From: a virus
Direction: 5' to 3' (one strand)
IMG/VR virus record: IMGVR_UViG_3300020457_000004
Location: 73,117-137,116 of that record
Length of the DNA stretch: 64,000 bases
In this document: positions 1 through 64,000 of the stretch, one piece after another
How the letters are laid out: every line of letters starts with the position of its first letter
Numbering within the stretch: position 1 is the stretch's first letter
The notes under the pieces: generated by a model
Database searches by the model: none
The model's input: the letters and a program-made list of their open reading frames with translations, nothing else
Told to the model about the DNA's origin: nothing
Program-made: the position numbers and the translations under genes

Positions 1-3000
1 ACATGCTTTATATTTAATTTGAGCTTCTGGGAATTCTTTAACAGTCATGTTAGTTCTAAGACTATTAAAGGTCTTGTTAAAGATACTGGCAATCTTAAAT
101 GAAGTATTCCTATTGAATCCTTGTTCTCCGTCAGCAGTAACAGGGTCACCTGTTCCCAAGACATCACCTACAGCAAAAAGGAAGTCAGAATCACCAGCGT
201 AAGCAGCATCTATTGTTTCTTTATCATAGATGATTTCCATCTTTTCTGTTCGTGGGTCTACTTCGTCTATCTGTCCGTGTTTAATCTTTAATGTAAATGT
301 AGCACCAGAACCACCAGTAGGAGTAACAGAAGCCTGTCCTGTAGTTGGTATAGAAACATTAGCAGGAAAATCACTTGCTCTTTGTGGTTTAAATCCTATA
401 CCAGCATCATGAATTTCTACTCCAGTTACTACACCAGAACTTACTGAAGTTACTTTTAATTTGACTCCAGAACCAGAAAGATTATTACTGGATGAAGCAG
501 TAGCAGTCTGGACATTAATTGCGTTCAATGTAATAATATCATTGACACTATAACCAGAACCACCACCAGCGATACCAACTTTAAATGTATGAACATCTTG
601 TCCATCAATCGGTCTACCGTTTAGATAATCTGAAGCAGTAATAAATTCTGCATCTTCGTTTACAAACTCGCATGTTCCAGAACCAACTGTAAATCTTTCA
701 TAGAAAGCCACATATTTCAAGTCTTCTGTTTGGTGAGGACTCCAAGCCCTGTTGTTTGATGAAGTAAATAACATTCCAGCGATATCAGTTTCTTCCGCAG
801 TTACCCTTTCTTCTGTTCCTATTTTATTTTCACCTAACTTAGAACACCAAACATTGTAATTGGGGTCATTTCGTTGAGGCATAAGAACCATGGCGTATTC
901 TTCATTTGGTGCGACATAAATTGGTTCATCAAACTCAAAGTCTGTAGCAACATCTGCTGTAAACTGATAGTTAGTTTGTCTACCACCAGATATATCTGGA
1001 GTTGTTTTTACTTCTGATGCTTTTAAGAACTTCCTAGCACCAGAAAGAACTACATCGGTTGGGAACCCATTTAAAACTTTTCTAAGTTCACATGTAATAC
1101 CCTGTCCAGTATCAGTTGCTGAATTTGCAACATTAGCAGATTGGCCTGGTCTGTCTCTAAACCAAACTCTCATTTTCTTTATAAATGCTCCACTTGGTGC
1201 ATCACCGATACCAAATGTTTGAGCGATTGGGTCTCCCCTTCTTATAGGTGGATGGTGAATAAATGTTGGTGAGGTAACATCAAGTCTGGCGTTTAAGTCT
1301 GCATTGAGAGTCATTTCGCCTGGCTGAAGGTCTACATCTGTAACCATTGTTCCTTTCTTTTCAAGTACTGGTTCACCTACAGTAGTTGAAGTAGTCATCG
1401 CGTGTTGTTCGTAAACTATATCTGTTTCCTTTTGGAAAACATTCATGGCAAAAGCAGAGTAAATATTTTCTGCTGATGTTGTTACAAAATTGTATCTATC
1501 TTCTGGGTCATCTGTTACTCGCATCCTTCTTGTACCTACGGCAAATGTAGGTAGTCCAGCAGCTTCCGCTGAACCATCATTACCTCTTGGTAACCAGTAA
1601 ACAAAAGCAGCGTCACCGTTTGAGTCAGTAACAATAGGTGAACCTATATCAGCAGGAGCAGAAGCACTAAACAGATAGTTTTTACTTTCATCTTCAACAC
1701 CACCCAAAGGAGCGGCATTTAATCTTGCACCTAAGAATATGTGTCCTGTTCTGGAACCAGATGCTTTCCATGCTGGAATCAGAGCGTCAAACCCGCCTGG
1801 GTCACAAGGACAACATCTATCATCTTGTCTGATATCATCAAAGTAGAAATATAATCTTGTGTTGGGTTTCATTCTGCGAACCCTAACACCTATTCTGTTT
1901 CCTCTCATGTTTGGTAGTAGAGAAACATCCGTAACAAAGTTACCTAATGGGTGTACTTGAGTGTCTACAGCGGATGCTGTCGCGGTGGTTATTATGGAAG
2001 TAGTTTTCTGTACAATGTCTTGAACCTCCATAGTTTGAGTAGCAGTTGCACTCGCAGAAATTGTACCGCCAATATCACCAGTTACCGAACCATCTCCTCT
2101 TTGTTCAAACCATCCATTTCTTGCACCGCCATTTAGTGTTGTAATACTTTGTGATACATCACCAGTAATTGTTCCAGTTGCGTCAGTTTCACCAGAAATT
2201 GTAATCGCTTCTTTTTCAACTGGTCGGGTTCCCCCCTCAACAAAACTTCCATCTGAATTTAACAAACCAGCTTCAAAACTAGTTTCAAATCTAACAGCAT
2301 TATCACTATTATTAAAAGAGTCAACTTGAGCTTGAACAGCGGCAGCATTTGATAATGTAATTACATTTTTCTGTTGTTGAGTTTTAAAAGTAGCACCCGA
2401 ATCTGAACGAGGGAATAAATCCATTTCACCGTCATAGTTAAACAACAATTCACCTACACAGTTTCTTACCTTAGTTGCGAATCTATTTTCTAATCCAGCT
2501 TCTAAAACAAAAGGTCTTGTAATTGAACTACCTTGTTGAACCCACCCAGAAGTGCCATGTGTGTCATTTAATTTTAAGTCTACTTGATAGTCATCAAAGT
2601 TAGGCCCTAATCTTTTCTTCTGAGAATCATAAGAAGCAGCATAACTTGGGTCTGATAAATCACTTAGTAGGTCTCCATCAAATGAGTTTACATAGATACC
2701 ATTTTTAAATCTATCATTTCCGTTTGAGTCTAGAATAACTTGGTCTTTTGCTTGCATTTCCATTAGACTTAAAGCAAGATAATATTCTAGTCTATCAATT
2801 CTTTTTGAGATTGCACCAATGTCTCTCATGGTGAATCGTCTATGTTGTCCCTCTAGTTTATGAAAGACAGCATTTAATTCTTGTCCAAATCTAGCAGCAA
2901 GTCCTGGCGCCAATGATGGGAAAGGTGGAATTTGTATTTCAGCAATCTGCATTGCATCATCCATAGATGGCCCTTTAGCAGGCAGAGCAGATATACCCTC

Positions 3001-6000
3001 GACAATCTTCATCTGACCAGATTTACTTATAACAAGTTTATCTATTCTAGGCAGATAGTATTCTACATCTGTTGTAAAATTACTATTAGGTGTCGGGAAT
3101 TGAATACCGTTTGAAGGTAAATCAAAATCATCTGTAGGATATGGATTTTCAGTAGCAACTTCTAATGTTGTAGCAGATACAGCAGTCTGTTTACTTCTTG
3201 GTCTAAAATCAATCGCATCCCTAAGATTAAAGTTACCTAGTTTTTTAGAATTGTGATAAGGAATTTCAAATGTGTATATACCAGTAGCACCAGTATCGTC
3301 TACTGGATAAGAATCTTTTGCAAAGTATGTTCCATTTGAACCACCATAGTTAGCGGTAAAGTGACTCAATTTAACTGTTAAAAGTTTGTCTGTTGTGTTG
3401 AGAGAACTTGTTGCTTTTTTAACTATTTTTGAGTGACCATAGAAGTTATCGTTCTGTCCAGTATCTAAAATAAAATCTTTTTTATGGTTAATTTTATTAT
3501 CTGAATCGTCTAAGTATGTGTTTAAGTCTGAAGAAACATATATCGCTTCAATTTCCTTAACATCTACTATACCAAGAGGCCATGGCCCGTTTGCACCGCC
3601 GACATTATCTCGCGTGTCAATCTTGACATATCTACCAGTATTGAGTGCTTTTGGTACTGGAACAGCATCAACTACTTTTACTTCTACTTGTAAGTAAGCG
3701 TCATATGTTCCACTAGGTGTACCAACATCAAACTCCATTGTTTGACCGTTAGCAGCAGCTGTAACCATGCTTGGGGTAATTCTAATAACTCGACCTTCAG
3801 AACCAGAAATAGTAGTACCATCACCAATATCTGTGATACCAGAAGTCTTACATACCATGTAAATTTTATTATCTAATATTGTCTGTGTCAAACCAGCAAC
3901 ACTATATGGGAATATTACTTCTGAACCAAGTGATGCAGTACTGATACTAAACTGACCATTAGCAGGAACACTTACATTGAATTCTTCTGTATAAAAATAT
4001 TGAGTATCATATGTTCCACCACCAGCAGCTGCAAGGGTCTTAGTTGACTGCCAAGGTGCTTGATAAACTAATTTGTTGTAATCTGTTCCGTGTACAAAAG
4101 CAGTATCACCAGTTCCATTTCCAGTTGTATCATCGAGTATGATGTCAGCGAAACCACTATCAGTAGAATTTGGGAATTGAATACATCTCGCGTCCCCAAT
4201 TTTTCCATCTCGTATTCTTACATCATATACAAAAAGTCTGTATTGTGTAGCAGCAGCGCCTGGGTTTCCAGATGCCCTCTTTAAGGCACGAACCCTACAT
4301 GTACCAATAGTTGTTCCTAAAGCAGCATGTCCACCAAATGTTCCATCTGAGTGAGCGGCTGCACCTGTCTGTGAACCTATACTTCCAAAGAATCCAATAT
4401 TACATACCCCACCATTTTCTATATCAAATGTACCAACAACTTCTTTAACATTAAAATAGTTACCATATCCTAATGTGACATCTCTAGATTCTTTGGTTTC
4501 TGTAGATGTTCCTTTTCTAATTTTTATTGGTTGGTTTTTGAAATATTCTCTTCGGAATCCATTTGCGTATGCAATGCCTGGCGAAACAAGTGCCATAAGC
4601 GCATTTGCATCGCCTGGGTCTGTAGCGTTTGTACTAAATCTATATCCTTCGTTATCTATTCTATATGATACACCTCTGTAACCAAAACTTACTGTGCCAC
4701 TAAGAACATCTCCACTTGTATGTACTGGTGGAGTACCAGAATTAGAGGTTCCAGCAATATTCACTTCATAAAGATTACCTAAGTGATTTACATATTGACC
4801 CACACTATAATTGGTATTTGTTGATGTATTAAAAGTTACACCTTTTAATGTTTTTAAATGCTCTACTATTTTTATAGTAAACGGTTCAATTACATAATCA
4901 CCATCTGTTTCATTTTTCTCTACAGCAAGAGCTTTACCGAGTTCTGCAAGTTCATTTAATCTGGTATCATATTTCTTTTGTATCTGTCCTTGTTTTACTT
5001 TATAAAGAGCAGTAAACCCAGTTGGCATTTCAAAATATTTAAATACCACAGTACCATCTGTCGCGTTACCTGTAGTATGAGTTGGGCCATCACCAACTGA
5101 ATTAGTTGTACCAGAGGTAGTAACTTCGTAAATGTTATCACCGTTTGATATAAACTCACCGATTTCATATATTGTTGAGTTAGCGTAATCTTTTCCGTAT
5201 GGAACTTTTGTAATTACGGTGTCTATTTTAGTTCTATCGGCGCCTGGTGCATTAAAGTTGAAAGCACCTGTAGCGGGGTCTAGAAGACTTGAATCATCAT
5301 CTGAAGTTACAATTGACTCATTTACTTTGATACCAACAAAGAAGTTGACATTCATATTGAAATCGTCAAGTCTTAGTGTCTGAGTATCATGAGCAATAAA
5401 TTTACCTTGAGCGTATATAATACCTTCTTCTATAACAAAGTCTATCGCGTACCCATAAAAGTTTTTGGTAAAACTAGCAATGTCTGTATTATTATCTACA
5501 ACAAAGGTATCTCCGTTTCTTCCAGAGTCAGTACTAGTTACAGTTAATGTTTCTCCTGCCTCAAATCTTATTGAAGATTCAATAATACCAGATTCTAATT
5601 CATTACCTTTGGTGTAGTTAAGATAAAATGTTTTCTTTTTAACTGCATCTGTGTCACTTCCAGTTTTACAATCTTTAATTTCTGCTTTGATTCCTGTCGT
5701 AGAACCAGTTATTGTGTCGCCAATATAATTTGCAAGAGTGTCATTTGATACGGCAGTACCAGAAGAATCAACATCGTTAATTTTAATATAAGGGACAAGG
5801 ACAGGATATCCAGAACCACCTCTTACTGTAGCACCATCGGTGAATACAAAATCACCAAATTCTTTTATGGTGTTTAACACATAATCTTGTAACTGGGTTA
5901 ACTCTCTGGCTTGTACCGCAACTCCAGGCTTGAAGACTACGCGATTAAACTTTTTCGCTGCTGAAAAATCGTTATAATAAGGTGTTACATTTAAATCAAT

Positions 6001-6006
6001 CGCCAT
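1..6006 (-). CDS. Large virion structural protein, DUF4815/VrlC-like (partial, runs off the left edge; at least 2002 codons)
   Basis: Missing from the ORF track, presumably because no stop codon falls inside the window. ATG at 6006 reads MAIDLNVTPYYNDFSAAKKFNRVVFKPGVAVQARELTQLQ, the typical N-terminus of this T4-like family. Segments spot-checked downstream are in frame, e.g. the FNFNAPGADR and GDPIAQTF motifs. Confidence 0.85.
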   Translation of the reverse strand, partial: MAIDLNVTPYYNDFSAAKKFNRVVFKPGVAVQARELTQLQDYVLNTIKEFGDFVFTDGATVRGGSGYPVLVPYIKINDVDSSGTAVSNDTLANYIGDTITGSTTGIKAEIKDCKTGSDTDAVKKKTFYLNYTKGNELESGIIESSIRFEAGETLTVTSTDSGRNGDTFVVDNNTDIASFTKNFYGYAIDFVIEEGIIYAQGKFIAHDTQTLRLDDFNMNVNFFVGIKVNESIVTSDDDSSLLDPATGAFNFNAPGADRTKIDTVITKVPYGKDYANSTIYEIGEFISNGDNIYEVTTSGTTNSVGDGPTHTTGNATDGTVVFKYFEMPTGFTALYKVKQGQIQKKYDTRLNELAELGKALAVEKNETDGDYVIEPFTIKIVEHLKTLKGVTFNTSTNTNYSVGQYVNHLGNLYEVNIAGTSNSGTPPVHTSGDVLSGTVSFGYRGVSYRIDNEGYRFSTNATDPGDANALMALVSPGIAYANGFRREYFKNQPIKIRKGTSTETKESRDVTLGYGNYFNVKEVVGTFDIENGGVCNIGFFGSIGSQTGAAAHSDGTFGGHAALGTTIGTCRVRALKRASGNPGAAATQYRLFVYDVRIRDGKIGDARCIQFPNSTDSGFADIILDDTTGNGTGDTAFVHGTDYNKLVYQAPWQSTKTLAAAGGGTYDTQYFYTEEFNVSVPANGQFSISTASLGSEVIFPYSVAGLTQTILDNKIYMVCKTSGITDIGDGTTISGSEGRVIRITPSMVTAAANGQTMEFDVGTPSGTYDAYLQVEVKVVDAVPVPKALNTGRYVKIDTRDNVGGANGPWPLGIVDVKEIEAIYVSSDLNTYLDDSDNKINHKKDFILDTGQNDNFYGHSKIVKKATSSLNTTDKLLTVKLSHFTANYGGSNGTYFAKDSYPVDDTGATGIYTFEIPYHNSKKLGNFNLRDAIDFRPRSKQTAVSATTLEVATENPYPTDDFDLPSNGIQFPTPNSNFTTDVEYYLPRIDKLVISKSGQMKIVEGISALPAKGPSMDDAMQIAEIQIPPFPSLAPGLAARFGQELNAVFHKLEGQHRRFTMRDIGAISKRIDRLEYYLALSLMEMQAKDQVILDSNGNDRFKNGIYVNSFDGDLLSDLSDPSYAASYDSQKKRLGPNFDDYQVDLKLNDTHGTSGWVQQGSSITRPFVLEAGLENRFATKVRNCVGELLFNYDGEMDLFPRSDSGATFKTQQQKNVITLSNAAAVQAQVDSFNNSDNAVRFETSFEAGLLNSDGSFVEGGTRPVEKEAITISGETDATGTITGDVSQSITTLNGGARNGWFEQRGDGSVTGDIGGTISASATATQTMEVQDIVQKTTSIITTATASAVDTQVHPLGNFVTDVSLLPNMRGNRIGVRVRRMKPNTRLYFYFDDIRQDDRCCPCDPGGFDALIPAWKASGSRTGHIFLGARLNAAPLGGVEDESKNYLFSASAPADIGSPIVTDSNGDAAFVYWLPRGNDGSAEAAGLPTFAVGTRRMRVTDDPEDRYNFVTTSAENIYSAFAMNVFQKETDIVYEQHAMTTSTTVGEPVLEKKGTMVTDVDLQPGEMTLNADLNARLDVTSPTFIHHPPIRRGDPIAQTFGIGDAPSGAFIKKMRVWFRDRPGQSANVANSATDTGQGITCELRKVLNGFPTDVVLSGARKFLKASEVKTTPDISGGRQTNYQFTADVATDFEFDEPIYVAPNEEYAMVLMPQRNDPNYNVWCSKLGENKIGTEERVTAEETDIAGMLFTSSNNRAWSPHQTEDLKYVAFYERFTVGSGTCEFVNEDAEFITASDYLNGRPIDGQDVHTFKVGIAGGGSGYSVNDIITLNAINVQTATASSSNNLSGSGVKLKVTSVSSGVVTGVEIHDAGIGFKPQRASDFPANVSIPTTGQASVTPTGGSGATFTLKIKHGQIDEVDPRTEKMEIIYDKETIDAAYAGDSDFLFAVGDVLGTGDPVTADGEQGFNRNTSFKIASIFNKTFNSLRTNMTVKEFPEAQIKYKAC

Positions 6007-6016
6007 TTCTTTTCCC

Positions 6017-7615
6017 TTAGAAAGTAAATATTATTTTTACTGTCTCTACTTGACCCTCTTCTCTTGTAATAGGTTTTCTATTATCAAAGTAAACTATGTC
6101 TCCAGAGTTGTGGTCTATTTCTGGATTTGTAAGACTATTTATAGGTAAACTAGAGAGTCCTTTTGTTAAATTTGTAATTGTGTCACTAATGCCTATTCCT
6201 GCCACATCTTCCTGTAAATAAACACTATCGTCCGTTCCATTTCCTGTTGTATCTCTTAACTGTGCTACTGTAAAACTACCTCCACTTGTCGCGGTTAGTT
6301 TATCGTCTGGGCCATAATTGTTGGGGTCACTTATTCCTATGATGAAATGAGGAGAACCAGTTGCATCATCGAATAAGGTACTTAAACTATATTTAGTAAT
6401 GTTTTTCATCAACCCAACTTGTCTATAGTCGTTTCCTGTAATTAAATCTCTAGAATCATTATCAAAAGAAACTGTTACGCCCACCCTCTTACAAAACAAT
6501 TCTTTTTGTGGGTGAGCTCCGTGTCCGTCAATAGGTGATATGATAACTCTAAAAGCAGCATTAATTCCACCACCAGATGCCTGAGTAAGTTCAACACTTG
6601 CATTTGTATATCCAGAGCCTGGATTTGTTATGGTTACCCCTGTGACATTTCCATTTGTATTTACCACAGCGGCTGCAGTAGCACCAACACCATCACCTAA
6701 TATTTTTATACTTACATCACCAGCAGTATAATCTGAACCTTGATTTGTAACTACTATTTTATCAATGGTTCCTTTTACAGCAGTACCTTCCACATTTGTT
6801 TGTAAACTTGGTGTGTCTGTACTTCCAAGAACAGCATCTGCTTTCGCGTTAGCACCAGCACCACCAGTTATAACTATGTCTGCAAAAGTATATCCAGAAC
6901 CAGCACCAGTTATGGTTATAGCGGTTACTGCTCCACCACTTATAGTAGCAGCTGCAGTAGCACCAACACCATCTCCGTTTATGGTAATAGTAGGTGGTGA
7001 AGTATATCCACTTCCCCCATTACTAACTGTAATACTATCAATCTCACCGTTTACATCAAACGATGGTTGACCAGCACCAGATACTTTTCTGACTGGCATA
7101 AATGCTGTAGATAAAAACTTAGTTCTATCTGAAGCACCTATTTGAAATAAAAATTTCCATTTATAACCATCTGAGGTTGTAAATATTTCAGTTCCAGTAC
7201 TGTTTGGTTTTACGGTACTTTGTCCATTACTGTTATTATCAATACATTTGTAAACATTAAAATCGTCTGTTAAGGCATAAAAGTTTGCAGTATGTAATGA
7301 TGTAGCACCAGAATTGGATGGATTTGAGGAACTATAAGCATCATCATACCTATCATAAACCGTACCAGTTACCCAATCAATCCTACGAGCTAACATAGCC
7401 GTATCAGCAGACTGTACTCTTTTTACAAAAAGTATCTTGTCTCTGAAGTTCTGCACATCGACACGATTATCTACCGATGTATCAGGCGCAGTATCATCCG
7501 TCCATGTTTCAGTACGCGAGGCCGCAAGATAAAATTTATCATTGCCGTTATAGATGTCTCTATAGAAAGACCTCGCCTGATGAAACCTTGCCTGTTCTAG
7601 TAACAGAATGGCCAT
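6017..7615 (-). CDS. gp8: Baseplate wedge subunit gp8-like, with inserted Gly/Thr-rich GSGY repeats
   Basis: [39 protein letters not shown] and C-terminal [15 protein letters not shown]...ETVKIIFTF motifs; next to gp7. Confidence 0.9.
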
Positions 7616-7638
7616 GCACTAACTCCTTAGTTTAACTC

Positions 7639-8088
7639 TTAGGAGTCAGATACAGTAACCGTCCAAGTGATCTTTAGTGTATCAGCAGCGGCTTTGTTTA
7701 CCACAGAAAATACAGTTCTACACAGTAGCGTACCACCAGAACTAGCGTTTAAGATTCCTGCCTCAACAACCGCACCTGTACCAGTACCAGCGGGGAAGTC
7801 CCCAACATAAGCGACTGAATTTGAAGTGACAGTAGTAGAAGTAAGAGCAACCCTACCAAGTTCTGTACCTAATGCGGTATTACCAGCAGCGGCAGCAGTA
7901 TTATCTGAACCGATTGCCATATGTGACATCGCGGTAGCAGATGCATCTTTCATACGAGATGCGATATAGTTAAGACCGTTGTTTACAACGACATTTTTTA
8001 TTTCTTGGGTTTCTTTTAAGTTCCCAAACTCATCAAACAACTCAAGAGTCAATCGACCCTTAGCGTCTAAGGCATTTTTTTGCAACAT
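7639..8088 (-). CDS. Small virion structural protein (tail/baseplate-associated)
   Basis: KNVVVNNGLNYIA...MAIGS..TAAAAGNTALGTELGRV...EAGILNA pattern seen in phage tail-associated proteins; GAGGAG SD and a late promoter upstream. Confidence 0.7.
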   Translation of the reverse strand: MLQKNALDAKGRLTLELFDEFGNLKETQEIKNVVVNNGLNYIASRMKDASATAMSHMAIGSDNTAAAAGNTALGTELGRVALTSTTVTSNSVAYVGDFPAGTGTGAVVEAGILNASSGGTLLCRTVFSVVNKAAADTLKITWTVTVSDS

Positions 8089-8129
8089 TGTTATCTCCTC
8101 TAAAAATTAGTTATTGCCTTGTTATTCCT

Positions 8130-8137
8130 TATTTATA
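8130..8137 (-). promoter_or_regulatory. T4-type late promoter TATAAATA
   Basis: Exact gp55-type consensus in the intergenic region upstream of 8088. Confidence 0.75.
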
Positions 8138-8154
8138 AGAATTAAAATTAGTTT

Positions 8155-11100
8155 TTAAAAATTCACTACCGTATCAGCAACATAATCTTCGGCAAAGTAA
8201 GTTAAATCGACTGTATATGATTGTGAGATAAGACTACCACTATCACTTATAGCAGCATCTTCGTCCACGGAAGAACCTGTGAGGTCTATCTCTATATCAA
8301 GTTTAGTAATTGAATCAGCAGTATTTGAAGTATCTGTTGGGCCAGTTGTGATATCAAAATTATTTATACTGTCAGCAGTAGCACTTGTATCAGTTGGATT
8401 GACACCTATATCAAACTTATTCACACTATCTGCGGTAGCTACTGAGTCAGTAGGTCTTGGTTGTGCCTCTACAGATGGAGTGTCTTGCGTTAGTGTTGTA
8501 TCAGTACTAATCAATTGTGGTTCTATTGATAGTGTATCATCACTTGTAAATGTGTCAGCTCTACCAGCGGTTACATCAAATGCTGTTGAATCATCCGCAT
8601 TTGGTGTATCTGTTGGGTTAACTCCGATATCAAATTTATCAATCGCGTCAGCAAACAGAAGAGTCTCAACAGCACCAACACCTCTTTCTACACTTACTGA
8701 ATCTTGCATTGTAAATGAGTCAGTCGGATTTCTGAAGAATACGAATGATATCAATACAGACTCACCCATTTCTACACTATCCGTTGCGACAGCCTGAACT
8801 TCAAGTGATGTTAGTGTATCATTAGCAAAGAAGAATTCTGTACTTCTTTCGGTATCATCTGCAATAAGAACCGTATATCTACCAGCATCGTTAGCAAAGT
8901 AATCCAATGCGTATTCACCAGTATCCGTTGAATTGAAATTCATCTCTACTAGTTTTTGTGGATTACCAAGTTCTACATACGGGCCACCGTCATTTAAGAA
9001 ATAGTCACCAACACCAAATCTTTCTACATAGTCATCTGATGCAGAACTGTGTTGTTCAAAGTATGGGTCACCAGTTTCAGTTCCATCTGAAGTCGCGTAG
9101 AAAACTCTTACGGATGTACCAACAAATGTATACGGGCCTTCTTCAGATTGAATTCCAACACTCTCTGTTTGAGTAGTTGTGACATCAAATGTATTGATGG
9201 CATCGCCTGGGAAAATTGAATCAGGCCCTGCTTCTGCAATCTCAACTGCCTTAACCACACTTTCATCAACAAGAATTTCCTCAATGTCTGGATACTTGAA
9301 GAACATGTAAACATCTGTTTCAACTGTAAATCCAGCAGAGAAATCAATATCCTGTTTAATTTGTAGGTCACCATATAATGCAAAACCAGCTGGGTGAGCA
9401 GCTCGTTTGACATAATCTTTCCATTCAGATGCTTGTAATTCTGATTGTATCTGATAGGCGAATGGTTGATAAACTATGTTATCGAATAGTCTGTTTGCAT
9501 CTGATAGGAATCCACCAGCGTCACCAGCAACTCCACCTAGAACTGCATTATATCCTGTATTAAAGTCAACTAAAGCAATCTGACCAGTAGGTGATTCCAA
9601 TTCTATTTGGAAATCCTGTCTGTTAAATCCTTGTCCTACCGCGAGAACTTCAAATGTAGCAGGATATCCAACATCGTTCAATGATGTAATTCTTACATAG
9701 GCATTATTAGATACGCCTGTTAGTGTATAATCCTCTCCAAAATAATCTATAGCATAGACACCCAGAATACCACCACTTTCATTGATAACATAAGAATCAC
9801 CAATTTTAAATCCACCAGCGGTTGTGCTTGACCCATCTTTTATTGAGTTAAATTTAGCAGTATTTAAAACCCTAGTTACCATACCTTTCATAGCAGAGAA
9901 GACATCACCACTAGTGGTGTCTGGGAATACTTCTCCCGCTAAACTAACAAAGGTAAGAGTTAATCCTGTTGATATTCTAAGGTCTGGTAAATTATTATAT
10001 CCTGCCCCTTGTTGGTTATTTGTAAATAAAATTTGGTCTACAACACCATTTGTGGTTCTAGTTTCTATTAGCGCTTCTTGAGTAATAGTATCAGAAGCAT
10101 TTTCGCTTACGATAATTTGTGGGTTAGCAGCAAATCCAGTACCACCATCAATAATAATAACTTTCTTTACTTTACCATTTGTAATAGAGGCAACTTTTAT
10201 TTTAACCCCTGTTCCTGTTCCACCAAATTCAGTAGCAGGAATTTCTATTATTTCATTTGGATAATAATCAGTACCATTATCTGTCACCGTAACACTAGAT
10301 ACCGCGTTGCCAGCAATAACTACTGTAAATGTCGCACCAGAACTACCACTAGAATAATGTCCTGTAGCACTAGTTATTTCAATAAATCTAAACTTAACAT
10401 TACCATCTATAGCGTCACCCGACTCATGATTTGGCCCAGTTCCAACACCATTGGTAACTCCTTGGTTAGTAGCAAGGTATATTTTATTATTTGCTTTTAC
10501 ATATGTTCCTTTAGATATTGCTAAAGAATTATCGTAGTCAATATCAATGTAAGAAGTAAAGTCTGAATCAGTAATACTATATGTACCATCAACTACTGAG
10601 GGGTCTGGTGTGTTAAAAGAACCTCCCCCCTCTGTTCCTGTAATTGTACCTATGTCTCCTGCTACTTCTGGTTGAAGCATTTCATCATTTGAAAGACTAC
10701 CAGCGCCTGGGCCTGGCAAACTAAAAGTATTGTTTATTCCAGATAGTACAAGTTCATATGCTTGGGGGTTAGTGTAAGCAATTTTTTTGACAGATTGGAC
10801 ACTTGCTCTTTTAGTAAAAGCATTTGTAACCGAACCAGTTGATTCATAGTAATGAAGGTCTACTTGTTGACCAACAAAATTCTGTGGGTCGAAATCTTCT
10901 GTATCCGCGTTGATAAAAGTTTTTCTTTCATAAACTTTTACAACATAATCTTCTTGCCATTTACTTGAAGATGGTCTAAGTACAAACTCCTGTGCATTGA
11001 ATAGTTCTACTTCTTCATTATAAAGTATTCTGAATAAAAGTTTGATTGCTTCTCCACTACCTTTCGCAGTATAGAAGTCATTAATATTTTTTAAAACAAG

Positions 11101-11949
11101 ACTTAATTTAGCAGTCTGACCTAAAGGTAAATCTTTTACATAGTCCTTATAAAACTCTTTAAGAAAATTATCGTCTGTATTGATACTTCCATCATCGTTA
11201 AAATCAACATCTAGTTTAGCAAGAAAATCTTGTAATACTTTAAGTGGGCCGTGTTTAGAAGAATCAGTTTCATTAGTGAGTTCCATGAACTCAAAATACT
11301 TTTCAATAAATGTTTGAAAAAGAGCGTGGTCGTTTCTAATAAATTCTGGTAATTGTTGACCAACAAGTTTTGAAATTTTAGGTTGTGCGTATACATCTGC
11401 TTTCGCAATGATGTCAACTTCTGCTGTTAGGATTGCCCCCTGCCCACCATTGATGTGAGTAATAGTACCAACAACAGTTAATTCTGAACCAGTACCACCA
11501 AGAGCGGTAGGTAAAAATGAAACAGTATCACCTTCTACATAATCATTACCATTTGAAACTGGTGTTATAGAAGTTACATCACCATTGCCATTGATAACAA
11601 TAGTAAATGTACCAAATTGACCAACCCCACTCGTAGAAGTAGGTTCAACACCAGTATATGTTCCAGCGTCAAGTCCTGTGTTTGTAGTAGTACTAGTAAC
11701 AGTTGTAGCACCACCAGATACTTTTACTGAAGGAGTTAGAACATATCCATCACCACCCTCAGTAATATTAATCGCGGTTATATCACCAGAACCAGAAAAG
11801 TCAATCGTAGCAGTAGCTGCGGCTTGTATCGGGTTATCACCAGTAGGTGCATCTATTAAAAGGGTGACTCCCGATGTATATCCAGAACCAGCGCTGGTGA
11901 TAGCGATGGTTTTGATATATTCTAGATATGATGGTATTCGATTAGTCAT
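8155..11949 (-). CDS. gp7: Baseplate wedge initiator gp7-like with repeat-rich extensions
   Basis: QLPEFIRNDH..F..FIEKYFEFME, FYTAKGS..AIKLLFRILYNE, YQPFAYQIQSE and AHPAGFALYG motifs; located between gp6 and gp8. Confidence 0.8.
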   Translation of the reverse strand: MTNRIPSYLEYIKTIAITSAGSGYTSGVTLLIDAPTGDNPIQAAATATIDFSGSGDITAINITEGGDGYVLTPSVKVSGGATTVTSTTTNTGLDAGTYTGVEPTSTSGVGQFGTFTIVINGNGDVTSITPVSNGNDYVEGDTVSFLPTALGGTGSELTVVGTITHINGGQGAILTAEVDIIAKADVYAQPKISKLVGQQLPEFIRNDHALFQTFIEKYFEFMELTNETDSSKHGPLKVLQDFLAKLDVDFNDDGSINTDDNFLKEFYKDYVKDLPLGQTAKLSLVLKNINDFYTAKGSGEAIKLLFRILYNEEVELFNAQEFVLRPSSSKWQEDYVVKVYERKTFINADTEDFDPQNFVGQQVDLHYYESTGSVTNAFTKRASVQSVKKIAYTNPQAYELVLSGINNTFSLPGPGAGSLSNDEMLQPEVAGDIGTITGTEGGGSFNTPDPSVVDGTYSITDSDFTSYIDIDYDNSLAISKGTYVKANNKIYLATNQGVTNGVGTGPNHESGDAIDGNVKFRFIEITSATGHYSSGSSGATFTVVIAGNAVSSVTVTDNGTDYYPNEIIEIPATEFGGTGTGVKIKVASITNGKVKKVIIIDGGTGFAANPQIIVSENASDTITQEALIETRTTNGVVDQILFTNNQQGAGYNNLPDLRISTGLTLTFVSLAGEVFPDTTSGDVFSAMKGMVTRVLNTAKFNSIKDGSSTTAGGFKIGDSYVINESGGILGVYAIDYFGEDYTLTGVSNNAYVRITSLNDVGYPATFEVLAVGQGFNRQDFQIELESPTGQIALVDFNTGYNAVLGGVAGDAGGFLSDANRLFDNIVYQPFAYQIQSELQASEWKDYVKRAAHPAGFALYGDLQIKQDIDFSAGFTVETDVYMFFKYPDIEEILVDESVVKAVEIAEAGPDSIFPGDAINTFDVTTTQTESVGIQSEEGPYTFVGTSVRVFYATSDGTETGDPYFEQHSSASDDYVERFGVGDYFLNDGGPYVELGNPQKLVEMNFNSTDTGEYALDYFANDAGRYTVLIADDTERSTEFFFANDTLTSLEVQAVATDSVEMGESVLISFVFFRNPTDSFTMQDSVSVERGVGAVETLLFADAIDKFDIGVNPTDTPNADDSTAFDVTAGRADTFTSDDTLSIEPQLISTDTTLTQDTPSVEAQPRPTDSVATADSVNKFDIGVNPTDTSATADSINNFDITTGPTDTSNTADSITKLDIEIDLTGSSVDEDAAISDSGSLISQSYTVDLTYFAEDYVADTVVNF

Positions 11950-13876
11950 CCTTTACCCTTGATATCATAGTAACAGCAACACCTTGTTTGACATTATTGG
12001 TGGTATCTACTTGAGAATCATCAAGGGATAGGATTATGTTTCTTGCTGGCAAAGCAGTAACAGCATAACTTTGTTCTTCGGTTGCACGAACTAAATCATC
12101 TGTAGAAATATTTTTAGCACTTTCATGTGGTGTTATGTAAACCCTAACATCATTATTTCCTGCCCCACTTATAGCATCTATTCGCAAAGATGTTATATCC
12201 AATGACCCTGTGTCATAATCGATAGTCCCTACAGTACCCCCTATAATTGTATTTGTTTCTTTTGTTTTTAAAATAAGGTCACCTTTTGCAAGGTTAAATC
12301 GTTGACCGTTATATTGTTGTGAGGCAGTAAATGTCTCATCTGGTTTATCTGTAATATAAACTTCATCTTGAGAACCGTTTATATTTACAGTAAAATAATT
12401 TGTTCTAACAGAACTAGCTAATAGTTTGTTATTGTACTTCAATTGATATCTAGTAGGAGTTTCAAGAGTAGGCGTCAATTTTTTCATTAACCTCATCTCT
12501 ATATTATTTGCCAAAATAGAATCACTTACTGAATCTAATTCTTTACTTAATTTTGAGAAGAAGAAGTTTTTCTTTAATTCGTTAACATTAGTATCAAAGT
12601 GAGATGTTACTTGGTCTAGTACTTTTGTCTTAATAGCATCTGAACTTTCCGTAGTTAGTTTCGGGTCATAAGTTACAGCAATATTGAAACCTATGAATAA
12701 AGTTTCCGCGTCAACAAATTCAGTAACCAATGATACTGGAAGTTTTGGTTTGATAACATTATTAGCAATCTCATTTTTTTCTGTATCAGTTATAACAAAT
12801 CCAGTTTGAGGTTGAAGTGATATATAAACTGTTCCATAGACAGGCGGTACATTATCTTCTCCGCCCCAGACTGTTACAGATTTAATATTTGGATTTGATT
12901 GTTTGATTGCAGTTTCGTAGTCAGTAGATGTCACAACCCTACCTTTAGCAGAATTAAATCGCGGTGCATTAAAACGAATACTGTTTATGTTTTCTAACTC
13001 GAATCCACCTGTAGCTGCTGAAACAGTTTTACCTGTAAGGTTTTCAGCTGAACCTGTAATACTTGATGGTGGAGAAAATTTCCTAGCACCATTTCCTTTT
13101 GTGGCATTTCCTAGAATGTATTCGCATATGACAATGTTTCCTACATCTAATTGTTTACCAAGAACACCGTCACCAAAAACAACTTGGTAAAATCCATCTG
13201 TTCTTTCTTCTAAGTAAAATACAGTAGACTTAGATGTAACTCCAGTAATTTGTTCTGACAACGCGAATGGCGTAGCATTTAAGTTAGTACTAGAAGTCTG
13301 TACTCTTACTGACAAAGTAGTTGTATCAACATTATCATTGGGTAATATTACTGGGCCAGACCTATTCGTACTATTAATAACCTCAGAAGTGGTAACTCTT
13401 GTTCCTTCCACCAAAGTTATATTAGTAAATCTAAAAGCAGCCACACCATTAATAACTGATTTGTCTACGGTGTAATCTTTATCTGGTAAAAAGTTAAAGT
13501 TTCTTCCGTTTACATTAGATGTAAATATCCTGTCTTTTGTTAAAGTAAGACTCGTTGATGTAAAAGCTGGGTCTGGTACTATTGTAAGGTCAATAACAGC
13601 CTTAGCAGAACGGGCAGACCTTGGTGTGTATCCCATTGTTTTTGCAATCGATACAACTGAATTTCTTTTGACAGCAGAATCAATAAATGCTTCATTGGAT
13701 ACCATATGAGCAAGGACGGCATTGTAGTGTGTATTATATGCGAGTAAATCTATAAGTTGCGAAATACCAGATGCTTCAAAGTCGTAGTCTGCAAACTCAG
13801 TTTGATTTTTTAAGTGTGTTTTTAGATTTGTTTTTATAGTATCGAAATCTAATTCTGTTACATTCTTGACTGCCAT
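11942..13876 (-). CDS. gp6: Baseplate wedge subunit gp6
   Basis: ELDFDTIKTNLK..L..Q.EFADYDFEASG...LLAYNTHY, FGDGVLGK, VTSTDY and WGGEDNVPP motifs; 644 aa. Confidence 0.95.
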   Translation of the reverse strand: MAVKNVTELDFDTIKTNLKTHLKNQTEFADYDFEASGISQLIDLLAYNTHYNAVLAHMVSNEAFIDSAVKRNSVVSIAKTMGYTPRSARSAKAVIDLTIVPDPAFTSTSLTLTKDRIFTSNVNGRNFNFLPDKDYTVDKSVINGVAAFRFTNITLVEGTRVTTSEVINSTNRSGPVILPNDNVDTTTLSVRVQTSSTNLNATPFALSEQITGVTSKSTVFYLEERTDGFYQVVFGDGVLGKQLDVGNIVICEYILGNATKGNGARKFSPPSSITGSAENLTGKTVSAATGGFELENINSIRFNAPRFNSAKGRVVTSTDYETAIKQSNPNIKSVTVWGGEDNVPPVYGTVYISLQPQTGFVITDTEKNEIANNVIKPKLPVSLVTEFVDAETLFIGFNIAVTYDPKLTTESSDAIKTKVLDQVTSHFDTNVNELKKNFFFSKLSKELDSVSDSILANNIEMRLMKKLTPTLETPTRYQLKYNNKLLASSVRTNYFTVNINGSQDEVYITDKPDETFTASQQYNGQRFNLAKGDLILKTKETNTIIGGTVGTIDYDTGSLDITSLRIDAISGAGNNDVRVYITPHESAKNISTDDLVRATEEQSYAVTALPARNIILSLDDSQVDTTNNVKQGVAVTMISRVKDD

Positions 13877-14272
13877 TTATCTCAACCTCTCTAAAACTAT
13901 TCCGAGTTCTTGCAACTCCCTAATCCCTCTTACGAAAAAGAACACTTTACATGAAAATGAATTTTCATTTTGATCTGGGTAAACCTCTACCTCTTCTACT
14001 ACAACCCTTGGTTCAAAGTTAACAATCGCTCTTTTTATTTCTGTCGCAAGACTCGTACCAGTAGCCACATCGACTGGTTCAAATAATAGTCCTCTTATTG
14101 GAGAACCATATTGCGGTTTAAATGGTTTTTCATAGTATTGAGTTAACAACAATGACTTCAACGATTGTTTAACCGCTTGAACATCTACTCTCCGAGCAAT
14201 ATCCTTTGTATTTGGGTTTTTTGTAAAACTCAAATCAAAATCTTTATATATTGTAGTAGGTCGTTTAAGCAT
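13877..14272 (-). CDS. gp25: Baseplate wedge subunit gp25
   Basis: YKDFDLSF..NP...D, AVKQSL..LLLT..YEKPFKP.YGS, FEPRV and LERLR motifs; likely start is the ATG at 14272 just after a late promoter, not 14296. Confidence 0.92.
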   Translation of the reverse strand: MLKRPTTIYKDFDLSFTKNPNTKDIARRVDVQAVKQSLKSLLLTQYYEKPFKPQYGSPIRGLLFEPVDVATGTSLATEIKRAIVNFEPRVVVEEVEVYPDQNENSFSCKVFFFVRGIRELQELGIVLERLR

Positions 14273-14277
14273 GTGAC

Positions 14278-14285
14278 TATTTATA
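14278..14285 (-). promoter_or_regulatory. Late promoter TATAAATA (gp25)
   Basis: Exact consensus, 5 nt before the ATG at 14272. Confidence 0.75.
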
Positions 14286-14295
14286 ATACTTTGCA

Positions 14296-14922
14296 CTAGG
14301 CAAATGCGTTCTTAGTATCTTTATCTACTTTAGATTCTTTTTGTACAACTTCCAATCTTAAATTCTTGAGAAAGTCCTTTAACCTTTCTATCGTGGGTGA
14401 AACCCCTTCGTTTATTAATTCTTCAGCATCTATCTCTCCAGCATCAAGATTAAACTTGGCAGAAGTTACTTTAATCTTACCGTTTTTTGCCTTTTCAAAA
14501 TTTGGCATTGCCTCACATAGACTTTCCAAATCTGAACCAAGACTATCAAAGAATCCAACTGGGTCTCTCATGATGTTGTTTATGGTATTGTTCTTATCAC
14601 CATATTTTTCTTCAATCTCTTTAGCTTTAGCAATAAACCGTTCTGTTTGTGCCGCTAATGCCACCAAATCACCAAGTTCATCCGCGAATGGTATACCATC
14701 TCTTAATTGTTTAAGAAAGTTTTCTAGGTTACCAAATTCTTCTTGGAACAAGGCCTCAAACTCTCCTTGCATAGCAAGAAATTTTGCTTTAAGAAAATTG
14801 ATACCCAGTTCACTCGCAATCGCATCAACAGTAGTATCAACTGCTAGGTCAATTTGGTCTTGTAGTTGGTCAATCTTATCCGCGATTTCCCCAAATGCTT
14901 TTCCTATACCTTTACAACTCAT
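14296..14922 (-). CDS. Hypothetical helical protein between gp5 and gp25
   Basis: 208-aa ORF with GGAG SD, collinear in the baseplate operon. Confidence 0.7.
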   Translation of the reverse strand: MSCKGIGKAFGEIADKIDQLQDQIDLAVDTTVDAIASELGINFLKAKFLAMQGEFEALFQEEFGNLENFLKQLRDGIPFADELGDLVALAAQTERFIAKAKEIEEKYGDKNNTINNIMRDPVGFFDSLGSDLESLCEAMPNFEKAKNGKIKVTSAKFNLDAGEIDAEELINEGVSPTIERLKDFLKNLRLEVVQKESKVDKDTKNAFA

Positions 14923-14933
14923 TTATTTCTCCA

Positions 14934-17042
14934 TTAAAGCGGTGGTGTCGTTTGATATGTACCAGAAGAAGACCCGCCAGGTACAGGTGTGTTATGAGTA
15001 TGAGTCTGAAGTACGGTGCTACCACCAGTAACCAATCCAGTAACAGTAAGAGTACCAGTAATTCCAGTTGCACCAGTAATGGATGTTGCACCCACTATGC
15101 TTGTTACACCAGTAATATTTGTAATCGCAGTAATATCAACTATCGGAGTAACCGTCAAGAGTGAAGCATTCGTCATTATCGTACTTGATGTTCCAATAGG
15201 TATGGCACTTGGTGTTCCAAATGTTGTTGGAAGAGCAGCACCAGTAGTATCAATAATAGTACCAGCACCAGCAATCGCGTTATTAATAAATCCAGCACCT
15301 GTTACGAAATTATTAATAGCACCAACCCCTGTAATGTTATTCTCAATTACACCAGCACCAATCAAGGTATTTTGAATACCACCAACTCCACTAGGATTCA
15401 CAACATAAGTCCTTTTGTTTCCGATAATTTGAGCTGGGAAGGGAACCGAAACTGGGCCAACTCTCTCTACATAGTCAACTCTCGCGGTTGTGTTAATTCT
15501 ATCAGAAACTATGGAAACAACACCACCAAGAGGCGAGCCAGGTACTTTCGGTAAATCAGTCGGAGCAGCTGCAATGTCAACTTTCTGAATTGCCTCTAAT
15601 TTGATTGAACCACCTTGAACAAGTGCATCTGGAGATGGAGCTGCCCCAGCCGAAGCAGCTTCTAAAGCTGCAGTTGGGTCAAGCCCTGTTCTAAGCGCGG
15701 TAGTAAACCCTATGTCACCTTTGACAATGTGTTTAAAATCATTACCACCCATTATTTTATGTTTACCTTGAACTGTTTCGTTCATTTCTCCCAAAACACG
15801 CAAACGATAATTACCTATTTTCTTTTGGTCTTTATCAGACTGTCCTACTTGACAATTGAAGTTACCAGCAGTCATTAATAGATATGAACTTTGAGTATCA
15901 ACTAACTCATGTCCTTGTATCTTGTTTAACCTATTACCCATTACAGTATTGTATGAGTGACCACTTATATGTTCGTATTTGTTTCCCTTGACATTAATAT
16001 TGTAATCGCCCTCTACCATAAGGTTGAAGTCGCCTCTAACATACATGTATCTGCTTTTTAAATCAATGACATAATCTTCACCAACAATTTTTTCTACTTT
16101 GGTTCCGTCTGGTTGAATTTCTCTAAATGTTCCAGCAGTATGATATTCGTGTATTCTTTCCGCGTCTGGTGTGTCATCAACCTCAAAGACATGTCCACTC
16201 TCTGTTTCCCTTACATGGTTGTATGGGTACTGAGATTTAGAAATTTCAGAACCTTGTGGGTGGGGTTCCTCCCAGAAAGTTGGTTCGTATAGGCCTGGAA
16301 ATACTGGAATGTCTTCACCACCATTATCATGTTCGTATGGTAGTTCTGTATTATTCCACCCAGATATTTTAGTTGCAAATCCTCGTGGCACACCATCGTC
16401 TTTAGCTCCTATTCTCGTTTCTCTTTTTCCCTTTAACGAATAGTGATTTTCTGACATATCACCCCTAGCAAGTCTAGAGGATGATGCTTCTCCCAGAACA
16501 TTCTTACCTACATCAACTTCATCAACACCTTCTGCGAGACCAGTAAGTTTATTGCCTTCCGCGTCTAATATGCCACCAAGTCCATCACTAACCATTCCTT
16601 TGACTTTATCTGCAAGACTCTCGTCTTCTGATATCTTTAATTCTTTTCTGCGTGGGAATTTTCCATTTGGGTCATAGAATCCTCTTTCTGCCAATGACTC
16701 TGGTGATTCTGGTGTATCTTTATCGTCTATCGTGGGTACATTATCTTCTACACCAAAAGAACCCATGATAACTGGTATTTGACCATCTTCACCATCAACA
16801 AAGAATCCGATTACAGTTGAACCCTCTACCAATCCAGTAGGTGATGAACCAACACCAGATATCGCTGCTGAGGTAACTGGTTGCATAGGAATAGACCAAG
16901 GCAAAGACTCTGTAGGTAATATATTCTTATCAAGTGTGTGATAACCTATTATACGAACACGATATCTACCAAACTGTTCTGGGTCATTTCTGTCTTCTAC
17001 GACACCCTGCCACCAAGCAAAATTGGGGTATCTATTCATCAT
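14934..17042 (-). CDS. gp5: Baseplate hub / central spike gp5 (OB-fold plus beta-helix, no recognisable lysozyme domain)
   Basis: WWQGVVEDRNDP..GRYRVRIIGYH, LPW, YPYNHVRETESGH.FE.DDTP..ERI, beta-helix repeats, C-terminal THTH. Confidence 0.93.
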   Translation of the reverse strand: MMNRYPNFAWWQGVVEDRNDPEQFGRYRVRIIGYHTLDKNILPTESLPWSIPMQPVTSAAISGVGSSPTGLVEGSTVIGFFVDGEDGQIPVIMGSFGVEDNVPTIDDKDTPESPESLAERGFYDPNGKFPRRKELKISEDESLADKVKGMVSDGLGGILDAEGNKLTGLAEGVDEVDVGKNVLGEASSSRLARGDMSENHYSLKGKRETRIGAKDDGVPRGFATKISGWNNTELPYEHDNGGEDIPVFPGLYEPTFWEEPHPQGSEISKSQYPYNHVRETESGHVFEVDDTPDAERIHEYHTAGTFREIQPDGTKVEKIVGEDYVIDLKSRYMYVRGDFNLMVEGDYNINVKGNKYEHISGHSYNTVMGNRLNKIQGHELVDTQSSYLLMTAGNFNCQVGQSDKDQKKIGNYRLRVLGEMNETVQGKHKIMGGNDFKHIVKGDIGFTTALRTGLDPTAALEAASAGAAPSPDALVQGGSIKLEAIQKVDIAAAPTDLPKVPGSPLGGVVSIVSDRINTTARVDYVERVGPVSVPFPAQIIGNKRTYVVNPSGVGGIQNTLIGAGVIENNITGVGAINNFVTGAGFINNAIAGAGTIIDTTGAALPTTFGTPSAIPIGTSSTIMTNASLLTVTPIVDITAITNITGVTSIVGATSITGATGITGTLTVTGLVTGGSTVLQTHTHNTPVPGGSSSGTYQTTPPL

Positions 17043-18493
17043 GATATATCTCCTACACTATCTCTTACTACTTCTAACTTCATTTGATGACTATTAGTTG
17101 CAACTGATATGTGATGTCTAATAGATGTAACACTATAGATTCCAGATATTCTTTCATCAAACAAATCTTCTGGTTTGGGGTCACTACCTTTTTCAGAAGT
17201 GTTTGGAAAGTTTAGATATACTAACATACCCAAGTCAAGGTCTGTTCGGCCTGGAACCTCAAAATCAATTTGTAATCTTTGCAATTCTGCTAATGCCGTA
17301 TCTCTATAAGCGGTATCTAATAAAAATCTCCAATCATATCCAAAACTTTGGTCAGTCCACATTTGCGAGGAACCTATTTGCACATTTAATGCAGACCTCG
17401 GATTTGTCAATGGCACTTCTCTTATTGGACTATTATTTTCTATATGAAAAAAGTCATTGTATCCTGCCCCTATTGTCCTTTTATTTTGTTTTACTCTTGT
17501 TGGTTGGAGTGGTGTATAATCAAACTCCATGTGATAAGGAATTCTGGTAGTCATATCAAACCCTATTGTCATGTTTCCTTGATACCCAGAAAGTTGGTCA
17601 TCTAAGTCATTTGTAAAATGGGGAATATTTAATCCAGACATTGTATTTTGTTTCTTTGATAAGAAAGGACTAAGATAACTATAACCACCTCTTTCTCTTC
17701 TTTTTTCAGACAATTGAAATGCATCACTACCTGTGGGAATATAAAAGAATTCATCATATATTGCATTTTGTTCTTTATAAAACGCAGCCATTTTAGAAAG
17801 ACTAACTGCATAAGTTCCCTTATCAGATTGAAAATACCTAACATTGGGCATCAACTCTTTACCACCAGCTGCAGTTGGAGCGCATTTATTTGAAAGAAAG
17901 TTAAGACACTTATATGGAGTCCAATAATTAGAGATGAAACATATATTTTCTTTTTTAAATCCTTGACTTCCACCAACATCCATGAAGTTGAGGTCGGGCC
18001 CATCTCGCGTGCCACCCTTGTTACTAATTACTTTTGGTTCTTTTAAAAACCTAGTGTAAATATCTGTAAATATTTCTTTTGGTGAACCAGTAAACCTTTC
18101 GTTAATAACAACCGTATTGTTTTTATATCCCTCTGGTGTTATACACCGTAATATATAAAATTGTTCCCTATCATCTTTGAATTGTCTTTCAGAAATAGAA
18201 TGAACAACAAATGATTGTTCTATACATTGCGATGGATTTGTATCATTTAAATGTCTAGATACAAATTTTACTGTAATAATCTCTCCACCCATGATAGGCA
18301 GATTACCTAATAAATTTCTACTATCACCTATGGACATCTCCATCGTAAAATAGTTAGTAAATATACTTTCTTTAATAACAACATCACCAACATAATTTCT
18401 TATGTCAATAGTCTGACTTCCCGATTCTGGGGATGTTAAAAGGTCTATAGCATCTATACTTATAGAACCTGCTGTTGGGACTGAACTATCCAT
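17039..18493 (-). CDS. Probable baseplate hub protein (gp27-like)
   Basis: ESIF...DSRNLL..LPI.GGE N-terminus, VPG...GIY.V..IRH C-terminus; located between gp53 and gp5. Confidence 0.6.
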   Translation of the reverse strand: MDSSVPTAGSISIDAIDLLTSPESGSQTIDIRNYVGDVVIKESIFTNYFTMEMSIGDSRNLLGNLPIMGGEIITVKFVSRHLNDTNPSQCIEQSFVVHSISERQFKDDREQFYILRCITPEGYKNNTVVINERFTGSPKEIFTDIYTRFLKEPKVISNKGGTRDGPDLNFMDVGGSQGFKKENICFISNYWTPYKCLNFLSNKCAPTAAGGKELMPNVRYFQSDKGTYAVSLSKMAAFYKEQNAIYDEFFYIPTGSDAFQLSEKRRERGGYSYLSPFLSKKQNTMSGLNIPHFTNDLDDQLSGYQGNMTIGFDMTTRIPYHMEFDYTPLQPTRVKQNKRTIGAGYNDFFHIENNSPIREVPLTNPRSALNVQIGSSQMWTDQSFGYDWRFLLDTAYRDTALAELQRLQIDFEVPGRTDLDLGMLVYLNFPNTSEKGSDPKPEDLFDERISGIYSVTSIRHHISVATNSHQMKLEVVRDSVGDIS

Positions 18494-18499
18494 GATGTA

Positions 18500-19012
18500 T
18501 TATCTTCCTTTTATCAATCGTTTAAATTGTCCTGCTATTTCTGCAATGAATTCTACTCTTGGTACTTTAATTCTTCTTTTTTCTTCATTAACTTTTTCTT
18601 CATGTTCAATATTACTTACTGCTTTAATAGCACCAGTATTAAACTTAGTTTGGTCAAAGTCAACTCTAATATTTTCATTTGTACTATCGACATAATGATG
18701 TACTTTTTGTAAGTTAAGTTCACCATACCTTTGTTTTGCAAAGTTGTTTAAATCAATATTAGATTTAGGCCAATCATGGTATGGGTCTATAACTTGATTA
18801 CAAAGTAATATGACCCAGTAATAGTCTACAGTATCATATAAGTCATAAGAAAGATGTTCTGGTCTTTGTCCATCTTGAACATCATACTCATCCATATAGG
18901 TGAGATTATCAAAAATATCTTTTGTTCCCACACGGCGAAACAGGTCTGGAATGTTAACAAGAGTTCCATCTATTACATACGCGGTTCTAGGAAATTGTCT
19001 AAAAAATGCCAT
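18500..19012 (-). CDS. gp53: Baseplate wedge protein gp53 (LysM-like)
   Basis: FF.QFP..Y, DGQRPE.LSY.LY....YWVILL.N...DPYHDWP and E...NE.KRRIK motifs. Confidence 0.92.
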   Translation of the reverse strand: MAFFRQFPRTAYVIDGTLVNIPDLFRRVGTKDIFDNLTYMDEYDVQDGQRPEHLSYDLYDTVDYYWVILLCNQVIDPYHDWPKSNIDLNNFAKQRYGELNLQKVHHYVDSTNENIRVDFDQTKFNTGAIKAVSNIEHEEKVNEEKRRIKVPRVEFIAEIAGQFKRLIKGR

Positions 19013-20337
19013 TATCCATTCTCTCCTGCTGCTTGTGCGGAACTAGTTTCTGTTATTGTTTCTGGTGTTTCTGGTTCTTCTGCTGGAACCTCACCCGATA
19101 CACTTGGGCCTAATCCTTGGAAACCACCCATCACATCTTCTTGGTCGGTGAGATCAACAATAGCATCTCTGTGAAGAAGTGTTAGTTCTTTGAAGTTTAA
19201 AGACATAGTAATTTCTGATGGAGCACCTTCTGTTCCTTGGAATGAAGTATAATGTCCACCTTGACCATAGTCTACCACAAAATTTACCAAAGCAGTATCA
19301 TTAAAGAAGTTAGTAAAGTAAGCATTTTCTTTGTTTTTATACTGGTAGATTATCTCAAACTCAGCAGGATACTGTAAAAATAACTGGTGTTCACTTTTTT
19401 CTGGTGTCATATATCTTTCAAATACATTAACTATTTTTAAAGCTTGTAACAATTCATGTCTATTCTTGGGTGCAAATTTAAATGTAAAAGGAAAATTCCT
19501 AAAGTTCATCGTTTTAAACAATGTCTCTGTAAATGGGTTTTGTACTTTACGCGACATTAACTCTATACTGGATTGAAGTGGTAAGTTTACTCCTAGTTGT
19601 TTTGTTATGTTTAATGTACCAGCTGCAGTTCTAAGTAATGCTTGTCCAGCTTCAGTTGAACCATCAGCACTTTTCAACATATCTGTTACACCTCTAGTTC
19701 CACCTTCGGTTACCAATGCACCCATAATAGAACCAAAATCTGTAACATCCCATTGTGCTTGCATTTCATTTTTTGGAGACATTGGCATAGCCATTCTAAT
19801 ACGAGCAACACATTTTCTGGTAGTTTTAGTTTCTACTAATCCAGCTGCTAATTTACCAGCCTCTCCAGAAAGTAAAACACCAGCAGCGCCCGCTGCCTTA
19901 GTAGTAGCACTCCCAGTTACAACCGCAGCTGCACCAACGCCCGCAACTAAACCAGTTGTTGTATCTTGAACTATTTGATTTGCTTGGTCATTACTAAGAT
20001 TACTCATTAAGTCTTCTCCACGGCCCGCATTTCCTAGATGAGTATTGGCAGCTGCTTCTGCATCTGTCTGTCTTATCAAAACATTGAACATTATTTGATG
20101 GGGGAATTCATCTGTATTATCTAATCCATTTGGGTAAGACAAAGACTGAAATGTAATTTTTTGTTTTGTTGGTTTTTCTTTTTTGGTGCCTCGTGCTTCT
20201 TGAGTGGCACCAGCTGCTGTTGCAACTGCGTCTTCGGTGTTCGTTGGGTCACTTCCTTCTTGTTTACTGCCTCCGCGTGGGATGCCGCCTGGCAACCAAC
20301 CACCAAGCTTTTCATCTAACCAATTGTAAACACTCAT
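19012..20337 (-). CDS. gp48: Baseplate tail tube cap gp48
   Basis: NPFTETLFK.M.FR.F.F.FKFAPKN..E, L.YP.EF.I and P.EITMSLNFKEL motifs. Confidence 0.85.
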   Translation of the reverse strand: MSVYNWLDEKLGGWLPGGIPRGGSKQEGSDPTNTEDAVATAAGATQEARGTKKEKPTKQKITFQSLSYPNGLDNTDEFPHQIMFNVLIRQTDAEAAANTHLGNAGRGEDLMSNLSNDQANQIVQDTTTGLVAGVGAAAVVTGSATTKAAGAAGVLLSGEAGKLAAGLVETKTTRKCVARIRMAMPMSPKNEMQAQWDVTDFGSIMGALVTEGGTRGVTDMLKSADGSTEAGQALLRTAAGTLNITKQLGVNLPLQSSIELMSRKVQNPFTETLFKTMNFRNFPFTFKFAPKNRHELLQALKIVNVFERYMTPEKSEHQLFLQYPAEFEIIYQYKNKENAYFTNFFNDTALVNFVVDYGQGGHYTSFQGTEGAPSEITMSLNFKELTLLHRDAIVDLTDQEDVMGGFQGLGPSVSGEVPAEEPETPETITETSSAQAAGENG

Positions 20338-20349
20338 GTAAGAACTCCG

Positions 20350-20386
20350 AATAAATAGTAATTATGTTATTAATGGACTATTTATA
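20350..20386. promoter_or_regulatory. Face-to-face late promoters for gp48 (minus strand, TATAAATA 20379-20386) and gp4 (plus strand, AATAAATA 20350-20357)
   Basis: Consensus and near-consensus motifs in a 51-nt divergent intergenic region. Confidence 0.65.
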
Positions 20387-20388
20387 AG

Positions 20389-20829
20389 ATGCCGTACCGA
20401 AAAGATATCCACCAAGGAAAATTTATTCCAAAAAACACAAAAAAATATCGTGGAGACATTTCAGAGGTTATTTATAGGTCTGCCTATGAACTAAAATTTA
20501 TGAATTGGTGCGACAAGAACCAAGATGTTTTAGAGTGGGCATCTGAACCTATAGCGATACCCTATAGGTCACCAATCGATAGAAGAATACATCGTTACTT
20601 TGTTGACTTTTATTTGAAGACAGTTGGTGGTACATATCTGATAGAAATCAAACCAGAACGGTTTACAAAACCACCAGAACCAAGAAAGAAAACAAAAAAG
20701 TATTTACAAGAGATTGCCCAGTATGGTATCAATGAGTCAAAGTGGAAGTCAGCAAAAGAATTTTGTCTTGATAGAGGATGGGAATTTAAAATAATTACTG
20801 AAAAAGAATTGGGAATGTATTATAAATAG
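20389..20829 (+). CDS. gp4: Head completion nuclease gp4
   Basis: GKFIPKN..KY.GD...IYRSAYE.KFM.WCD, HRYFVDF, EIKP, KW..A and ITEKEL motifs. Confidence 0.93.
   Translation: MPYRKDIHQGKFIPKNTKKYRGDISEVIYRSAYELKFMNWCDKNQDVLEWASEPIAIPYRSPIDRRIHRYFVDFYLKTVGGTYLIEIKPERFTKPPEPRKKTKKYLQEIAQYGINESKWKSAKEFCLDRGWEFKIITEKELGMYYK
20821..20828 (+). promoter_or_regulatory. Late promoter TATAAATA (gp2 operon)
   Basis: Exact consensus, 6 nt before the gp2 ATG. Confidence 0.75.
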
Positions 20830-20834
20830 TCGCT

Positions 20835-21404
20835 ATGGCGAATCCATTTCTACAAATAAGACCTAACTCTGACTCTGGAAGAAAGTCATTTAATTGGTAC
20901 ATGAACCAAGTAAGGCAGATTATGCGTGGCGTATCTACACCTTCAAGTGCCATAGCAAATGACATTGGTAAACCAGTAAGTCAATTTGATATAGGTTCAA
21001 TGTACTTGTTTAGGTATGACGCGAAATGGAAAGATAAACTACCATACTTTGATGCGTTTCCTCTTTGCCTTCCATTTGAACCTACAAAAGATGGATTCTG
21101 GGGATTGAATTTGCATTATCTACCTTATATGATGAGAGCTCAGTTATTAGGCAAATTAATAGAAACAACAAACGATAGAGCGATAGATGATAAAACTACA
21201 ATGAGATACAACTGGGAACTATTGTCAAACTCTGCACAATTTCCAGAAGTAAAACCATGTGTAAAAAGATATTTAACAAAACAAATAAGGTCTAGATTTT
21301 TTGAAATCAATCCACAAGATTGGAAAGGTGCTATATTTTTACCAGTAGAAGACTTTAATGTTAGTAAAAACACCGTATTCCAAGCGTCTAGGAGAATGAT
21401 TTAA
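20835..21404 (+). CDS. gp2: DNA end protector gp2
   Basis: G.MYLF.YDAKWKDKLPYFD.FPL, GLNLHYLP and KPCVKRYL motifs. Confidence 0.93.
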   Translation: MANPFLQIRPNSDSGRKSFNWYMNQVRQIMRGVSTPSSAIANDIGKPVSQFDIGSMYLFRYDAKWKDKLPYFDAFPLCLPFEPTKDGFWGLNLHYLPYMMRAQLLGKLIETTNDRAIDDKTTMRYNWELLSNSAQFPEVKPCVKRYLTKQIRSRFFEINPQDWKGAIFLPVEDFNVSKNTVFQASRRMI

Positions 21405-22036
21405 TGGCATATTTTAAAACAAAAGATTTCATTGCGAAAGTTAGAAAGAATGACCTTGCGAGGTCTAATAGGTTTGAGGTGGTTATTAATTCGCCAGGCC
21501 GATTTGTAGAGGATAGAGACATATCATTAATGTGTGAAGAGGCACAAATACCAGGCTTACAAATTCAATGGTCGCCAACAAAAATATCTCATTGGACAGA
21601 ACAAAGAGCGCATGGTATAGAATACTTTGGAGACACAGCCGCGTTCACATTTTTCTGTGACGATAATTGGGATGTAAGAACATATTTTGAAAACTGGATG
21701 ACCACTATCGCTGACCCCCTTTCAAAAGAAGTCAGTTTTCCAGACGAACATGTGGGACAGGTAGAAGTATATGCTCTTGACAGAGAAGATAACATAGTAA
21801 CAAGATGGAAACTATATGATGCATTTCCAAGACTCATGAACATTCTACCAATGGGTCAAAGTGCTGAAGGTATAGTGAGAGTTAATGTGACATTTGCTTT
21901 TAGAAGGTGGACTTCTAGAGGTGTTGTAGCGGGTGATGCAGAAAGGTTGTTTGGAATACTCAATTTCCGTAAGAACGGTATTAAAAACGCTATCAAAAGT
22001 AAAATTGCTCATAATATTAATGATTGGATTGATTAA
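21404..22036 (+). CDS. gp54: Baseplate tail tube initiator gp54 / tail-tube-fold protein
   Basis: LARSNRFEVVI, CE.AQIPG, R.YFE.W, L.DAFP and VTFAFRRW motifs. Confidence 0.75.
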   Translation: MAYFKTKDFIAKVRKNDLARSNRFEVVINSPGRFVEDRDISLMCEEAQIPGLQIQWSPTKISHWTEQRAHGIEYFGDTAAFTFFCDDNWDVRTYFENWMTTIADPLSKEVSFPDEHVGQVEVYALDREDNIVTRWKLYDAFPRLMNILPMGQSAEGIVRVNVTFAFRRWTSRGVVAGDAERLFGILNFRKNGIKNAIKSKIAHNINDWID

Positions 22037-22053
22037 ATTATTGGAGGTTTGTA

Positions 22054-22737
22054 ATGACACTACCAAAGGCGAAATATCCTTTGACAGACATTTTTGTCTA
22101 TTCGTTAGATAAAAAAATTCCGTTTAGACAATTCTTAGTAAAAGAAGAAAGATTATTTGAGAGCCCAGACTCGGACAGACATGTTCTAATAAAATCAATA
22201 TCAGATTGTATCACTAGTTGTTCTCTGGGTAAAGTGGATGGAACTACTTTACCTATCTTTGACTTACAGAACATATGGATTCAATTATCTAAAATTTCTG
22301 AAATAGAAATACCAGACTGGGCATTCATGTGTGGAGACTGTGGAGAGTATAATACACAGTCAATAAATTATGATGACTTTGGATTCAAACTAACTGATTA
22401 TCACACCGACATACTTCCACTAAGAGATGATTTGATAGTAAAAATGAGATATCCTACCGCTGGTGAATTATTTGAATTTGATAAAGAAAAAATACCGTAT
22501 TATGATATAGCTGCTACATGTATCGACTCAATTAAAATAAAAGGGGAAAAGGTAGAGAATATATCAGAAGAAGAAAAAATAGAATTTATAGAAACTTTGA
22601 CAAGTTCAGAGTTTGAAATGATAACATTATTTTTTGCATCAATGCCTGTGGTGCAAAATGTAATAGAGTTTGAATGTGGAAAATGTGGAACTGAAAATCA
22701 GGCAGTAATGAATGGATTTTTCGGTGAATCAGAATAG
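22054..22737 (+). CDS. gp26: Baseplate hub assembly chaperone gp26-like, paralog 1 (divergent)
   Basis: LPK...I.FRQFLVKEE, CGDC, MRYPT, FF.SMP and CGKC motifs. Confidence 0.8.
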   Translation: MTLPKAKYPLTDIFVYSLDKKIPFRQFLVKEERLFESPDSDRHVLIKSISDCITSCSLGKVDGTTLPIFDLQNIWIQLSKISEIEIPDWAFMCGDCGEYNTQSINYDDFGFKLTDYHTDILPLRDDLIVKMRYPTAGELFEFDKEKIPYYDIAATCIDSIKIKGEKVENISEEEKIEFIETLTSSEFEMITLFFASMPVVQNVIEFECGKCGTENQAVMNGFFGESE

Positions 22738-22739
22738 GT

Positions 22740-23453
22740 TTGGAGGATAATATGGCACTACCACAAACTGAACATCCTCTGATAGATGTTCATATACACT
22801 CTCTTAATAAGAGTGTTAAATTCAGACCTTTCCTAGTAAAAGAAGAAAAATTGCTTGTCTTAGCAAATGAAACTAAAGACCAAGACGAAATGATTAGAGC
22901 CACTCAACAAGTGGTAACTAATTGTTCTTTTGGTAAAGTACAGGGAGATGAACTTCCCATATTTGACATGCAAAAAATCTTTTTAGAATTAAGAAAGGTC
23001 TCAGTATCAGACACAGTAGACATAAGGTTACTATGTGGACATTGTGAAGCACCAATAGATATTCAAATAGAATTGGATACCTTTAAACTTCATGAAACAG
23101 AAGGACACGCGATGGACTTTCAGATTGCTGAGGATATATCAGTAAAAATGAAATATCCTAATGCTAAAGAACTTACTGCTCTAGGACAATCAGAGACAGA
23201 AGGTGACATCTATAAAGTCGCTGAGACTTGTATAGAAACTGTTTTCTATGGAGATGCAATCATTGAGTTTAAAGAACTAAGGGAAGAAGAAAGAAGTGAT
23301 TTTATTGACAACCTAACTTCAGAACAGTTCTCACATATCAAAAACTTTTTTGAGACAATGCCAGTAATAGAAAACCATGTCGAATATAAATGCAACAAGT
23401 GTAAAAAAGACAATGTTGCTTACTTGAATGGGTATTACGATTTTTTCGTATAA
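22740..23453 (+). CDS. gp26: Baseplate hub assembly chaperone gp26-like, paralog 2
   Basis: MALP...KFRPFLVKEEKLL, MKYP, FFETMP and CNKC...DFFV; likely start is MALP at 22751. Confidence 0.9.
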   Translation: MEDNMALPQTEHPLIDVHIHSLNKSVKFRPFLVKEEKLLVLANETKDQDEMIRATQQVVTNCSFGKVQGDELPIFDMQKIFLELRKVSVSDTVDIRLLCGHCEAPIDIQIELDTFKLHETEGHAMDFQIAEDISVKMKYPNAKELTALGQSETEGDIYKVAETCIETVFYGDAIIEFKELREEERSDFIDNLTSEQFSHIKNFFETMPVIENHVEYKCNKCKKDNVAYLNGYYDFFV

Positions 23454-23638
23454 GCCTTTTCCATGAAAATTTAGAAAATTACTTTAAAACTAACTTTCTA
23501 CTAATGCAAGAACATAAATACAGTTTAACAGAAATAGAAAGTTGGGTTCCGTGGGAAAGGCAAGTATACATTTCGATGTTGGTTCAACATTTGAAGAAAA
23601 AAGCGGACGCAATCAAAAATAATAAATGGAGACAATAA
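23441..23638 (+). CDS. gp51: gp51-like hub assembly protein, in the -1 frame of gp26 (first ATG only at 23504)
   Basis: Missed by the ORF track. Translates ...SLFHENLENYFKTNFLLMQEHKYSLTEIESWVPWERQVYISMLVQHLKK, matching the gp51 signature of marine T4-like phages. Confidence 0.85.
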   Translation, partial: FFRISLFHENLENYFKTNFLLMQEHKYSLTEIESWVPWERQVYISMLVQHLKKKADAIKNNKWRQ

Positions 23639-23639
23639 A

Positions 23640-25436
23640 ATGGCATTCTTTATACCCGCTTTGATGGGAGCAGCAAGATTTGGAGGAATGGCTCTAGCTA
23701 GAACTGCTGGGGTTGCAAAATCTGGATTAAGAGCGGCGGGTTCTTTGGGTAAAGGTGCGCTTGGATTTGGTGCTGGAGCAGCTTTGGCAGGAGGCGGTCA
23801 AGGTATGCAAACTGCCGTACCTTCCTCTAATGAATCAATGGACAATGTTATTCCGTTTCCAACATCTGCTGGTGGTGGAAATAGAGGCGGAGGTTCAGGC
23901 GGAGTATCGACAGCTCAAGCTACTTCCGCGTTACAGGATGGAGATTCTTCAAACCCCACAGTTAATGCTTTAAATGAAATAAGAGAAGTCTTAGTAAGTA
24001 TAAAGGGTGATACCGCTACTATAGCAACTGGATTCGCCGCCCCTAAAGCAGAGTCACCAGACGAAAATAAATTAAATGCAATGTTTGGTGGAAAGGGTGG
24101 TGGTAGGTCATTACCAGTAGGTAGTGCTGGATTAGGAACTGCTGTCGGTGGTCTTGCTGCTCTGGGTGCTATGGGTATGTTTGATACTGAAACATCTGAA
24201 AAAAGAGCCAAAGAAGTTCAAACGAAACTTGAAGATGGCACAGATAATTTCATAACAAAAATAACACAATCACTAGTAACACAAGGTAATAAATTAATTG
24301 CCGCTCAGACTTTAGGACAAGGTGCAAAATCTGCCGTCAAAGCTGGAGCAGGAATGATTGCAAGTGGAGTTAAAAAAGTTACAACCCCTTCACTTGATAA
24401 AGCTGGGACGCCCGCGATAGACAGTTCTAAGGTAGTTGGTACTACACCAGATGGCAAAAATGTAGTGCAATCACAAAAAGGTAATTTTACTGTACAAGGC
24501 GCGGATGGTAAACCAACCACGAATATGGTAAAACCAGAAAATGTGAAACCACTAAAAGTTAAAATTGATGGGCCAACCAAAGCAAAAACAAGCGCATTGG
24601 CCAAAACTGGTGATTTAGCAGCTTCATTGATGAAAAATATTGGTAAGTATGGTATTAAACAAGTACCCTTAGTGGGTGCAGTTGCTGGTCTTGGAATGGC
24701 AGCACATCGATTATTCAAAGGAGATTCGGCAGGGGCAGCTGCGGAACTGGCTGGTGTCGCGTTAGTTGGGCCGTTAGGTGGTGTATCAATAGATGCTGGT
24801 CTTCTTGCTAGAGATATGTACAATGATGTTTATGGTGACCCAGATAGTGATGATGCATCACTTAAATTTCCACATGATAGTGATGTATTGAGTCCAATAG
24901 AAACTAATTACTTTGAAAAGTATGGAGCTATAATTGATTATGTGAAAGGCAAACTTAAAGAAATGAAAGATAATCTTGGTAAAGGTGAATTGGAAAAACC
25001 AACATCTGCAAGACCAACAGAAAAAGGATTTTTTCAGACTGATAAAGGATTGGCTGCCGAACAAAAACGATGGGACGAAAAATTTGGTGCAACTCACAAT
25101 GAGGATGGAAGTCTAAAAGTTCCGTCACCAGAAATGCAAATGCAAGCGGCAGAATCTACTACCCCAACAGATTTAATTGGAGACTCCGCTCCAGCAGAAA
25201 CAGAAAGTGGTTCTATAACAATAGATTCAGCATCCAATCAAGTAGCAAACGCTCAAGCATCTGCAAGTGAAGAAAAGGCAATGCAAGTTGCAGCTATACA
25301 AAGTGATGCAATGCAATCATTACAACAAGTAGTTGGTGGTCTTGGTGGAAAAGTAGAATACTTGCCTGTCCTAGTAACAGATAAGACAGTTGTAGATACT
25401 GAAGTTAATAAACTTATGGTTCAAAAGAACAATTAA
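23640..25436 (+). CDS. Probable tape measure / baseplate hub protein (gp29-like)
   Basis: 598 aa, Ala/Gly-rich with hydrophobic G/A helices (IKQVPLVGAVAGLG..GD..GAAAELAG); directly follows gp26/gp51; similar in length to T4 gp29. Confidence 0.6.
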   Translation: MAFFIPALMGAARFGGMALARTAGVAKSGLRAAGSLGKGALGFGAGAALAGGGQGMQTAVPSSNESMDNVIPFPTSAGGGNRGGGSGGVSTAQATSALQDGDSSNPTVNALNEIREVLVSIKGDTATIATGFAAPKAESPDENKLNAMFGGKGGGRSLPVGSAGLGTAVGGLAALGAMGMFDTETSEKRAKEVQTKLEDGTDNFITKITQSLVTQGNKLIAAQTLGQGAKSAVKAGAGMIASGVKKVTTPSLDKAGTPAIDSSKVVGTTPDGKNVVQSQKGNFTVQGADGKPTTNMVKPENVKPLKVKIDGPTKAKTSALAKTGDLAASLMKNIGKYGIKQVPLVGAVAGLGMAAHRLFKGDSAGAAAELAGVALVGPLGGVSIDAGLLARDMYNDVYGDPDSDDASLKFPHDSDVLSPIETNYFEKYGAIIDYVKGKLKEMKDNLGKGELEKPTSARPTEKGFFQTDKGLAAEQKRWDEKFGATHNEDGSLKVPSPEMQMQAAESTTPTDLIGDSAPAETESGSITIDSASNQVANAQASASEEKAMQVAAIQSDAMQSLQQVVGGLGGKVEYLPVLVTDKTVVDTEVNKLMVQKNN

Positions 25437-26943
25437 GTTTTTTCTGAATATATCCATCAACATGGTCTAGAATAAAACTTTCTCTTCTTTCCATGTGAGT
25501 TTGTGTCTGAAAATCATTCCAAGTTACACTAGGGTCAATGAAAAACTTATCATACATGAATGGGTCTAATACATTTTTTAGTTTTGCTTTACTAAACTCT
25601 TCCACGCAAAATTTAAAACACTCATACATGCTAGAGTAGTCATTTTCCCACATAATGTACTCGCCAGAGGTCGCCACATAGTCGTAGAGGACTTTATAGA
25701 ACGGATTGATACTCATATCCCACTTTATATCATCTTCGGGGAATTTACCCTCTCTATATCCATATTCTTTCCAATTTAAATCAAATTCTGAACTATGATT
25801 GAGAGATGGTTTTCCTAGTAACTTAATCATCAATATATTCATATGATAACTCTGGTCTGCCCAGTATTCAGAACACCATTTTACTGTATCGCGTAGACTA
25901 TCAATGGTTTCGTATGGAAGTCCAGATATTAATGATATATGACCTTTGTAGAATCCAGCATTTTTCTGAAAGTATTCTTTTACTTCTAATAGTCCGTCCT
26001 GTATCCTACCAGTATTCATTCCCTTACCAACAGATTTAGCTGCCTTGTGGTTCATACTTTCAATACCATAGAAGTGAGATGTAATTCCCATCTTAATTAG
26101 GTTATCCCAATCTTTAGGACGCGAAGCTATTAAATCACCACGGATATACGCGGTCATCTTTGGTTGAAATGGAAGTTTTTCTATTACATTAGCAAACTTC
26201 TCAATCTTCTGTGGACTGTCATTGAATGTTTCATCTAGGACAATATAATGTTCTGTTCCCCACTTATCATAATTCTCTAACATCTCATCATAGACGCTTT
26301 CTGCTGTACGAGAGTAATCACCCTTGACGCCTAGTATCGGGAAACTACAGAACTTACATTTGAACTTACATCCACGAGCAAACTCCAAAAGAAGTATTTC
26401 CCTTGGGTTCATAAAATCTGTTTCTTGGTAAGATACTGTTAAATCTTCTTTCGGAAATGATTTGTAATTTACATAACAGTTAATTACTTTATTGAAGTGT
26501 ATCGGTTCTGGCCCACCATCGAAATGTTTCATCAATTCCAACATGGCGTTTTCACCGTAACCATAGACATACCAATCCATGTCCAGACTACGCATACTAT
26601 CATTTTGACTACCAGCAACACGCGGTATATTTGGATATTCTTGTTTTAACCATTCAACCAGTTCTTTAACAACTGGACTATCTAAAAAGAATGTAGAACC
26701 AAATCCAAAGAACTTACACTTTTCTGCTCTAGGTTTTAAATATTTTTTAAGTTGTTCTATTTTCCATCTGTGGACATAATCTATTACATCTATATTATAA
26801 CCGTTCTGCCTCAAAAAAGTGGCAATCTTGTGTCCGCCTGAACTTCTTCTTATTGAGATGTTTTTTGAATCTTCTTTATGAATTGACCCAGCAAAGTCTT
26901 CTAGTTGTCCACCAAATATAATTCCATCCATAATTTTCGCCAT
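25414..26943 (-). CDS. B12-binding-domain radical SAM protein (class B-like)
   Basis: LEFARGCKFKCKFC (CxxxCxxC), DETFN, GIES and GLPYET motifs; N-terminal cobalamin-binding-like region (IATFLRQNG, GYGE). Confidence 0.85.
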   Translation of the reverse strand: MAKIMDGIIFGGQLEDFAGSIHKEDSKNISIRRSSGGHKIATFLRQNGYNIDVIDYVHRWKIEQLKKYLKPRAEKCKFFGFGSTFFLDSPVVKELVEWLKQEYPNIPRVAGSQNDSMRSLDMDWYVYGYGENAMLELMKHFDGGPEPIHFNKVINCYVNYKSFPKEDLTVSYQETDFMNPREILLLEFARGCKFKCKFCSFPILGVKGDYSRTAESVYDEMLENYDKWGTEHYIVLDETFNDSPQKIEKFANVIEKLPFQPKMTAYIRGDLIASRPKDWDNLIKMGITSHFYGIESMNHKAAKSVGKGMNTGRIQDGLLEVKEYFQKNAGFYKGHISLISGLPYETIDSLRDTVKWCSEYWADQSYHMNILMIKLLGKPSLNHSSEFDLNWKEYGYREGKFPEDDIKWDMSINPFYKVLYDYVATSGEYIMWENDYSSMYECFKFCVEEFSKAKLKNVLDPFMYDKFFIDPSVTWNDFQTQTHMERRESFILDHVDGYIQKKLNCSFEP

Positions 26944-26975
26944 AAAAAAAGGGGCGACACTATTTATGCCGCCCC
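26944..26975 (-). terminator. Rho-independent terminator after gp32
   Basis: GGGGCGGCA-TAAATAG-TGTCGCCCC followed by T7. Confidence 0.85.
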
Positions 26976-26996
26976 TCGCATAACTAATCTTAGATA

Positions 26997-27902
26997 TTAA
27001 CTATCGTCAGCAAGTTTTGCAAAGTACGACATTGCATCGTCATCACTATCTGAACCATTGGAGACTACCTTTGTTTCAGCGTTTTTGTTAACAAACAAGT
27101 CATCTTCAATGTCGCCTGTCTGGGCTGCGACAGTTGAAGCATTAGGAACCTTGCTTGCACCTTGAAGAACCATATCCAATTTGGATTTAAGGTCTTCATA
27201 AGACTTGAAGTTAGATGGGTCTACAATCTCTGCAAGAGAGTGTTGTTTCGCCCAAATTGCCTCAATTTCATCATCAGCGGCAACTGGTGATGGAGCAGAC
27301 TCAAACTCCGACTTGTCATAGTTTCGGAATCCCTCAACTTGACGAATCTTCAGTTTGAAGTTTCTGCCTTCCCAGAAATCAAAAGGATTTACTGGAGTTT
27401 CATCTTCAAATTCTGGCTTTAACAAGTCTTGAATTTTGTCGAAGATTTTTTTACCATAACGATAAAGGAATACATTACCTTCATTGTCTGGATTTGATGG
27501 GTCTTTCACAACAAGAATGTTGGAGTAAAAAGACTGTCTACGCTTTTGTTTGCGAGCAATGTCTTTGTTAGACTCAACACCGCTATTCCACAATTCGCTG
27601 TTCAATTCTGAAACAGGGTCTTGTTTTCCTAGAGTTGTGAGAGAGTTTTCGATGTACCACTTCCCAGTAGGGCCTTGGAATCCATGAGTCCAGAGTCGTG
27701 CCCAATATTGGTCTTCACCTTTTGCTGGGGGCAAAAATCGGATGACTGCATACCCATTGCCAGCTTGGTCAACAGTTGGTTTCCATTCCTTACCATCGTC
27801 ATTAGACTCGGTAGTGGTGGTAGACATCTTCTCAACTTGGTTAAGAAGGGTGTCAAAATTGCCACGCGACTTGCGTAGCTCTTCTATAGTATTAAACGAC
27901 AT
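26997..27902 (-). CDS. gp32: Single-stranded DNA-binding protein gp32
   Basis: GNGYAVIRFLP, HGFQGP.GKWYIENSLTT, YGKKIFDKI, NYDKSEF and acidic tail SYFAKLA. Confidence 0.97.
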   Translation of the reverse strand: MSFNTIEELRKSRGNFDTLLNQVEKMSTTTTESNDDGKEWKPTVDQAGNGYAVIRFLPPAKGEDQYWARLWTHGFQGPTGKWYIENSLTTLGKQDPVSELNSELWNSGVESNKDIARKQKRRQSFYSNILVVKDPSNPDNEGNVFLYRYGKKIFDKIQDLLKPEFEDETPVNPFDFWEGRNFKLKIRQVEGFRNYDKSEFESAPSPVAADDEIEAIWAKQHSLAEIVDPSNFKSYEDLKSKLDMVLQGASKVPNASTVAAQTGDIEDDLFVNKNAETKVVSNGSDSDDDAMSYFAKLADDS

Positions 27903-27919
27903 ATATTTCTCCTTGTGCG

Positions 27920-28111
27920 TTATATTGGTTTATGTTTGCGTTGTATTTTACTTTTTTTGTCTAAAGCGTCCAAGAACTCTTCAGACTCATACATATCCTC
28001 ATTATACATGATGTGTCGGTATTTGTCAAGTCTAGTTTTATCTTCACTAGGTACTCTCCGCACACGCTTCTCATCATCATGAGGTCGTAGTTTCCTACTC
28101 ATTATATACAC
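27920..28111 (-). CDS. Small hypothetical protein
   Basis: About 60 aa between gp59 and gp32; AGGAG SD favours the MSRK start. Confidence 0.6.
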   Translation of the reverse strand: MYIMSRKLRPHDDEKRVRRVPSEDKTRLDKYRHIMYNEDMYESEEFLDALDKKSKIQRKHKPI

Positions 28112-28114
28112 TCC

Positions 28115-28122
28115 TATTTATA
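28115..28122 (-). promoter_or_regulatory. Late promoter TATAAATA upstream of the small ORF and gp32
   Basis: Exact consensus overlapping the gp59 stop codon. Confidence 0.6.
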
Positions 28123-28696
28123 CAGGTTGAGTAAGTGTTTTGGCGACTTCCTTCATTGAGTCGGTCACCTTTATGAAAGGACGATATTTTTTAACCAGCA
28201 GTACAACATCTTCTAGTAAAACATCATCCGTTTCTTCTACAAAATCGAAAATCTTATCTAATATAACAAGAGTTTCAATTTCGATCATTCTACCAAAGTA
28301 CAGACGAAAAGTCAAGCCCTGTTTTCCATTTTTTTCAAAAAAAGCGCCAACTTTTTGTTTTTCCATCTCTAGTAGTATCTTTGAGACATCCCTTTGAAAG
28401 AGATATTCTCTCTGATTCTTTTTTGCCTTCCAATCTTCGTATCTCTTGGATGCTTGTATATCAAACAATCCACCCCATCGTTCTCCAGATACAAAATTTG
28501 CGACTAAAAAATCTATTATTTCCTCGCGTTTATAATCCCTAGCAAGTTTCTTTATAGATACCATGTCTTTCCGTTTACGAAAAGTCTCTGGTTTTACTCT
28601 AACTTTACCCTTATACTTCACTACATCATATGACTTGGTAGTAAAATGAAGTTTAATAGCTAGGTACAGTTTATAAACTTCATAGGGTTCAATCAT
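28118..28696 (-). CDS. gp59: Helicase loader gp59
   Basis: VYKLYLAIKLHFT..SYD..KY.GK, F.VANF, IEIETLVILD and KKYRPF motifs. Confidence 0.92.
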   Translation of the reverse strand: MIEPYEVYKLYLAIKLHFTTKSYDVVKYKGKVRVKPETFRKRKDMVSIKKLARDYKREEIIDFLVANFVSGERWGGLFDIQASKRYEDWKAKKNQREYLFQRDVSKILLEMEKQKVGAFFEKNGKQGLTFRLYFGRMIEIETLVILDKIFDFVEETDDVLLEDVVLLVKKYRPFIKVTDSMKEVAKTLTQPV

Positions 28697-28983
28697 ATGG
28701 GTAACTTACAAGACTTCTGTCCCTTAACTAAGTTAAGACCAATTGCTTCTGCTTTGATTTTTTCTTTAAGCGATGCTGTAAGTAATTTTTTAACACTTTC
28801 TATTTCTATATCATTCCTGCCACAGTATTCTACTAAAACATCGATATAATTACCAGCAGAAACAGCTTTTCTTTCTATGTGTTGAGAGAACTCAGCGGAT
28901 GTATGAAATTCTTTCGTAACCATGAATACATCGCTAACCTTCTCTTCTTTTTCTGTGTCATTGTCCACTATCAATTTTGGCAT
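28693..28983 (-). CDS. gp33: Late transcription coactivator gp33
   Basis: FS..IE...YID..V.YC..NDIEIESV.KL...LKEKI..EA..LNL...KLPI; the MPKL start at 28983 is preferred over 28998. Confidence 0.9.
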   Translation of the reverse strand: MPKLIVDNDTEKEEKVSDVFMVTKEFHTSAEFSQHIERKAVSAGNYIDVLVEYCGRNDIEIESVKKLLTASLKEKIKAEAIGLNLVKGQKSCKLPI

Positions 28984-29881
28984 ATTTTCGTTCCACATTC
29001 CTCAAATCCTTGTTTACATTTCTTAAAATCCGTTCTTCCTCATAATCACTTTTCCATTTCTTAACATAACTAATAACATTATATTCTGTTTCAATATATG
29101 GATTTTCACATTCGGTTACTTCTGCCTCACCCTTCTTGTCAAATTCATAAACAATAGGGTGGTCAAATGCCTTTGCTAGTTCCGATATACTAACTGGATT
29201 CCCAGAACCAAGATGTACATTTTTTGGTTTACTTTTTGTTGTTAATAACTTTAGTATACCATCTATTACATCATGGATATGAGTAAAGTCCCTTTCTTTT
29301 TTACCACTACCAAATACCCTTAGAGGTTTGTTTTCCTCTACGCATTTTTTAAATGCTCGGATTACAGTACTATGTTCTCCATAGTCTGCTTCTCTTGGCC
29401 CATACACATTATAAAAATATAACAAGTGGTATTCCAAGTTGTATTGTTTGCGATAAAGTTCTAGTAACTCCTCATTTATACACTTTGAAAATGTATAAGG
29501 ATTGTCATGATGGTGAAGAAACTGAGTACTTGAAGAAGCAGCGAAAAACAAGGGTATTCGTTCTCTTCGTGCATACTCAGCAACGACCATTGTTGAATTA
29601 AAGTTATTCGTAATAGTCCCAAATGGGTCATTCTGAGATAACCTAATTCTAGGCGTGGCGGCTAGATGAAATATTGCGTCATACTTTCCAACTGGAATTG
29701 CTGATGCAACATCTTTATGTAGATACTTCACATTTGGGTTATCTTCGACTTTGAAGTTGCCTTTCCTCATATCATCAATAACAAGAACATTCTGCCCATG
29801 TAAAAGCAATGCTTCTGTTAGGTGTCCACCAATAAATCCGCATCCACCTGTGACGATAAAATTATGAACTTTCTCAGTCAT
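28958..29881 (-). CDS. NAD-dependent nucleotide-sugar epimerase/dehydratase (extended SDR)
   Basis: TGGCGFIG, FHLAA, YTFSK (YxxxK), NVYGP and RDFTHI.D motifs. Confidence 0.9.
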   Translation of the reverse strand: MTEKVHNFIVTGGCGFIGGHLTEALLLHGQNVLVIDDMRKGNFKVEDNPNVKYLHKDVASAIPVGKYDAIFHLAATPRIRLSQNDPFGTITNNFNSTMVVAEYARRERIPLFFAASSSTQFLHHHDNPYTFSKCINEELLELYRKQYNLEYHLLYFYNVYGPREADYGEHSTVIRAFKKCVEENKPLRVFGSGKKERDFTHIHDVIDGILKLLTTKSKPKNVHLGSGNPVSISELAKAFDHPIVYEFDKKGEAEVTECENPYIETEYNVISYVKKWKSDYEEERILRNVNKDLRNVERKYAKIDSGQ

Positions 29882-30422
29882 TGTATACCGTGTAAAAAAT
29901 GTGACTATCTATTTTTGTTGTCATAGCCATATGTTGTGCCCATGCTGGTTCCACATAATCCGCGTGATAAAACAAACTACCATTTGTATTATCTTCGTAT
30001 CTACTAACCATTACATCAATTGCCAATTCTATGATTTCTTCATATGAAGTAAAATCTCGTACCATGTCTGGCTTACCGTCACAGTACCAACTAAATTGAC
30101 AACCATGTCTGATTGGAACCAACTCATTTTCATCTCTCCAAGACGGTCTGTGTTTGCCTTGATAAACAACACCACAGATTGTGTCTGGATATGCATTGTG
30201 TTTAACACGATTAAGGGTAACGAAAGCAACTGCAATTTTACCTTGAGAGCTTTCGCCCCTAGCTTCGTGATAAATGTTAATTGCGAGACAAGCAATTTCT
30301 TTTTGGTCTATAACCTTAACTGGGTCATAGACATGAATTTCCTTGTCGTAATAGTTATCAGCACTAGCGGGCCACAATATAAGAGACACCGCTACAAAGG
30401 CTGTTAAAAACCAAGTGTACAT
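29874..30422 (-). CDS. Cell wall hydrolase, SleB/Hydrolase_2 family
   Basis: N-terminal signal/TM segment; CLA.NIYHEARGES, V.LNRV, PDTICGVVYQ, CQFSWYCDG, FYHADYV.P.W and HIFY motifs. Confidence 0.93.
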   Translation of the reverse strand: MYTWFLTAFVAVSLILWPASADNYYDKEIHVYDPVKVIDQKEIACLAINIYHEARGESSQGKIAVAFVTLNRVKHNAYPDTICGVVYQGKHRPSWRDENELVPIRHGCQFSWYCDGKPDMVRDFTSYEEIIELAIDVMVSRYEDNTNGSLFYHADYVEPAWAQHMAMTTKIDSHIFYTVYND

Positions 30423-30433
30423 AGTGTACTAGA

Positions 30434-30544
30434 TTAGAATGGTAACTTGTCAAATACTGTGTCAAGAAAATCCAACCAACCTTTTCGGTCTTTAATCCAT
30501 GCTCCAATTACTATCCCAATAACGAGTCCTGTAATTAACCACAT
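30434..30544 (-). CDS. 36-aa single-pass membrane peptide
   Basis: MWLITGLVIGIVIGAWIKDRKGWLDFLDTVFDKLPF with a strong AGGAGGAG SD; below the ORF track cutoff. Confidence 0.7.
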   Translation of the reverse strand: MWLITGLVIGIVIGAWIKDRKGWLDFLDTVFDKLPF

Positions 30545-30577
30545 ATCTTTCTCCTCCTTCTCTTTGAGAATTTGTTA

Positions 30578-30838
30578 GGACAGTATTCTGGTGCTAGGAA
30601 CTGTCCGAAACCCCGAGCGATTCTACGCCGCTAAAGCGTAGTCCTCATAAGCAGTATTATTTTCTGCATTTATGGTTTTGTTGCACTTACGGCAGCTTCC
30701 TCTCCGAACTCTCCACGCACCTATTAAGTTCCAGTCGATCCTGTTCGCCCCCTTAGTCGGGTCTATAAGAATTGATTGGTGGAGGCGGGGGGAATCGCAC
30801 CCCCGTCCTGTAAACCTTTCGACTTGTTTCATCGAGTT
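30578..30838 (-). ncRNA. ssrA: Circularly permuted two-piece tmRNA
   Basis: The acceptor piece ends GGACGGGGGTGCGATTCCCCCCGCCTCCACCA (CCA at 30777). After a 24-nt spacer the coding piece starts GGGGGCGAACAGGATCGAC (30752). The acceptor stem has a G3-U wobble pair. The tag frame 30667-30623 reads AENNTAYEDYALAA*, preceded by TAAAT. Outer ends are approximate. Confidence 0.93.
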
Positions 30839-30842
30839 AAGT

Positions 30843-30876
30843 TATTTATAATACTACAAGATAGGCCAAAAGTCAA
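30843..30876 (-). promoter_or_regulatory. Overlapping sigma70-like (TTGACT-17-TATTAT) and late (TATAAATA) promoters of the tmRNA
   Basis: TTGACTTTTGGCCTATCTTGTAGTATTATAAATA. Confidence 0.75.
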
Positions 30877-31532
30877 GCGTTATTTTCGTACAAATCTCGA
30901 CACTCTAGCAAATACTCCGTGTAATTGTCACGATGTTCTACGAATAATTGTGGTTCTTCGTTCGCTACACCAATGATAATTACTGATTTTGTGATAGGTA
31001 TTCCTGTTCTTTCTTCAAACATAATCGCGTAACCAGCACATTGAGCAAAATAGTTCTTTATATATGACTTGGTTTTAGGTTTAGCAGAGGTCTTAAAGTC
31101 AATAATAGACAATTGTCCCTCAAACTCAGCGATACAATCCGCCTGGCCAGCGAGTCTTAGGTGGTCGCTGTACAAAAATTGTTCAATCGCGTGTATGTTA
31201 TCTATCTTATCAAGGTAAAGGCGCATGTTATCGAACATGTCTTCCTCTACAAAAGACAACATTTCAGTATCAAGTTCCTTATTATTAAGATAATCCTCGC
31301 AAACACCATGAATTTTGGTTCCTCGAACAGACGATTGACGCGATATTTTGTTCGCTGCCTGTTCTCCTACCTTTTTTCTCCATGCTTTTATGGCTGGTTT
31401 TATCTTATATCCAAGAACGGTGGTGATAGAGGGATATCTATCACCGCTTTCCGTTACATATGTCCGTTTTCCTTCAAAATTCTCCCTCATCAACTGAGGG
31501 AAATCGTGTTTTTTGTCAATATGTGTAAACAT
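30873..31532 (-). CDS. PD-(D/E)XK exonuclease of T4-like phages
   Basis: YPSITTVL, W...VGE..AN, RGT..H..CE.YL, AGQADCIAE..G.LSIIDFKTS and YF.Q..GYA.M motifs. Confidence 0.9.
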   Translation of the reverse strand: MFTHIDKKHDFPQLMRENFEGKRTYVTESGDRYPSITTVLGYKIKPAIKAWRKKVGEQAANKISRQSSVRGTKIHGVCEDYLNNKELDTEMLSFVEEDMFDNMRLYLDKIDNIHAIEQFLYSDHLRLAGQADCIAEFEGQLSIIDFKTSAKPKTKSYIKNYFAQCAGYAIMFEERTGIPITKSVIIIGVANEEPQLFVEHRDNYTEYLLECRDLYENNA

Positions 31533-31559
31533 TATGTAAAAATCCTATATTATGCGACC

Positions 31560-31588
31560 ATTATACTAGCCTTTAGAGCAAATGTCAA
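31560..31588 (-). promoter_or_regulatory. Consensus sigma70 (early-type) promoter
   Basis: TTGACA-17 nt-TATAAT upstream of the exonuclease. Confidence 0.8.
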
Positions 31589-32346
31589 GTCCCATATTGT
31601 TCTTCGTATCGAATTCTTGATATTAAGTACTCTTTTACTAGGTCAGAACGAACAATATCACCCTCATTGAACTCAAAAGTCCTAAATGAAGGCATATTTT
31701 CAGCGATTACCATGAATTTCTGCAATCCACTCAAATCACCCTTCTTATATAGGTCAGTTTGGCGGAAGTCTCCACAGAATATAATCTTGGAATTGTGTCC
31801 TACGCGAGTTATGATAGAGTTAATCTCCATGTCGTTCATATTTTGACACTCATCAACAATAATAACAGAATTATCTAGTGTAATTCCTCTTACGAATGAT
31901 GTAATCATCCATTCTACATATTTTTGTTCGATTAGTCTCTGGAATGCCTGTTGTTTTGTTGGGAATAAGACGGAACACATGTCGATATATGGTTGCATGT
32001 ATACAGCAGTCTTTTCAGTTTCATCGCCTGGCAGATGTCCTATTTCTCTAGATGGGACAGCTGACCTAATAACGACTACTTTTTTGTATGGGTTTCCTCT
32101 TTGTAAAACCTCTTCTAATGCTCTGTACAAGGCAATATATGTTTTACCTGTTCCAGCACAACCATGCAACAACATTGCTTTACAATCTCTCTTGTATTCT
32201 GCGAAAAAGTGTCCTTGGGTTTCTGTTAGTGCATCGATTGTAATTAAATCTTCAATACGCATTTTTAAAGTTGATTTTTTCTTTACCTGTTGTATATCAG
32301 AATTTAAATTCTCAATTACTTGTAGGTTGCTTTTGCGTCTTGGCAT
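31585..32346 (-). CDS. phoH: PhoH family ATPase
   Basis: GCAGTGKT Walker A, RSAVPSREIGHLPG, SFVRGITL, DECQN, GDFRQTDL and DIVRS motifs. Confidence 0.96.
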   Translation of the reverse strand: MPRRKSNLQVIENLNSDIQQVKKKSTLKMRIEDLITIDALTETQGHFFAEYKRDCKAMLLHGCAGTGKTYIALYRALEEVLQRGNPYKKVVVIRSAVPSREIGHLPGDETEKTAVYMQPYIDMCSVLFPTKQQAFQRLIEQKYVEWMITSFVRGITLDNSVIIVDECQNMNDMEINSIITRVGHNSKIIFCGDFRQTDLYKKGDLSGLQKFMVIAENMPSFRTFEFNEGDIVRSDLVKEYLISRIRYEEQYGT

Positions 32347-32420
32347 GTGGTATTTCTCCAGATGGGTTAGTTAAAAAAAATGATATCCATCATAAAGATT
32401 TCTATTACATATCTTCTCCT

Positions 32421-32717
32421 TTAGTTATAAAGCGCTGAAAGTGGCAGAACCTCAGCAGATTGAATGATTCTGCGAATCTGTTTTTTGCATGGTTCTGATA
32501 TTATTTGATTATCCAGACAATCGGACATTTTTTCAATGACGAATTCTGGTTCTAATGTGCGAAGATCTTGGCGTACCCATTTCTTTGGGTCATCCAAATC
32601 ATCGGTTAGATTAAGACATAAAAGGACGATATAGATATCCTCTTCTGTGTATAGATTTATTCTGTATCCTGTTGGTTCCCATTTATGCTTCTTCGGGAAC
32701 TTCAGTATATTACTCAT
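32421..32717 (-). CDS. Hypothetical protein
   Basis: 98-aa ORF coupled to the upstream gene. Confidence 0.6.
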   Translation of the reverse strand: MSNILKFPKKHKWEPTGYRINLYTEEDIYIVLLCLNLTDDLDDPKKWVRQDLRTLEPEFVIEKMSDCLDNQIISEPCKKQIRRIIQSAEVLPLSALYN

Positions 32718-33589
32718 GTTAATAACTTTTCACCAACCTTTGTACCGTATAACTTATGACTTTCGGCACAAGGATGGCCCCTTGGTAATCTCTCTATGAT
32801 GTTAGCACCCAGAGGGTCTAACTTTGTTCCTTCTATAATATACTTATCTATTTCAGATTCTAGAAATTTGATTTGAGATGCAAATTGTGGTGTATCAAAG
32901 TCCATTTCATATTGTTTTTTATACCATTCTATGTTAAATACATCTAACATTGGTATAATATAGAACTTTATGTCGTTAATTTTACAGAGATTGATGATAC
33001 TGTAGATTTCATGGAGAAAATGCCAAAACAGAGTATATACTCCCTTTAGACGCATATACTTTTTAGCAAAGTCTGGGTCACCCCTTCTTTCAAAGTCAGT
33101 AGCAACTACAAGACTCCTCGCGGAACCATATTTTCCCAAAGTATTATTTGTATTATCTTCATATTCTGTAAATATCATTTCTCTGGCAAACCCAGTAAGA
33201 CCAATTACAATCGCCTCTTTGTTTTTATCTATCTCATATTCTTCTCCCATGATATGTGATAGTATTTTAGCTTTCATATAGGTCATCGATGCTCCGTGGG
33301 CTCCATGATTATAAGACCTAACTCTCAAAAGATTGCACATGTGTTGTGCCCACGATAACTGATTTTCTAATTTCATTTTTTTCTTAAAAAGAAGTTCTCG
33401 TGACAATTTTCTTTTGTAATATCCCTCTACGGTTTCTCCCTTCTGTCTTTTCATTTCCTTTACTGGAATACGCATGGGGTCAGGCATTTCTTTATCCATA
33501 AGTTCTTGCCCAGCAACATAGGAACACCCATAAAAGTGAAGTCCATCTACCTTTATGGTTTCACCGTTGTGGTACTTTATCTCACGCAC
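32714..33589 (-). CDS. SGNH/GDSL-fold hydrolase or acyltransferase-like protein
   Basis: N-terminal FYGCSY, N.G..GAS and C-terminal GHP...SH motifs. Confidence 0.6.
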   Translation of the reverse strand: MREIKYHNGETIKVDGLHFYGCSYVAGQELMDKEMPDPMRIPVKEMKRQKGETVEGYYKRKLSRELLFKKKMKLENQLSWAQHMCNLLRVRSYNHGAHGASMTYMKAKILSHIMGEEYEIDKNKEAIVIGLTGFAREMIFTEYEDNTNNTLGKYGSARSLVVATDFERRGDPDFAKKYMRLKGVYTLFWHFLHEIYSIINLCKINDIKFYIIPMLDVFNIEWYKKQYEMDFDTPQFASQIKFLESEIDKYIIEGTKLDPLGANIIERLPRGHPCAESHKLYGTKVGEKLLT

Positions 33590-34992
33590 ACTTTAACTCC
33601 ATACTTCTTCTCAAATCTAGCTGCATCTTTTTCATCATTTACTATTGGTTCGCCTTTGATGTTCAAACTAGTATTTAGTAAGATAGGGTGACCACTATGT
33701 GTTTTCCATCTTCTTAACAACTGAGATAATCCGCTGTGTTGTTCGTCATTGACAGTCTGAACTCTACTGGTTCCATCTTTGTGTACTATGGCAGGAAATA
33801 GTTCTGGTTCTTTGCATCTAACTACATGTTGCATATATGGTGATTTAAATCCTTCTGGTACATCAAAATACTTGTGTACCTCTGATTCTAATATAACTGG
33901 TGCAAAGGGTCTAAACTCTTGTCTCTTCTTAATCTTATTAACAACATCTTTCATCTCTGAACCTTTTGGGTCTGCAAGTAAACTTCTATTACCCAAAGCT
34001 CTAGGCCCAAACTCTGCCCTACCATTTGCAACACCAACTATTTTCAATGCGACAAGATTTGCCAGTAGGTCATTCGTTGGATATGTGCCTTCTATATTGT
34101 ATCCAAGATAAGGCGTTTTCCAATTTAATTTTATATGTTCTCTAGCTGCAATCGCACCAATGGAAGAACCAGCATCGCCTGGATTGGGCATAATCCAATG
34201 ATTAGAAAAATATTCTGGAATAAGTCTATTTGCCAAACAATTTAAGGCACACCCACCCATGAAAACCAAATTGGTTTCATCTGTCAATCTTGCAGCTGTA
34301 AACAATAACTTTCTAAACTCCCATTCGTAGATTTTTTGTGTAGCAGCTGCGACATCAAAATAATCCTCTTCTTTTAAATCTGGGTTCCACCACTTACATC
34401 CTCTATGTAAGTTTTCTTTTAGTAATCGTTTAATATCACGATGAAATCTACTTGGGTCACCATAAGCAGCCATACCCATAAGAATATACTCATCTTCATT
34501 TGCCTTCAGTCCAATTCTATCTGTCATCGCGGAATAGAACAATCCCAATGAGTCTGGATACCTAGAAGTCCAAATACACTCCATATCCTTCCATATAGAT
34601 GTGGTAGTCCACTCTCCAATAGCATCAATAACTAATATAGCAGAACTTTTAAATGGTGAAGTGTAATATCCAGCAGCTGCATGTGATTTGTGGTGAGTAG
34701 TATAGTGTGGTGATTTAATTCCAAAATGTTTTAAATATTTTTTAGGACTCACCCACGGTCTTTGTTGTTTAGCGTATTTTTTCCTTGTCCATTTTAACCA
34801 AGGATTTTCATACCAATAAACATGGTCTGGTTCTCCATATTTTTTTGCCTCCATGATAATTTCTGGATTAAGAAATGCATCATTTTTTATACCACTAAAT
34901 CTCTCACTATGAGAGGCAAACAATATCTCATCATCTCTAACAACCGCTAAAGAAGCGTCATGTGTACAAGCACTAATTCCCCAACTTATCAT
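33577..34992 (-). CDS. Carbamoyltransferase, NodU/CmcH/TobZ family
   Basis: HDAS, ERFS.IKND, HHKSHAAA, DAIGE, GGCALNC.AN, GDAG, EFGPRALGNRS, KKR.EFRPFAP and LNTSLN..GEPIV motifs. Confidence 0.96.
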   Translation of the reverse strand: MISWGISACTHDASLAVVRDDEILFASHSERFSGIKNDAFLNPEIIMEAKKYGEPDHVYWYENPWLKWTRKKYAKQQRPWVSPKKYLKHFGIKSPHYTTHHKSHAAAGYYTSPFKSSAILVIDAIGEWTTTSIWKDMECIWTSRYPDSLGLFYSAMTDRIGLKANEDEYILMGMAAYGDPSRFHRDIKRLLKENLHRGCKWWNPDLKEEDYFDVAAATQKIYEWEFRKLLFTAARLTDETNLVFMGGCALNCLANRLIPEYFSNHWIMPNPGDAGSSIGAIAAREHIKLNWKTPYLGYNIEGTYPTNDLLANLVALKIVGVANGRAEFGPRALGNRSLLADPKGSEMKDVVNKIKKRQEFRPFAPVILESEVHKYFDVPEGFKSPYMQHVVRCKEPELFPAIVHKDGTSRVQTVNDEQHSGLSQLLRRWKTHSGHPILLNTSLNIKGEPIVNDEKDAARFEKKYGVKVCVR

Positions 34993-35782
34993 TTAAATGT
35001 TCCGCTATTTCTTTCTGTGTCTCTGTGTAGTAATGATTACCAGCGTGTCTAGGATTAGGAGTAAACTCATCGTTTGTTGGTATCGCATTTTCTCCAATCC
35101 ATTGCCAATATTTGTTAAAAACCTCTTTTCTGCGTGTACCGTCTGTTTCCAATGTATCTGGATTGTCTGCCTTAGTTTCTAACTGCAATCTCCATGACGG
35201 TGCTTCTATGAAAAAATATTTAACTCCTAATAATTTTATATGTCTCAATAAGTGATAATAGTTCCAAGATATATTCCAATAGTTTCCCCACTCATATGGA
35301 GCAACGGTTTTGTGCATACTGTCAAACTGTAGTTCTAACCATCTATAGGGATGAGGCACCTGTAAAATTATTTCATCTTTTGTAATATCAATGGAACCGT
35401 CCATGATATCCTCTTCCAATGAATACAAACAAAGTTCTAATGAACCACCACCAAAAGCACGATTCATATAATGTGTATGACCGCGAAGTTCTGCTAGATA
35501 CCTTACCCATGTTAAAGACCTACATATATCCTCGCCACTTTCTAAATGCGATATTTCTTTTAAAGAAACACTACGAAAGATGTTACCAAATTTAGAATAT
35601 GGGTCAACTTCATGTCCGTATAGTTTCCAAATCTTTTTCCAAGCTTGCGGTAGTGTATCACCACCAGAGATATACTTAGATTTTAATTTATTAACAGTTT
35701 CTATGTCTGTCCCCAACATTATGTGGTCAGCTAATTCTGCACCAGCTGTGTGGGAACATCCATATGCTACAAGTCTAGTCAT
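34973..35782 (-). CDS. SGNH-fold-like hypothetical protein
   Basis: VAYGCSHTAG, N.A.GG.S and C-terminal NHY; paralog-like to 32714-33589. Confidence 0.55.
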   Translation of the reverse strand: MTRLVAYGCSHTAGAELADHIMLGTDIETVNKLKSKYISGGDTLPQAWKKIWKLYGHEVDPYSKFGNIFRSVSLKEISHLESGEDICRSLTWVRYLAELRGHTHYMNRAFGGGSLELCLYSLEEDIMDGSIDITKDEIILQVPHPYRWLELQFDSMHKTVAPYEWGNYWNISWNYYHLLRHIKLLGVKYFFIEAPSWRLQLETKADNPDTLETDGTRRKEVFNKYWQWIGENAIPTNDEFTPNPRHAGNHYYTETQKEIAEHLNDKLGN

Positions 35783-35999
35783 AGATGAAAGGGTCTCGTT
35801 CTCGCATCTTTTTCATTTTCTTTTCTAGTTCTTCTTGTTTTTCTTTTTCTTTTTGTTCTATCTCATCAAGTTTCTTGTTCAAGGACTTATCAAGAGAGTC
35901 GGTCTTCTCCGAGACCTCCAACAACACCTTCCTGATCACTTTGGTTAATCTCCCAGCTTTCATGAATTTGTGTAGTTTCTTTTTTGTTCGTTGTTTCAT
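35775..35999 (-). CDS. Small basic coiled-coil protein
   Basis: GGAG SD before MKQRTKKK at 35999; ends RERDPFIYD and overlaps the next start. Confidence 0.65.
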   Translation of the reverse strand: MKQRTKKKLHKFMKAGRLTKVIRKVLLEVSEKTDSLDKSLNKKLDEIEQKEKEKQEELEKKMKKMRERDPFIYD

Positions 36000-37128
36000 T
36001 TCTCGTATCTCCGTAGTGTACAACATTTATTCCCACATGACTTCTCCAAGGGTCAAACACAACTCCCTCATAATCGGTAGGTATCAAATCCGACTCGTGT
36101 ACCTTTACGATGACATGTGGGTTTTCATCTACAGGTACAATAAATCCATATCTTTTTACATAGTGTTGGACTAATAGACTGTAACTACCGTTTGTATATG
36201 GAACATCTGGTTTATATGAATCAGATGTAAATGCAATTTTATTTCCGTGTTTTAAAATTGCCATTGCCATATTATCTGCTTGTATGTCTCGTGCCTTCAT
36301 TATTTCAGCAAACAAGTCATACCCTAAATTTAAATCTTGTGCCATGTATCTAAGTGCAATATTGTCTCTTGGATGACACGCGCCACCATCACCCATACCA
36401 GCTTTCATGTAACTAGGCCCCATGATTCTCTGAGTACTTTTTTTCAATGCATTTGTTACTACATCAACATTAATATTACCCTGTCTTTCTGCAACATCCT
36501 GTATCATGTTTACAAGACCAATTTTTGCGCTAATGAAGGTATTATAAAACACCTTAATACATTCACACTCATCCCAAGTACCAACTTCATAACGCGGTTC
36601 GTTTTCCATTATCTCATTATAGAAGTGTATGAGACTATGTGCTTCCATAGACTCTTCTCCATTCTCTGTTCCTATCATTACCATCTCTGGATTTACCATA
36701 TCCCACGCGACTGTACCCATGGCAATCAAATATGGATTATAAACAAATTTAGGATTGGTTATAAGAGGCACTACTTCTTTTCTTACGGTGCCTGGCAATA
36801 CCGTACTGATAAGAACCAATATCTGTTTCTTTGTCATATGTTTATTTGCTTCAGCGATTACTTCTTTTACGGTATCATAATTAAAGTCTTTTGGTGGCAA
36901 ATGGTATGTAGGTTCTGAACCATCATAAAGTGGGTCATGCGGTGTGGGTACTGCAACAAATACAAATACTCTATCTTTTACAACTTCTTCTATTGTATCT
37001 TTAACATTACAATATTCGCTTTCTACTTCGCGTGTATCATAAACACTAACATCGTGTCCTTTTTGTGCAATAACTTCAGCACATGGTTTACCTAATTTAC
37101 CAAATCCAATAAATGCAACATTGGTCAT
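35890..37128 (-). CDS. UDP-glucose/GDP-mannose 6-dehydrogenase family protein
   Basis: IGFGKLG, FVAVPTP, STVLPGT, K...NTF...KI and GGACHPRD (catalytic Cys) motifs. Confidence 0.9.
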   Translation of the reverse strand: MTNVAFIGFGKLGKPCAEVIAQKGHDVSVYDTREVESEYCNVKDTIEEVVKDRVFVFVAVPTPHDPLYDGSEPTYHLPPKDFNYDTVKEVIAEANKHMTKKQILVLISTVLPGTVRKEVVPLITNPKFVYNPYLIAMGTVAWDMVNPEMVMIGTENGEESMEAHSLIHFYNEIMENEPRYEVGTWDECECIKVFYNTFISAKIGLVNMIQDVAERQGNINVDVVTNALKKSTQRIMGPSYMKAGMGDGGACHPRDNIALRYMAQDLNLGYDLFAEIMKARDIQADNMAMAILKHGNKIAFTSDSYKPDVPYTNGSYSLLVQHYVKRYGFIVPVDENPHVIVKVHESDLIPTDYEGVVFDPWRSHVGINVVHYGDTRNETTNKKETTQIHESWEINQSDQEGVVGGLGEDRLS

Positions 37129-38168
37129 AACTTACTAATCTCCATAATATTATTGTAGTTTTCATTAATTACCTCTAAGACTCTTTTTCTATTGTACATG
37201 AGTCTATCTTCTAGTTTTGCGTATAGATTGTTTAATTCATCCAATCCGTAATTCAATTGGAACTGGGTCATATCTTTTAAAGCATTCTCTATTCGCCAGT
37301 ATTTATCGGGTTCATCAAGATGAATATTTGGAAACAAGTCTTCAAAAGTATCAAATTTCCATTCTTTTAATTTTTTATATAGATATCTATCACCTATAAT
37401 AATAAATGGTCTAAGTCCTATCAAGGGTTTAAAGGTTTTTTCACTTAAAAACACATCAGTATGCATAACGCTTTCTGTAACAACCGTACAAAAGTGTTTG
37501 TTCCAATACTGTGGTTCACCTAAAGATATAATATCATTTGCTAAGTGTGTATCACTTAATTTTTCCCAATCATAAGCCTTTTCCATTATATGTGGTGGTC
37601 TGTTTTCCTTTAATATAATAGGATTTTCAAATATATAATCTTCATGTGGTTTTACAGCAGAAACTATAGTATCTTTAAAATGTCCCATAGTAAATAAATT
37701 ATTTAAAAAATGAATCCTGTGGTCATGTGGTTGGTGATTCAAAGTCATAAAGTGTTTCTGTATGTTCGGCATCTCAGTATAACATTCATCAAAGAAAGTG
37801 TCAAGGTGATTATGAATAAAAGATAACCAAAAACTAAAATAATGACCTTTTCTACTGTTTCCTATATTGATAACCTCCCACCGTTCATTTAAAAATTTAT
37901 GTGCCTCCACACATTCTGGCACACAATCAGTACTTTCCCAATCCATACCAGAGTACACCAAAATTCTTGGTGTTTCACCAGCTTTAAATTGACTCGCGTT
38001 GAACCATTGCTTTAATTGCGCTACATTATCACCAACTGACCACCATGTAGAATTTATCAGAATACAATCATCTGGTTTTAGTTGTTTTAGTTCACTAACA
38101 AACTTTCTTTCAAATTCTGTTATATGTTGACTGCCGCTTTTTATGTCTGCGCCTTTACTCCAATACAT
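37125..38168 (-). CDS. Putative glycosyltransferase-like protein (SEKxxKP family)
   Basis: VVTES...FLSEKTFKP..GLRPFIIIG, reminiscent of the GT10 donor-binding E...TEK motif (inference). Confidence 0.5.
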   Translation of the reverse strand: MYWSKGADIKSGSQHITEFERKFVSELKQLKPDDCILINSTWWSVGDNVAQLKQWFNASQFKAGETPRILVYSGMDWESTDCVPECVEAHKFLNERWEVINIGNSRKGHYFSFWLSFIHNHLDTFFDECYTEMPNIQKHFMTLNHQPHDHRIHFLNNLFTMGHFKDTIVSAVKPHEDYIFENPIILKENRPPHIMEKAYDWEKLSDTHLANDIISLGEPQYWNKHFCTVVTESVMHTDVFLSEKTFKPLIGLRPFIIIGDRYLYKKLKEWKFDTFEDLFPNIHLDEPDKYWRIENALKDMTQFQLNYGLDELNNLYAKLEDRLMYNRKRVLEVINENYNNIMEISKL

Positions 38169-39907
38169 TAATTAATCTCAACTCCATGTGAAGACAACTG
38201 ACTCAATATACCAACCGTGTGTTTTTCAAAGTCTGGTCTAGAGTTTTTAAATACCTCAAAATTATGTTTTAGTTTATCTCTAACTGAATTATATTTGTGA
38301 ACTTTTTCATCATGAGTTAACTGTTTCCATTGTTCAAGATTTTTAACTAAAATACTAAATCGTTTTTTAGCATCATATTCTTGGTCATAACTTTCATCAA
38401 ACATTTCTGGAAAAGTCTCATAACCAAGATACCTAAGATGTCTTAATGTTCCCATACTACCAACAACCATAAAAGGATGTCTATAAGCAATGGGTTTAAA
38501 TATTTTTTCTGATAAGAACAGAGCGTCTGGGTCATCGTGGAAAAGTGTTTCTGAAACAAAACTAAAAAAAGAATCTTTATACATCTCAGATGTTATCAAT
38601 CTATCATCAGCATCAACATCATTTGTGCTTGCGTCTGCAATAACCCTGTCTCTATCTTTCCAGAACTTATAAACATTTTCTATCTGTACATCATAAGAAA
38701 AGAAAGAAACATAACTATTTTCTTTCCTAGCAGTAAAAGCAGTTATATCACGACCATTATACATTTGTTTTTTCCATTCTGTTTGTGGAGCGCCTGTACT
38801 ATCTTCATCAATAATGGCATCCCTAGCTAGGAAACTAATATAAGAATTATCATTATTATACCCTAGTCTATGCAACTCCGCAACTAACCCAGGCCTATGA
38901 GACCTTGGTCTCGCGTTCAAACATATTAAGTCTTTTTTCTTGTCTCCGCCAGTAGGTACACCTACAAGAACTTCATCTGGTTTACATCTTTCAAATGAAT
39001 CCCTAATAACTTGATTGGGCGCTGTATCCAGTAGAGTAGAATCAAAATCCTCATATGGTATTACAACATGGTCAGTAAATCCACCAGTTAAATCTGAAGC
39101 GCCATAATGATTCTGGTGCATGTATTTTGGATTCTGTAATCTATGTACATACACGCCAGTTCGTTCTGAATATTCTTTCCAATAATCACAATGGAAATAA
39201 TCGTAAGATATTACCTTTGTAAACTCAAAGGTTGTTTTATCCATACCGTGTCTGGTTCTTAACCATCGGTCATAATTATGTTTTGCCTGCAAATCACCAA
39301 AAACAAAATAACATATAGTTTCTTCTAGTTGATGAGCTCTCATTTGCATATGAAAATGATGTAACCATCCTTCAGCATGGAACCCTTGATAATAATTCAT
39401 ACCTTCATGCGGAAACCATAATACCATGGCTAAATGTCTGTGTCGTAAGTGATGAACTATCTGTTGAGGAATAGCATTGAGAGCGGTTATCCACTCTTGA
39501 CTGAATATAAACTGGGGTTCTAAGAAGTAAAGATTGTTTGTATTTTTATGAATACCATTTGGGTCAAAGTCACCCACATCAACCAACTCGTAAGGCCAGT
39601 CAACGCTTTGATAATGTCCAATGACAGATGTAATGTAATTAAAAACACCGTGAGCTTCTGGTGAACCAGAACCATTAGCTAGAGGCCAAGACATGCAGTC
39701 TTCGTGGTCTACCTTTAGTCTTTTCCTATCAAAGATAAGGTAATGTGTTTCTTTGGGAGTGCTTTTTCTAACTAAGTATTTTTGCAATACGCTAGTGTTG
39801 ATTCTTTTTAAGTCTGCTAATTCACTTCTAAGACCAATTACTTCATTAACTAATCTGTCCAAAGTACTGTTTAGGGTTCCAAGGTTCTCGTCCGATTCCG
39901 CCATCAA
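38168..39907 (-). CDS. Putative glycosyltransferase-like protein (SEKxxKP family)
   Basis: LNARPRSHR, VSET...FLSEKIFKPI..RHPF.VVG..G.L..LR.LGYETF...DESYD; start codon uncertain. Confidence 0.55.
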   Translation of the reverse strand: MMAESDENLGTLNSTLDRLVNEVIGLRSELADLKRINTSVLQKYLVRKSTPKETHYLIFDRKRLKVDHEDCMSWPLANGSGSPEAHGVFNYITSVIGHYQSVDWPYELVDVGDFDPNGIHKNTNNLYFLEPQFIFSQEWITALNAIPQQIVHHLRHRHLAMVLWFPHEGMNYYQGFHAEGWLHHFHMQMRAHQLEETICYFVFGDLQAKHNYDRWLRTRHGMDKTTFEFTKVISYDYFHCDYWKEYSERTGVYVHRLQNPKYMHQNHYGASDLTGGFTDHVVIPYEDFDSTLLDTAPNQVIRDSFERCKPDEVLVGVPTGGDKKKDLICLNARPRSHRPGLVAELHRLGYNNDNSYISFLARDAIIDEDSTGAPQTEWKKQMYNGRDITAFTARKENSYVSFFSYDVQIENVYKFWKDRDRVIADASTNDVDADDRLITSEMYKDSFFSFVSETLFHDDPDALFLSEKIFKPIAYRHPFMVVGSMGTLRHLRYLGYETFPEMFDESYDQEYDAKKRFSILVKNLEQWKQLTHDEKVHKYNSVRDKLKHNFEVFKNSRPDFEKHTVGILSQLSSHGVEIN

Positions 39908-41027
39908 TCAATATCCTATAAAATTCTGAAAATATTTCACTATAACATTCATTTCTCAATCCATCTAATCTTTCTGTAACAGGTAAAAACCCAAGGTCTA
40001 ATTTATCAAAATTGGGTTCTTGATTCATAAACGATATGATATCGTCCATGTTTGGAATATTTATAAGTTTATCTTCAACCTGTTTTTTACATACATCTGG
40101 CATATTTCTAACACAATACTGTCTAGGGAAATGTAAAAGATTCAGATATATGTTTTCTCTTCCAAACATGTCTATAAATTCATCTAGATAATATATGTTA
40201 TAAAGACTTACAGTATGACATACTTGGACATACATCCAATCAAGTGATTTGAAATGACTATAGTTATCCCACACTTCATCCCATTTTGCTGGGTGTCTAA
40301 TATATTCAAATTTCTTGAATATTCCATCAATACTAAACATTACTTCACAAGACTTGAACTCTTTCCATAAGTCAAATATTTTTTGTGGTGGACGAATAGT
40401 ACCATTCGTGTTATAATGCAAGGATATGTGTTCCGCGTGTCCTGCCTCAACCGTTTTACGCAATAACTCAAAGTGTTCTTCTATCATAAATGGTTCACCA
40501 CCTGTGAAGTCCATTTGTTCTACCGTATGCATAATCTCAAAAAGTTCATCCCATACACTTGGGTTCTTAACAATCCACAATGGGTCTTTTTTGTTTAGGA
40601 TTCTACCGTATAATTTTTTCTCATCCGTTTGCCACTTTGAACTGTTTATGCTACCACAAGTTCTACATTTTAAATTACACAATGTACCAAATTTTAGGTC
40701 AAGATATTTGGGGGTATCAGTAGCAATAAAACTTCCCCTTTCTTTTATGTCTTCGAGTTCTTTGGCAAATCTTTGGTTATCTTGTAATCTCTTTGATTGA
40801 TATCCTGCTGCTTCTCCTTCCCAACACATGGCACATCCAGCTGGTTGTTTGCCTTCAAGAAACTCTCTTCGTAAATTTTTATATGGTTCTCCATTCCAGA
40901 CATCAAGAAAGTTTTCTTGTTTTAGATTTCCCATAGGATTACCTTTATATAAACAACATGGGTTAGCAGTTCCATCTGTAGTGAACTCTGTATGAACCCA
41001 AGGTAATACACAAATCTTATCAGTCAT
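39846..41027 (-). CDS. Radical SAM protein with N-terminal twitch/SPASM-like domain (family A)
   Basis: CVLPW..G..NPCC...CAMCW, then CNLKCRTC, TGGEP and YNTNG. Confidence 0.9.
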   Translation of the reverse strand: MTDKICVLPWVHTEFTTDGTANPCCLYKGNPMGNLKQENFLDVWNGEPYKNLRREFLEGKQPAGCAMCWEGEAAGYQSKRLQDNQRFAKELEDIKERGSFIATDTPKYLDLKFGTLCNLKCRTCGSINSSKWQTDEKKLYGRILNKKDPLWIVKNPSVWDELFEIMHTVEQMDFTGGEPFMIEEHFELLRKTVEAGHAEHISLHYNTNGTIRPPQKIFDLWKEFKSCEVMFSIDGIFKKFEYIRHPAKWDEVWDNYSHFKSLDWMYVQVCHTVSLYNIYYLDEFIDMFGRENIYLNLLHFPRQYCVRNMPDVCKKQVEDKLINIPNMDDIISFMNQEPNFDKLDLGFLPVTERLDGLRNECYSEIFSEFYRILIDGGIGREPWNPKQYFGQIS

Positions 41028-42144
41028 GCAAATACCTTAAAAATCTTTCTTTATAATCATCATCAAATCTACTATAATCGTAATAATAATGTTTACCTTC
41101 AACTGTAATTCTGTCTATATCATCATACTTACCAGAAATGTTATTTTCTACAAACTCCAAATCAGCATCAACAACCCTACCCAGTTTAGCAAATCCATAT
41201 CTACCTTTTTTATCTTCTGGGTCTAGTCCCTGTTCAACTAACCACTCATCAAATCCTTTTACCCAACTTTCATGTTGGTCTGTAGCAAACTTAATTAACA
41301 TGTCTCCAGATAAAAATTTAATTGGTTCTACATGTTCATCTTCCAATTCTTCATCATCTTCCGCGTATGCTTCTATATGTGTCTTTCCAATCTGAGGATA
41401 CCCAAGTAAGACATCACCAAATTTAGCATATTTTGTAAACAGGTCATTGAAACAATCTGGTAGTTCTGGTAACTTTTTTGGAGCTCTTTGCCATGACACA
41501 TTAATATGCATGTTAAAGTCTGCCTGTTCATCATTCTGCAATGTAGTATGAAGTTCGTGAACTTCTAAATTTAAACGACATATACTTGCTTGGACATCTG
41601 GGGAAGCAACATATAAGTGTGCGCTAGTTTTTTCTGCTGGGCCAGACAACATAGGAAAATAGTTATGGACAACATTCATTTTCTTATTATCATTACCATC
41701 CTTAAAGTCTTCCATACTTAACCTTTCTGTTATATCTGGATTATTTTTAATAGGTTGGTCAAGAACATTTCTTTGGTCTGCCTTAACATATTCTGGCCAC
41801 CTTGTCCATTGTTCAGCAACAAAATCAAACTTGGATATATGGTCTAATGTATTATTAACCTTTTCTATCATGTCTTCTGTAGTAAGAGTACTTTCTCCCA
41901 TAAAGACATGTTCTTTTCTTAGGAAAGCTTTGGTTTCTAGTTCGTGTTTAAATCTCTGATACCAAATGTCTACCGCGTGATTATCATCTAACGATACATT
42001 CAGTTCCATAGGTTCAATACTACTATCTCTACTATTGCGTAGTCTTAGGGTTATTATAGCGTCCTTACATTCATTAACACCAGCATAATCCTCCGCAAAG
42101 AAATAATCATCATCTCTAGGTCTATCTTTTTCTTTAAACGGCAT
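41020..42144 (-). CDS. Hypothetical protein within the radical SAM operon
   Basis: 374-aa ORF coupled on both sides; LN.EVHE and YPQIGKT segments; no family recognised. Confidence 0.7.
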   Translation of the reverse strand: MPFKEKDRPRDDDYFFAEDYAGVNECKDAIITLRLRNSRDSSIEPMELNVSLDDNHAVDIWYQRFKHELETKAFLRKEHVFMGESTLTTEDMIEKVNNTLDHISKFDFVAEQWTRWPEYVKADQRNVLDQPIKNNPDITERLSMEDFKDGNDNKKMNVVHNYFPMLSGPAEKTSAHLYVASPDVQASICRLNLEVHELHTTLQNDEQADFNMHINVSWQRAPKKLPELPDCFNDLFTKYAKFGDVLLGYPQIGKTHIEAYAEDDEELEDEHVEPIKFLSGDMLIKFATDQHESWVKGFDEWLVEQGLDPEDKKGRYGFAKLGRVVDADLEFVENNISGKYDDIDRITVEGKHYYYDYSRFDDDYKERFLRYLHD

Positions 42145-43351
42145 TATATAAATCCTCTAGTTCGGGGAATGTCTTTTGAAAGTCCTCACCTCTTAACTCA
42201 TCCAACTGTTTCATCTTATATTGAAACACTCTAAGGTGTTCTCTATCTAATTCTTGCATCAAATGATTTCTCAGAGTATCGAATCCTTGTTTTACAGGCC
42301 AAGCACTTTTTTCTGACAAGAAGTCAATGTGTTTTTGGTAGAGTTTTTCTAATTCTACTTTGTGGTGTTGCGGTAAAATTCTCATATCAAGATGTTTCGG
42401 TTCTGTAACTATGTTAACATTAAACGCATTGTAACTATCAATATATCCGCCATCTACAAGCGCGTGGTGGAATGGTATTACATGATATGCATTTTGAATA
42501 CTAATAGTAGAACTAACATAAAAGTTTACATGAGAACATGTTTCTTTCATTCGGTTTCTATTTTCTTTGAACTGTTCCCAGTTAAATCCACTACGAATAA
42601 ATTCACCCTGTTCTTCCATCCCATCTATACTAGCACCAACCTCTATATTCTTAAACTTTGGCCAGAACTCCAACACATGCAAATCCTTATATCGCATCTC
42701 ACTAAAGTTTGTGTTGTATCTAATAAGCACATCGTGTTTACCCATCGCGTCTAGTTTCTTTAATATGCGATAGTGTTCTTCCATTATAAGAGGTTCGCCA
42801 CCAGCAAAATATATTTCTTCTACAGATTCAAAGTGTGGTTCTATCTGTTCCCATAAGTCAAAAGTATTTTTCTTAGGCACATCGTCTGGTAGGAATGACC
42901 TACCTGTTTCCAAAACAGCAATCTTCTTTGTATCTGGATACCACCCAGTACTCAACTGAGGGCCACAACTACGACATTTGAAATTACATATATTAGAGAA
43001 TCTAAAATCCCAGTAGGGTAGTTTCATTTCTTCTATCGTACCATCATCCTCTGTGGTTTCAATTAAGTTTTCATAATGTTTCCATGACTTATTTGCCCTG
43101 TGTCTCATGGAGTGACCACCAGAATCTTCTTGGTGATAACACCTAGAACATGCATCATGTCTTTCATCATTCAACATCTTCACGCGGATATCTTTTATCA
43201 AGTCACTATTGTATATTTCTTCTAAACTGCTATCGTTTAAATTACCAGCAATGTATTCCATTGGAGTGATACAACAAGGATATACATTACCATTAGGCCA
43301 TGTGTGCAAATGCACCCAAGGTAACATACATAGATTTTTCTTATCACTCAT
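42134..43351 (-). CDS. Radical SAM protein with N-terminal twitch/SPASM-like domain (family A)
   Basis: CMLPWVH...GNVYPCC...CSRC, CNFKCRSC, AGGEP and YNTN motifs. Confidence 0.9.
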   Translation of the reverse strand: MSDKKNLCMLPWVHLHTWPNGNVYPCCITPMEYIAGNLNDSSLEEIYNSDLIKDIRVKMLNDERHDACSRCYHQEDSGGHSMRHRANKSWKHYENLIETTEDDGTIEEMKLPYWDFRFSNICNFKCRSCGPQLSTGWYPDTKKIAVLETGRSFLPDDVPKKNTFDLWEQIEPHFESVEEIYFAGGEPLIMEEHYRILKKLDAMGKHDVLIRYNTNFSEMRYKDLHVLEFWPKFKNIEVGASIDGMEEQGEFIRSGFNWEQFKENRNRMKETCSHVNFYVSSTISIQNAYHVIPFHHALVDGGYIDSYNAFNVNIVTEPKHLDMRILPQHHKVELEKLYQKHIDFLSEKSAWPVKQGFDTLRNHLMQELDREHLRVFQYKMKQLDELRGEDFQKTFPELEDLYNAV

Positions 43352-44570
43352 AATCTTTAATTAACTCATAAAATTCTGGGAAGGTTTTCTTAAAAGATGT
43401 TTTCTTTGTAACATCCATAGCACCAGTTTTTTGAAAGAATGACTTCATTACTTCCAAGTCAGTATATGATATGCCTTCTATATTAAAGTAATTCTTAACA
43501 ACATCATATCCCCCACACCCAGACAACTTATCTAAAATCTTTTGTTGTACTCGTTGCGGTAAAATTAAAGGGTCATATTGAGAGGGGTCTTTTACAAAAT
43601 TATGACTTATATGTTCTCCCTCAAAATATTCATAAAATTCTGGTATATAAAAAATGTTATATGTCGATACAGTTTGAAGTATATTATAATCTAGGTTGTC
43701 ATTCTTACCTGTAATATCCTTCATCCAATCAACAAACTCCAATACCTTAGACCACGCGGTATAAGTTCTGATATACTCATTTCGTTCACCAACACAATCA
43801 ATGGATAACATAAACTGTACTTTTTTAAATTCCTTCCATATGTCTTCATATGTGTGGTTAATAATTGTACAGTTAGTAGAATAGACTATCTCTACATTTT
43901 TTGATATACCCCTATCAACTAAAGTCTGTAAAAAGTTAAAATGTTTGTCTATAAGAAAAGGTTCACCACCATTAATATACAACAACCTTAATTCGTTACA
44001 TTTGTCAATAAGTTTTTCCCAGAAATTTTCTTCCAAAGGCCAATTGAAACTACTCTTCCTAGTAAACTCTGGTAACGCTCTTCTTTCTGGATATATGCTA
44101 TCCCAATCCTTTAACCACCTAGAAGACGAATAAGGATTGCAAGTACGACATTGAACATTACAATGATTACCAAGGCGTAATTCCACAAATTCATAATTGA
44201 CCTCTTTTAATGTTCCATCATCATTTGTAAGTTCTTTCGCTTGTTTCAAAGTCATAGGAAGTCGGCGACTTTCATAGTATCGTTTACTTTTATTTCCTAC
44301 ACTTTCTGCTTCCCAACACTTGCTACACTCAATTGGTTTTTCTCCATTGAGCATTTGTAATCTAACTTTACTGAAACTATCAGAATTAGTAATCTCAGAA
44401 AAATCATCAACTTTTTGCAATGTCAAAAATTCTCTAAAAACTTTATTTCTAGTATCATTGAAAGCTTGCGATTGACCTTGTTCTTGGTTTGATTCACAAC
44501 ATAGAGTACATATCCCATGTGGATGAGTTGCTAAATGATTCCAAGGTAAAGGGCAAAATGTTTCGCTCAT
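43344..44570 (-). CDS. Radical SAM protein with N-terminal twitch/SPASM-like domain (family A)
   Basis: CPLPWNH...TLCC...CSKC, CNVQCRTC, NGGEP and YSTN motifs. Confidence 0.9.
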   Translation of the reverse strand: MSETFCPLPWNHLATHPHGICTLCCESNQEQGQSQAFNDTRNKVFREFLTLQKVDDFSEITNSDSFSKVRLQMLNGEKPIECSKCWEAESVGNKSKRYYESRRLPMTLKQAKELTNDDGTLKEVNYEFVELRLGNHCNVQCRTCNPYSSSRWLKDWDSIYPERRALPEFTRKSSFNWPLEENFWEKLIDKCNELRLLYINGGEPFLIDKHFNFLQTLVDRGISKNVEIVYSTNCTIINHTYEDIWKEFKKVQFMLSIDCVGERNEYIRTYTAWSKVLEFVDWMKDITGKNDNLDYNILQTVSTYNIFYIPEFYEYFEGEHISHNFVKDPSQYDPLILPQRVQQKILDKLSGCGGYDVVKNYFNIEGISYTDLEVMKSFFQKTGAMDVTKKTSFKKTFPEFYELIKDYE

Positions 44571-45874
44571 ATTCTATCCCACCAATCCACGGCGTTACCA
44601 TGAAGTGTATCAACAAACTTCAGTTTAGAGTTTCTTAAATTATCAAGATATTCTTGAAACTGTTTTCCGCGTTTCAATCCATCTTTATATGTGTCAGGCC
44701 ATTGTTCATCAAATGATTCTCTATTTATTAAGTTAACTAGTGAATCCTTATAAACTTTTGTTTTCCATGTTAGTCGTTCCTCTATGTGTTGCATTAATGA
44801 ATCAACTTGAGGTAAAAGTACATCTTTGGGAAGACAAAACGGTGACATAACAACACTAGGGTCAAATGCATATGTAAATTTAAAGTATGATTTTATATCA
44901 AGAGAACTAGCAACATCAATTAGTTTGTCGAGATGAAATAAGCCTGGCGTTGTTAAAGTTACATCAAACACCAATGCATCATCTCCAAATTGGTCTATCA
45001 AAAACATACCAGACTTGAAGTTTTCTATCCACTCACTCCAAACTAATCCATCTCTAATATATTCACCTACTTCATAAGCACCATCAATACTAGCACATAT
45101 GTTTACACTTTTGAAATGTGGTAACATGTCCCATAAGTTATAGTTTTTATATTTTACTCTACTTAGATTTGTATTATAACGAATAGTAACATTTTTCGCG
45201 TGTCCATTATCTACTAGTTCTTGCATAACAGTCCAATGTCTTTCAAACATCAATGGTTCACCACCAACCCAATATATTTCTTCTATAGTTTTGTTATCTA
45301 CTGCTCGTTGCAATTCTTCTTCTAATACATCATCTTGAAATTTAGATATCTTTTTTCTGGTGGTGGGTTCCATCCAAGGGTCTTGTTTTACATCAATAAG
45401 ATTGTGTTTCTTTTTTTCTGCTTCCCAACTAGAAGATAATTGTTCCCCACACATACGACATTTAAAGTTACATAGATTTGAAATACGATAATCATACGAG
45501 ACTGGCATCTTATCGTAATGCCCATCTTCTCGCGTAGTTGCTATAATGTCTTTCACTTTGTGGGGGAACAATGTTTCAGTAAAATATTGACGATATGTGT
45601 GTAGGTTTAAAACTTGGTCATTGCATACTTGACATTGTTTTAATTTTTCTCCTGCTAACATCCTTTTACGGATATCTTTCATATAGTCACCATTCCAATG
45701 TTCTTCTAAAGATTGTGGAGCAAACTTACCATTTGCAGTACCACTATCTAAATATTGTTTTTGGAACGAGGCCTCTTCTCTGCTAGCACAGCATAGTCTT
45801 CTTTCTCCTTGTGGTGATACATAAGTATGAGTCCACGGTGCGGTACATAGGTAGGGTCTATCTTTTAGCGACAT
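44567..45874 (-). CDS. Radical SAM protein with N-terminal twitch/SPASM-like domain (family A)
   Basis: CTAPWTH...RLCC...CQVC, CNFKCRMC, VGGEP and YNTN motifs. Confidence 0.9.
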   Translation of the reverse strand: MSLKDRPYLCTAPWTHTYVSPQGERRLCCASREEASFQKQYLDSGTANGKFAPQSLEEHWNGDYMKDIRKRMLAGEKLKQCQVCNDQVLNLHTYRQYFTETLFPHKVKDIIATTREDGHYDKMPVSYDYRISNLCNFKCRMCGEQLSSSWEAEKKKHNLIDVKQDPWMEPTTRKKISKFQDDVLEEELQRAVDNKTIEEIYWVGGEPLMFERHWTVMQELVDNGHAKNVTIRYNTNLSRVKYKNYNLWDMLPHFKSVNICASIDGAYEVGEYIRDGLVWSEWIENFKSGMFLIDQFGDDALVFDVTLTTPGLFHLDKLIDVASSLDIKSYFKFTYAFDPSVVMSPFCLPKDVLLPQVDSLMQHIEERLTWKTKVYKDSLVNLINRESFDEQWPDTYKDGLKRGKQFQEYLDNLRNSKLKFVDTLHGNAVDWWDRI

Positions 45875-46736
45875 TTCTCCACCAAGAAATTGTTCTATCT
45901 AATCCTTCTGATAGAGTCACCTTGGGCGACCAACCCAGAGTATCTTCTAATAACTGTCCACTACTGTTTAACCAATATATCTCGCCTGGCCTTTCTGGTT
46001 TCGTGTTCCAATGCACTTCTCCATCCCATCCTATTTTTTGAGCAATGATATCAACATAGTCTTTTATTTGAATTGGATTATCTGGGCCTAGGGTAAATAT
46101 TTTCTCCTTACATTTTTCTGGATTGTTAATAATGGCAGTCCATGCCTCTAACATATCATCAATGTATATGAAATTACGATATGGTTCAGCATATCCCAAA
46201 TGTATTTCATCTGGATTGTTCAACATCTGAGTTATAATCTGTTCAGTAACAAAGAAGTCATTGTCCTTTCTACCATAACAGTTAGTCTGTCTAATAATGG
46301 TATAAGGAAGACTATAAGACCTACCAGCATATTCCAAATATTTTTCGACCCCATACTTGGCAACGGCATACGGTGCATTTGGATATGGGGTAGTAAGATG
46401 GTCACATACCGTATGTTTTGGTTGCGGGCCATATACTTCCATTGTACTCGCAAAAACAAAGTTCTTGAAATTAGGAATCTCTCTTGAGACTTCAATAAGA
46501 TTTACACTACCAACATAGTTAATTTCGCTGAATGTTATCTGTTCATAAAAACTTTGTTCAACTTCTGTCCTTGCTCCAAGGTGTACAATCATCTCTGGTT
46601 GAAAATCTTTAACCTCAGTTCTAACCAATTCATGATGTCTTAAATCACTTTCTAGGTGATATATTTCGTGGTCGTTTAAATATGGTTTTAAATGCGACCC
46701 AATAAAACCAGAGGAACCTGTCATTAATATCTTCAT
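45858..46736 (-). CDS. NAD-dependent nucleotide-sugar dehydratase/epimerase (dTDP-glucose 4,6-dehydratase-like)
   Basis: TGSSGFIG, STMEVYG, YAVAK, RNFIYIDD and RPGE motifs. Confidence 0.9.
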   Translation of the reverse strand: MKILMTGSSGFIGSHLKPYLNDHEIYHLESDLRHHELVRTEVKDFQPEMIVHLGARTEVEQSFYEQITFSEINYVGSVNLIEVSREIPNFKNFVFASTMEVYGPQPKHTVCDHLTTPYPNAPYAVAKYGVEKYLEYAGRSYSLPYTIIRQTNCYGRKDNDFFVTEQIITQMLNNPDEIHLGYAEPYRNFIYIDDMLEAWTAIINNPEKCKEKIFTLGPDNPIQIKDYVDIIAQKIGWDGEVHWNTKPERPGEIYWLNSSGQLLEDTLGWSPKVTLSEGLDRTISWWRNVAKR

Positions 46737-48241
46737 TTATCGTAGTCCCCCAAAGCTTCGTCTATGTTTTTGTTGTCTGGTTTTAATACCCATCCTTCCT
46801 CCTCTGCAATCTTTTTTAAATCGGGGTCATCTGCGTACTGTTCTGTACTGTCCCCACTTGGCATAATTGTAATTGGTTTAGTTTCTGTATCTGGAATAGT
46901 GTCCACCCAATCTGTAAGAATCTCTGGAAATACAGATAGACTTTTATCTCTTCTTTCATCGTATTGATTGTAGAAAGTTTTAAAGTCTCTCCACAATGTC
47001 ATCTTATCACTAGTCCTTCTATGTGGCGCGTCAACAATTACAAGGTAGTCTATTAACCTTTCAACACTCGCCTTTTCAAAATCATGCCAGTATGGTCTGT
47101 CTTTGTTTTCTTCATACCAGTTAGATAGATTCTCTCTAAGGTAATCTTTGATATGGTCTGGTAGTGATAGTGGACTTTGGAAACTAGGGAATCTCAATAG
47201 GTTAACACTAAACACAGGTGTTTTACTTTTTGTCAATTCTTTCAGTTTGAATACATCATCTAAGAAGTCTGTTATACTAAACAAACACAAACTATTAATA
47301 GTCATCATTATATTGATGCCTTCATAATTACCTTCTTTAATAAATCTTGTTATATTACTAGTCCAAAGTTCATAGTCAAGTCCGTCCCTTATATACTCAG
47401 CTTGTTTTCCTGTTGCTTCACAACTGGTGTAAAGATGAAACTTCTTAACACCTTGTGACTTCTCTATCAATCTATCAACAATACTTTTCTTCGCAATAAG
47501 ATTAGAGTTTACTGCAAATCGCATATCAGATGGATTATTTTCAAACCAATCAAACAACTTCCATACTTGGTCAGACATTAACGGTTCTCCACCTGTAACT
47601 CTTAATTCCTCAAGACTTTTTGATAGTCCATCTTCCCACCAATCCCAAAAAGCAGTTACATATGGATTTTCTTCTCTTTTCCCATATGGGTCTGCCCACG
47701 CACCGTCATGTTGAAAAGCGGCTGCACCATCTGATACCATGTTTTGATAAGGGCCATGTTTCTTTATATCCTTCGCCCATGTAGTAGAGAAACTAGAGTT
47801 ACAATAAGAACAAGCAAGGTTACATGTTCGGTCAAATGCAATTTCAAATGTTTTTAGTAATGTGTTATCGTTAAAGTCTGCCTCGTGCGCCTTCTTTAAA
47901 TCTTCATTGGTGTATATGATTGATTTAAAAACTCTGTCACTAACTGCATCATTACCCATGTCCTCAACTTTCCAACAATACTCACACTCACGCGGTCTTT
48001 CTCCGCGTTGCATCATCTTACGCATTGCTTTCTTATGTTGCGTGTTGTGAATAGCAGATGGGTCAGCTGCAATCTCATGTAACGGAATCTTATGTGCTGG
48101 AGGGTGATGACAACTAGCAGTAGTACCACTACCTAACCATGTGGTGGCGTTGTACCACTTCGCACCACAAAAACTCTTTGACTTAGTATCAAGGATGTCT
48201 TTACGATACTTTATCAAATCATATTCTTTATTCAATTTCAA
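46733..48241 (-). CDS. Radical SAM protein (family B, FCxAKW...SCHHP N-terminus)
   Basis: FCGAKW, SCHHPP, CEYCW, CNLACSYC and TGGEP motifs. Confidence 0.9.
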   Translation of the reverse strand: MKLNKEYDLIKYRKDILDTKSKSFCGAKWYNATTWLGSGTTASCHHPPAHKIPLHEIAADPSAIHNTQHKKAMRKMMQRGERPRECEYCWKVEDMGNDAVSDRVFKSIIYTNEDLKKAHEADFNDNTLLKTFEIAFDRTCNLACSYCNSSFSTTWAKDIKKHGPYQNMVSDGAAAFQHDGAWADPYGKREENPYVTAFWDWWEDGLSKSLEELRVTGGEPLMSDQVWKLFDWFENNPSDMRFAVNSNLIAKKSIVDRLIEKSQGVKKFHLYTSCEATGKQAEYIRDGLDYELWTSNITRFIKEGNYEGINIMMTINSLCLFSITDFLDDVFKLKELTKSKTPVFSVNLLRFPSFQSPLSLPDHIKDYLRENLSNWYEENKDRPYWHDFEKASVERLIDYLVIVDAPHRRTSDKMTLWRDFKTFYNQYDERRDKSLSVFPEILTDWVDTIPDTETKPITIMPSGDSTEQYADDPDLKKIAEEEGWVLKPDNKNIDEALGDYDK

Positions 48242-48455
48242 TCTCCGCTTCTGTCATTATAACAACTCTTGCCCCACAGGGTAACAATGGTTTATCATTA
48301 CCACCATATATCACTTCACTCGGGCCATGTATCTTTACACTATGTCCATAAGTATTTTTTCTTCCTTCTTTTACTGTAAGAACAGGTTCGTTTGTTCCAT
48401 GTTTTTTATTAGCACGAATTTTGTGCATGTTTACATGAATGTATTTTTTAGGCAT
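48228..48455 (-). CDS. Small hypothetical protein
   Basis: HVN.HKIRANKKHGTNEPV.TVK.G.KN.Y.H...L.CGARV; likely start MPKK overlaps the upstream stop. Confidence 0.7.
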   Translation of the reverse strand: MPKKYIHVNMHKIRANKKHGTNEPVLTVKEGRKNTYGHSVKIHGPSEVIYGGNDKPLLPCGARVVIMTEAEIEIE

Positions 48456-49848
48456 CCCACCACTCCAATAAATGTTCATATTCTGGAAAAGTTTTGCTAA
48501 AGTTTTTCTGTCTTCTGATATCGTAGGCTTTTATATAATTTACAAAGTCTGCTCTATATTTTTCAGCACCTTCGTGTTCTTGTCTTAGGTATTCACAAAA
48601 CCTTTGTATCTGGTCATACTCTTCCAAATAAATTCTTGCAAACTTGTCTGGTGAATTATATTTCAACCAAACCTTCGCGGTCAATTCGTAATCAGATGCA
48701 TACGATATTCTCGTATTCCTGTCTAACAAGGTGCATTGTAGGTGGGGTGGGAATCTCAAATAGTTTATACTTAGCGGTATTCTATTGTTTGCTAAATCTT
48801 TATTATATTTGATTCTTAACTGCATGATGTCTTCGATAAACTGGTCAAAGGTAGTCATACTTAATATGTTCAATGTAGTCATAATCGCAACATTGGCATC
48901 TGTTTCTGATAATACCTTTTCTACATTGCGCCGCCAGTAATCATAATCCATTCCATCTCTAATGTATTCTGCTTGTTCTCCTATTGCTTCTGCGCTTGTA
49001 TATATCTCAATTTGTTTTACTTTATCTTTTAATTTATTTACTGCGTCAACAAGTCGCTTTATTAATTCTGGTGGTGTACCTAGATTACTATTAATTGCAA
49101 TAGACAATTCTGGGTTTGCATTTTCATATATGTAGTCCAAAGTTTTCCATACATCCTTACTCATGGTAGGTTCGCCACCTGTCATTCGGAATACTTTCAA
49201 ATGAGGAAGGGCTTCTGGAAACCATTTCCAAAATGCATCGACATATGGATTTGGGTCAGAGTGTTTATATGGGAACTTTTCTACTTGTCTTAAATAGTCC
49301 AAGTTACCAGAACCAAACTGTACAGGATAGTCACCATTCTTTTCTATGTCCTTCATCCACTTAGAACTAATCTCTGGTGAACAATACGCACACGCGAAAT
49401 TACATGCATTTGAAAACGATACTTCTAGGTATGTTGGATAGACATCTTTAGTGGGGTTATCAGTTGCAATAACATTAACCTTGTCCCATGACCACCAATC
49501 AGCAGTCTTATAATGGCGGTCAGAGAAATGGTCTTTACCTTGGTCTTCTATTTTCCAACAGTAATCACACTCCTTTGGCCTTACGCCATTTAACATCTTA
49601 ACTCTTTGTTCTTTTTTGTACTTACTATTATGAAGAGCTGCTGGATTCTCTAATACTTCTTGTACTGGTATTTTGTGAGGCGAGGGATGGTGACAAGAGT
49701 GATTGTACCCATTCTGTAAATAAAGAGTAGTCTGTAACCATTTAGCAGAACAAAAAGAGGGACTAATTTGATTAATCTTTTCTCTTTTATGCTTTAGTTG
49801 TTCAATCCAAAACTCATTGGGTTTATTTTCAGCCATCACATAACTCAT
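48448..49848 (-). CDS. Radical SAM protein (family B)
   Basis: FCSAKW, SCHHP, CDYCW, CNFACAYC and TGGEP motifs. Confidence 0.9.
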   Translation of the reverse strand: MSYVMAENKPNEFWIEQLKHKREKINQISPSFCSAKWLQTTLYLQNGYNHSCHHPSPHKIPVQEVLENPAALHNSKYKKEQRVKMLNGVRPKECDYCWKIEDQGKDHFSDRHYKTADWWSWDKVNVIATDNPTKDVYPTYLEVSFSNACNFACAYCSPEISSKWMKDIEKNGDYPVQFGSGNLDYLRQVEKFPYKHSDPNPYVDAFWKWFPEALPHLKVFRMTGGEPTMSKDVWKTLDYIYENANPELSIAINSNLGTPPELIKRLVDAVNKLKDKVKQIEIYTSAEAIGEQAEYIRDGMDYDYWRRNVEKVLSETDANVAIMTTLNILSMTTFDQFIEDIMQLRIKYNKDLANNRIPLSINYLRFPPHLQCTLLDRNTRISYASDYELTAKVWLKYNSPDKFARIYLEEYDQIQRFCEYLRQEHEGAEKYRADFVNYIKAYDIRRQKNFSKTFPEYEHLLEWWDA

Positions 49849-51106
49849 AAAAATATGTCAACTCTGGAAACGATTCGTGCCAGTTAGTGTTTCTTCGTTT
49901 ATCATGTTCATCGACAAATGTTTTAAAATCCTTCCTGTGACTATTTAGGCGTTCTCCAGTAAATCTATTTGCGTCAACCCACTTGAGTAATCTTTCAAAT
50001 TTTACAACTTCCGCGTGATTAAACTCTTTGTTATATGACATAAACTGATAACTATCTTCTAATGTTTCTCTCATATCATCATCCATTATAAGACATGATA
50101 GGTGAGGTGGGTTTGTCATAAAAGGTGTATCAATCAATACATCCCCTATATCTTTTAGTTGTACAACATAATATAAGAAGTCTTTAAATCTAGGTATACT
50201 TAATAAACAAAAAGTTGTCATAAAACTTAATGGGATTTTGTGATTAATAACAGTAAGTACATTCTGGTCAAACAAGTCCCAGTTAAGTCCGTGTCTAATC
50301 CACTCTGCTTGTTTTCCAAATGTATCTACACTAGCATACACTTTAGAGTTTGCTGGTAACAAGTTACATGCTTCTGTTACCCTTCTGTTAGATATCGATA
50401 AGTTACTGTTTACATGAAAGTTGATAGACTCTCCACGCAGCCTGTCCATCATATCAAATGTACTTTTATGCAATAGGGGTTCTCCACCAGTTATTCTTAA
50501 AGTGTTAAGATGTTTTCTTGCCTCACTAAACCAATCCCAGAACTTATCTAATAAGGGGTTGTCATCATCCTTATAAAGTTCTTCTGTCCCATTTAATTCA
50601 TATTGACCTCTGTTCTCTGGGTCTGCAAGAGGATACGCGCCTTCTTTTTTTATTTCTTTTAACAAGGTAGAACTTAGAGATGGAGCACAATAAGAACATT
50701 TCATTTGACATGTGTTTGAAAAACTCATTTCCAAGTATTTTGGATACACATATTCATCCCACTTTAAGTTAGCGGTGGTTTCAATGATGTCCTCTTCCAT
50801 CTGTGTGTATATTGGAGTGAGAGTTGTTCTAGGACTTACAGCACCAACATCTTCTGCCTTCCAACAGTAAGAACACTCATTTGGTCTACCGCCTTCCAGC
50901 ATGGTCTTTCTTTGTTGCATCTTGTGAAGAGTATTGTGCATATCTTCATCAAGTTTAAGGTTTTGTTGTGGACAATGAAAACAAGAATGATAATTACCTG
51001 TTCCCAGATGCATCTCTAAATGCCACCACTTTAATACACAGAAACCTTTTCCTATCGCATTGTTTCTTCTTGTAATGTCATCTAGGTATTTAGCGACCTC
51101 GTTCAT
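49829..51106 (-). CDS. Radical SAM protein (family B, divergent)
   Basis: FCVLKW, SCFHCP, CSYCW, CQMKCSYC and TGGEP motifs. Confidence 0.9.
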   Translation of the reverse strand: MNEVAKYLDDITRRNNAIGKGFCVLKWWHLEMHLGTGNYHSCFHCPQQNLKLDEDMHNTLHKMQQRKTMLEGGRPNECSYCWKAEDVGAVSPRTTLTPIYTQMEEDIIETTANLKWDEYVYPKYLEMSFSNTCQMKCSYCAPSLSSTLLKEIKKEGAYPLADPENRGQYELNGTEELYKDDDNPLLDKFWDWFSEARKHLNTLRITGGEPLLHKSTFDMMDRLRGESINFHVNSNLSISNRRVTEACNLLPANSKVYASVDTFGKQAEWIRHGLNWDLFDQNVLTVINHKIPLSFMTTFCLLSIPRFKDFLYYVVQLKDIGDVLIDTPFMTNPPHLSCLIMDDDMRETLEDSYQFMSYNKEFNHAEVVKFERLLKWVDANRFTGERLNSHRKDFKTFVDEHDKRRNTNWHESFPELTYFYELCDG

Positions 51107-51854
51107 TACACCTCAAAACATGAGTAAAGATATTACTCTGATTGCCTAATATCGAAGCAAAGTGTGTGGTATCTTTTGGAAAACAAGAACCACCAAAACC
51201 ATATTCTCCATCTGGGCCTGGCACATCCCAATGTGAGGTTCCAAGGTTTGCATGTTCCTTCAACAACCCCGATACATTTTTATATTCTATGTTTTCTTCT
51301 ACACATACTTTATGAATATAGTTTGCCATAGTTACTTTAGCAGCTAACATCGCGTTTCTAGATAACTTATAAATCGCAGCTGTTTTTGGGGAAACAAATA
51401 TTGTTTTGCGATTAATAAACCAAGTCTCTATTTCTGCTTGTGTATCACCATCAGCACCAATGATAAAAGGTATTGACTTGTCATCTGAATCTTCTTCCCA
51501 ATTTTTTTCTCGCAAAAACTCAGGCCAATGAATCCAACCTTCTTCTAAATTATCTGGGCCTACTGTACTACGAATGACTATTCTTGTTCTATCTGGTACA
51601 TTTTCTATTGCTTCGTGTATAATAGACATATCAAACTCATTACCACTATAAAAATGATCCATTACACTATAGTTCTGTACTAGTGGTGTTGGAACACACA
51701 CAAATGCATAGTCAATTAAATCCCATTCATCTGGTGATATCTTTGCATTGTATTTGGGGTCTACTATTTGTATTCTTGAGATTTCTTTGACACCCCTAAG
51801 TATTCTTTCAGTAGCCTTCCCACAAAATCCGTAACCAATTATTGCGACATTCAT
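51090..51854 (-). CDS. Short UDP-glucose 6-dehydrogenase-like protein (lacks the C-terminal domain)
   Basis: IGYGFCG, FVCVPTP, RSTV, PEFLRE, VPGPDG..GFGGSCFPKDT; 254 aa. Confidence 0.88.
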   Translation of the reverse strand: MNVAIIGYGFCGKATERILRGVKEISRIQIVDPKYNAKISPDEWDLIDYAFVCVPTPLVQNYSVMDHFYSGNEFDMSIIHEAIENVPDRTRIVIRSTVGPDNLEEGWIHWPEFLREKNWEEDSDDKSIPFIIGADGDTQAEIETWFINRKTIFVSPKTAAIYKLSRNAMLAAKVTMANYIHKVCVEENIEYKNVSGLLKEHANLGTSHWDVPGPDGEYGFGGSCFPKDTTHFASILGNQSNIFTHVLRCNERGR

Positions 51855-52444
51855 TCTTTGTACCCCATTGCTGTAAATCTAGTGTAAGTTGAGTTGTTAG
51901 GGCCAGGCAATTCTATTGCTGACTTATAAGTTACATTCGTACATAGGTTCCACTCTAAAAAGTATTCAAGTGATTTAAATGAACGAACATGTTCTGGTAT
52001 ATCAAGGTTATTTCCTTGTACTATATAAAAAGTATCTTTTGGAATATTGTGCCACCAGAAAGAGTAAGAGTGTTGGTGTACATGTTCTGTACTAGTGTTT
52101 ATAACGACATCTGGTTTTCTGGGGTACTGATAGTCTTTCATATCTGCCGTTACATAAGTTAGGTTTGAATTGCGAAAATATATGTCGCCAATTTCTTTAC
52201 ATTGTTCGTCAATGTCGATTGAATATATTTCATTTGCAATTATGTTATCATTAAGCAAATGTGCAAGTACTCCATACCATCCACCAAAAATATAAAAATT
52301 TCCGTGAAGGTCTTGGGGTATATTGTCTATGATTTCTGCTTTAGATTTTAGTTGCGTATCCCAAAAACATTCTGTGAATCGAGGGTTTGATTTTTCTCTA
52401 ACATAATTAAACCATCGTGCTACTGTTTCATGTTCAATGTTCAT
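51851..52444 (-). CDS. Class I SAM-dependent methyltransferase-like protein
   Basis: IFGGWYG, SIDID and DVVINTSTEH motifs. Confidence 0.75.
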   Translation of the reverse strand: MNIEHETVARWFNYVREKSNPRFTECFWDTQLKSKAEIIDNIPQDLHGNFYIFGGWYGVLAHLLNDNIIANEIYSIDIDEQCKEIGDIYFRNSNLTYVTADMKDYQYPRKPDVVINTSTEHVHQHSYSFWWHNIPKDTFYIVQGNNLDIPEHVRSFKSLEYFLEWNLCTNVTYKSAIELPGPNNSTYTRFTAMGYKE

Positions 52445-53012
52445 TTCTTATCTCCAAATTAAAAGGAACAACATTCTTTTTAGGAATGAATTCCTCGTCC
52501 ACTAAATTAATAACATAGATGTACTGGTAATATTCTGCTACAGGGTCAACCTTAAACATATACTTTTTGTTCCATATTATATCTTTCCACCAAGTATCAA
52601 AGTCTTCTTTCCAATCTTGATAATTTGGTGACTTCCTTTTGTTTTGCCATATCGCGTTATAACCAGTTCTATTAACATCAATAGAAGCCCAGAGATGTTT
52701 GTATCCATTCTCCTTCGCCCATTGTATCTGATATCTCGTGAGAGGCATCCCATAAGTAGTTCTTCTAAATTCTTTTAATGTGTGCAATCTACACATTCTT
52801 AATGCGGTGGGGTTGTCCGTATAATGGTCAACCTCGGCCGCTTGACAGGAGGCAAGTTTTCCATCTTCCCATAAAAGATGAAATACTCCATTAAGATTAT
52901 CGGGGTCTAACTTCTCTTCAATGAGAGAGTCATTGTCTTCCGCGAGAGCTTGTTCTCTGAATTTTTCCCAATGTTTTTTATGTTTCTTTTCGTATGGCGT
53001 AATTTTCCACAT
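52434..53012 (-). CDS. GNAT-like acyltransferase
   Basis: RL.TLKEFR...G...I.WAKENGY pattern of GNAT motifs A and B. Confidence 0.5.
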   Translation of the reverse strand: MWKITPYEKKHKKHWEKFREQALAEDNDSLIEEKLDPDNLNGVFHLLWEDGKLASCQAAEVDHYTDNPTALRMCRLHTLKEFRRTTYGMPLTRYQIQWAKENGYKHLWASIDVNRTGYNAIWQNKRKSPNYQDWKEDFDTWWKDIIWNKKYMFKVDPVAEYYQYIYVINLVDEEFIPKKNVVPFNLEIRNEH

Positions 53013-53685
53013 CTTCTTGGCTCTTCAATGTAAATAACAAAGCAATTCTATCTTCACTTCCATTATGTTCAACGGCATGTTTGTAACCGATGTTTATAAA
53101 ATAAGCTGAACCATCTGCTTTTAGGTTATATTCTTCCCTCTGGTTTTTTGGCCAGAAGGCATTTATAACATTGTCCGTACCAGATATGGGTACGACAATT
53201 CTAACCGCATAAGAAGCATCATAATCTATATGAGGTTGTATTTCTTTTCCTTTTGGTAACCAATGTATTCTGGTTCTACAGGACTCCGCCTTAAAGTTTT
53301 CTGTTATGTGTCTATGAATATAACTACCTTTATAATGAGGCATGTCATAGTCCCACATATGTTCATTACCAACTGGTGAAAGTTTATTTGTTCTTTCGTG
53401 TTTGTTTTTATAAACCTCTGTTTTACTTTTTCCTAAATCAAGACTAGGGTTCTTCATTTCTTCCCAGTATTCTGGTCTAAGGTATTGACAAGGGTATTCT
53501 TTAAAATCATTATATTCAAGTCCTCTTATAAAATCCGCGTTAGCGAAATTTGTGATTCCTTCGTTTGATTCGTATACATCACCCCAACCACCTTGGTCTA
53601 ATGAGTCTATATAATGTTTTATTTTGTCAATATCAAATTCAATATCCAGTTTTGCAACTGTGGGTAAATCTCTTTTTCTAAGCAT
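52978..53685 (-). CDS. 2OG-Fe(II) oxygenase, aspartyl/asparaginyl beta-hydroxylase-like
   Basis: R.R...L..G..I.PHIDY (HxD), DG..YFIN.G..H.V.H.G..DR..L motifs. Confidence 0.75.
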   Translation of the reverse strand: MLRKRDLPTVAKLDIEFDIDKIKHYIDSLDQGGWGDVYESNEGITNFANADFIRGLEYNDFKEYPCQYLRPEYWEEMKNPSLDLGKSKTEVYKNKHERTNKLSPVGNEHMWDYDMPHYKGSYIHRHITENFKAESCRTRIHWLPKGKEIQPHIDYDASYAVRIVVPISGTDNVINAFWPKNQREEYNLKADGSAYFINIGYKHAVEHNGSEDRIALLFTLKSQEDVENYAIRKET

Positions 53686-54406
53686 GTTTTAATAACCGAA
53701 TAATTTTTCCACCTATATCCCAAGGATGAAAATTCCAACTCCACGGTTCATCGTGATGTTTCGCGTGAAACCCTTCACCAAATGTAACCATTCCTAACCA
53801 ATAATCACTATGAGGTTTCCCACCTCTATGTGAATGTATGAATACTAATGAACCTATCAACTTAGCAAATCCAGCGGGAGCTAACCATGCGTATATTACT
53901 GTTTCAATACCACCAATTGTAAATAAAGTAAATCCCCATAAGCACAATAACTGCCAATAATATCGATGTTGTTTCTTGCATAAATCATTCCTTAACAAAT
54001 CTTTCTTTACATACTGCATTTTAGGTAAAGACATCACTTGAGAGTAGTAACAACGAATGAATCCTTGATACTCTGGAGAGTGAGGGTCTTTATCTGTATC
54101 CGCGTGTACATGATGTTCCCTATGTTGAGCAACCCATGCTAGTGCTGGGCCAACCATCATAATGTGGGCAAAAAACATCATGACATATTCTAACCATTTT
54201 GAACATTTGAAACTATAATGACTCCAGTATCTATGATATCCCATTGTGATACCAAAGGTCATAATTCCAAAGTACATAAATGCACAAATCGCCCAAGTCA
54301 CAGGTGTACCAATGAAAAACATGGGTATAACTGAAAGTTGAGCAATAGTCTGACCAACTAATAAACTAATTGGTGTCGGTCTCATAAGTCTTCCTAAGAT
54401 ATTCAT
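53678..54406 (-). CDS. Membrane fatty acid desaturase (delta-9/DesC/OLE1-like)
   Basis: Three His boxes HRYWSH, HREHH and HAKHH, plus D.DPHSP, GEG.H and TM segments. Confidence 0.92.
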   Translation of the reverse strand: MNILGRLMRPTPISLLVGQTIAQLSVIPMFFIGTPVTWAICAFMYFGIMTFGITMGYHRYWSHYSFKCSKWLEYVMMFFAHIMMVGPALAWVAQHREHHVHADTDKDPHSPEYQGFIRCYYSQVMSLPKMQYVKKDLLRNDLCKKQHRYYWQLLCLWGFTLFTIGGIETVIYAWLAPAGFAKLIGSLVFIHSHRGGKPHSDYWLGMVTFGEGFHAKHHDEPWSWNFHPWDIGGKIIRLLKHA

Positions 54407-54412
54407 GTTAAC

Positions 54413-54494
54413 TATTTATATCGCTCTGCAAAGCGCCTATTATAAATAGTCGCATAGTAGGGTATACTATACCACAAGTGAGAGAGGAAGTCAA
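54413..54494. promoter_or_regulatory. Divergent control region: minus-strand late TATAAATA (54413-54420), plus-strand late TATAAATA (54441-54448), minus-strand sigma70-like TTGACT-17-TATAGT (54466-54494)
   Basis: Motifs read directly from the sequence; the sigma70-like -10 has an extended TG. Confidence 0.75.
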
Positions 54495-54547
54495 GCGAAT
54501 TCCTTAGTTTGGTAATGGTTTGTTAAACATTCCAATAGAGGAGAAAA

Positions 54548-55675
54548 ATGAAATTTAGGAAGCAGATATGTCTTATTTTTGGCATGCTGTTGATAGCAGG
54601 GCCAGCTCTGGCTAATAACACAACTAGTACTGTTAACACAACTACGAATAGCACAGTTAACAGCACTACGAATAACACCAACACTAACAACAACACCAAT
54701 AATAATACTACAACTACAACTGGTACTCAAACGAATACCAATAATAACACCAATGTGAACACCACAACTTATACTGGCACAAATACTAATACCAATAATA
54801 ATAACAATGTGAACACCACAACTTATACTGGCACGAGTACGAACACGAATAATAATAACAACAATACGACTTATACTGGAACTAGCACCAACACCAATAT
54901 TAACACCAATAATAATACTATCAATAGCACTAGTAACAATACTAATGTAAACACCAATAACAGTAATGTTACTTCTAATAGTACGGTGACTCAAAACAAC
55001 ACGAATAATAATACTAGTAATGTTACTTCAAACAGCACAAGTAATAACACAAGTAACATTACTAATAATACTACGACCAGTAACACCAATAACAATACTA
55101 ACAATAATGTTAATACTAGTACAAGCACGAGTGACTCAAATGTTACATCAAATAACAAGAATGAAAACATTAATGTAAATCACTCAGACCAGAAAATAAA
55201 ACAAGAAATTAAGTCGCCGCCCCCGAGCGCTATTGCGCCGGCAATAGGTGGGTCTTATTCACAAGACTTATGTACCACAGGTGTCGGTGGAGCGGTACAA
55301 ACTCAAGTATTTGGTATTAGTGCTGGTAAAACAGTACGAGATGAAAACTGCGAAAGGATTAAATTAAGCCGCGGTTTATACGACATGGGGATGAAGGTAG
55401 CTGCTGTATCTTTGATGTGCCAAGATGCTCGCGTGTTCAATGCGATGCTAATGGCCGGCACGCCCTGCCCATATAGAGGTAAGATAGGTGATGAGGCATT
55501 AAATGCATGGAAGATGCATCCTGCTGTAGCACCTAAAGATTCTCTCATTGAGGAACAAGAAGTCGCTGGATGGTATAGAGATAAACAAGGAAGAAAAGTA
55601 GAATATAATGTCTACAAGAAGGATGACTTCTGTCAGTTAAATCCCGATGAAGAGGTGTGTACAATTGACGAATAA
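54548..55675 (+). CDS. Exported protein with a long Asn/Thr low-complexity repeat region and a Cys-rich C-terminal domain
   Basis: Signal peptide ending ALA, about 190 residues almost entirely N/T/S, then PPPSAIAP...C..G..GAVQTQ.FGIS.G....D.NCER.KL...GMKVAAV..MCQD.RV..AM..AGTPCP. Confidence 0.85.
   Translation: MKFRKQICLIFGMLLIAGPALANNTTSTVNTTTNSTVNSTTNNTNTNNNTNNNTTTTTGTQTNTNNNTNVNTTTYTGTNTNTNNNNNVNTTTYTGTSTNTNNNNNNTTYTGTSTNTNINTNNNTINSTSNNTNVNTNNSNVTSNSTVTQNNTNNNTSNVTSNSTSNNTSNITNNTTTSNTNNNTNNNVNTSTSTSDSNVTSNNKNENINVNHSDQKIKQEIKSPPPSAIAPAIGGSYSQDLCTTGVGGAVQTQVFGISAGKTVRDENCERIKLSRGLYDMGMKVAAVSLMCQDARVFNAMLMAGTPCPYRGKIGDEALNAWKMHPAVAPKDSLIEEQEVAGWYRDKQGRKVEYNVYKKDDFCQLNPDEEVCTIDE
54752..54882 (+). 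repeat. Coding tandem repeat (54-nt period, NVNTTTYTGT unit)
   Basis: 29-nt exact copies aatgtgaacaccacaacttatactggcac at 54752 and 54806; degenerate third copy near 54866. Confidence 0.8.
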
Positions 55676-55686
55676 GGATATCCACT

Positions 55687-56160
55687 ATGGAACCAGTATC
55701 AACCGCATTGGCGGGAATTGCTTTGGTGCAACAAAGTGTTGAGTTTATTAAAAAGAATATTAATACCGCTCAAGACATAAGTCAAATTTTTGATATGGTT
55801 GACAATGCTTTAAATGGTCAACAACAGATAAACAAAGAAAGGTGGGGAAATAAAAGCATGATGGGTCAAACCAAAAGTGCCGCCCATGCTGTTATTGACG
55901 CGAAGTTGGCTAACGAACAAATTGAAGAGATGAAAAACCTCATTGATATGAGATTTGGATTTGGAACTTGGCAAGAAATACTAAAACTAAGAGCGGATAG
56001 GATAAGAGAAGAAGCAGAAGAAGATAAACGACTGCGACAAGAGAAAAGGAAACGGAGAGCAGATTTAATAGAAACTATGCAAATTATAGGTATCGCTGGA
56101 GGAGGCGTACTTGCAGTTTTCTTAATCTGTTTTACAATATTATCAATATGGGTAAGATAA
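55687..56160 (+). CDS. Hypothetical membrane-anchored coiled-coil protein
   Basis: C-terminal TM segment; MEPVSTALAGIALV N-terminus. Confidence 0.75.
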   Translation: MEPVSTALAGIALVQQSVEFIKKNINTAQDISQIFDMVDNALNGQQQINKERWGNKSMMGQTKSAAHAVIDAKLANEQIEEMKNLIDMRFGFGTWQEILKLRADRIREEAEEDKRLRQEKRKRRADLIETMQIIGIAGGGVLAVFLICFTILSIWVR

Positions 56161-58256
56161 AAACATTATTATTTGGATTACTATTGTGTCTGGCAGCTCC
56201 AGCTGCTGGACAATATACTGCGCCTCCTTCAGATGCGACTTCTCATACTATATGTGATGACTGTTACGCGAATGTACCACTAGGACATACATTTCCTTTC
56301 TATGGAGAGAATTATACTAACTCTTGGATGATGGCAAATGGTGTTGTCATGTTTAGAAATCCAACTACCTTTAATTTTCAAAGTTGGCCAGACAAGGGTT
56401 GGTGTTGTAACGGATTAGAAGTTGCAAACATAGCAGCAAACAAACAAGACAAGTTTAGTTATGCAATAGCACCTTTCTGGACAGACCTAATACAAAAAGA
56501 TGGTGATGGGGGATTCTATTCTAAGACTAGTGCCGATGGAACAAAATACTGGTGGGTGAGAATAGAAGAATATAATAAGAACCACGAGAACACATTTAGT
56601 TTAGAGATACTTCCATCTGGCGATTACGCGATGGAGTACGGCGATTTATTAATTAAGAATCATAGTGTATTCATAGGTGTAATGGGTGATATATCAGAAG
56701 ATGAGTATGTACAACACGAATATTTTGCAAATCAACAAGCTAACTACATCTATGGTACAGCGGCAGGAAATGCTGGGACTAAATCATATCAAAGTGAAGG
56801 TTTAGCTTGTGCATATGACCCATTATCTAGTCAAGACTGTGATGGTTATGCAGCCGCGTTCCTAGCACAACAATGTGAGAGTGATTCTTTCTATTCTACT
56901 GAGTGTGATGGGTATCAAGATGCTTACGATGACTTACAATGCGACCTAGACCCATTGTATGATGACGGATGTGACGGTTACTATGAAGCATTTGTAGAAA
57001 ACCAACTAGAAGAAATGACGGAAGAAGAGGAGTGGATGACAGATGAAGACGAAGAAGCAATGTACGGATACATCGAAGACGAAGAATATACAGGAATCGA
57101 TGAAGAAGACGAGTTCTTCACAGGACTTCCAGAAGAGTTCTTTATGGAGGACGAAGGGCTCGACCTTTTTACCTCATCCAATCTTGAACCAATACTTATC
57201 ACAGAGGACTTTCTCTCCGCACCCCTTGCTGAGTCACCAGAACTCACAGTCCTTGAAGACCTTCAAGCCGATATCGTGGAGGAAATTGAGGTAAATGTGG
57301 AGGAGGTTGAAGAGTATCTTGAAGAACTGTTTGAAGAAGAAGAGTTTTTAGATGAGATTATAGAAGAGGAATTGATTGAAGAGTTGTTTGAAGAGATTTT
57401 AGAAGAAGATATCGTAGAAGAAACCGATGAATTATTGTTAGAAGAAGATATTTTGGAGGAAGAGACCACCGAAACTACATCTGAACCAAAAACTTCACCT
57501 CTCGCAACAAGAATAGCAATGGCACAGACAAAAAATGCATTAAAAATTAGTGCAAACGCGGTTTCAATGAGTCAAGAGTCATCCCAGAGTAACCAAGGTA
57601 GTCAATCACAAGAAAATAGTCAAAGTCAATCGGGAAAATCAATCGGCGCTGCTGATTCTGGCCCTGGCCAAGTTTCAGAAACTATCGAAACTGCTCAAAA
57701 TGAACAACAAAGTGCTTTTACCTCATCACAAAACAATGTAAGCATGATGAATCAACAATTTTTTAGTGCAGATACGCAAATTTTCTCTAATATGAGTGGA
57801 ATTACAGTAGAAACACTAGAACAAAATGCAGAAATCAACGAAATGTCAGTAGAAACACAGTCGGAACAAATGCAAATGGAGATAGAAAATAATTTAATCT
57901 CTACAGGGAACCCAATCGTGGGTGTAACAATCATACCAGTAGAGACAATGACGGTACAACCAGAGCAAGAGGCGCCACGAAAATCTCTTGCCGAGGTTAT
58001 TTCAGAACAAGTGGCACAACAAAAAATGGAAAATTCCAACAAAGTTGCTTCTGGACAGACAAAAGCAATCGCTTCACTTCAGAGTTCGGTAGATTTAGGT
58101 TCATATTACGAGTCAAATTTAACAGATGGAGACTTTTATAATGTCAATTACATTGTTTATGAAAATAAACTTGACGATAACGCGAGATTAATATACAATT
58201 TGTCTAAAAGTAATCACGGAACAATCCGAAAAATGATTAGGAGTCAATACGAATGA
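56148..58256 (+). CDS. Exported multidomain protein (NIDO-like domain, Cys repeats, acidic tract)
   Basis: Signal peptide; LGHTFPFYG..Y...M.NG.V.F and IAPFWTDL motifs; three CxxDxxxxxxCDGY repeats; Glu-rich stretch. Confidence 0.8.
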   Translation: MGKIKTLLFGLLLCLAAPAAGQYTAPPSDATSHTICDDCYANVPLGHTFPFYGENYTNSWMMANGVVMFRNPTTFNFQSWPDKGWCCNGLEVANIAANKQDKFSYAIAPFWTDLIQKDGDGGFYSKTSADGTKYWWVRIEEYNKNHENTFSLEILPSGDYAMEYGDLLIKNHSVFIGVMGDISEDEYVQHEYFANQQANYIYGTAAGNAGTKSYQSEGLACAYDPLSSQDCDGYAAAFLAQQCESDSFYSTECDGYQDAYDDLQCDLDPLYDDGCDGYYEAFVENQLEEMTEEEEWMTDEDEEAMYGYIEDEEYTGIDEEDEFFTGLPEEFFMEDEGLDLFTSSNLEPILITEDFLSAPLAESPELTVLEDLQADIVEEIEVNVEEVEEYLEELFEEEEFLDEIIEEELIEELFEEILEEDIVEETDELLLEEDILEEETTETTSEPKTSPLATRIAMAQTKNALKISANAVSMSQESSQSNQGSQSQENSQSQSGKSIGAADSGPGQVSETIETAQNEQQSAFTSSQNNVSMMNQQFFSADTQIFSNMSGITVETLEQNAEINEMSVETQSEQMQMEIENNLISTGNPIVGVTIIPVETMTVQPEQEAPRKSLAEVISEQVAQQKMENSNKVASGQTKAIASLQSSVDLGSYYESNLTDGDFYNVNYIVYENKLDDNARLIYNLSKSNHGTIRKMIRSQYE

Positions 58257-58690
58257 GTACAGAAATAGAAATCGGTGGAGTAACAATCAAAGGTGGGCGA
58301 GTATTTGTAATTCTTTCCGCACTTGGAGCGCTAATAGGGGGACTATATGGTGCGTTTGAGGTGTATAAGACATATGAAGACATGCAAGAAGCAATAACTA
58401 CCTACGAAGCACCAGATTTGTCGGGTATAGAAGAGAGAATATCAATCCTAGAGGAAAGAATTGAGTCTCAGAACACTACTCTAGCAGCTCAAGAGTCCAT
58501 AACAAGTCTATCCAGAGAGTCTATAAATAGAATAGACGGCGATATGCAATCGCTGTTTTCGGATGTGCGAGCTTCCGATAAGAGACTATACGAACTTGAA
58601 AGAGATACTAGTAAGGAACTTATTGAGATTAGAAAATCTATACGAGAACAAATCGAAGAGGCGCTTGCAAATCCACTTGCTGAACAATAA
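58253..58690 (+). CDS. Membrane-anchored coiled-coil hypothetical protein
   Basis: EIEIGGV..KGG, TM segment, coiled coil, C-terminal ALANPL. Confidence 0.75.
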   Translation: MSTEIEIGGVTIKGGRVFVILSALGALIGGLYGAFEVYKTYEDMQEAITTYEAPDLSGIEERISILEERIESQNTTLAAQESITSLSRESINRIDGDMQSLFSDVRASDKRLYELERDTSKELIEIRKSIREQIEEALANPLAEQ

Positions 58691-58707
58691 TTAAAATGGA
58701 GAAGTGA

Positions 58708-58866
58708 ATGGCTAGAAAATGGAACGCGGTACATGTACATGAACCAACAAAAAAGGGTACATCTCAAGGTATAGGTGGACGAGGGCGTAGTGTTAAAATT
58801 AATACATCTACGATGAACAAGCACAAAAAAAGGTCTTATAAGAAATATAGGGGACAGGGAAGATAA
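58708..58866 (+). CDS. 52-aa basic protein ending KKYRGQGR
   Basis: MARKWNAVHVHEPTKKGTSQGIGGRGRSVKINTSTMNKHKKRSYKKYRGQGR, GGAG SD; below the ORF track cutoff. Confidence 0.75.
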   Translation: MARKWNAVHVHEPTKKGTSQGIGGRGRSVKINTSTMNKHKKRSYKKYRGQGR

Positions 58867-58867
58867 G

Positions 58868-60268
58868 ATGCCCACACTATCAGCAGATGACATGCGAAAA
58901 AAGTCTTCCGCTGGCGATTACGCTGGTGAGTCGCGGTTAGACATATTCGACCTAAAAATAAAAGACAAAAAACCATTTGTCGTAGGTTCATCTGCGTCTG
59001 GTACAAAAGTAATCGGCATATCTTATGATAGAAAAGCCGAAATACTAACCTATAAAGTCAATCGACAAACAAAAGAAGCAAGACGGTCACAGATATTCAA
59101 GGATAAGGATTTCGGTGGCGGTGGTGGTTCTGGCGGCGGTGCAGCTGATACCGCACTAACAGAAAGCCTACAATGTTTCTATAATGCGTATGTATTCAAT
59201 GTAAAGAAGAATAAATGCGAATCAGTATCACCAGCACAACTTAAATCATCAGCTAAGTTTGCCCACACCGACAAATCACTTGCAGACTGTTTGAGTAAAG
59301 GGCCTTCTGATTGGATTGAAACGGATGTTTATATAAAGACCGCGAATAAACTATGGGAAAAGTATGGTAGGAAAATGACTAAGAATGGTGCTGTACATTT
59401 TCATAGAGGGTCACCATTCATGAATAATTTGTATAATGCCAAAGCAGAGTGCCATAAAATAGATAAAGCTTCAGATGACCCACAGGCGCCAGGGTCATTC
59501 TCTCATGACAAATGGAATCCAGGCGATATATGGGCAACTACATTTGGTGCTTTAGAAAAACCTTTATCAGAAAGCACATCTAGTTGGGGTGAGTTAAATG
59601 CACAAGTATTAAAACTCGCAAAGGCAGGCAAACTTCTTGGTATATCACTCAAGAAAATAGGCAAGAACTCGCCTGCTACTTGTAAAGAATTCAATACTCC
59701 AACGCAACTAGAAAATAGAGATACATTTACATACGGTAGTTTCAAGTTCGGTAAAACTGGGGACTTCTTTAGTTCCCAAGACATCTACATAGACACGAGT
59801 GGGGGTGAGATACAGTTTAGAACATTCGGTGGTGATACTTCATGGCAGGGTGAGATTAAGGGTGGTGCAGCCGCTGGTGGTAAAATAGGTGGGGGTAATG
59901 TAGACTTCTATTGTAAACAAGTATTCAATAATGATATTTACAATGGAAAAGGTTCTGAGAAAGCATTTCTATCTTCTATCAAGTCTGATAAGAAGTGGCC
60001 ATCAAAGGCATATGAAATCTACAAGAAGTTTAATTCTAAAAGTAAACCATCAATTGACCTAGTATCAGAAAAGGTCTTTCTACAAGAGTGGGCAAACCAC
60101 GAACAGGGTGATAACTTTAGAATGTCTAAGTCTATCTGCCTAACATTCCTAGAGGCATTCAATTCAACTGGTGCAAGTAAGAAGAAACAACACGACCTTA
60201 TAACAAAGATGTTTAGGTACGCGAGTTCAGATGTTGACCAATCTTCTTTCTTTGTAAAAGTAAGCTAA
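58868..60268 (+). CDS. Hypothetical protein, possible PD-(D/E)XK-fold nuclease
   Basis: GGSGGGA..T..TES.QC, DKWNPGDIW and GISLKK motifs; the nuclease call is inference. Confidence 0.6.
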   Translation: MPTLSADDMRKKSSAGDYAGESRLDIFDLKIKDKKPFVVGSSASGTKVIGISYDRKAEILTYKVNRQTKEARRSQIFKDKDFGGGGGSGGGAADTALTESLQCFYNAYVFNVKKNKCESVSPAQLKSSAKFAHTDKSLADCLSKGPSDWIETDVYIKTANKLWEKYGRKMTKNGAVHFHRGSPFMNNLYNAKAECHKIDKASDDPQAPGSFSHDKWNPGDIWATTFGALEKPLSESTSSWGELNAQVLKLAKAGKLLGISLKKIGKNSPATCKEFNTPTQLENRDTFTYGSFKFGKTGDFFSSQDIYIDTSGGEIQFRTFGGDTSWQGEIKGGAAAGGKIGGGNVDFYCKQVFNNDIYNGKGSEKAFLSSIKSDKKWPSKAYEIYKKFNSKSKPSIDLVSEKVFLQEWANHEQGDNFRMSKSICLTFLEAFNSTGASKKKQHDLITKMFRYASSDVDQSSFFVKVS

Positions 60269-60295
60269 AAAAAAGGGCAACCTAAGTCGCCCTTT
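60267..60295 (-). terminator. Rho-independent terminator between convergent genes (possibly bidirectional)
   Basis: AAAGGGCGAC-TTAG-GTTGCCC followed by T8 on the minus strand. Confidence 0.8.
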
Positions 60296-60334
60296 ATTCC
60301 ATTTGTGTCTGGTTAACGGTTCGTTAAACTCTTA

Positions 60335-60643
60335 TTAAGCTACTAGACCTCTAGAAGCTGCAAGAGCTTTGTATCCAGCGGCAATAATTGCCCTAGAAGG
60401 TGTTCCCAAACGGTATCGTGAGACACCTTTTCGTACATTGCCATTCCTGTCAGTATACGCTGGGGTTTTGTTTAAATAAATGGCGAAACCATTCTGACGA
60501 AGGTGTGTCACCAATGCTCTCGCATTAGTTACGCCAAACCTATTTTTCATTTCATTAGCAGTCAGACCTTGGTCTGTTTTCTGCAAGGCTGAAATAACCT
60601 TTTTCGCTTGTGAAGTTTTTTTCATACTATACTCCGTTTTCAA
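60335..60643 (-). CDS. Small winged-helix-like DNA-binding protein
   Basis: LT..E...RFGV.N.RA.V..LR..GFAIYLN...YRLGTPSRAIIAAGY; likely start is MKKT at 60625. Confidence 0.65.
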   Translation of the reverse strand: MKTEYSMKKTSQAKKVISALQKTDQGLTANEMKNRFGVTNARALVTHLRQNGFAIYLNKTPAYTDRNGNVRKGVSRYRLGTPSRAIIAAGYKALAASRGLVA

Positions 60644-60740
60644 TAATAAAGTTAACTTAAAGTGTTAACCATCCACAAATTCATTTAGTCGCATCGTAAC
60701 AAAAGTTCGGTGCGTATGAAAGGCAAATCTTCTCGTCCTT

Positions 60741-60902
60741 TCATTCTGCTGTTGGTGTAGTACTATCGTGCAGCTTACCAGAAGTTGATGTTTTAATGGA
60801 AACATCTAAGTCTTGGTCTTTTGGTAATTCAGCGATAAGATTTATTCTTCCGCTACATGCTGTTATCATAATACACACAACTAATATACTCAAGTATTTC
60901 AT
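60741..60902 (-). CDS. 53-aa putative lipoprotein
   Basis: MKYLSILVVCIMITACSGRINL..., lipobox ITA-C, AAGGA SD; missed by the ORF track. Confidence 0.65.
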   Translation of the reverse strand: MKYLSILVVCIMITACSGRINLIAELPKDQDLDVSIKTSTSGKLHDSTTPTAE

Positions 60903-60924
60903 TGTTTTTGTCCTTCTATAAAAG

Positions 60925-61166
60925 TGGGCAGTTTAGGATGAAGAGAGATGCCCAGCTCTCTTTGTCCATCTGTGTTATGCGAGGCCATCACTGCCCTCTG
61001 TAGTCTGATGGACTGAGCCTTTTTCGGTCTGTGTGTTACCATGCGCCACTGCTCAGGGCTCCTTATGGTTTAACGACATACTATCTTGATGCATCATTAC
61101 ATGGCTATCAATGTTCAGTCGAGGCAGTTTATAGTGTGACAGGATGGAGTCTTTGCCTAGGACTAC
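60925..61166 (-). ncRNA. Putative structured ncRNA made of repeated H-type pseudoknot modules
   Basis: Three hairpins with CTRRGCA loops, each complementary to a downstream TGCCT, GCTCAG or TGCCCA segment; no credible CDS here. Confidence 0.55.
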
Positions 61167-61177
61167 AACTGTTAAAT

Positions 61178-61247
61178 TGGAGCGGCGTCTAGGAGTTTCA
61201 CCTAACCTTGTCCGTTGGAAACGGATTGTACGAATACCGTCCACCGC
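61178..61247 (-). tRNA. Atypical tRNA-Gly(TCC)-like RNA, 70 nt
   Basis: GCGGTG...CGCCGC-T-CCA acceptor, anticodon loop TT-TCC-AA, T-arm TTAGG-TGAAACT-CCTAG, D-arm reduced to GTA-TTCG-TAC. Confidence 0.7.
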
Positions 61248-61252
61248 ATGTT

Positions 61253-61301
61253 TATTTATACAAGTTTCAACCATTATACTGATCTTTTTTGCAAATGTCA
61301 A
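61253..61301 (-). promoter_or_regulatory. Tandem sigma70 consensus (TTGACA-17-TATAAT, 61273-61301) and late (TATAAATA, 61253-61260) promoters
   Basis: Exact motifs directly upstream of the tRNA-like RNA. Confidence 0.85.
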
Positions 61302-61314
61302 GCGTTTTTTTCAA

Positions 61315-61644
61315 TTATTTTCCAATGTCTTTTATATTGGATTTACCGATTACTTGATACGCACCTTTATTGTATGCTGGTGCAACCGTGTAACCAGATG
61401 AAATTTCTTGCTTCTGTCGTATCCACTTATCATCCTTAGTGCCACTTGTTGGTGCCATAGAATTAAGCGATGGATACTTTCGCCTGTGTTCATTCATCTC
61501 ATCAAGACGATAATGAGGAACAGACTTCATAGGTTCAGACTTAAAGACAGTCTTACGCTTGGTTGGATTGTTCTTCTTATATGCCTTACGCTTACGCCCA
61601 GACATATCGTATCGAAGGCTACCGCCCATGTGCATCATACCCAT
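61315..61644 (-). CDS. Hypothetical basic protein
   Basis: C-terminal YTVAPAYNKGAYQVI...IKDIGK, a motif I recall from marine T4-like phages. Confidence 0.7.
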   Translation of the reverse strand: MGMMHMGGSLRYDMSGRKRKAYKKNNPTKRKTVFKSEPMKSVPHYRLDEMNEHRRKYPSLNSMAPTSGTKDDKWIRQKQEISSGYTVAPAYNKGAYQVIGKSNIKDIGK

Positions 61645-61835
61645 GATGGATTTACCTTTACAAACTTTCTACGCGCCTTACTAAACAACTTGGAAGGTCT
61701 CTTGTAGAAGATTTCTTTCTTGGTTCCTGTGATGATATAACCAACATTCTGATTCTTCTCATCAAAGATGTAGGTGTGGTTTTTTGTATTGTCTTCCCAC
61801 ACCGTAATCTCTTTCAAGTATGTCAACCCACTCAA
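61635..61835 (-). CDS. Small hypothetical protein
   Basis: LKEIT.W...NHTY...FSKARRKF; coupled to its neighbours. Confidence 0.65.
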   Translation of the reverse strand: MSGLTYLKEITVWEDNTKNHTYIFDEKNQNVGYIITGTKKEIFYKRPSKLFSKARRKFVKVNPSWV

Positions 61836-62083
61836 GACAATGACTCCAATAACTCCTCGTTAGAAGTCTCAAGAGTGAAGTACTCACCAAGGTACTTGTC
61901 AAAAGTCTTGACTAGATTGGTGTAGTCACTTGATTGCATTTCTTTTAGAACCAATTCACAGAAGTCATTGGAACCACCTTTTCGCAATACGCCACGGGCA
62001 GTACCCATTAGAACGAAAGCATTACCGTCAGGCCCATCAAGGTCAATCACCTGTTTACGGTTTTGGTTTTTTACTCGAATCAT
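61832..62083 (-). CDS. Small hypothetical protein
   Basis: IDLDGPDGNAFVLMG...EM.S.DY..LV.TFD; GGAG SD. Confidence 0.7.
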   Translation of the reverse strand: MIRVKNQNRKQVIDLDGPDGNAFVLMGTARGVLRKGGSNDFCELVLKEMQSSDYTNLVKTFDKYLGEYFTLETSNEELLESLS

Positions 62084-62244
62084 ACATCTTCTCCGTACTT
62101 AATATTAAAATCGTATGTTGCCCATCCCATGAGCGCAAGACCCATGGCGGCAAATGCCATTGTTTCTGAGATAGACATTGTGTTTTGTTCCAAACCACCA
62201 ACGCTACCTACCACTAAAAAGAATCCTAGAAACCATCTTATCAT
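62080..62244 (-). CDS. 54-aa membrane protein
   Basis: MIRWFLGFFLVVGSVGGLEQNTMSISETMAFAAMGLALMGWATYDFNIKYGEDV; ATGA overlaps at both ends. Confidence 0.65.
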   Translation of the reverse strand: MIRWFLGFFLVVGSVGGLEQNTMSISETMAFAAMGLALMGWATYDFNIKYGEDV

Positions 62245-62741
62245 TTTGCTACTCCCTGTGCTGTTATATTACCTGTCAAAAACTCTTGTTCCTCTAGGCA
62301 CTCCCAGAGTAATTTGCTTTCAAGTCGATACGCCTCTTTCTCCCAAGGCTGGTCATGATATTTTACCTTACGCGATATCACTTTTTTCTTCCACCGTGTT
62401 CGACCATTTTTGCCTGTATCCAAATCAACCATCTCACCCAGCACATACTGCTTGAGGTGGATGAATTCATGCAGAACACATTTGATAAAATCCGTCAAGT
62501 TCAAGTCTTTTGATATTTCAATCTGAAATCGTCTAGGGGACTTGCCGACAAAATCTTCTGGGTCAGCAGAGTCATCTGTGCAATACCCAATTGAAGTGTC
62601 GTTCTTGAAATCCCTAATATGTACATTCACATCAAGCTTGCGTATGTTCGGCAAAAGACGGTTCATACCAAATCGAACCGTCCCGAATACCAATTGTTTT
62701 TGATATCGATTGCCACCTGTCACGCGAAGGCATAGTGACAT
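62241..62741 (-). CDS. Zincin-like metallopeptidase
   Basis: HEFIH (HExxH) plus a downstream PWEKEA. Confidence 0.7.
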   Translation of the reverse strand: MSLCLRVTGGNRYQKQLVFGTVRFGMNRLLPNIRKLDVNVHIRDFKNDTSIGYCTDDSADPEDFVGKSPRRFQIEISKDLNLTDFIKCVLHEFIHLKQYVLGEMVDLDTGKNGRTRWKKKVISRKVKYHDQPWEKEAYRLESKLLWECLEEQEFLTGNITAQGVAK

Positions 62742-62744
62742 ACT

Positions 62745-63107
62745 CTACGCTGCCTCAGTTAGTTCGTAAGCCTTGTTCCACTTACCAATGTTAATATCAT
62801 TGTACCACGCGACATGGAAATAGTCGGTCATGATATCAGACTTGTCAAACCAATCATCGCCCTTCATGGCGGCAAGCAATTCGACTAGGAAGTCTTTTGC
62901 AACGCCCGTCCATTGATTCTCGATATGGTAAGGATTAACTTGATAATGTTCGTTTTGCGCCTTGAAGTCGATGACTCCAGACTTTAGATTGACAACCAAA
63001 GTAGAATGATTGTTAACCGCGATAGTACCTTTCATCTTGTACTTTTTCAGTACCTTTTTGATACCAACCGCAAGTTCTTTTTTCTTTTCTTGGGACACAT
63101 AAGCCAT
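62745..63107 (-). CDS. Hypothetical early-type protein
   Basis: 120 aa, GAGG SD, FDKSDIMTDYF..AWY motif; first gene after a promoter-like region. Confidence 0.7.
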   Translation of the reverse strand: MAYVSQEKKKELAVGIKKVLKKYKMKGTIAVNNHSTLVVNLKSGVIDFKAQNEHYQVNPYHIENQWTGVAKDFLVELLAAMKGDDWFDKSDIMTDYFHVAWYNDINIGKWNKAYELTEAA

Positions 63108-63140
63108 AATTTTTAACCTCTCTCAATTGATTACAGGATC

Positions 63141-63233
63141 ATGATCACATATATTGGGGCAAATGTCAAGAAAAAGCTGCCTCCGTAAGCCATTGATTTT
63201 CCAAAGGAAAGCAAAAAAGTTGAATTTTTTTTC
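63141..63233 (-). promoter_or_regulatory. Early-type promoter region (CTTGACATTTGC -35, weak -10, A/T tracts)
   Basis: The -35 context CTTGACATTTGC is identical to the promoters at 31588 and 61301. Confidence 0.5.
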
Positions 63234-63884
63234 TCAAATATCGAAGATTTTACGCTGAAATCCCTCTGATAAGTCAATATTTTGCCCCGATTCTATCGCA
63301 GAAAGCACCTTGTCAGCGAGAATCTCGTGATTTACTGGGGACAGATGGTTCTCTCGTGAGTCTACACCCATTGATTGTGCTTGAAAGTCTTTTATCTCTC
63401 CCTGTGCTACTTCCATGAGCGAACCCTTGTCGCTGTATATCATATTCGCGGGCATGGTCACACTTCTATTCGCCTTGGAATCATCCTTGAATCCGTCCAG
63501 TACCACCAAGGCACGCAAACTGGATATATCCTTTAAATAAGATAAGGAATAAATCATATGATTGCGTAACGCGGTGTTCAATTTACGAACTGGTCTATCT
63601 TGATTATGATTGCCAGGCGAAAAACCATCGATACGATGCACCTCAGTCAAACAAACAACCACTACATCTTTCGGTTCCCACATTGAATAGGTATCACTTA
63701 TACTGATACTAGTCTTTTCCAATGAACCGCCAGGCCATCCATAATTAGATATCTTGTACCAACCTAGTTTATCCGAAAGAATCTTTGCCCATCGTGAAGG
63801 TTCACAGGCGAATGAATCGCCATATACCCACAGAGTTGGAAATGGCCAATCAGTAGATGAGTCCATATAACCAGCACCACACAT
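63234..63884 (-). CDS. SGNH/GDSL-fold-like protein
   Basis: VYGDSF, NYG.PG.S and C-terminal NHL...NH; likely start is MDSS at 63866. Confidence 0.6.
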   Translation of the reverse strand: MCGAGYMDSSTDWPFPTLWVYGDSFACEPSRWAKILSDKLGWYKISNYGWPGGSLEKTSISISDTYSMWEPKDVVVVCLTEVHRIDGFSPGNHNQDRPVRKLNTALRNHMIYSLSYLKDISSLRALVVLDGFKDDSKANRSVTMPANMIYSDKGSLMEVAQGEIKDFQAQSMGVDSRENHLSPVNHEILADKVLSAIESGQNIDLSEGFQRKIFDI

Positions 63885-63999
63885 TCAGAACTGTCCAATA
63901 GATAGGTTTATATAGAAGTACAAGCAGAACCGCTGGAATAAAGAACCACTTCCCCTTCCAGAGTATATGCATTAATGTCCCAATCGCGTTTAAATCGAA
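63850..63999 (-). CDS. Partial membrane protein (3' end only)
   Basis: Open frame ...LMHILWKGKWFFIPAVLLVLLYKPIYWTVLNVWCWLYGLIY*, overlapping the next start. Confidence 0.45.
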   Translation of the reverse strand, partial: FDLNAIGTLMHILWKGKWFFIPAVLLVLLYKPIYWTVLNVWCWLYGLIY

Positions 64000-64000
64000 A

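What the first reader, a model, noticed from the sequence alone, without database searches (positions are those of the whole stretch)
61178..61247. Degenerate tRNA-Gly(UCC) that keeps GlyRS identity elements but has lost the elbow
Seen: G1-C72, C2-G71, G3-C70, U73, an encoded CCA and a TCC anticodon are present. The T-loop is TGAAACT (no TTC), the D-arm is a 3-bp UUCG hairpin without G18G19, and mismatches close the acceptor and anticodon stems. It starts 5 nt after a late promoter and leads the pseudoknot array. Known: those bases are bacterial tRNA-Gly identity elements, and staphylococcal non-proteinogenic tRNA-Gly species lack GG and TTC and donate glycine to cell-wall synthesis. Inference: a non-ribosomal glycine donor (perhaps for the GNAT or tailoring operon), a decoy for anticodon nucleases, or a processing signal that releases the downstream RNA.
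Basis: partly seen in the sequence, partly recalled or inferred. Interest (0 to 1): 0.7.

Follow-up and report, generated by a model that had tools for sequence, protein, structure and literature searches.

The report
Phage's stripped-down glycine tRNA gene
An ocean T4-like phage carries a real, conserved and expressed 70-base glycine-tRNA look-alike that has lost the parts needed for protein synthesis, and it most likely carries glycine to a phage DNA-modifying enzyme rather than to ribosomes.

Summary
On the minus strand at 61247-61178 lies a 70-nt cloverleaf with all six bacterial glycine identity elements, an encoded CCA, a UGAAACU T loop and a 3-bp D hairpin. ARAGORN and Rfam both miss it.

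It is not decay. Across 21 relatives (43-70% G+C), 97% of pair cells stay paired and 13 of 19 pairs change on both sides.

In other phages the RNA stands alone before a terminator or sits inside tRNA rows. The downstream pseudoknot RNA is therefore not an obligate partner.

The genome encodes a Mom-family enzyme (198 bits) outside the window. Mu Mom was shown in 2026 to move glycine from Gly-tRNAGly onto DNA adenine. In independent lineages the same RNA lies beside a Mom gene, a Dam-like/GNAT fusion or a DUF4338-type GNAT.

Best reading (about 0.5): a private glycine carrier, charged by GlyRS and kept out of translation, that supplies GNAT-fold DNA modifiers. The link is not universal, and charging is untested.

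This scan noted the same RNA family earlier on other DNA. I found no paper describing it.

The parts
61273..61301 (-). Sigma-70-type promoter-like site, TTGACA-17-TATAAT
   Evidence: 12 of 12 consensus positions. It is invariant in four close relatives and kept in the diverged L087.
61253..61260 (-). T4-late-promoter-like box TATAAATA, ending 5 nt before G1 of the RNA
   Evidence: Exact match. The window holds 14 such boxes against 7.8 expected by chance. The box is conserved in L083-L087. That it acts as a late promoter is recalled T4 knowledge and was not tested.
61178..61247 (-). 70-nt tRNA-Gly(UCC)-like RNA. Acceptor strands 61247-61241 and 61188-61182. D hairpin 61240-61230. Anticodon arm 61226-61210, with TCC at 61219-61217. 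T arm 61205-61189, with its loop at 61200-61194. U73 at 61181. CCA at 61180-61178.
   Evidence: Sequence. Cloverleaf minimum-free-energy fold. Covariance model R1 scores it 110 bits and scores 20 relatives 25-108 bits. A metatranscriptome contig covers it with no differences.
60903..61177 (-). Downstream structured leader RNA, about 275 nt, with several hairpin-loop-to-downstream pairings (pseudoknot-like). It is co-transcribed in this clade only.
   Evidence: 88-96% identical in L083-L086. L087 and L083 show compensatory changes that I read by eye, such as AGGCA/TGCCT against AGACA/TGTCT and CTGAGC/GCTCAG against CTGAAC/GTTCAG. No Rfam family matches. It is absent after the tRNA-like RNA in the other clades.
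60741..60902 (-). Small ORF of 53 aa that follows the leader RNA
   Evidence: ORF list. No Pfam family. It is absent in L087, where the leader runs straight into the wHTH gene.
60335..60643 (-). Winged-helix protein gene (HTH_39, phrog_4973). Its true start is probably the Met at residue 7.
   Evidence: Pfam PF14090, 34 bits. phrog_4973. In L087 a stop codon precedes that Met. Its homologues often sit beside tRNA rows in other phages.
60272..60295 (-). Terminator-like hairpin plus T run that closes the operon
52668..52973 (-). The window's own classical GNAT (Acetyltransf_1) inside the long late operon. A link is neither shown nor excluded.
   Evidence: PF00583, 21.4 bits against a cut-off of 20.7, at genome 125784-126089. 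I did not test whether it co-occurs with the RNA.

Best explanation
The element is a functional, phage-encoded, non-canonical tRNA-Gly. It is transcribed from its own early-type and late-type promoters and trimmed to a roughly 70-nt RNA that ends in CCA.

The mechanism is inferred, not shown. The host's glycyl-tRNA synthetase charges the RNA through U73, G1-C72, C2-G71, G3-C70, C35 and C36. The RNA lacks G18G19, U55 and C56, and its D arm is reduced to a 3-bp hairpin. It therefore cannot form the normal elbow and should be a poor substrate for EF-Tu and the ribosome.

It would then serve as a private glycyl carrier for GNAT-fold aminoacyl transferases. In this phage the first candidate is the Mom-family enzyme, which in phage Mu moves glycine from Gly-tRNAGly onto N6 of adenine in DNA. 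A private carrier would keep DNA modification from competing with translation for Gly-tRNA. Staphylococcal non-proteogenic tRNAGly does the same for cell-wall synthesis.
For: SHOWN

1. Real and conserved.
- Four close relatives are 88-96% identical over 431 nt, and one diverged relative has compensatory changes.
- A pattern made from the odd T arm plus the 3' acceptor end found 15 new viral stretches, and R1 confirms 11 of them.
- R1 confirms 18 of the 80 metagenome loci it was given.
- R1 confirms 4 of the 80 genome loci it was given.

2. Structure. On 21 distinct sequences, 97.4% of pair cells are paired. 13 of 19 pairs change on both sides. The covariation score is 0.675 against 0.154 in shuffles (0 of 500 reach it) and 0.03-0.10 when partners are slid.

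3. Identity set. The first four acceptor pairs and U73-CCA are fixed in all 21, though the search pattern imposed the 3' side. CC is kept in the anticodon loop of 20 of 21, and the wobble base varies T/G/A. The identity set itself comes from the review table in PMC9976931.

4. It is not a stand-in for a missing tRNA. In L142 and L138 it directly precedes a canonical tRNA-Gly(GCC). In L141 it sits between tRNA-Arg and tRNA-Leu. In L139, L140 and L144 it has its own terminator.

5. Partner enzymes.
- Mom PF25680 is in the own genome at 198 bits and in relatives G003 and G004.
- It aligns with Mu Mom 8BV8 at E 4.5e-22.
- A Mom ORF (79 bits) abuts the RNA on contig L410.
- A tRNA-Gly(UCC)-like RNA lies about 90 nt behind one of five Mom genes found in 401 sampled genomes.
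- A Dam-like + GNAT-phage-like fusion lies directly beside the RNA in L160. Only the Dam-like part of that fusion was detected in L137 (G014), which also lies directly beside the RNA and has no PF22559 match.
- The fusion lies 6.5 kb away in G016 and 15 kb away in G015.
- A DUF4338/DruA-family ORF (83 bits) abuts the RNA in L361. PMC10853773 calls DUF4338 a GNAT domain.

6. Controls. Of 25 related records without the RNA, 0 have Mom.

7. Published chemistry. Mu Mom uses Gly-tRNAGly and does not use Gly-tRNAAla. The authors suggest it recognises the acceptor end (PMC13219725, abstract and sections 10 and 14).

8. Presence in RNA libraries. A 723-nt metatranscriptome contig covers 60527-61247 with no differences.
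Against: - Nothing has been measured: not charging, not EF-Tu binding, not use by Mom.
- In this genome Mom is not beside the RNA. They lie about 109 kb apart on the record, and about 54 kb apart in G004.
- Mu Mom works with all three host tRNAGly isoacceptors, so a private tRNA is not required.
- By the pairwise alignment, the own Mom has K at Mu R111 and I at Mu R151. In Mu, R111K is drastically reduced and R151A is inactive.
- PF25680 was found in none of the 11 R1-positive viral records outside the own clade.
- G007 (91% complete) has neither Mom nor the Dam-GNAT fusion, only a DUF4338-type protein.
- G013 (complete) has none of the three enzyme families, though its RNA has also lost the CC loop.
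- DUF4338-type proteins are common in marine T4-like contigs (at least 593 stretches). Their co-occurrence with the RNA in two records could be chance.
- Of 16 DUF4338-bearing fragments, 15 show no such RNA; the one R1 match, at 24 bits, was not inspected.
- The own clade counts as one evolutionary event, perhaps two.
- The family was collected with a pattern that fixes the T loop and the 3' acceptor strand. Their invariance is therefore partly built in.
- The covariation alignment was fitted to the model.
Confidence: 0.5

Rival explanations
1. It is an ordinary decoding tRNA-Gly(UCC), merely odd-looking, that supplements translation of GGA/GGG codons of this A+T-rich phage.
For: - In this window the anticodon loop is canonical: 7 nt with U33 and A37.
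- The RNA sits in tRNA rows in other phages.
- The genome has no other tRNA.
- One high-G+C relative (L137) has a longer D arm, and ARAGORN calls it tRNA-Gly.
Against: - The elbow bases G18, G19, U55 and C56 are absent in all 21 family members.
- The D arm is a 3-bp hairpin abutting the acceptor stem.
- Relatives have C37 and C38, or anticodon loops of 4-5 nt, which do not suit decoding.
- In L142 and L138 a canonical tRNA-Gly follows directly, so the odd one is not the phage's decoder there.
- That bacterial EF-Tu and ribosomes need the elbow is established knowledge and was not tested here.
Confidence: 0.15
2. It is a decoy or sponge that protects the host tRNAGly pool. The threat would be a tRNA-targeting defence: an anticodon nuclease, or a GNAT toxin that acetylates Gly-tRNAGly.
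For: - It keeps the acceptor end and the CC of tRNAGly while dropping its translation features.
- Phage tRNAs that counter tRNA-cleaving defences are known. This is recalled, and an earlier scan note, e1-177204, cites one case.
- PMC13219725 lists GNAT toxins that act on charged tRNA.
Against: - No defence that targets tRNAGly was identified near any copy.
- Anticodon-loop size and sequence vary widely among relatives, which argues against mimicry of an anticodon-nuclease substrate.
- The recurrent neighbour is a phage DNA-modifying GNAT, not a counter-defence gene.
Confidence: 0.12
3. Its main role is in cis. It would be a tRNA-shaped 5' module that directs RNase P or 3' processing and so releases or stabilises the downstream pseudoknotted leader and its mRNA.
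For: - In this clade it heads a conserved structured RNA of about 275 nt and an operon.
- One metatranscriptome contig bridges the CCA end, and another starts 12 nt behind it.
Against: In the other clades the same RNA has its own terminator or lies between ordinary tRNAs, with no such leader. A processing signal would also have no need to keep the full glycine identity set and the CC of the anticodon.
Confidence: 0.08
4. It is a decaying tRNA-Gly pseudogene without function.
For: tRNA finders miss it. Its folding energy is no better than that of shuffled sequence.
Against: Compensatory changes occur in all four helices across genomes of 43-70% G+C, and the odd T loop is kept throughout. The region is present in marine RNA libraries from several studies.
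Confidence: 0.02

Closest known systems
Staphylococcal non-proteogenic tRNAGly (NP1-NP3; PMC7826273, abstract and introduction read)
   Same: - A glycine tRNA kept chargeable but diverted from translation.
- The T loop has G at position 55 (TGC or TGT there, TGA here) in place of TTC.
- It serves a tRNA-dependent transferase rather than the ribosome.
- The logic is to avoid competition with EF-Tu.
   Different: - Those are cellular, full-size tRNAs with a normal D arm, restricted to staphylococci.
- They serve Fem transferases in cell-wall synthesis.
- This one is phage-borne and 70 nt long, with a 3-bp D hairpin.
- No Fem family is found in the genome.
- Its likely client modifies DNA.
- The likeness is convergent. 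It is not a member of that lineage.
Phage Mu Mom with host Gly-tRNAGly (PMC13219725; Pfam PF25680; PDB 8BV8)
   Same: The genome encodes a strong Mom-family protein. The published reaction needs exactly what this RNA could offer: glycine esterified to a tRNAGly acceptor end.
   Different: - Mu uses host tRNAs and encodes none.
- My term searches of that paper found no mention of phage-encoded tRNA.
- Here the phage would supply its own stripped-down carrier.
- The own Mom differs at two residues that are essential in Mu.
Canonical phage tRNA-Gly genes in T4-like tRNA rows, such as the tRNA-Gly(GCC) directly after the odd RNA in L142 and L138
   Same: Same acceptor-stem start, U73 and encoded CCA. 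Same genomic neighbourhood, the tRNA region. R1 also gives 30-38 bits to ordinary phage tRNAs.
   Different: The canonical ones have a 4-bp D stem, GG in the D loop and a TTC T loop, and ARAGORN finds them. This RNA has none of these.
Animal mitochondrial tRNAs with reduced D/T loops (recalled; review PMC7609411 seen only in a search listing)
   Same: A cloverleaf that lacks the canonical D-loop/T-loop elbow contacts.
   Different: Those work with co-evolved mitochondrial factors and ribosomes and do decode. Here the setting is a bacterial host with standard EF-Tu.

Membership tests
Canonical elongator tRNA (Rfam RF00005; ARAGORN) | Recognised by the standard models | tested here: not met
   No call by ARAGORN at default or relaxed settings. 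No Rfam tRNA match at E <= 10.
Canonical elongator tRNA (Rfam RF00005; ARAGORN) | Four-arm cloverleaf with a 7-bp acceptor stem, a 5-bp anticodon stem and a 5-bp T stem | tested here: met
   One closing mismatch in the acceptor stem and one in the anticodon stem in this copy.
Canonical elongator tRNA (Rfam RF00005; ARAGORN) | Elbow elements: G18G19 in the D loop, U54-U55-C56 in the T loop, U8 and a 4-bp D stem | tested here: not met
   The T loop is TGAAACT. The D region is a 3-bp hairpin without GG that starts at nucleotide 8. U54, R57, A58 and G53-C61 are kept.
Substrate of bacterial glycyl-tRNA synthetase (identity set from PMC9976931) | U73, G1-C72, C2-G71, G3-C70, C35, C36 | tested here: met
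   All six are present in the window copy. The acceptor elements are invariant in 21 relatives, and CC is in the loop of 20 of 21. In a few relatives the CC is shifted by one position.
Substrate of bacterial glycyl-tRNA synthetase (identity set from PMC9976931) | Actually aminoacylated with glycine | not testable with these tools
   Needs an in vitro charging assay or charged-tRNA sequencing.
Staphylococcal non-proteogenic tRNAGly lineage | T loop with TGY instead of TTC | tested here: inconclusive
   Here the triplet is TGA. G55 is shared, but position 56 differs.
Staphylococcal non-proteogenic tRNAGly lineage | Serves Fem-family transferases, and the lineage is restricted to staphylococci | tested here: not met
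   No FemAB or Acetyltransf_6 match in the genome. The carrier is a marine phage.
Mom-type tRNA-dependent DNA glycylation system | A Mom-family (PF25680) enzyme in the same genome | tested here: met
   198 bits at genome 25357-25992. Also present in relatives G003 and G004. Absent from 25 of 25 related records that lack the RNA.
Mom-type tRNA-dependent DNA glycylation system | Catalytic residues of Mu Mom (H58, Y59, R111, S124, D149, R151, Y159) | tested here: inconclusive
   By the phmmer alignment with 8BV8 (chain numbering plus 9), H58, Y59, S124, D149 and Y159 are kept. R111 aligns with K and R151 with I.
Mom-type tRNA-dependent DNA glycylation system | The enzyme uses this RNA as its glycyl donor, and the DNA carries the modification | not testable with these tools
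   Only co-occurrence and adjacency in other lineages are available.
tmRNA tRNA-like domain, or another known phage RNA family in Rfam | Match to the family model | tested here: not met
   The only tmRNA is at 30532-30872. Nothing above chance in 60300-61700.

The most novel reading that the evidence does not exclude
Stripped-down, synthetase-chargeable 'carrier tRNAs' are a general phage invention. On this reading, three separate GNAT lineages each work with a private aminoacyl carrier RNA that is invisible to tRNA finders. The lineages are Mom, the Dam-like/GNAT fusions and the DUF4338 (DruA-type) GNATs. tRNA-dependent aminoacylation of DNA would then be far more widespread than the single Mu case. 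It would reach the abundant marine T4-like phages and possibly the DruA component of Druantia defence.
Probability: 0.2. Interest if true: 0.85.

Novelty: new variant of a known kind. Interest (0 to 1): 0.7.

Why it matters
tRNA-dependent glycylation of DNA by Mu Mom was established only in 2026, and there it uses host tRNAs. A phage that brings its own minimal, translation-blind glycine carrier would show how viruses separate a modification pathway from protein synthesis. It would also give a natural minimal substrate for GlyRS and Mom. It would expose a class of tRNA-derived genes that standard annotation misses, in phages that are abundant in the ocean. The idea is directly testable by charging the RNA, offering it to the phage Mom, and looking for the modified adenine in virion DNA.

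Tried and rejected
- Folding energy is not informative (z = -0.85).
- The whole 421-nt region also folds no better than shuffled sequence (z = +0.88).
- Rfam families, including phage RNA motifs, do not match.
- A search of the phage collection found only a 68-nt piece of an HTVC008M protein gene.
- The strict pattern that included the 5' strand and the anticodon loop found only the five known relatives.
- Most hits of the relaxed pattern are chance or protein-coding. One example is a repeated gut-metagenome gene with an 8-nt spacer.
- R1 was given 80 of the 104 genome stretches.
- R1 was given 80 of the 119 metagenome stretches. L410 was added later. The remaining stretches were not scored.
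- The T4 glucosyltransferase family PF09198 was found nowhere, so that search says nothing.
- A profile comparison of the DUF4338-type protein with Mom showed no similarity.
- The model of the DUF4338-type protein is poor (mean pLDDT 63).
- Foldseek matches for that model are weak, with no E <= 0.001. All top hits are GNAT folds, and Mu Mom 8BV8 ranks 7th. This is a hint only.
- Of 16 DUF4338-bearing fragments (8-46% complete), 15 gave no R1 match; one gave a 24-bit match that I did not inspect. This is uninformative because the two genes lie far apart.
- Five Mom-bearing fragments (5-17% complete) showed no RNA. This is likewise uninformative.
- RNA-library contigs laid end at 61247 (X1), 61257 (X5) and 61264 (X6). 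None covers 61265-61347. No DNA run was laid beside them, and contigs cannot show ends, so this is at most a weak hint of a transcript start behind the promoter. X3's contig starts at 61166, 12 nt behind the CCA, with the same caveat.
- Literature searches listed no paper on a phage-encoded elbow-less tRNAGly or on a private tRNA for Mom. The library lacks most subscription journals, and supplements were closed.

Full report
WHAT IS THERE

The window is the last 64 kb of a 137-kb uncultured virus record, 83% complete by CheckV. The phage is T4-like. It has a gp45-type clamp, a permuted alpha-type tmRNA and a weak DNA match to Pelagibacter phage HTVC008M.

The finding lies on the minus strand, 61247 down to 61178. 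It is a 70-nt cloverleaf with these parts:
- a 7-position acceptor stem closed by a G.A mismatch;
- a 3-bp hairpin directly after nucleotide 7;
- a 5-bp anticodon stem whose outer pair is A.C;
- a 7-nt anticodon loop with U33, TCC and A37;
- a 4-nt variable region;
- a 5-bp T stem that begins with U.G;
- the T loop TGAAACT;
- U73 and an encoded CCA.

A perfect TTGACA-17-TATAAT site and a TATAAATA box that ends 5 nt before G1 precede it.

Neither ARAGORN nor Rfam at E <= 10 reports a tRNA here. The whole genome has no canonical tRNA gene.

IS IT MORE THAN CHANCE?

Folding energy does not say so (z = -0.85). Comparison does.

Loci fetched through the two flanking protein genes gave four relatives that are 88-96% identical over 431 nt. 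They also gave one diverged relative, L087. In L086 and L087 the anticodon stem changes on both strands and gains a Watson-Crick closing pair. The T stem takes four different pair combinations. U5.G68 becomes U5-A68.

I built a covariance model from five of these sequences (R1). I then scanned collections with a pattern made only of the odd T arm and the 3' acceptor end.
- In the viral collection the pattern hit 20 stretches. Five were already known. R1 confirmed 11 of the 15 new ones at 36-59 bits.
- In metagenomes it confirmed 18 of the 80 loci it was given, out of 119 stretches found. Thirteen of the 18 were near-identical to the window's type.
- In one genome per prokaryote species it confirmed only 4 of the 80 loci it was given, out of 104 stretches found. 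One of the four is the bacterial copy of provirus G015; I did not check the context of the other three.

The RNA is thus mainly found on phage records.

On 21 distinct sequences spanning 43-70% G+C:
- 97.4% of pair cells are paired;
- 13 of 19 pairs change on both sides;
- the covariation score is 0.675, against 0.154 in shuffles (0 of 500 reach it) and 0.03-0.10 with slid partners.

Three caveats apply. The alignment is fitted to the model. The pattern fixes the inner T-stem pairs and the 3' acceptor strand. R1's E-values are rough.

CORRECTION OF THE ANATOMY

The register ACG/CGT covaries with ACT/AGT, CCA/TGG and GTC/GAC, and the minimum-free-energy fold picks it too.

The T loop keeps U54, a purine at 57, A58 and the G53-C61 pair. 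It replaces U55 and C56, which are the two bases that normally contact G18 and G19. Those two are also gone. The elbow contacts were therefore lost together, not at random.

WHAT THE RELATIVES SAY ABOUT FUNCTION

The RNA is an independent gene.
- In L139, L140 and L144 a terminator hairpin follows it.
- In L142, L138 and L151 a canonical tRNA-Gly(GCC) follows it directly.
- In L141 it sits between tRNA-Arg and tRNA-Leu.

It follows that the roughly 275-nt pseudoknotted leader behind it in this window is a clade-specific companion, not part of the same device. It also follows that the odd RNA does not replace a normal tRNA-Gly.

The first four acceptor pairs, U73 and CCA never vary. The anticodon loop keeps CC in 20 of 21 sequences, while the wobble base varies T/G/A. 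In several relatives the loop has C37 and C38 or shrinks to 4-5 nt. This is the pattern expected if the synthetase, not the ribosome, reads the loop. The bacterial glycine identity set is U73, G1-C72, C2-G71, G3-C70, C35 and C36 (PMC9976931, table and glycine section seen through term search).

THE PARTNER

Earlier notes of this scan pointed to Silva et al. 2026 (PMC13219725). I read its abstract and sections 10 and 14, and searched its text.
- Mu Mom transfers glycine from Gly-tRNAGly to N6 of adenine in double-stranded DNA.
- It accepts all three E. coli isoacceptors and does not accept Gly-tRNAAla.
- The authors suggest it reads the acceptor end.
- My term searches found no mention of phage-encoded tRNAs.

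I tested the link myself.
- Own clade. The own genome encodes a Mom-family protein (198 bits). It aligns with 8BV8 at E 4.5e-22. Relatives G003 and G004 have it too. The three other close relatives are 26-50% fragments and lack it.
- Controls. None of 25 related records without the RNA has Mom. That set includes three that are 86-100% complete.
- Outside the clade. PF25680 was in none of the 11 R1-positive viral records.
- Dam-like/GNAT fusions. The three high-G+C records carry a Dam-like protein, which in G015 and G016 is fused to a GNAT-phage-like domain. In G014, where no GNAT-phage-like match was found, it starts 13 nt after the RNA. It lies 6.5 kb away in G016 and 15 kb away in G015. In a Thiohalocapsa genome the same fusion follows the RNA directly.
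- Mom adjacency. On metagenome contig L410 a Mom ORF runs into the RNA.
- DUF4338 adjacency. On L361 a DUF4338/DruA-family ORF runs into the RNA. PMC10853773 describes DUF4338 as a GNAT domain (one passage).
- Unbiased sample. Of 401 genomes sampled from the class of G047, five had Mom. One of the five had a tRNA-Gly(UCC)-like RNA about 90 nt behind the gene, which ARAGORN also missed.
- DUF4338-type proteins are also in the own genome, G004, G007 and G010.

LIMITS OF THE LINK

- G007 (91% complete) has no Mom and no Dam-GNAT fusion.
- G013 (complete) has none of the three enzyme families, and its RNA has lost the CC loop.
- DUF4338-type proteins are common in marine T4-like contigs (at least 593 stretches), and 2 of 25 controls have one. 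Their co-occurrence is therefore weak evidence.
- In this genome Mom and the RNA are far apart. Mom sits among replication genes with no TATAAATA nearby.
- The own Mom aligns K and I with Mu's essential R111 and R151.
I did not test it further.
- No Fem-type transferase is present.

EXPRESSION

Nineteen RNA-library runs from 12 studies hold part of the stretch. Of the four runs laid, one contig of 723 nt covers 60527-61247 without a difference. It bridges the CCA end, and its end coincides with G1. Other contigs cover the leader and the operon. Contigs cannot prove transcription or ends.

VERDICT

The element is a real member of a phage-borne family of stripped-down glycine tRNAs.

The most likely mechanism (about 0.5) has three steps, all inferred:
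1. the host GlyRS charges the RNA;
2. the missing elbow keeps it out of translation;
3. it delivers glycine to a GNAT-fold enzyme, here the Mom-family protein.

The closest analogue in logic is staphylococcal non-proteogenic tRNAGly (PMC7826273, abstract and introduction). The closest in chemistry is Mu Mom.

This scan flagged the same family earlier on other DNA. I found no publication of it. I rate it a new variant of a known kind.

Noticed in passing
window 60903-61177 (-): Conserved leader RNA of about 275 nt behind the tRNA-like gene, with several hairpin loops that can pair downstream (pseudoknot-like). L083 and L087 show compensatory changes in some of these pairings. No Rfam family matches. 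It occurs only in this clade. One RNA-library contig starts at 61166.
   Followed up: partly
window 30532-30872 (-): Phage-encoded circularly permuted (two-piece, alpha-type) tmRNA with tag AENNTAYEDYALAA. Another phage locus, L125:1335-1735, also carries a permuted tmRNA near a phrog_4973 homologue.
   Followed up: no
genome G000:C1:25357-25992 (-), outside the window (L256:1360-2181): The Mom-family gene sits in a run with a redoxin, a gp45-type clamp and a cytidylyltransferase-cupin fusion. By pairwise alignment its product has K and I where Mu Mom has the essential R111 and R151.
   Followed up: partly
genome G000:C1:about 40223-41335 (-), outside the window (L417:964-2076): DUF4338/DruA-type protein of 370 aa next to a PD-(D/E)XK nuclease. 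Relatives occur in at least 593 viral stretches. The low-confidence model gives only GNAT-fold matches, and Mu Mom is among them.
   Followed up: partly
L505:2053-2135 with the Mom gene at L505:1389-1962: In one sampled bacterial assembly the Mom reading frame holds in-frame TGA codons (4 in one piece, 2 in another). A tRNA-Gly(UCC)-like gene that ARAGORN misses follows it. This may be a contig that reads TGA as a sense codon.
   Followed up: no
L086:2243-2319: In one close relative a canonical tRNA-Arg(TCT) lies directly upstream of the promoter of the odd RNA. This is consistent with the locus being the remnant of a tRNA region.
   Followed up: no
window 60335-60643 (-): The winged-helix (HTH_39) gene is annotated from a TTG by the ORF lister. 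It probably starts at the Met seven codons in, because L087 has a stop codon before that Met.
   Followed up: partly
L260 (G015:C1:25686-27812): The Dam-like/GNAT fusion of this provirus has its Dam-like domain split by an insert of about 270 aa, with a faint intein-splicing match.
   Followed up: no
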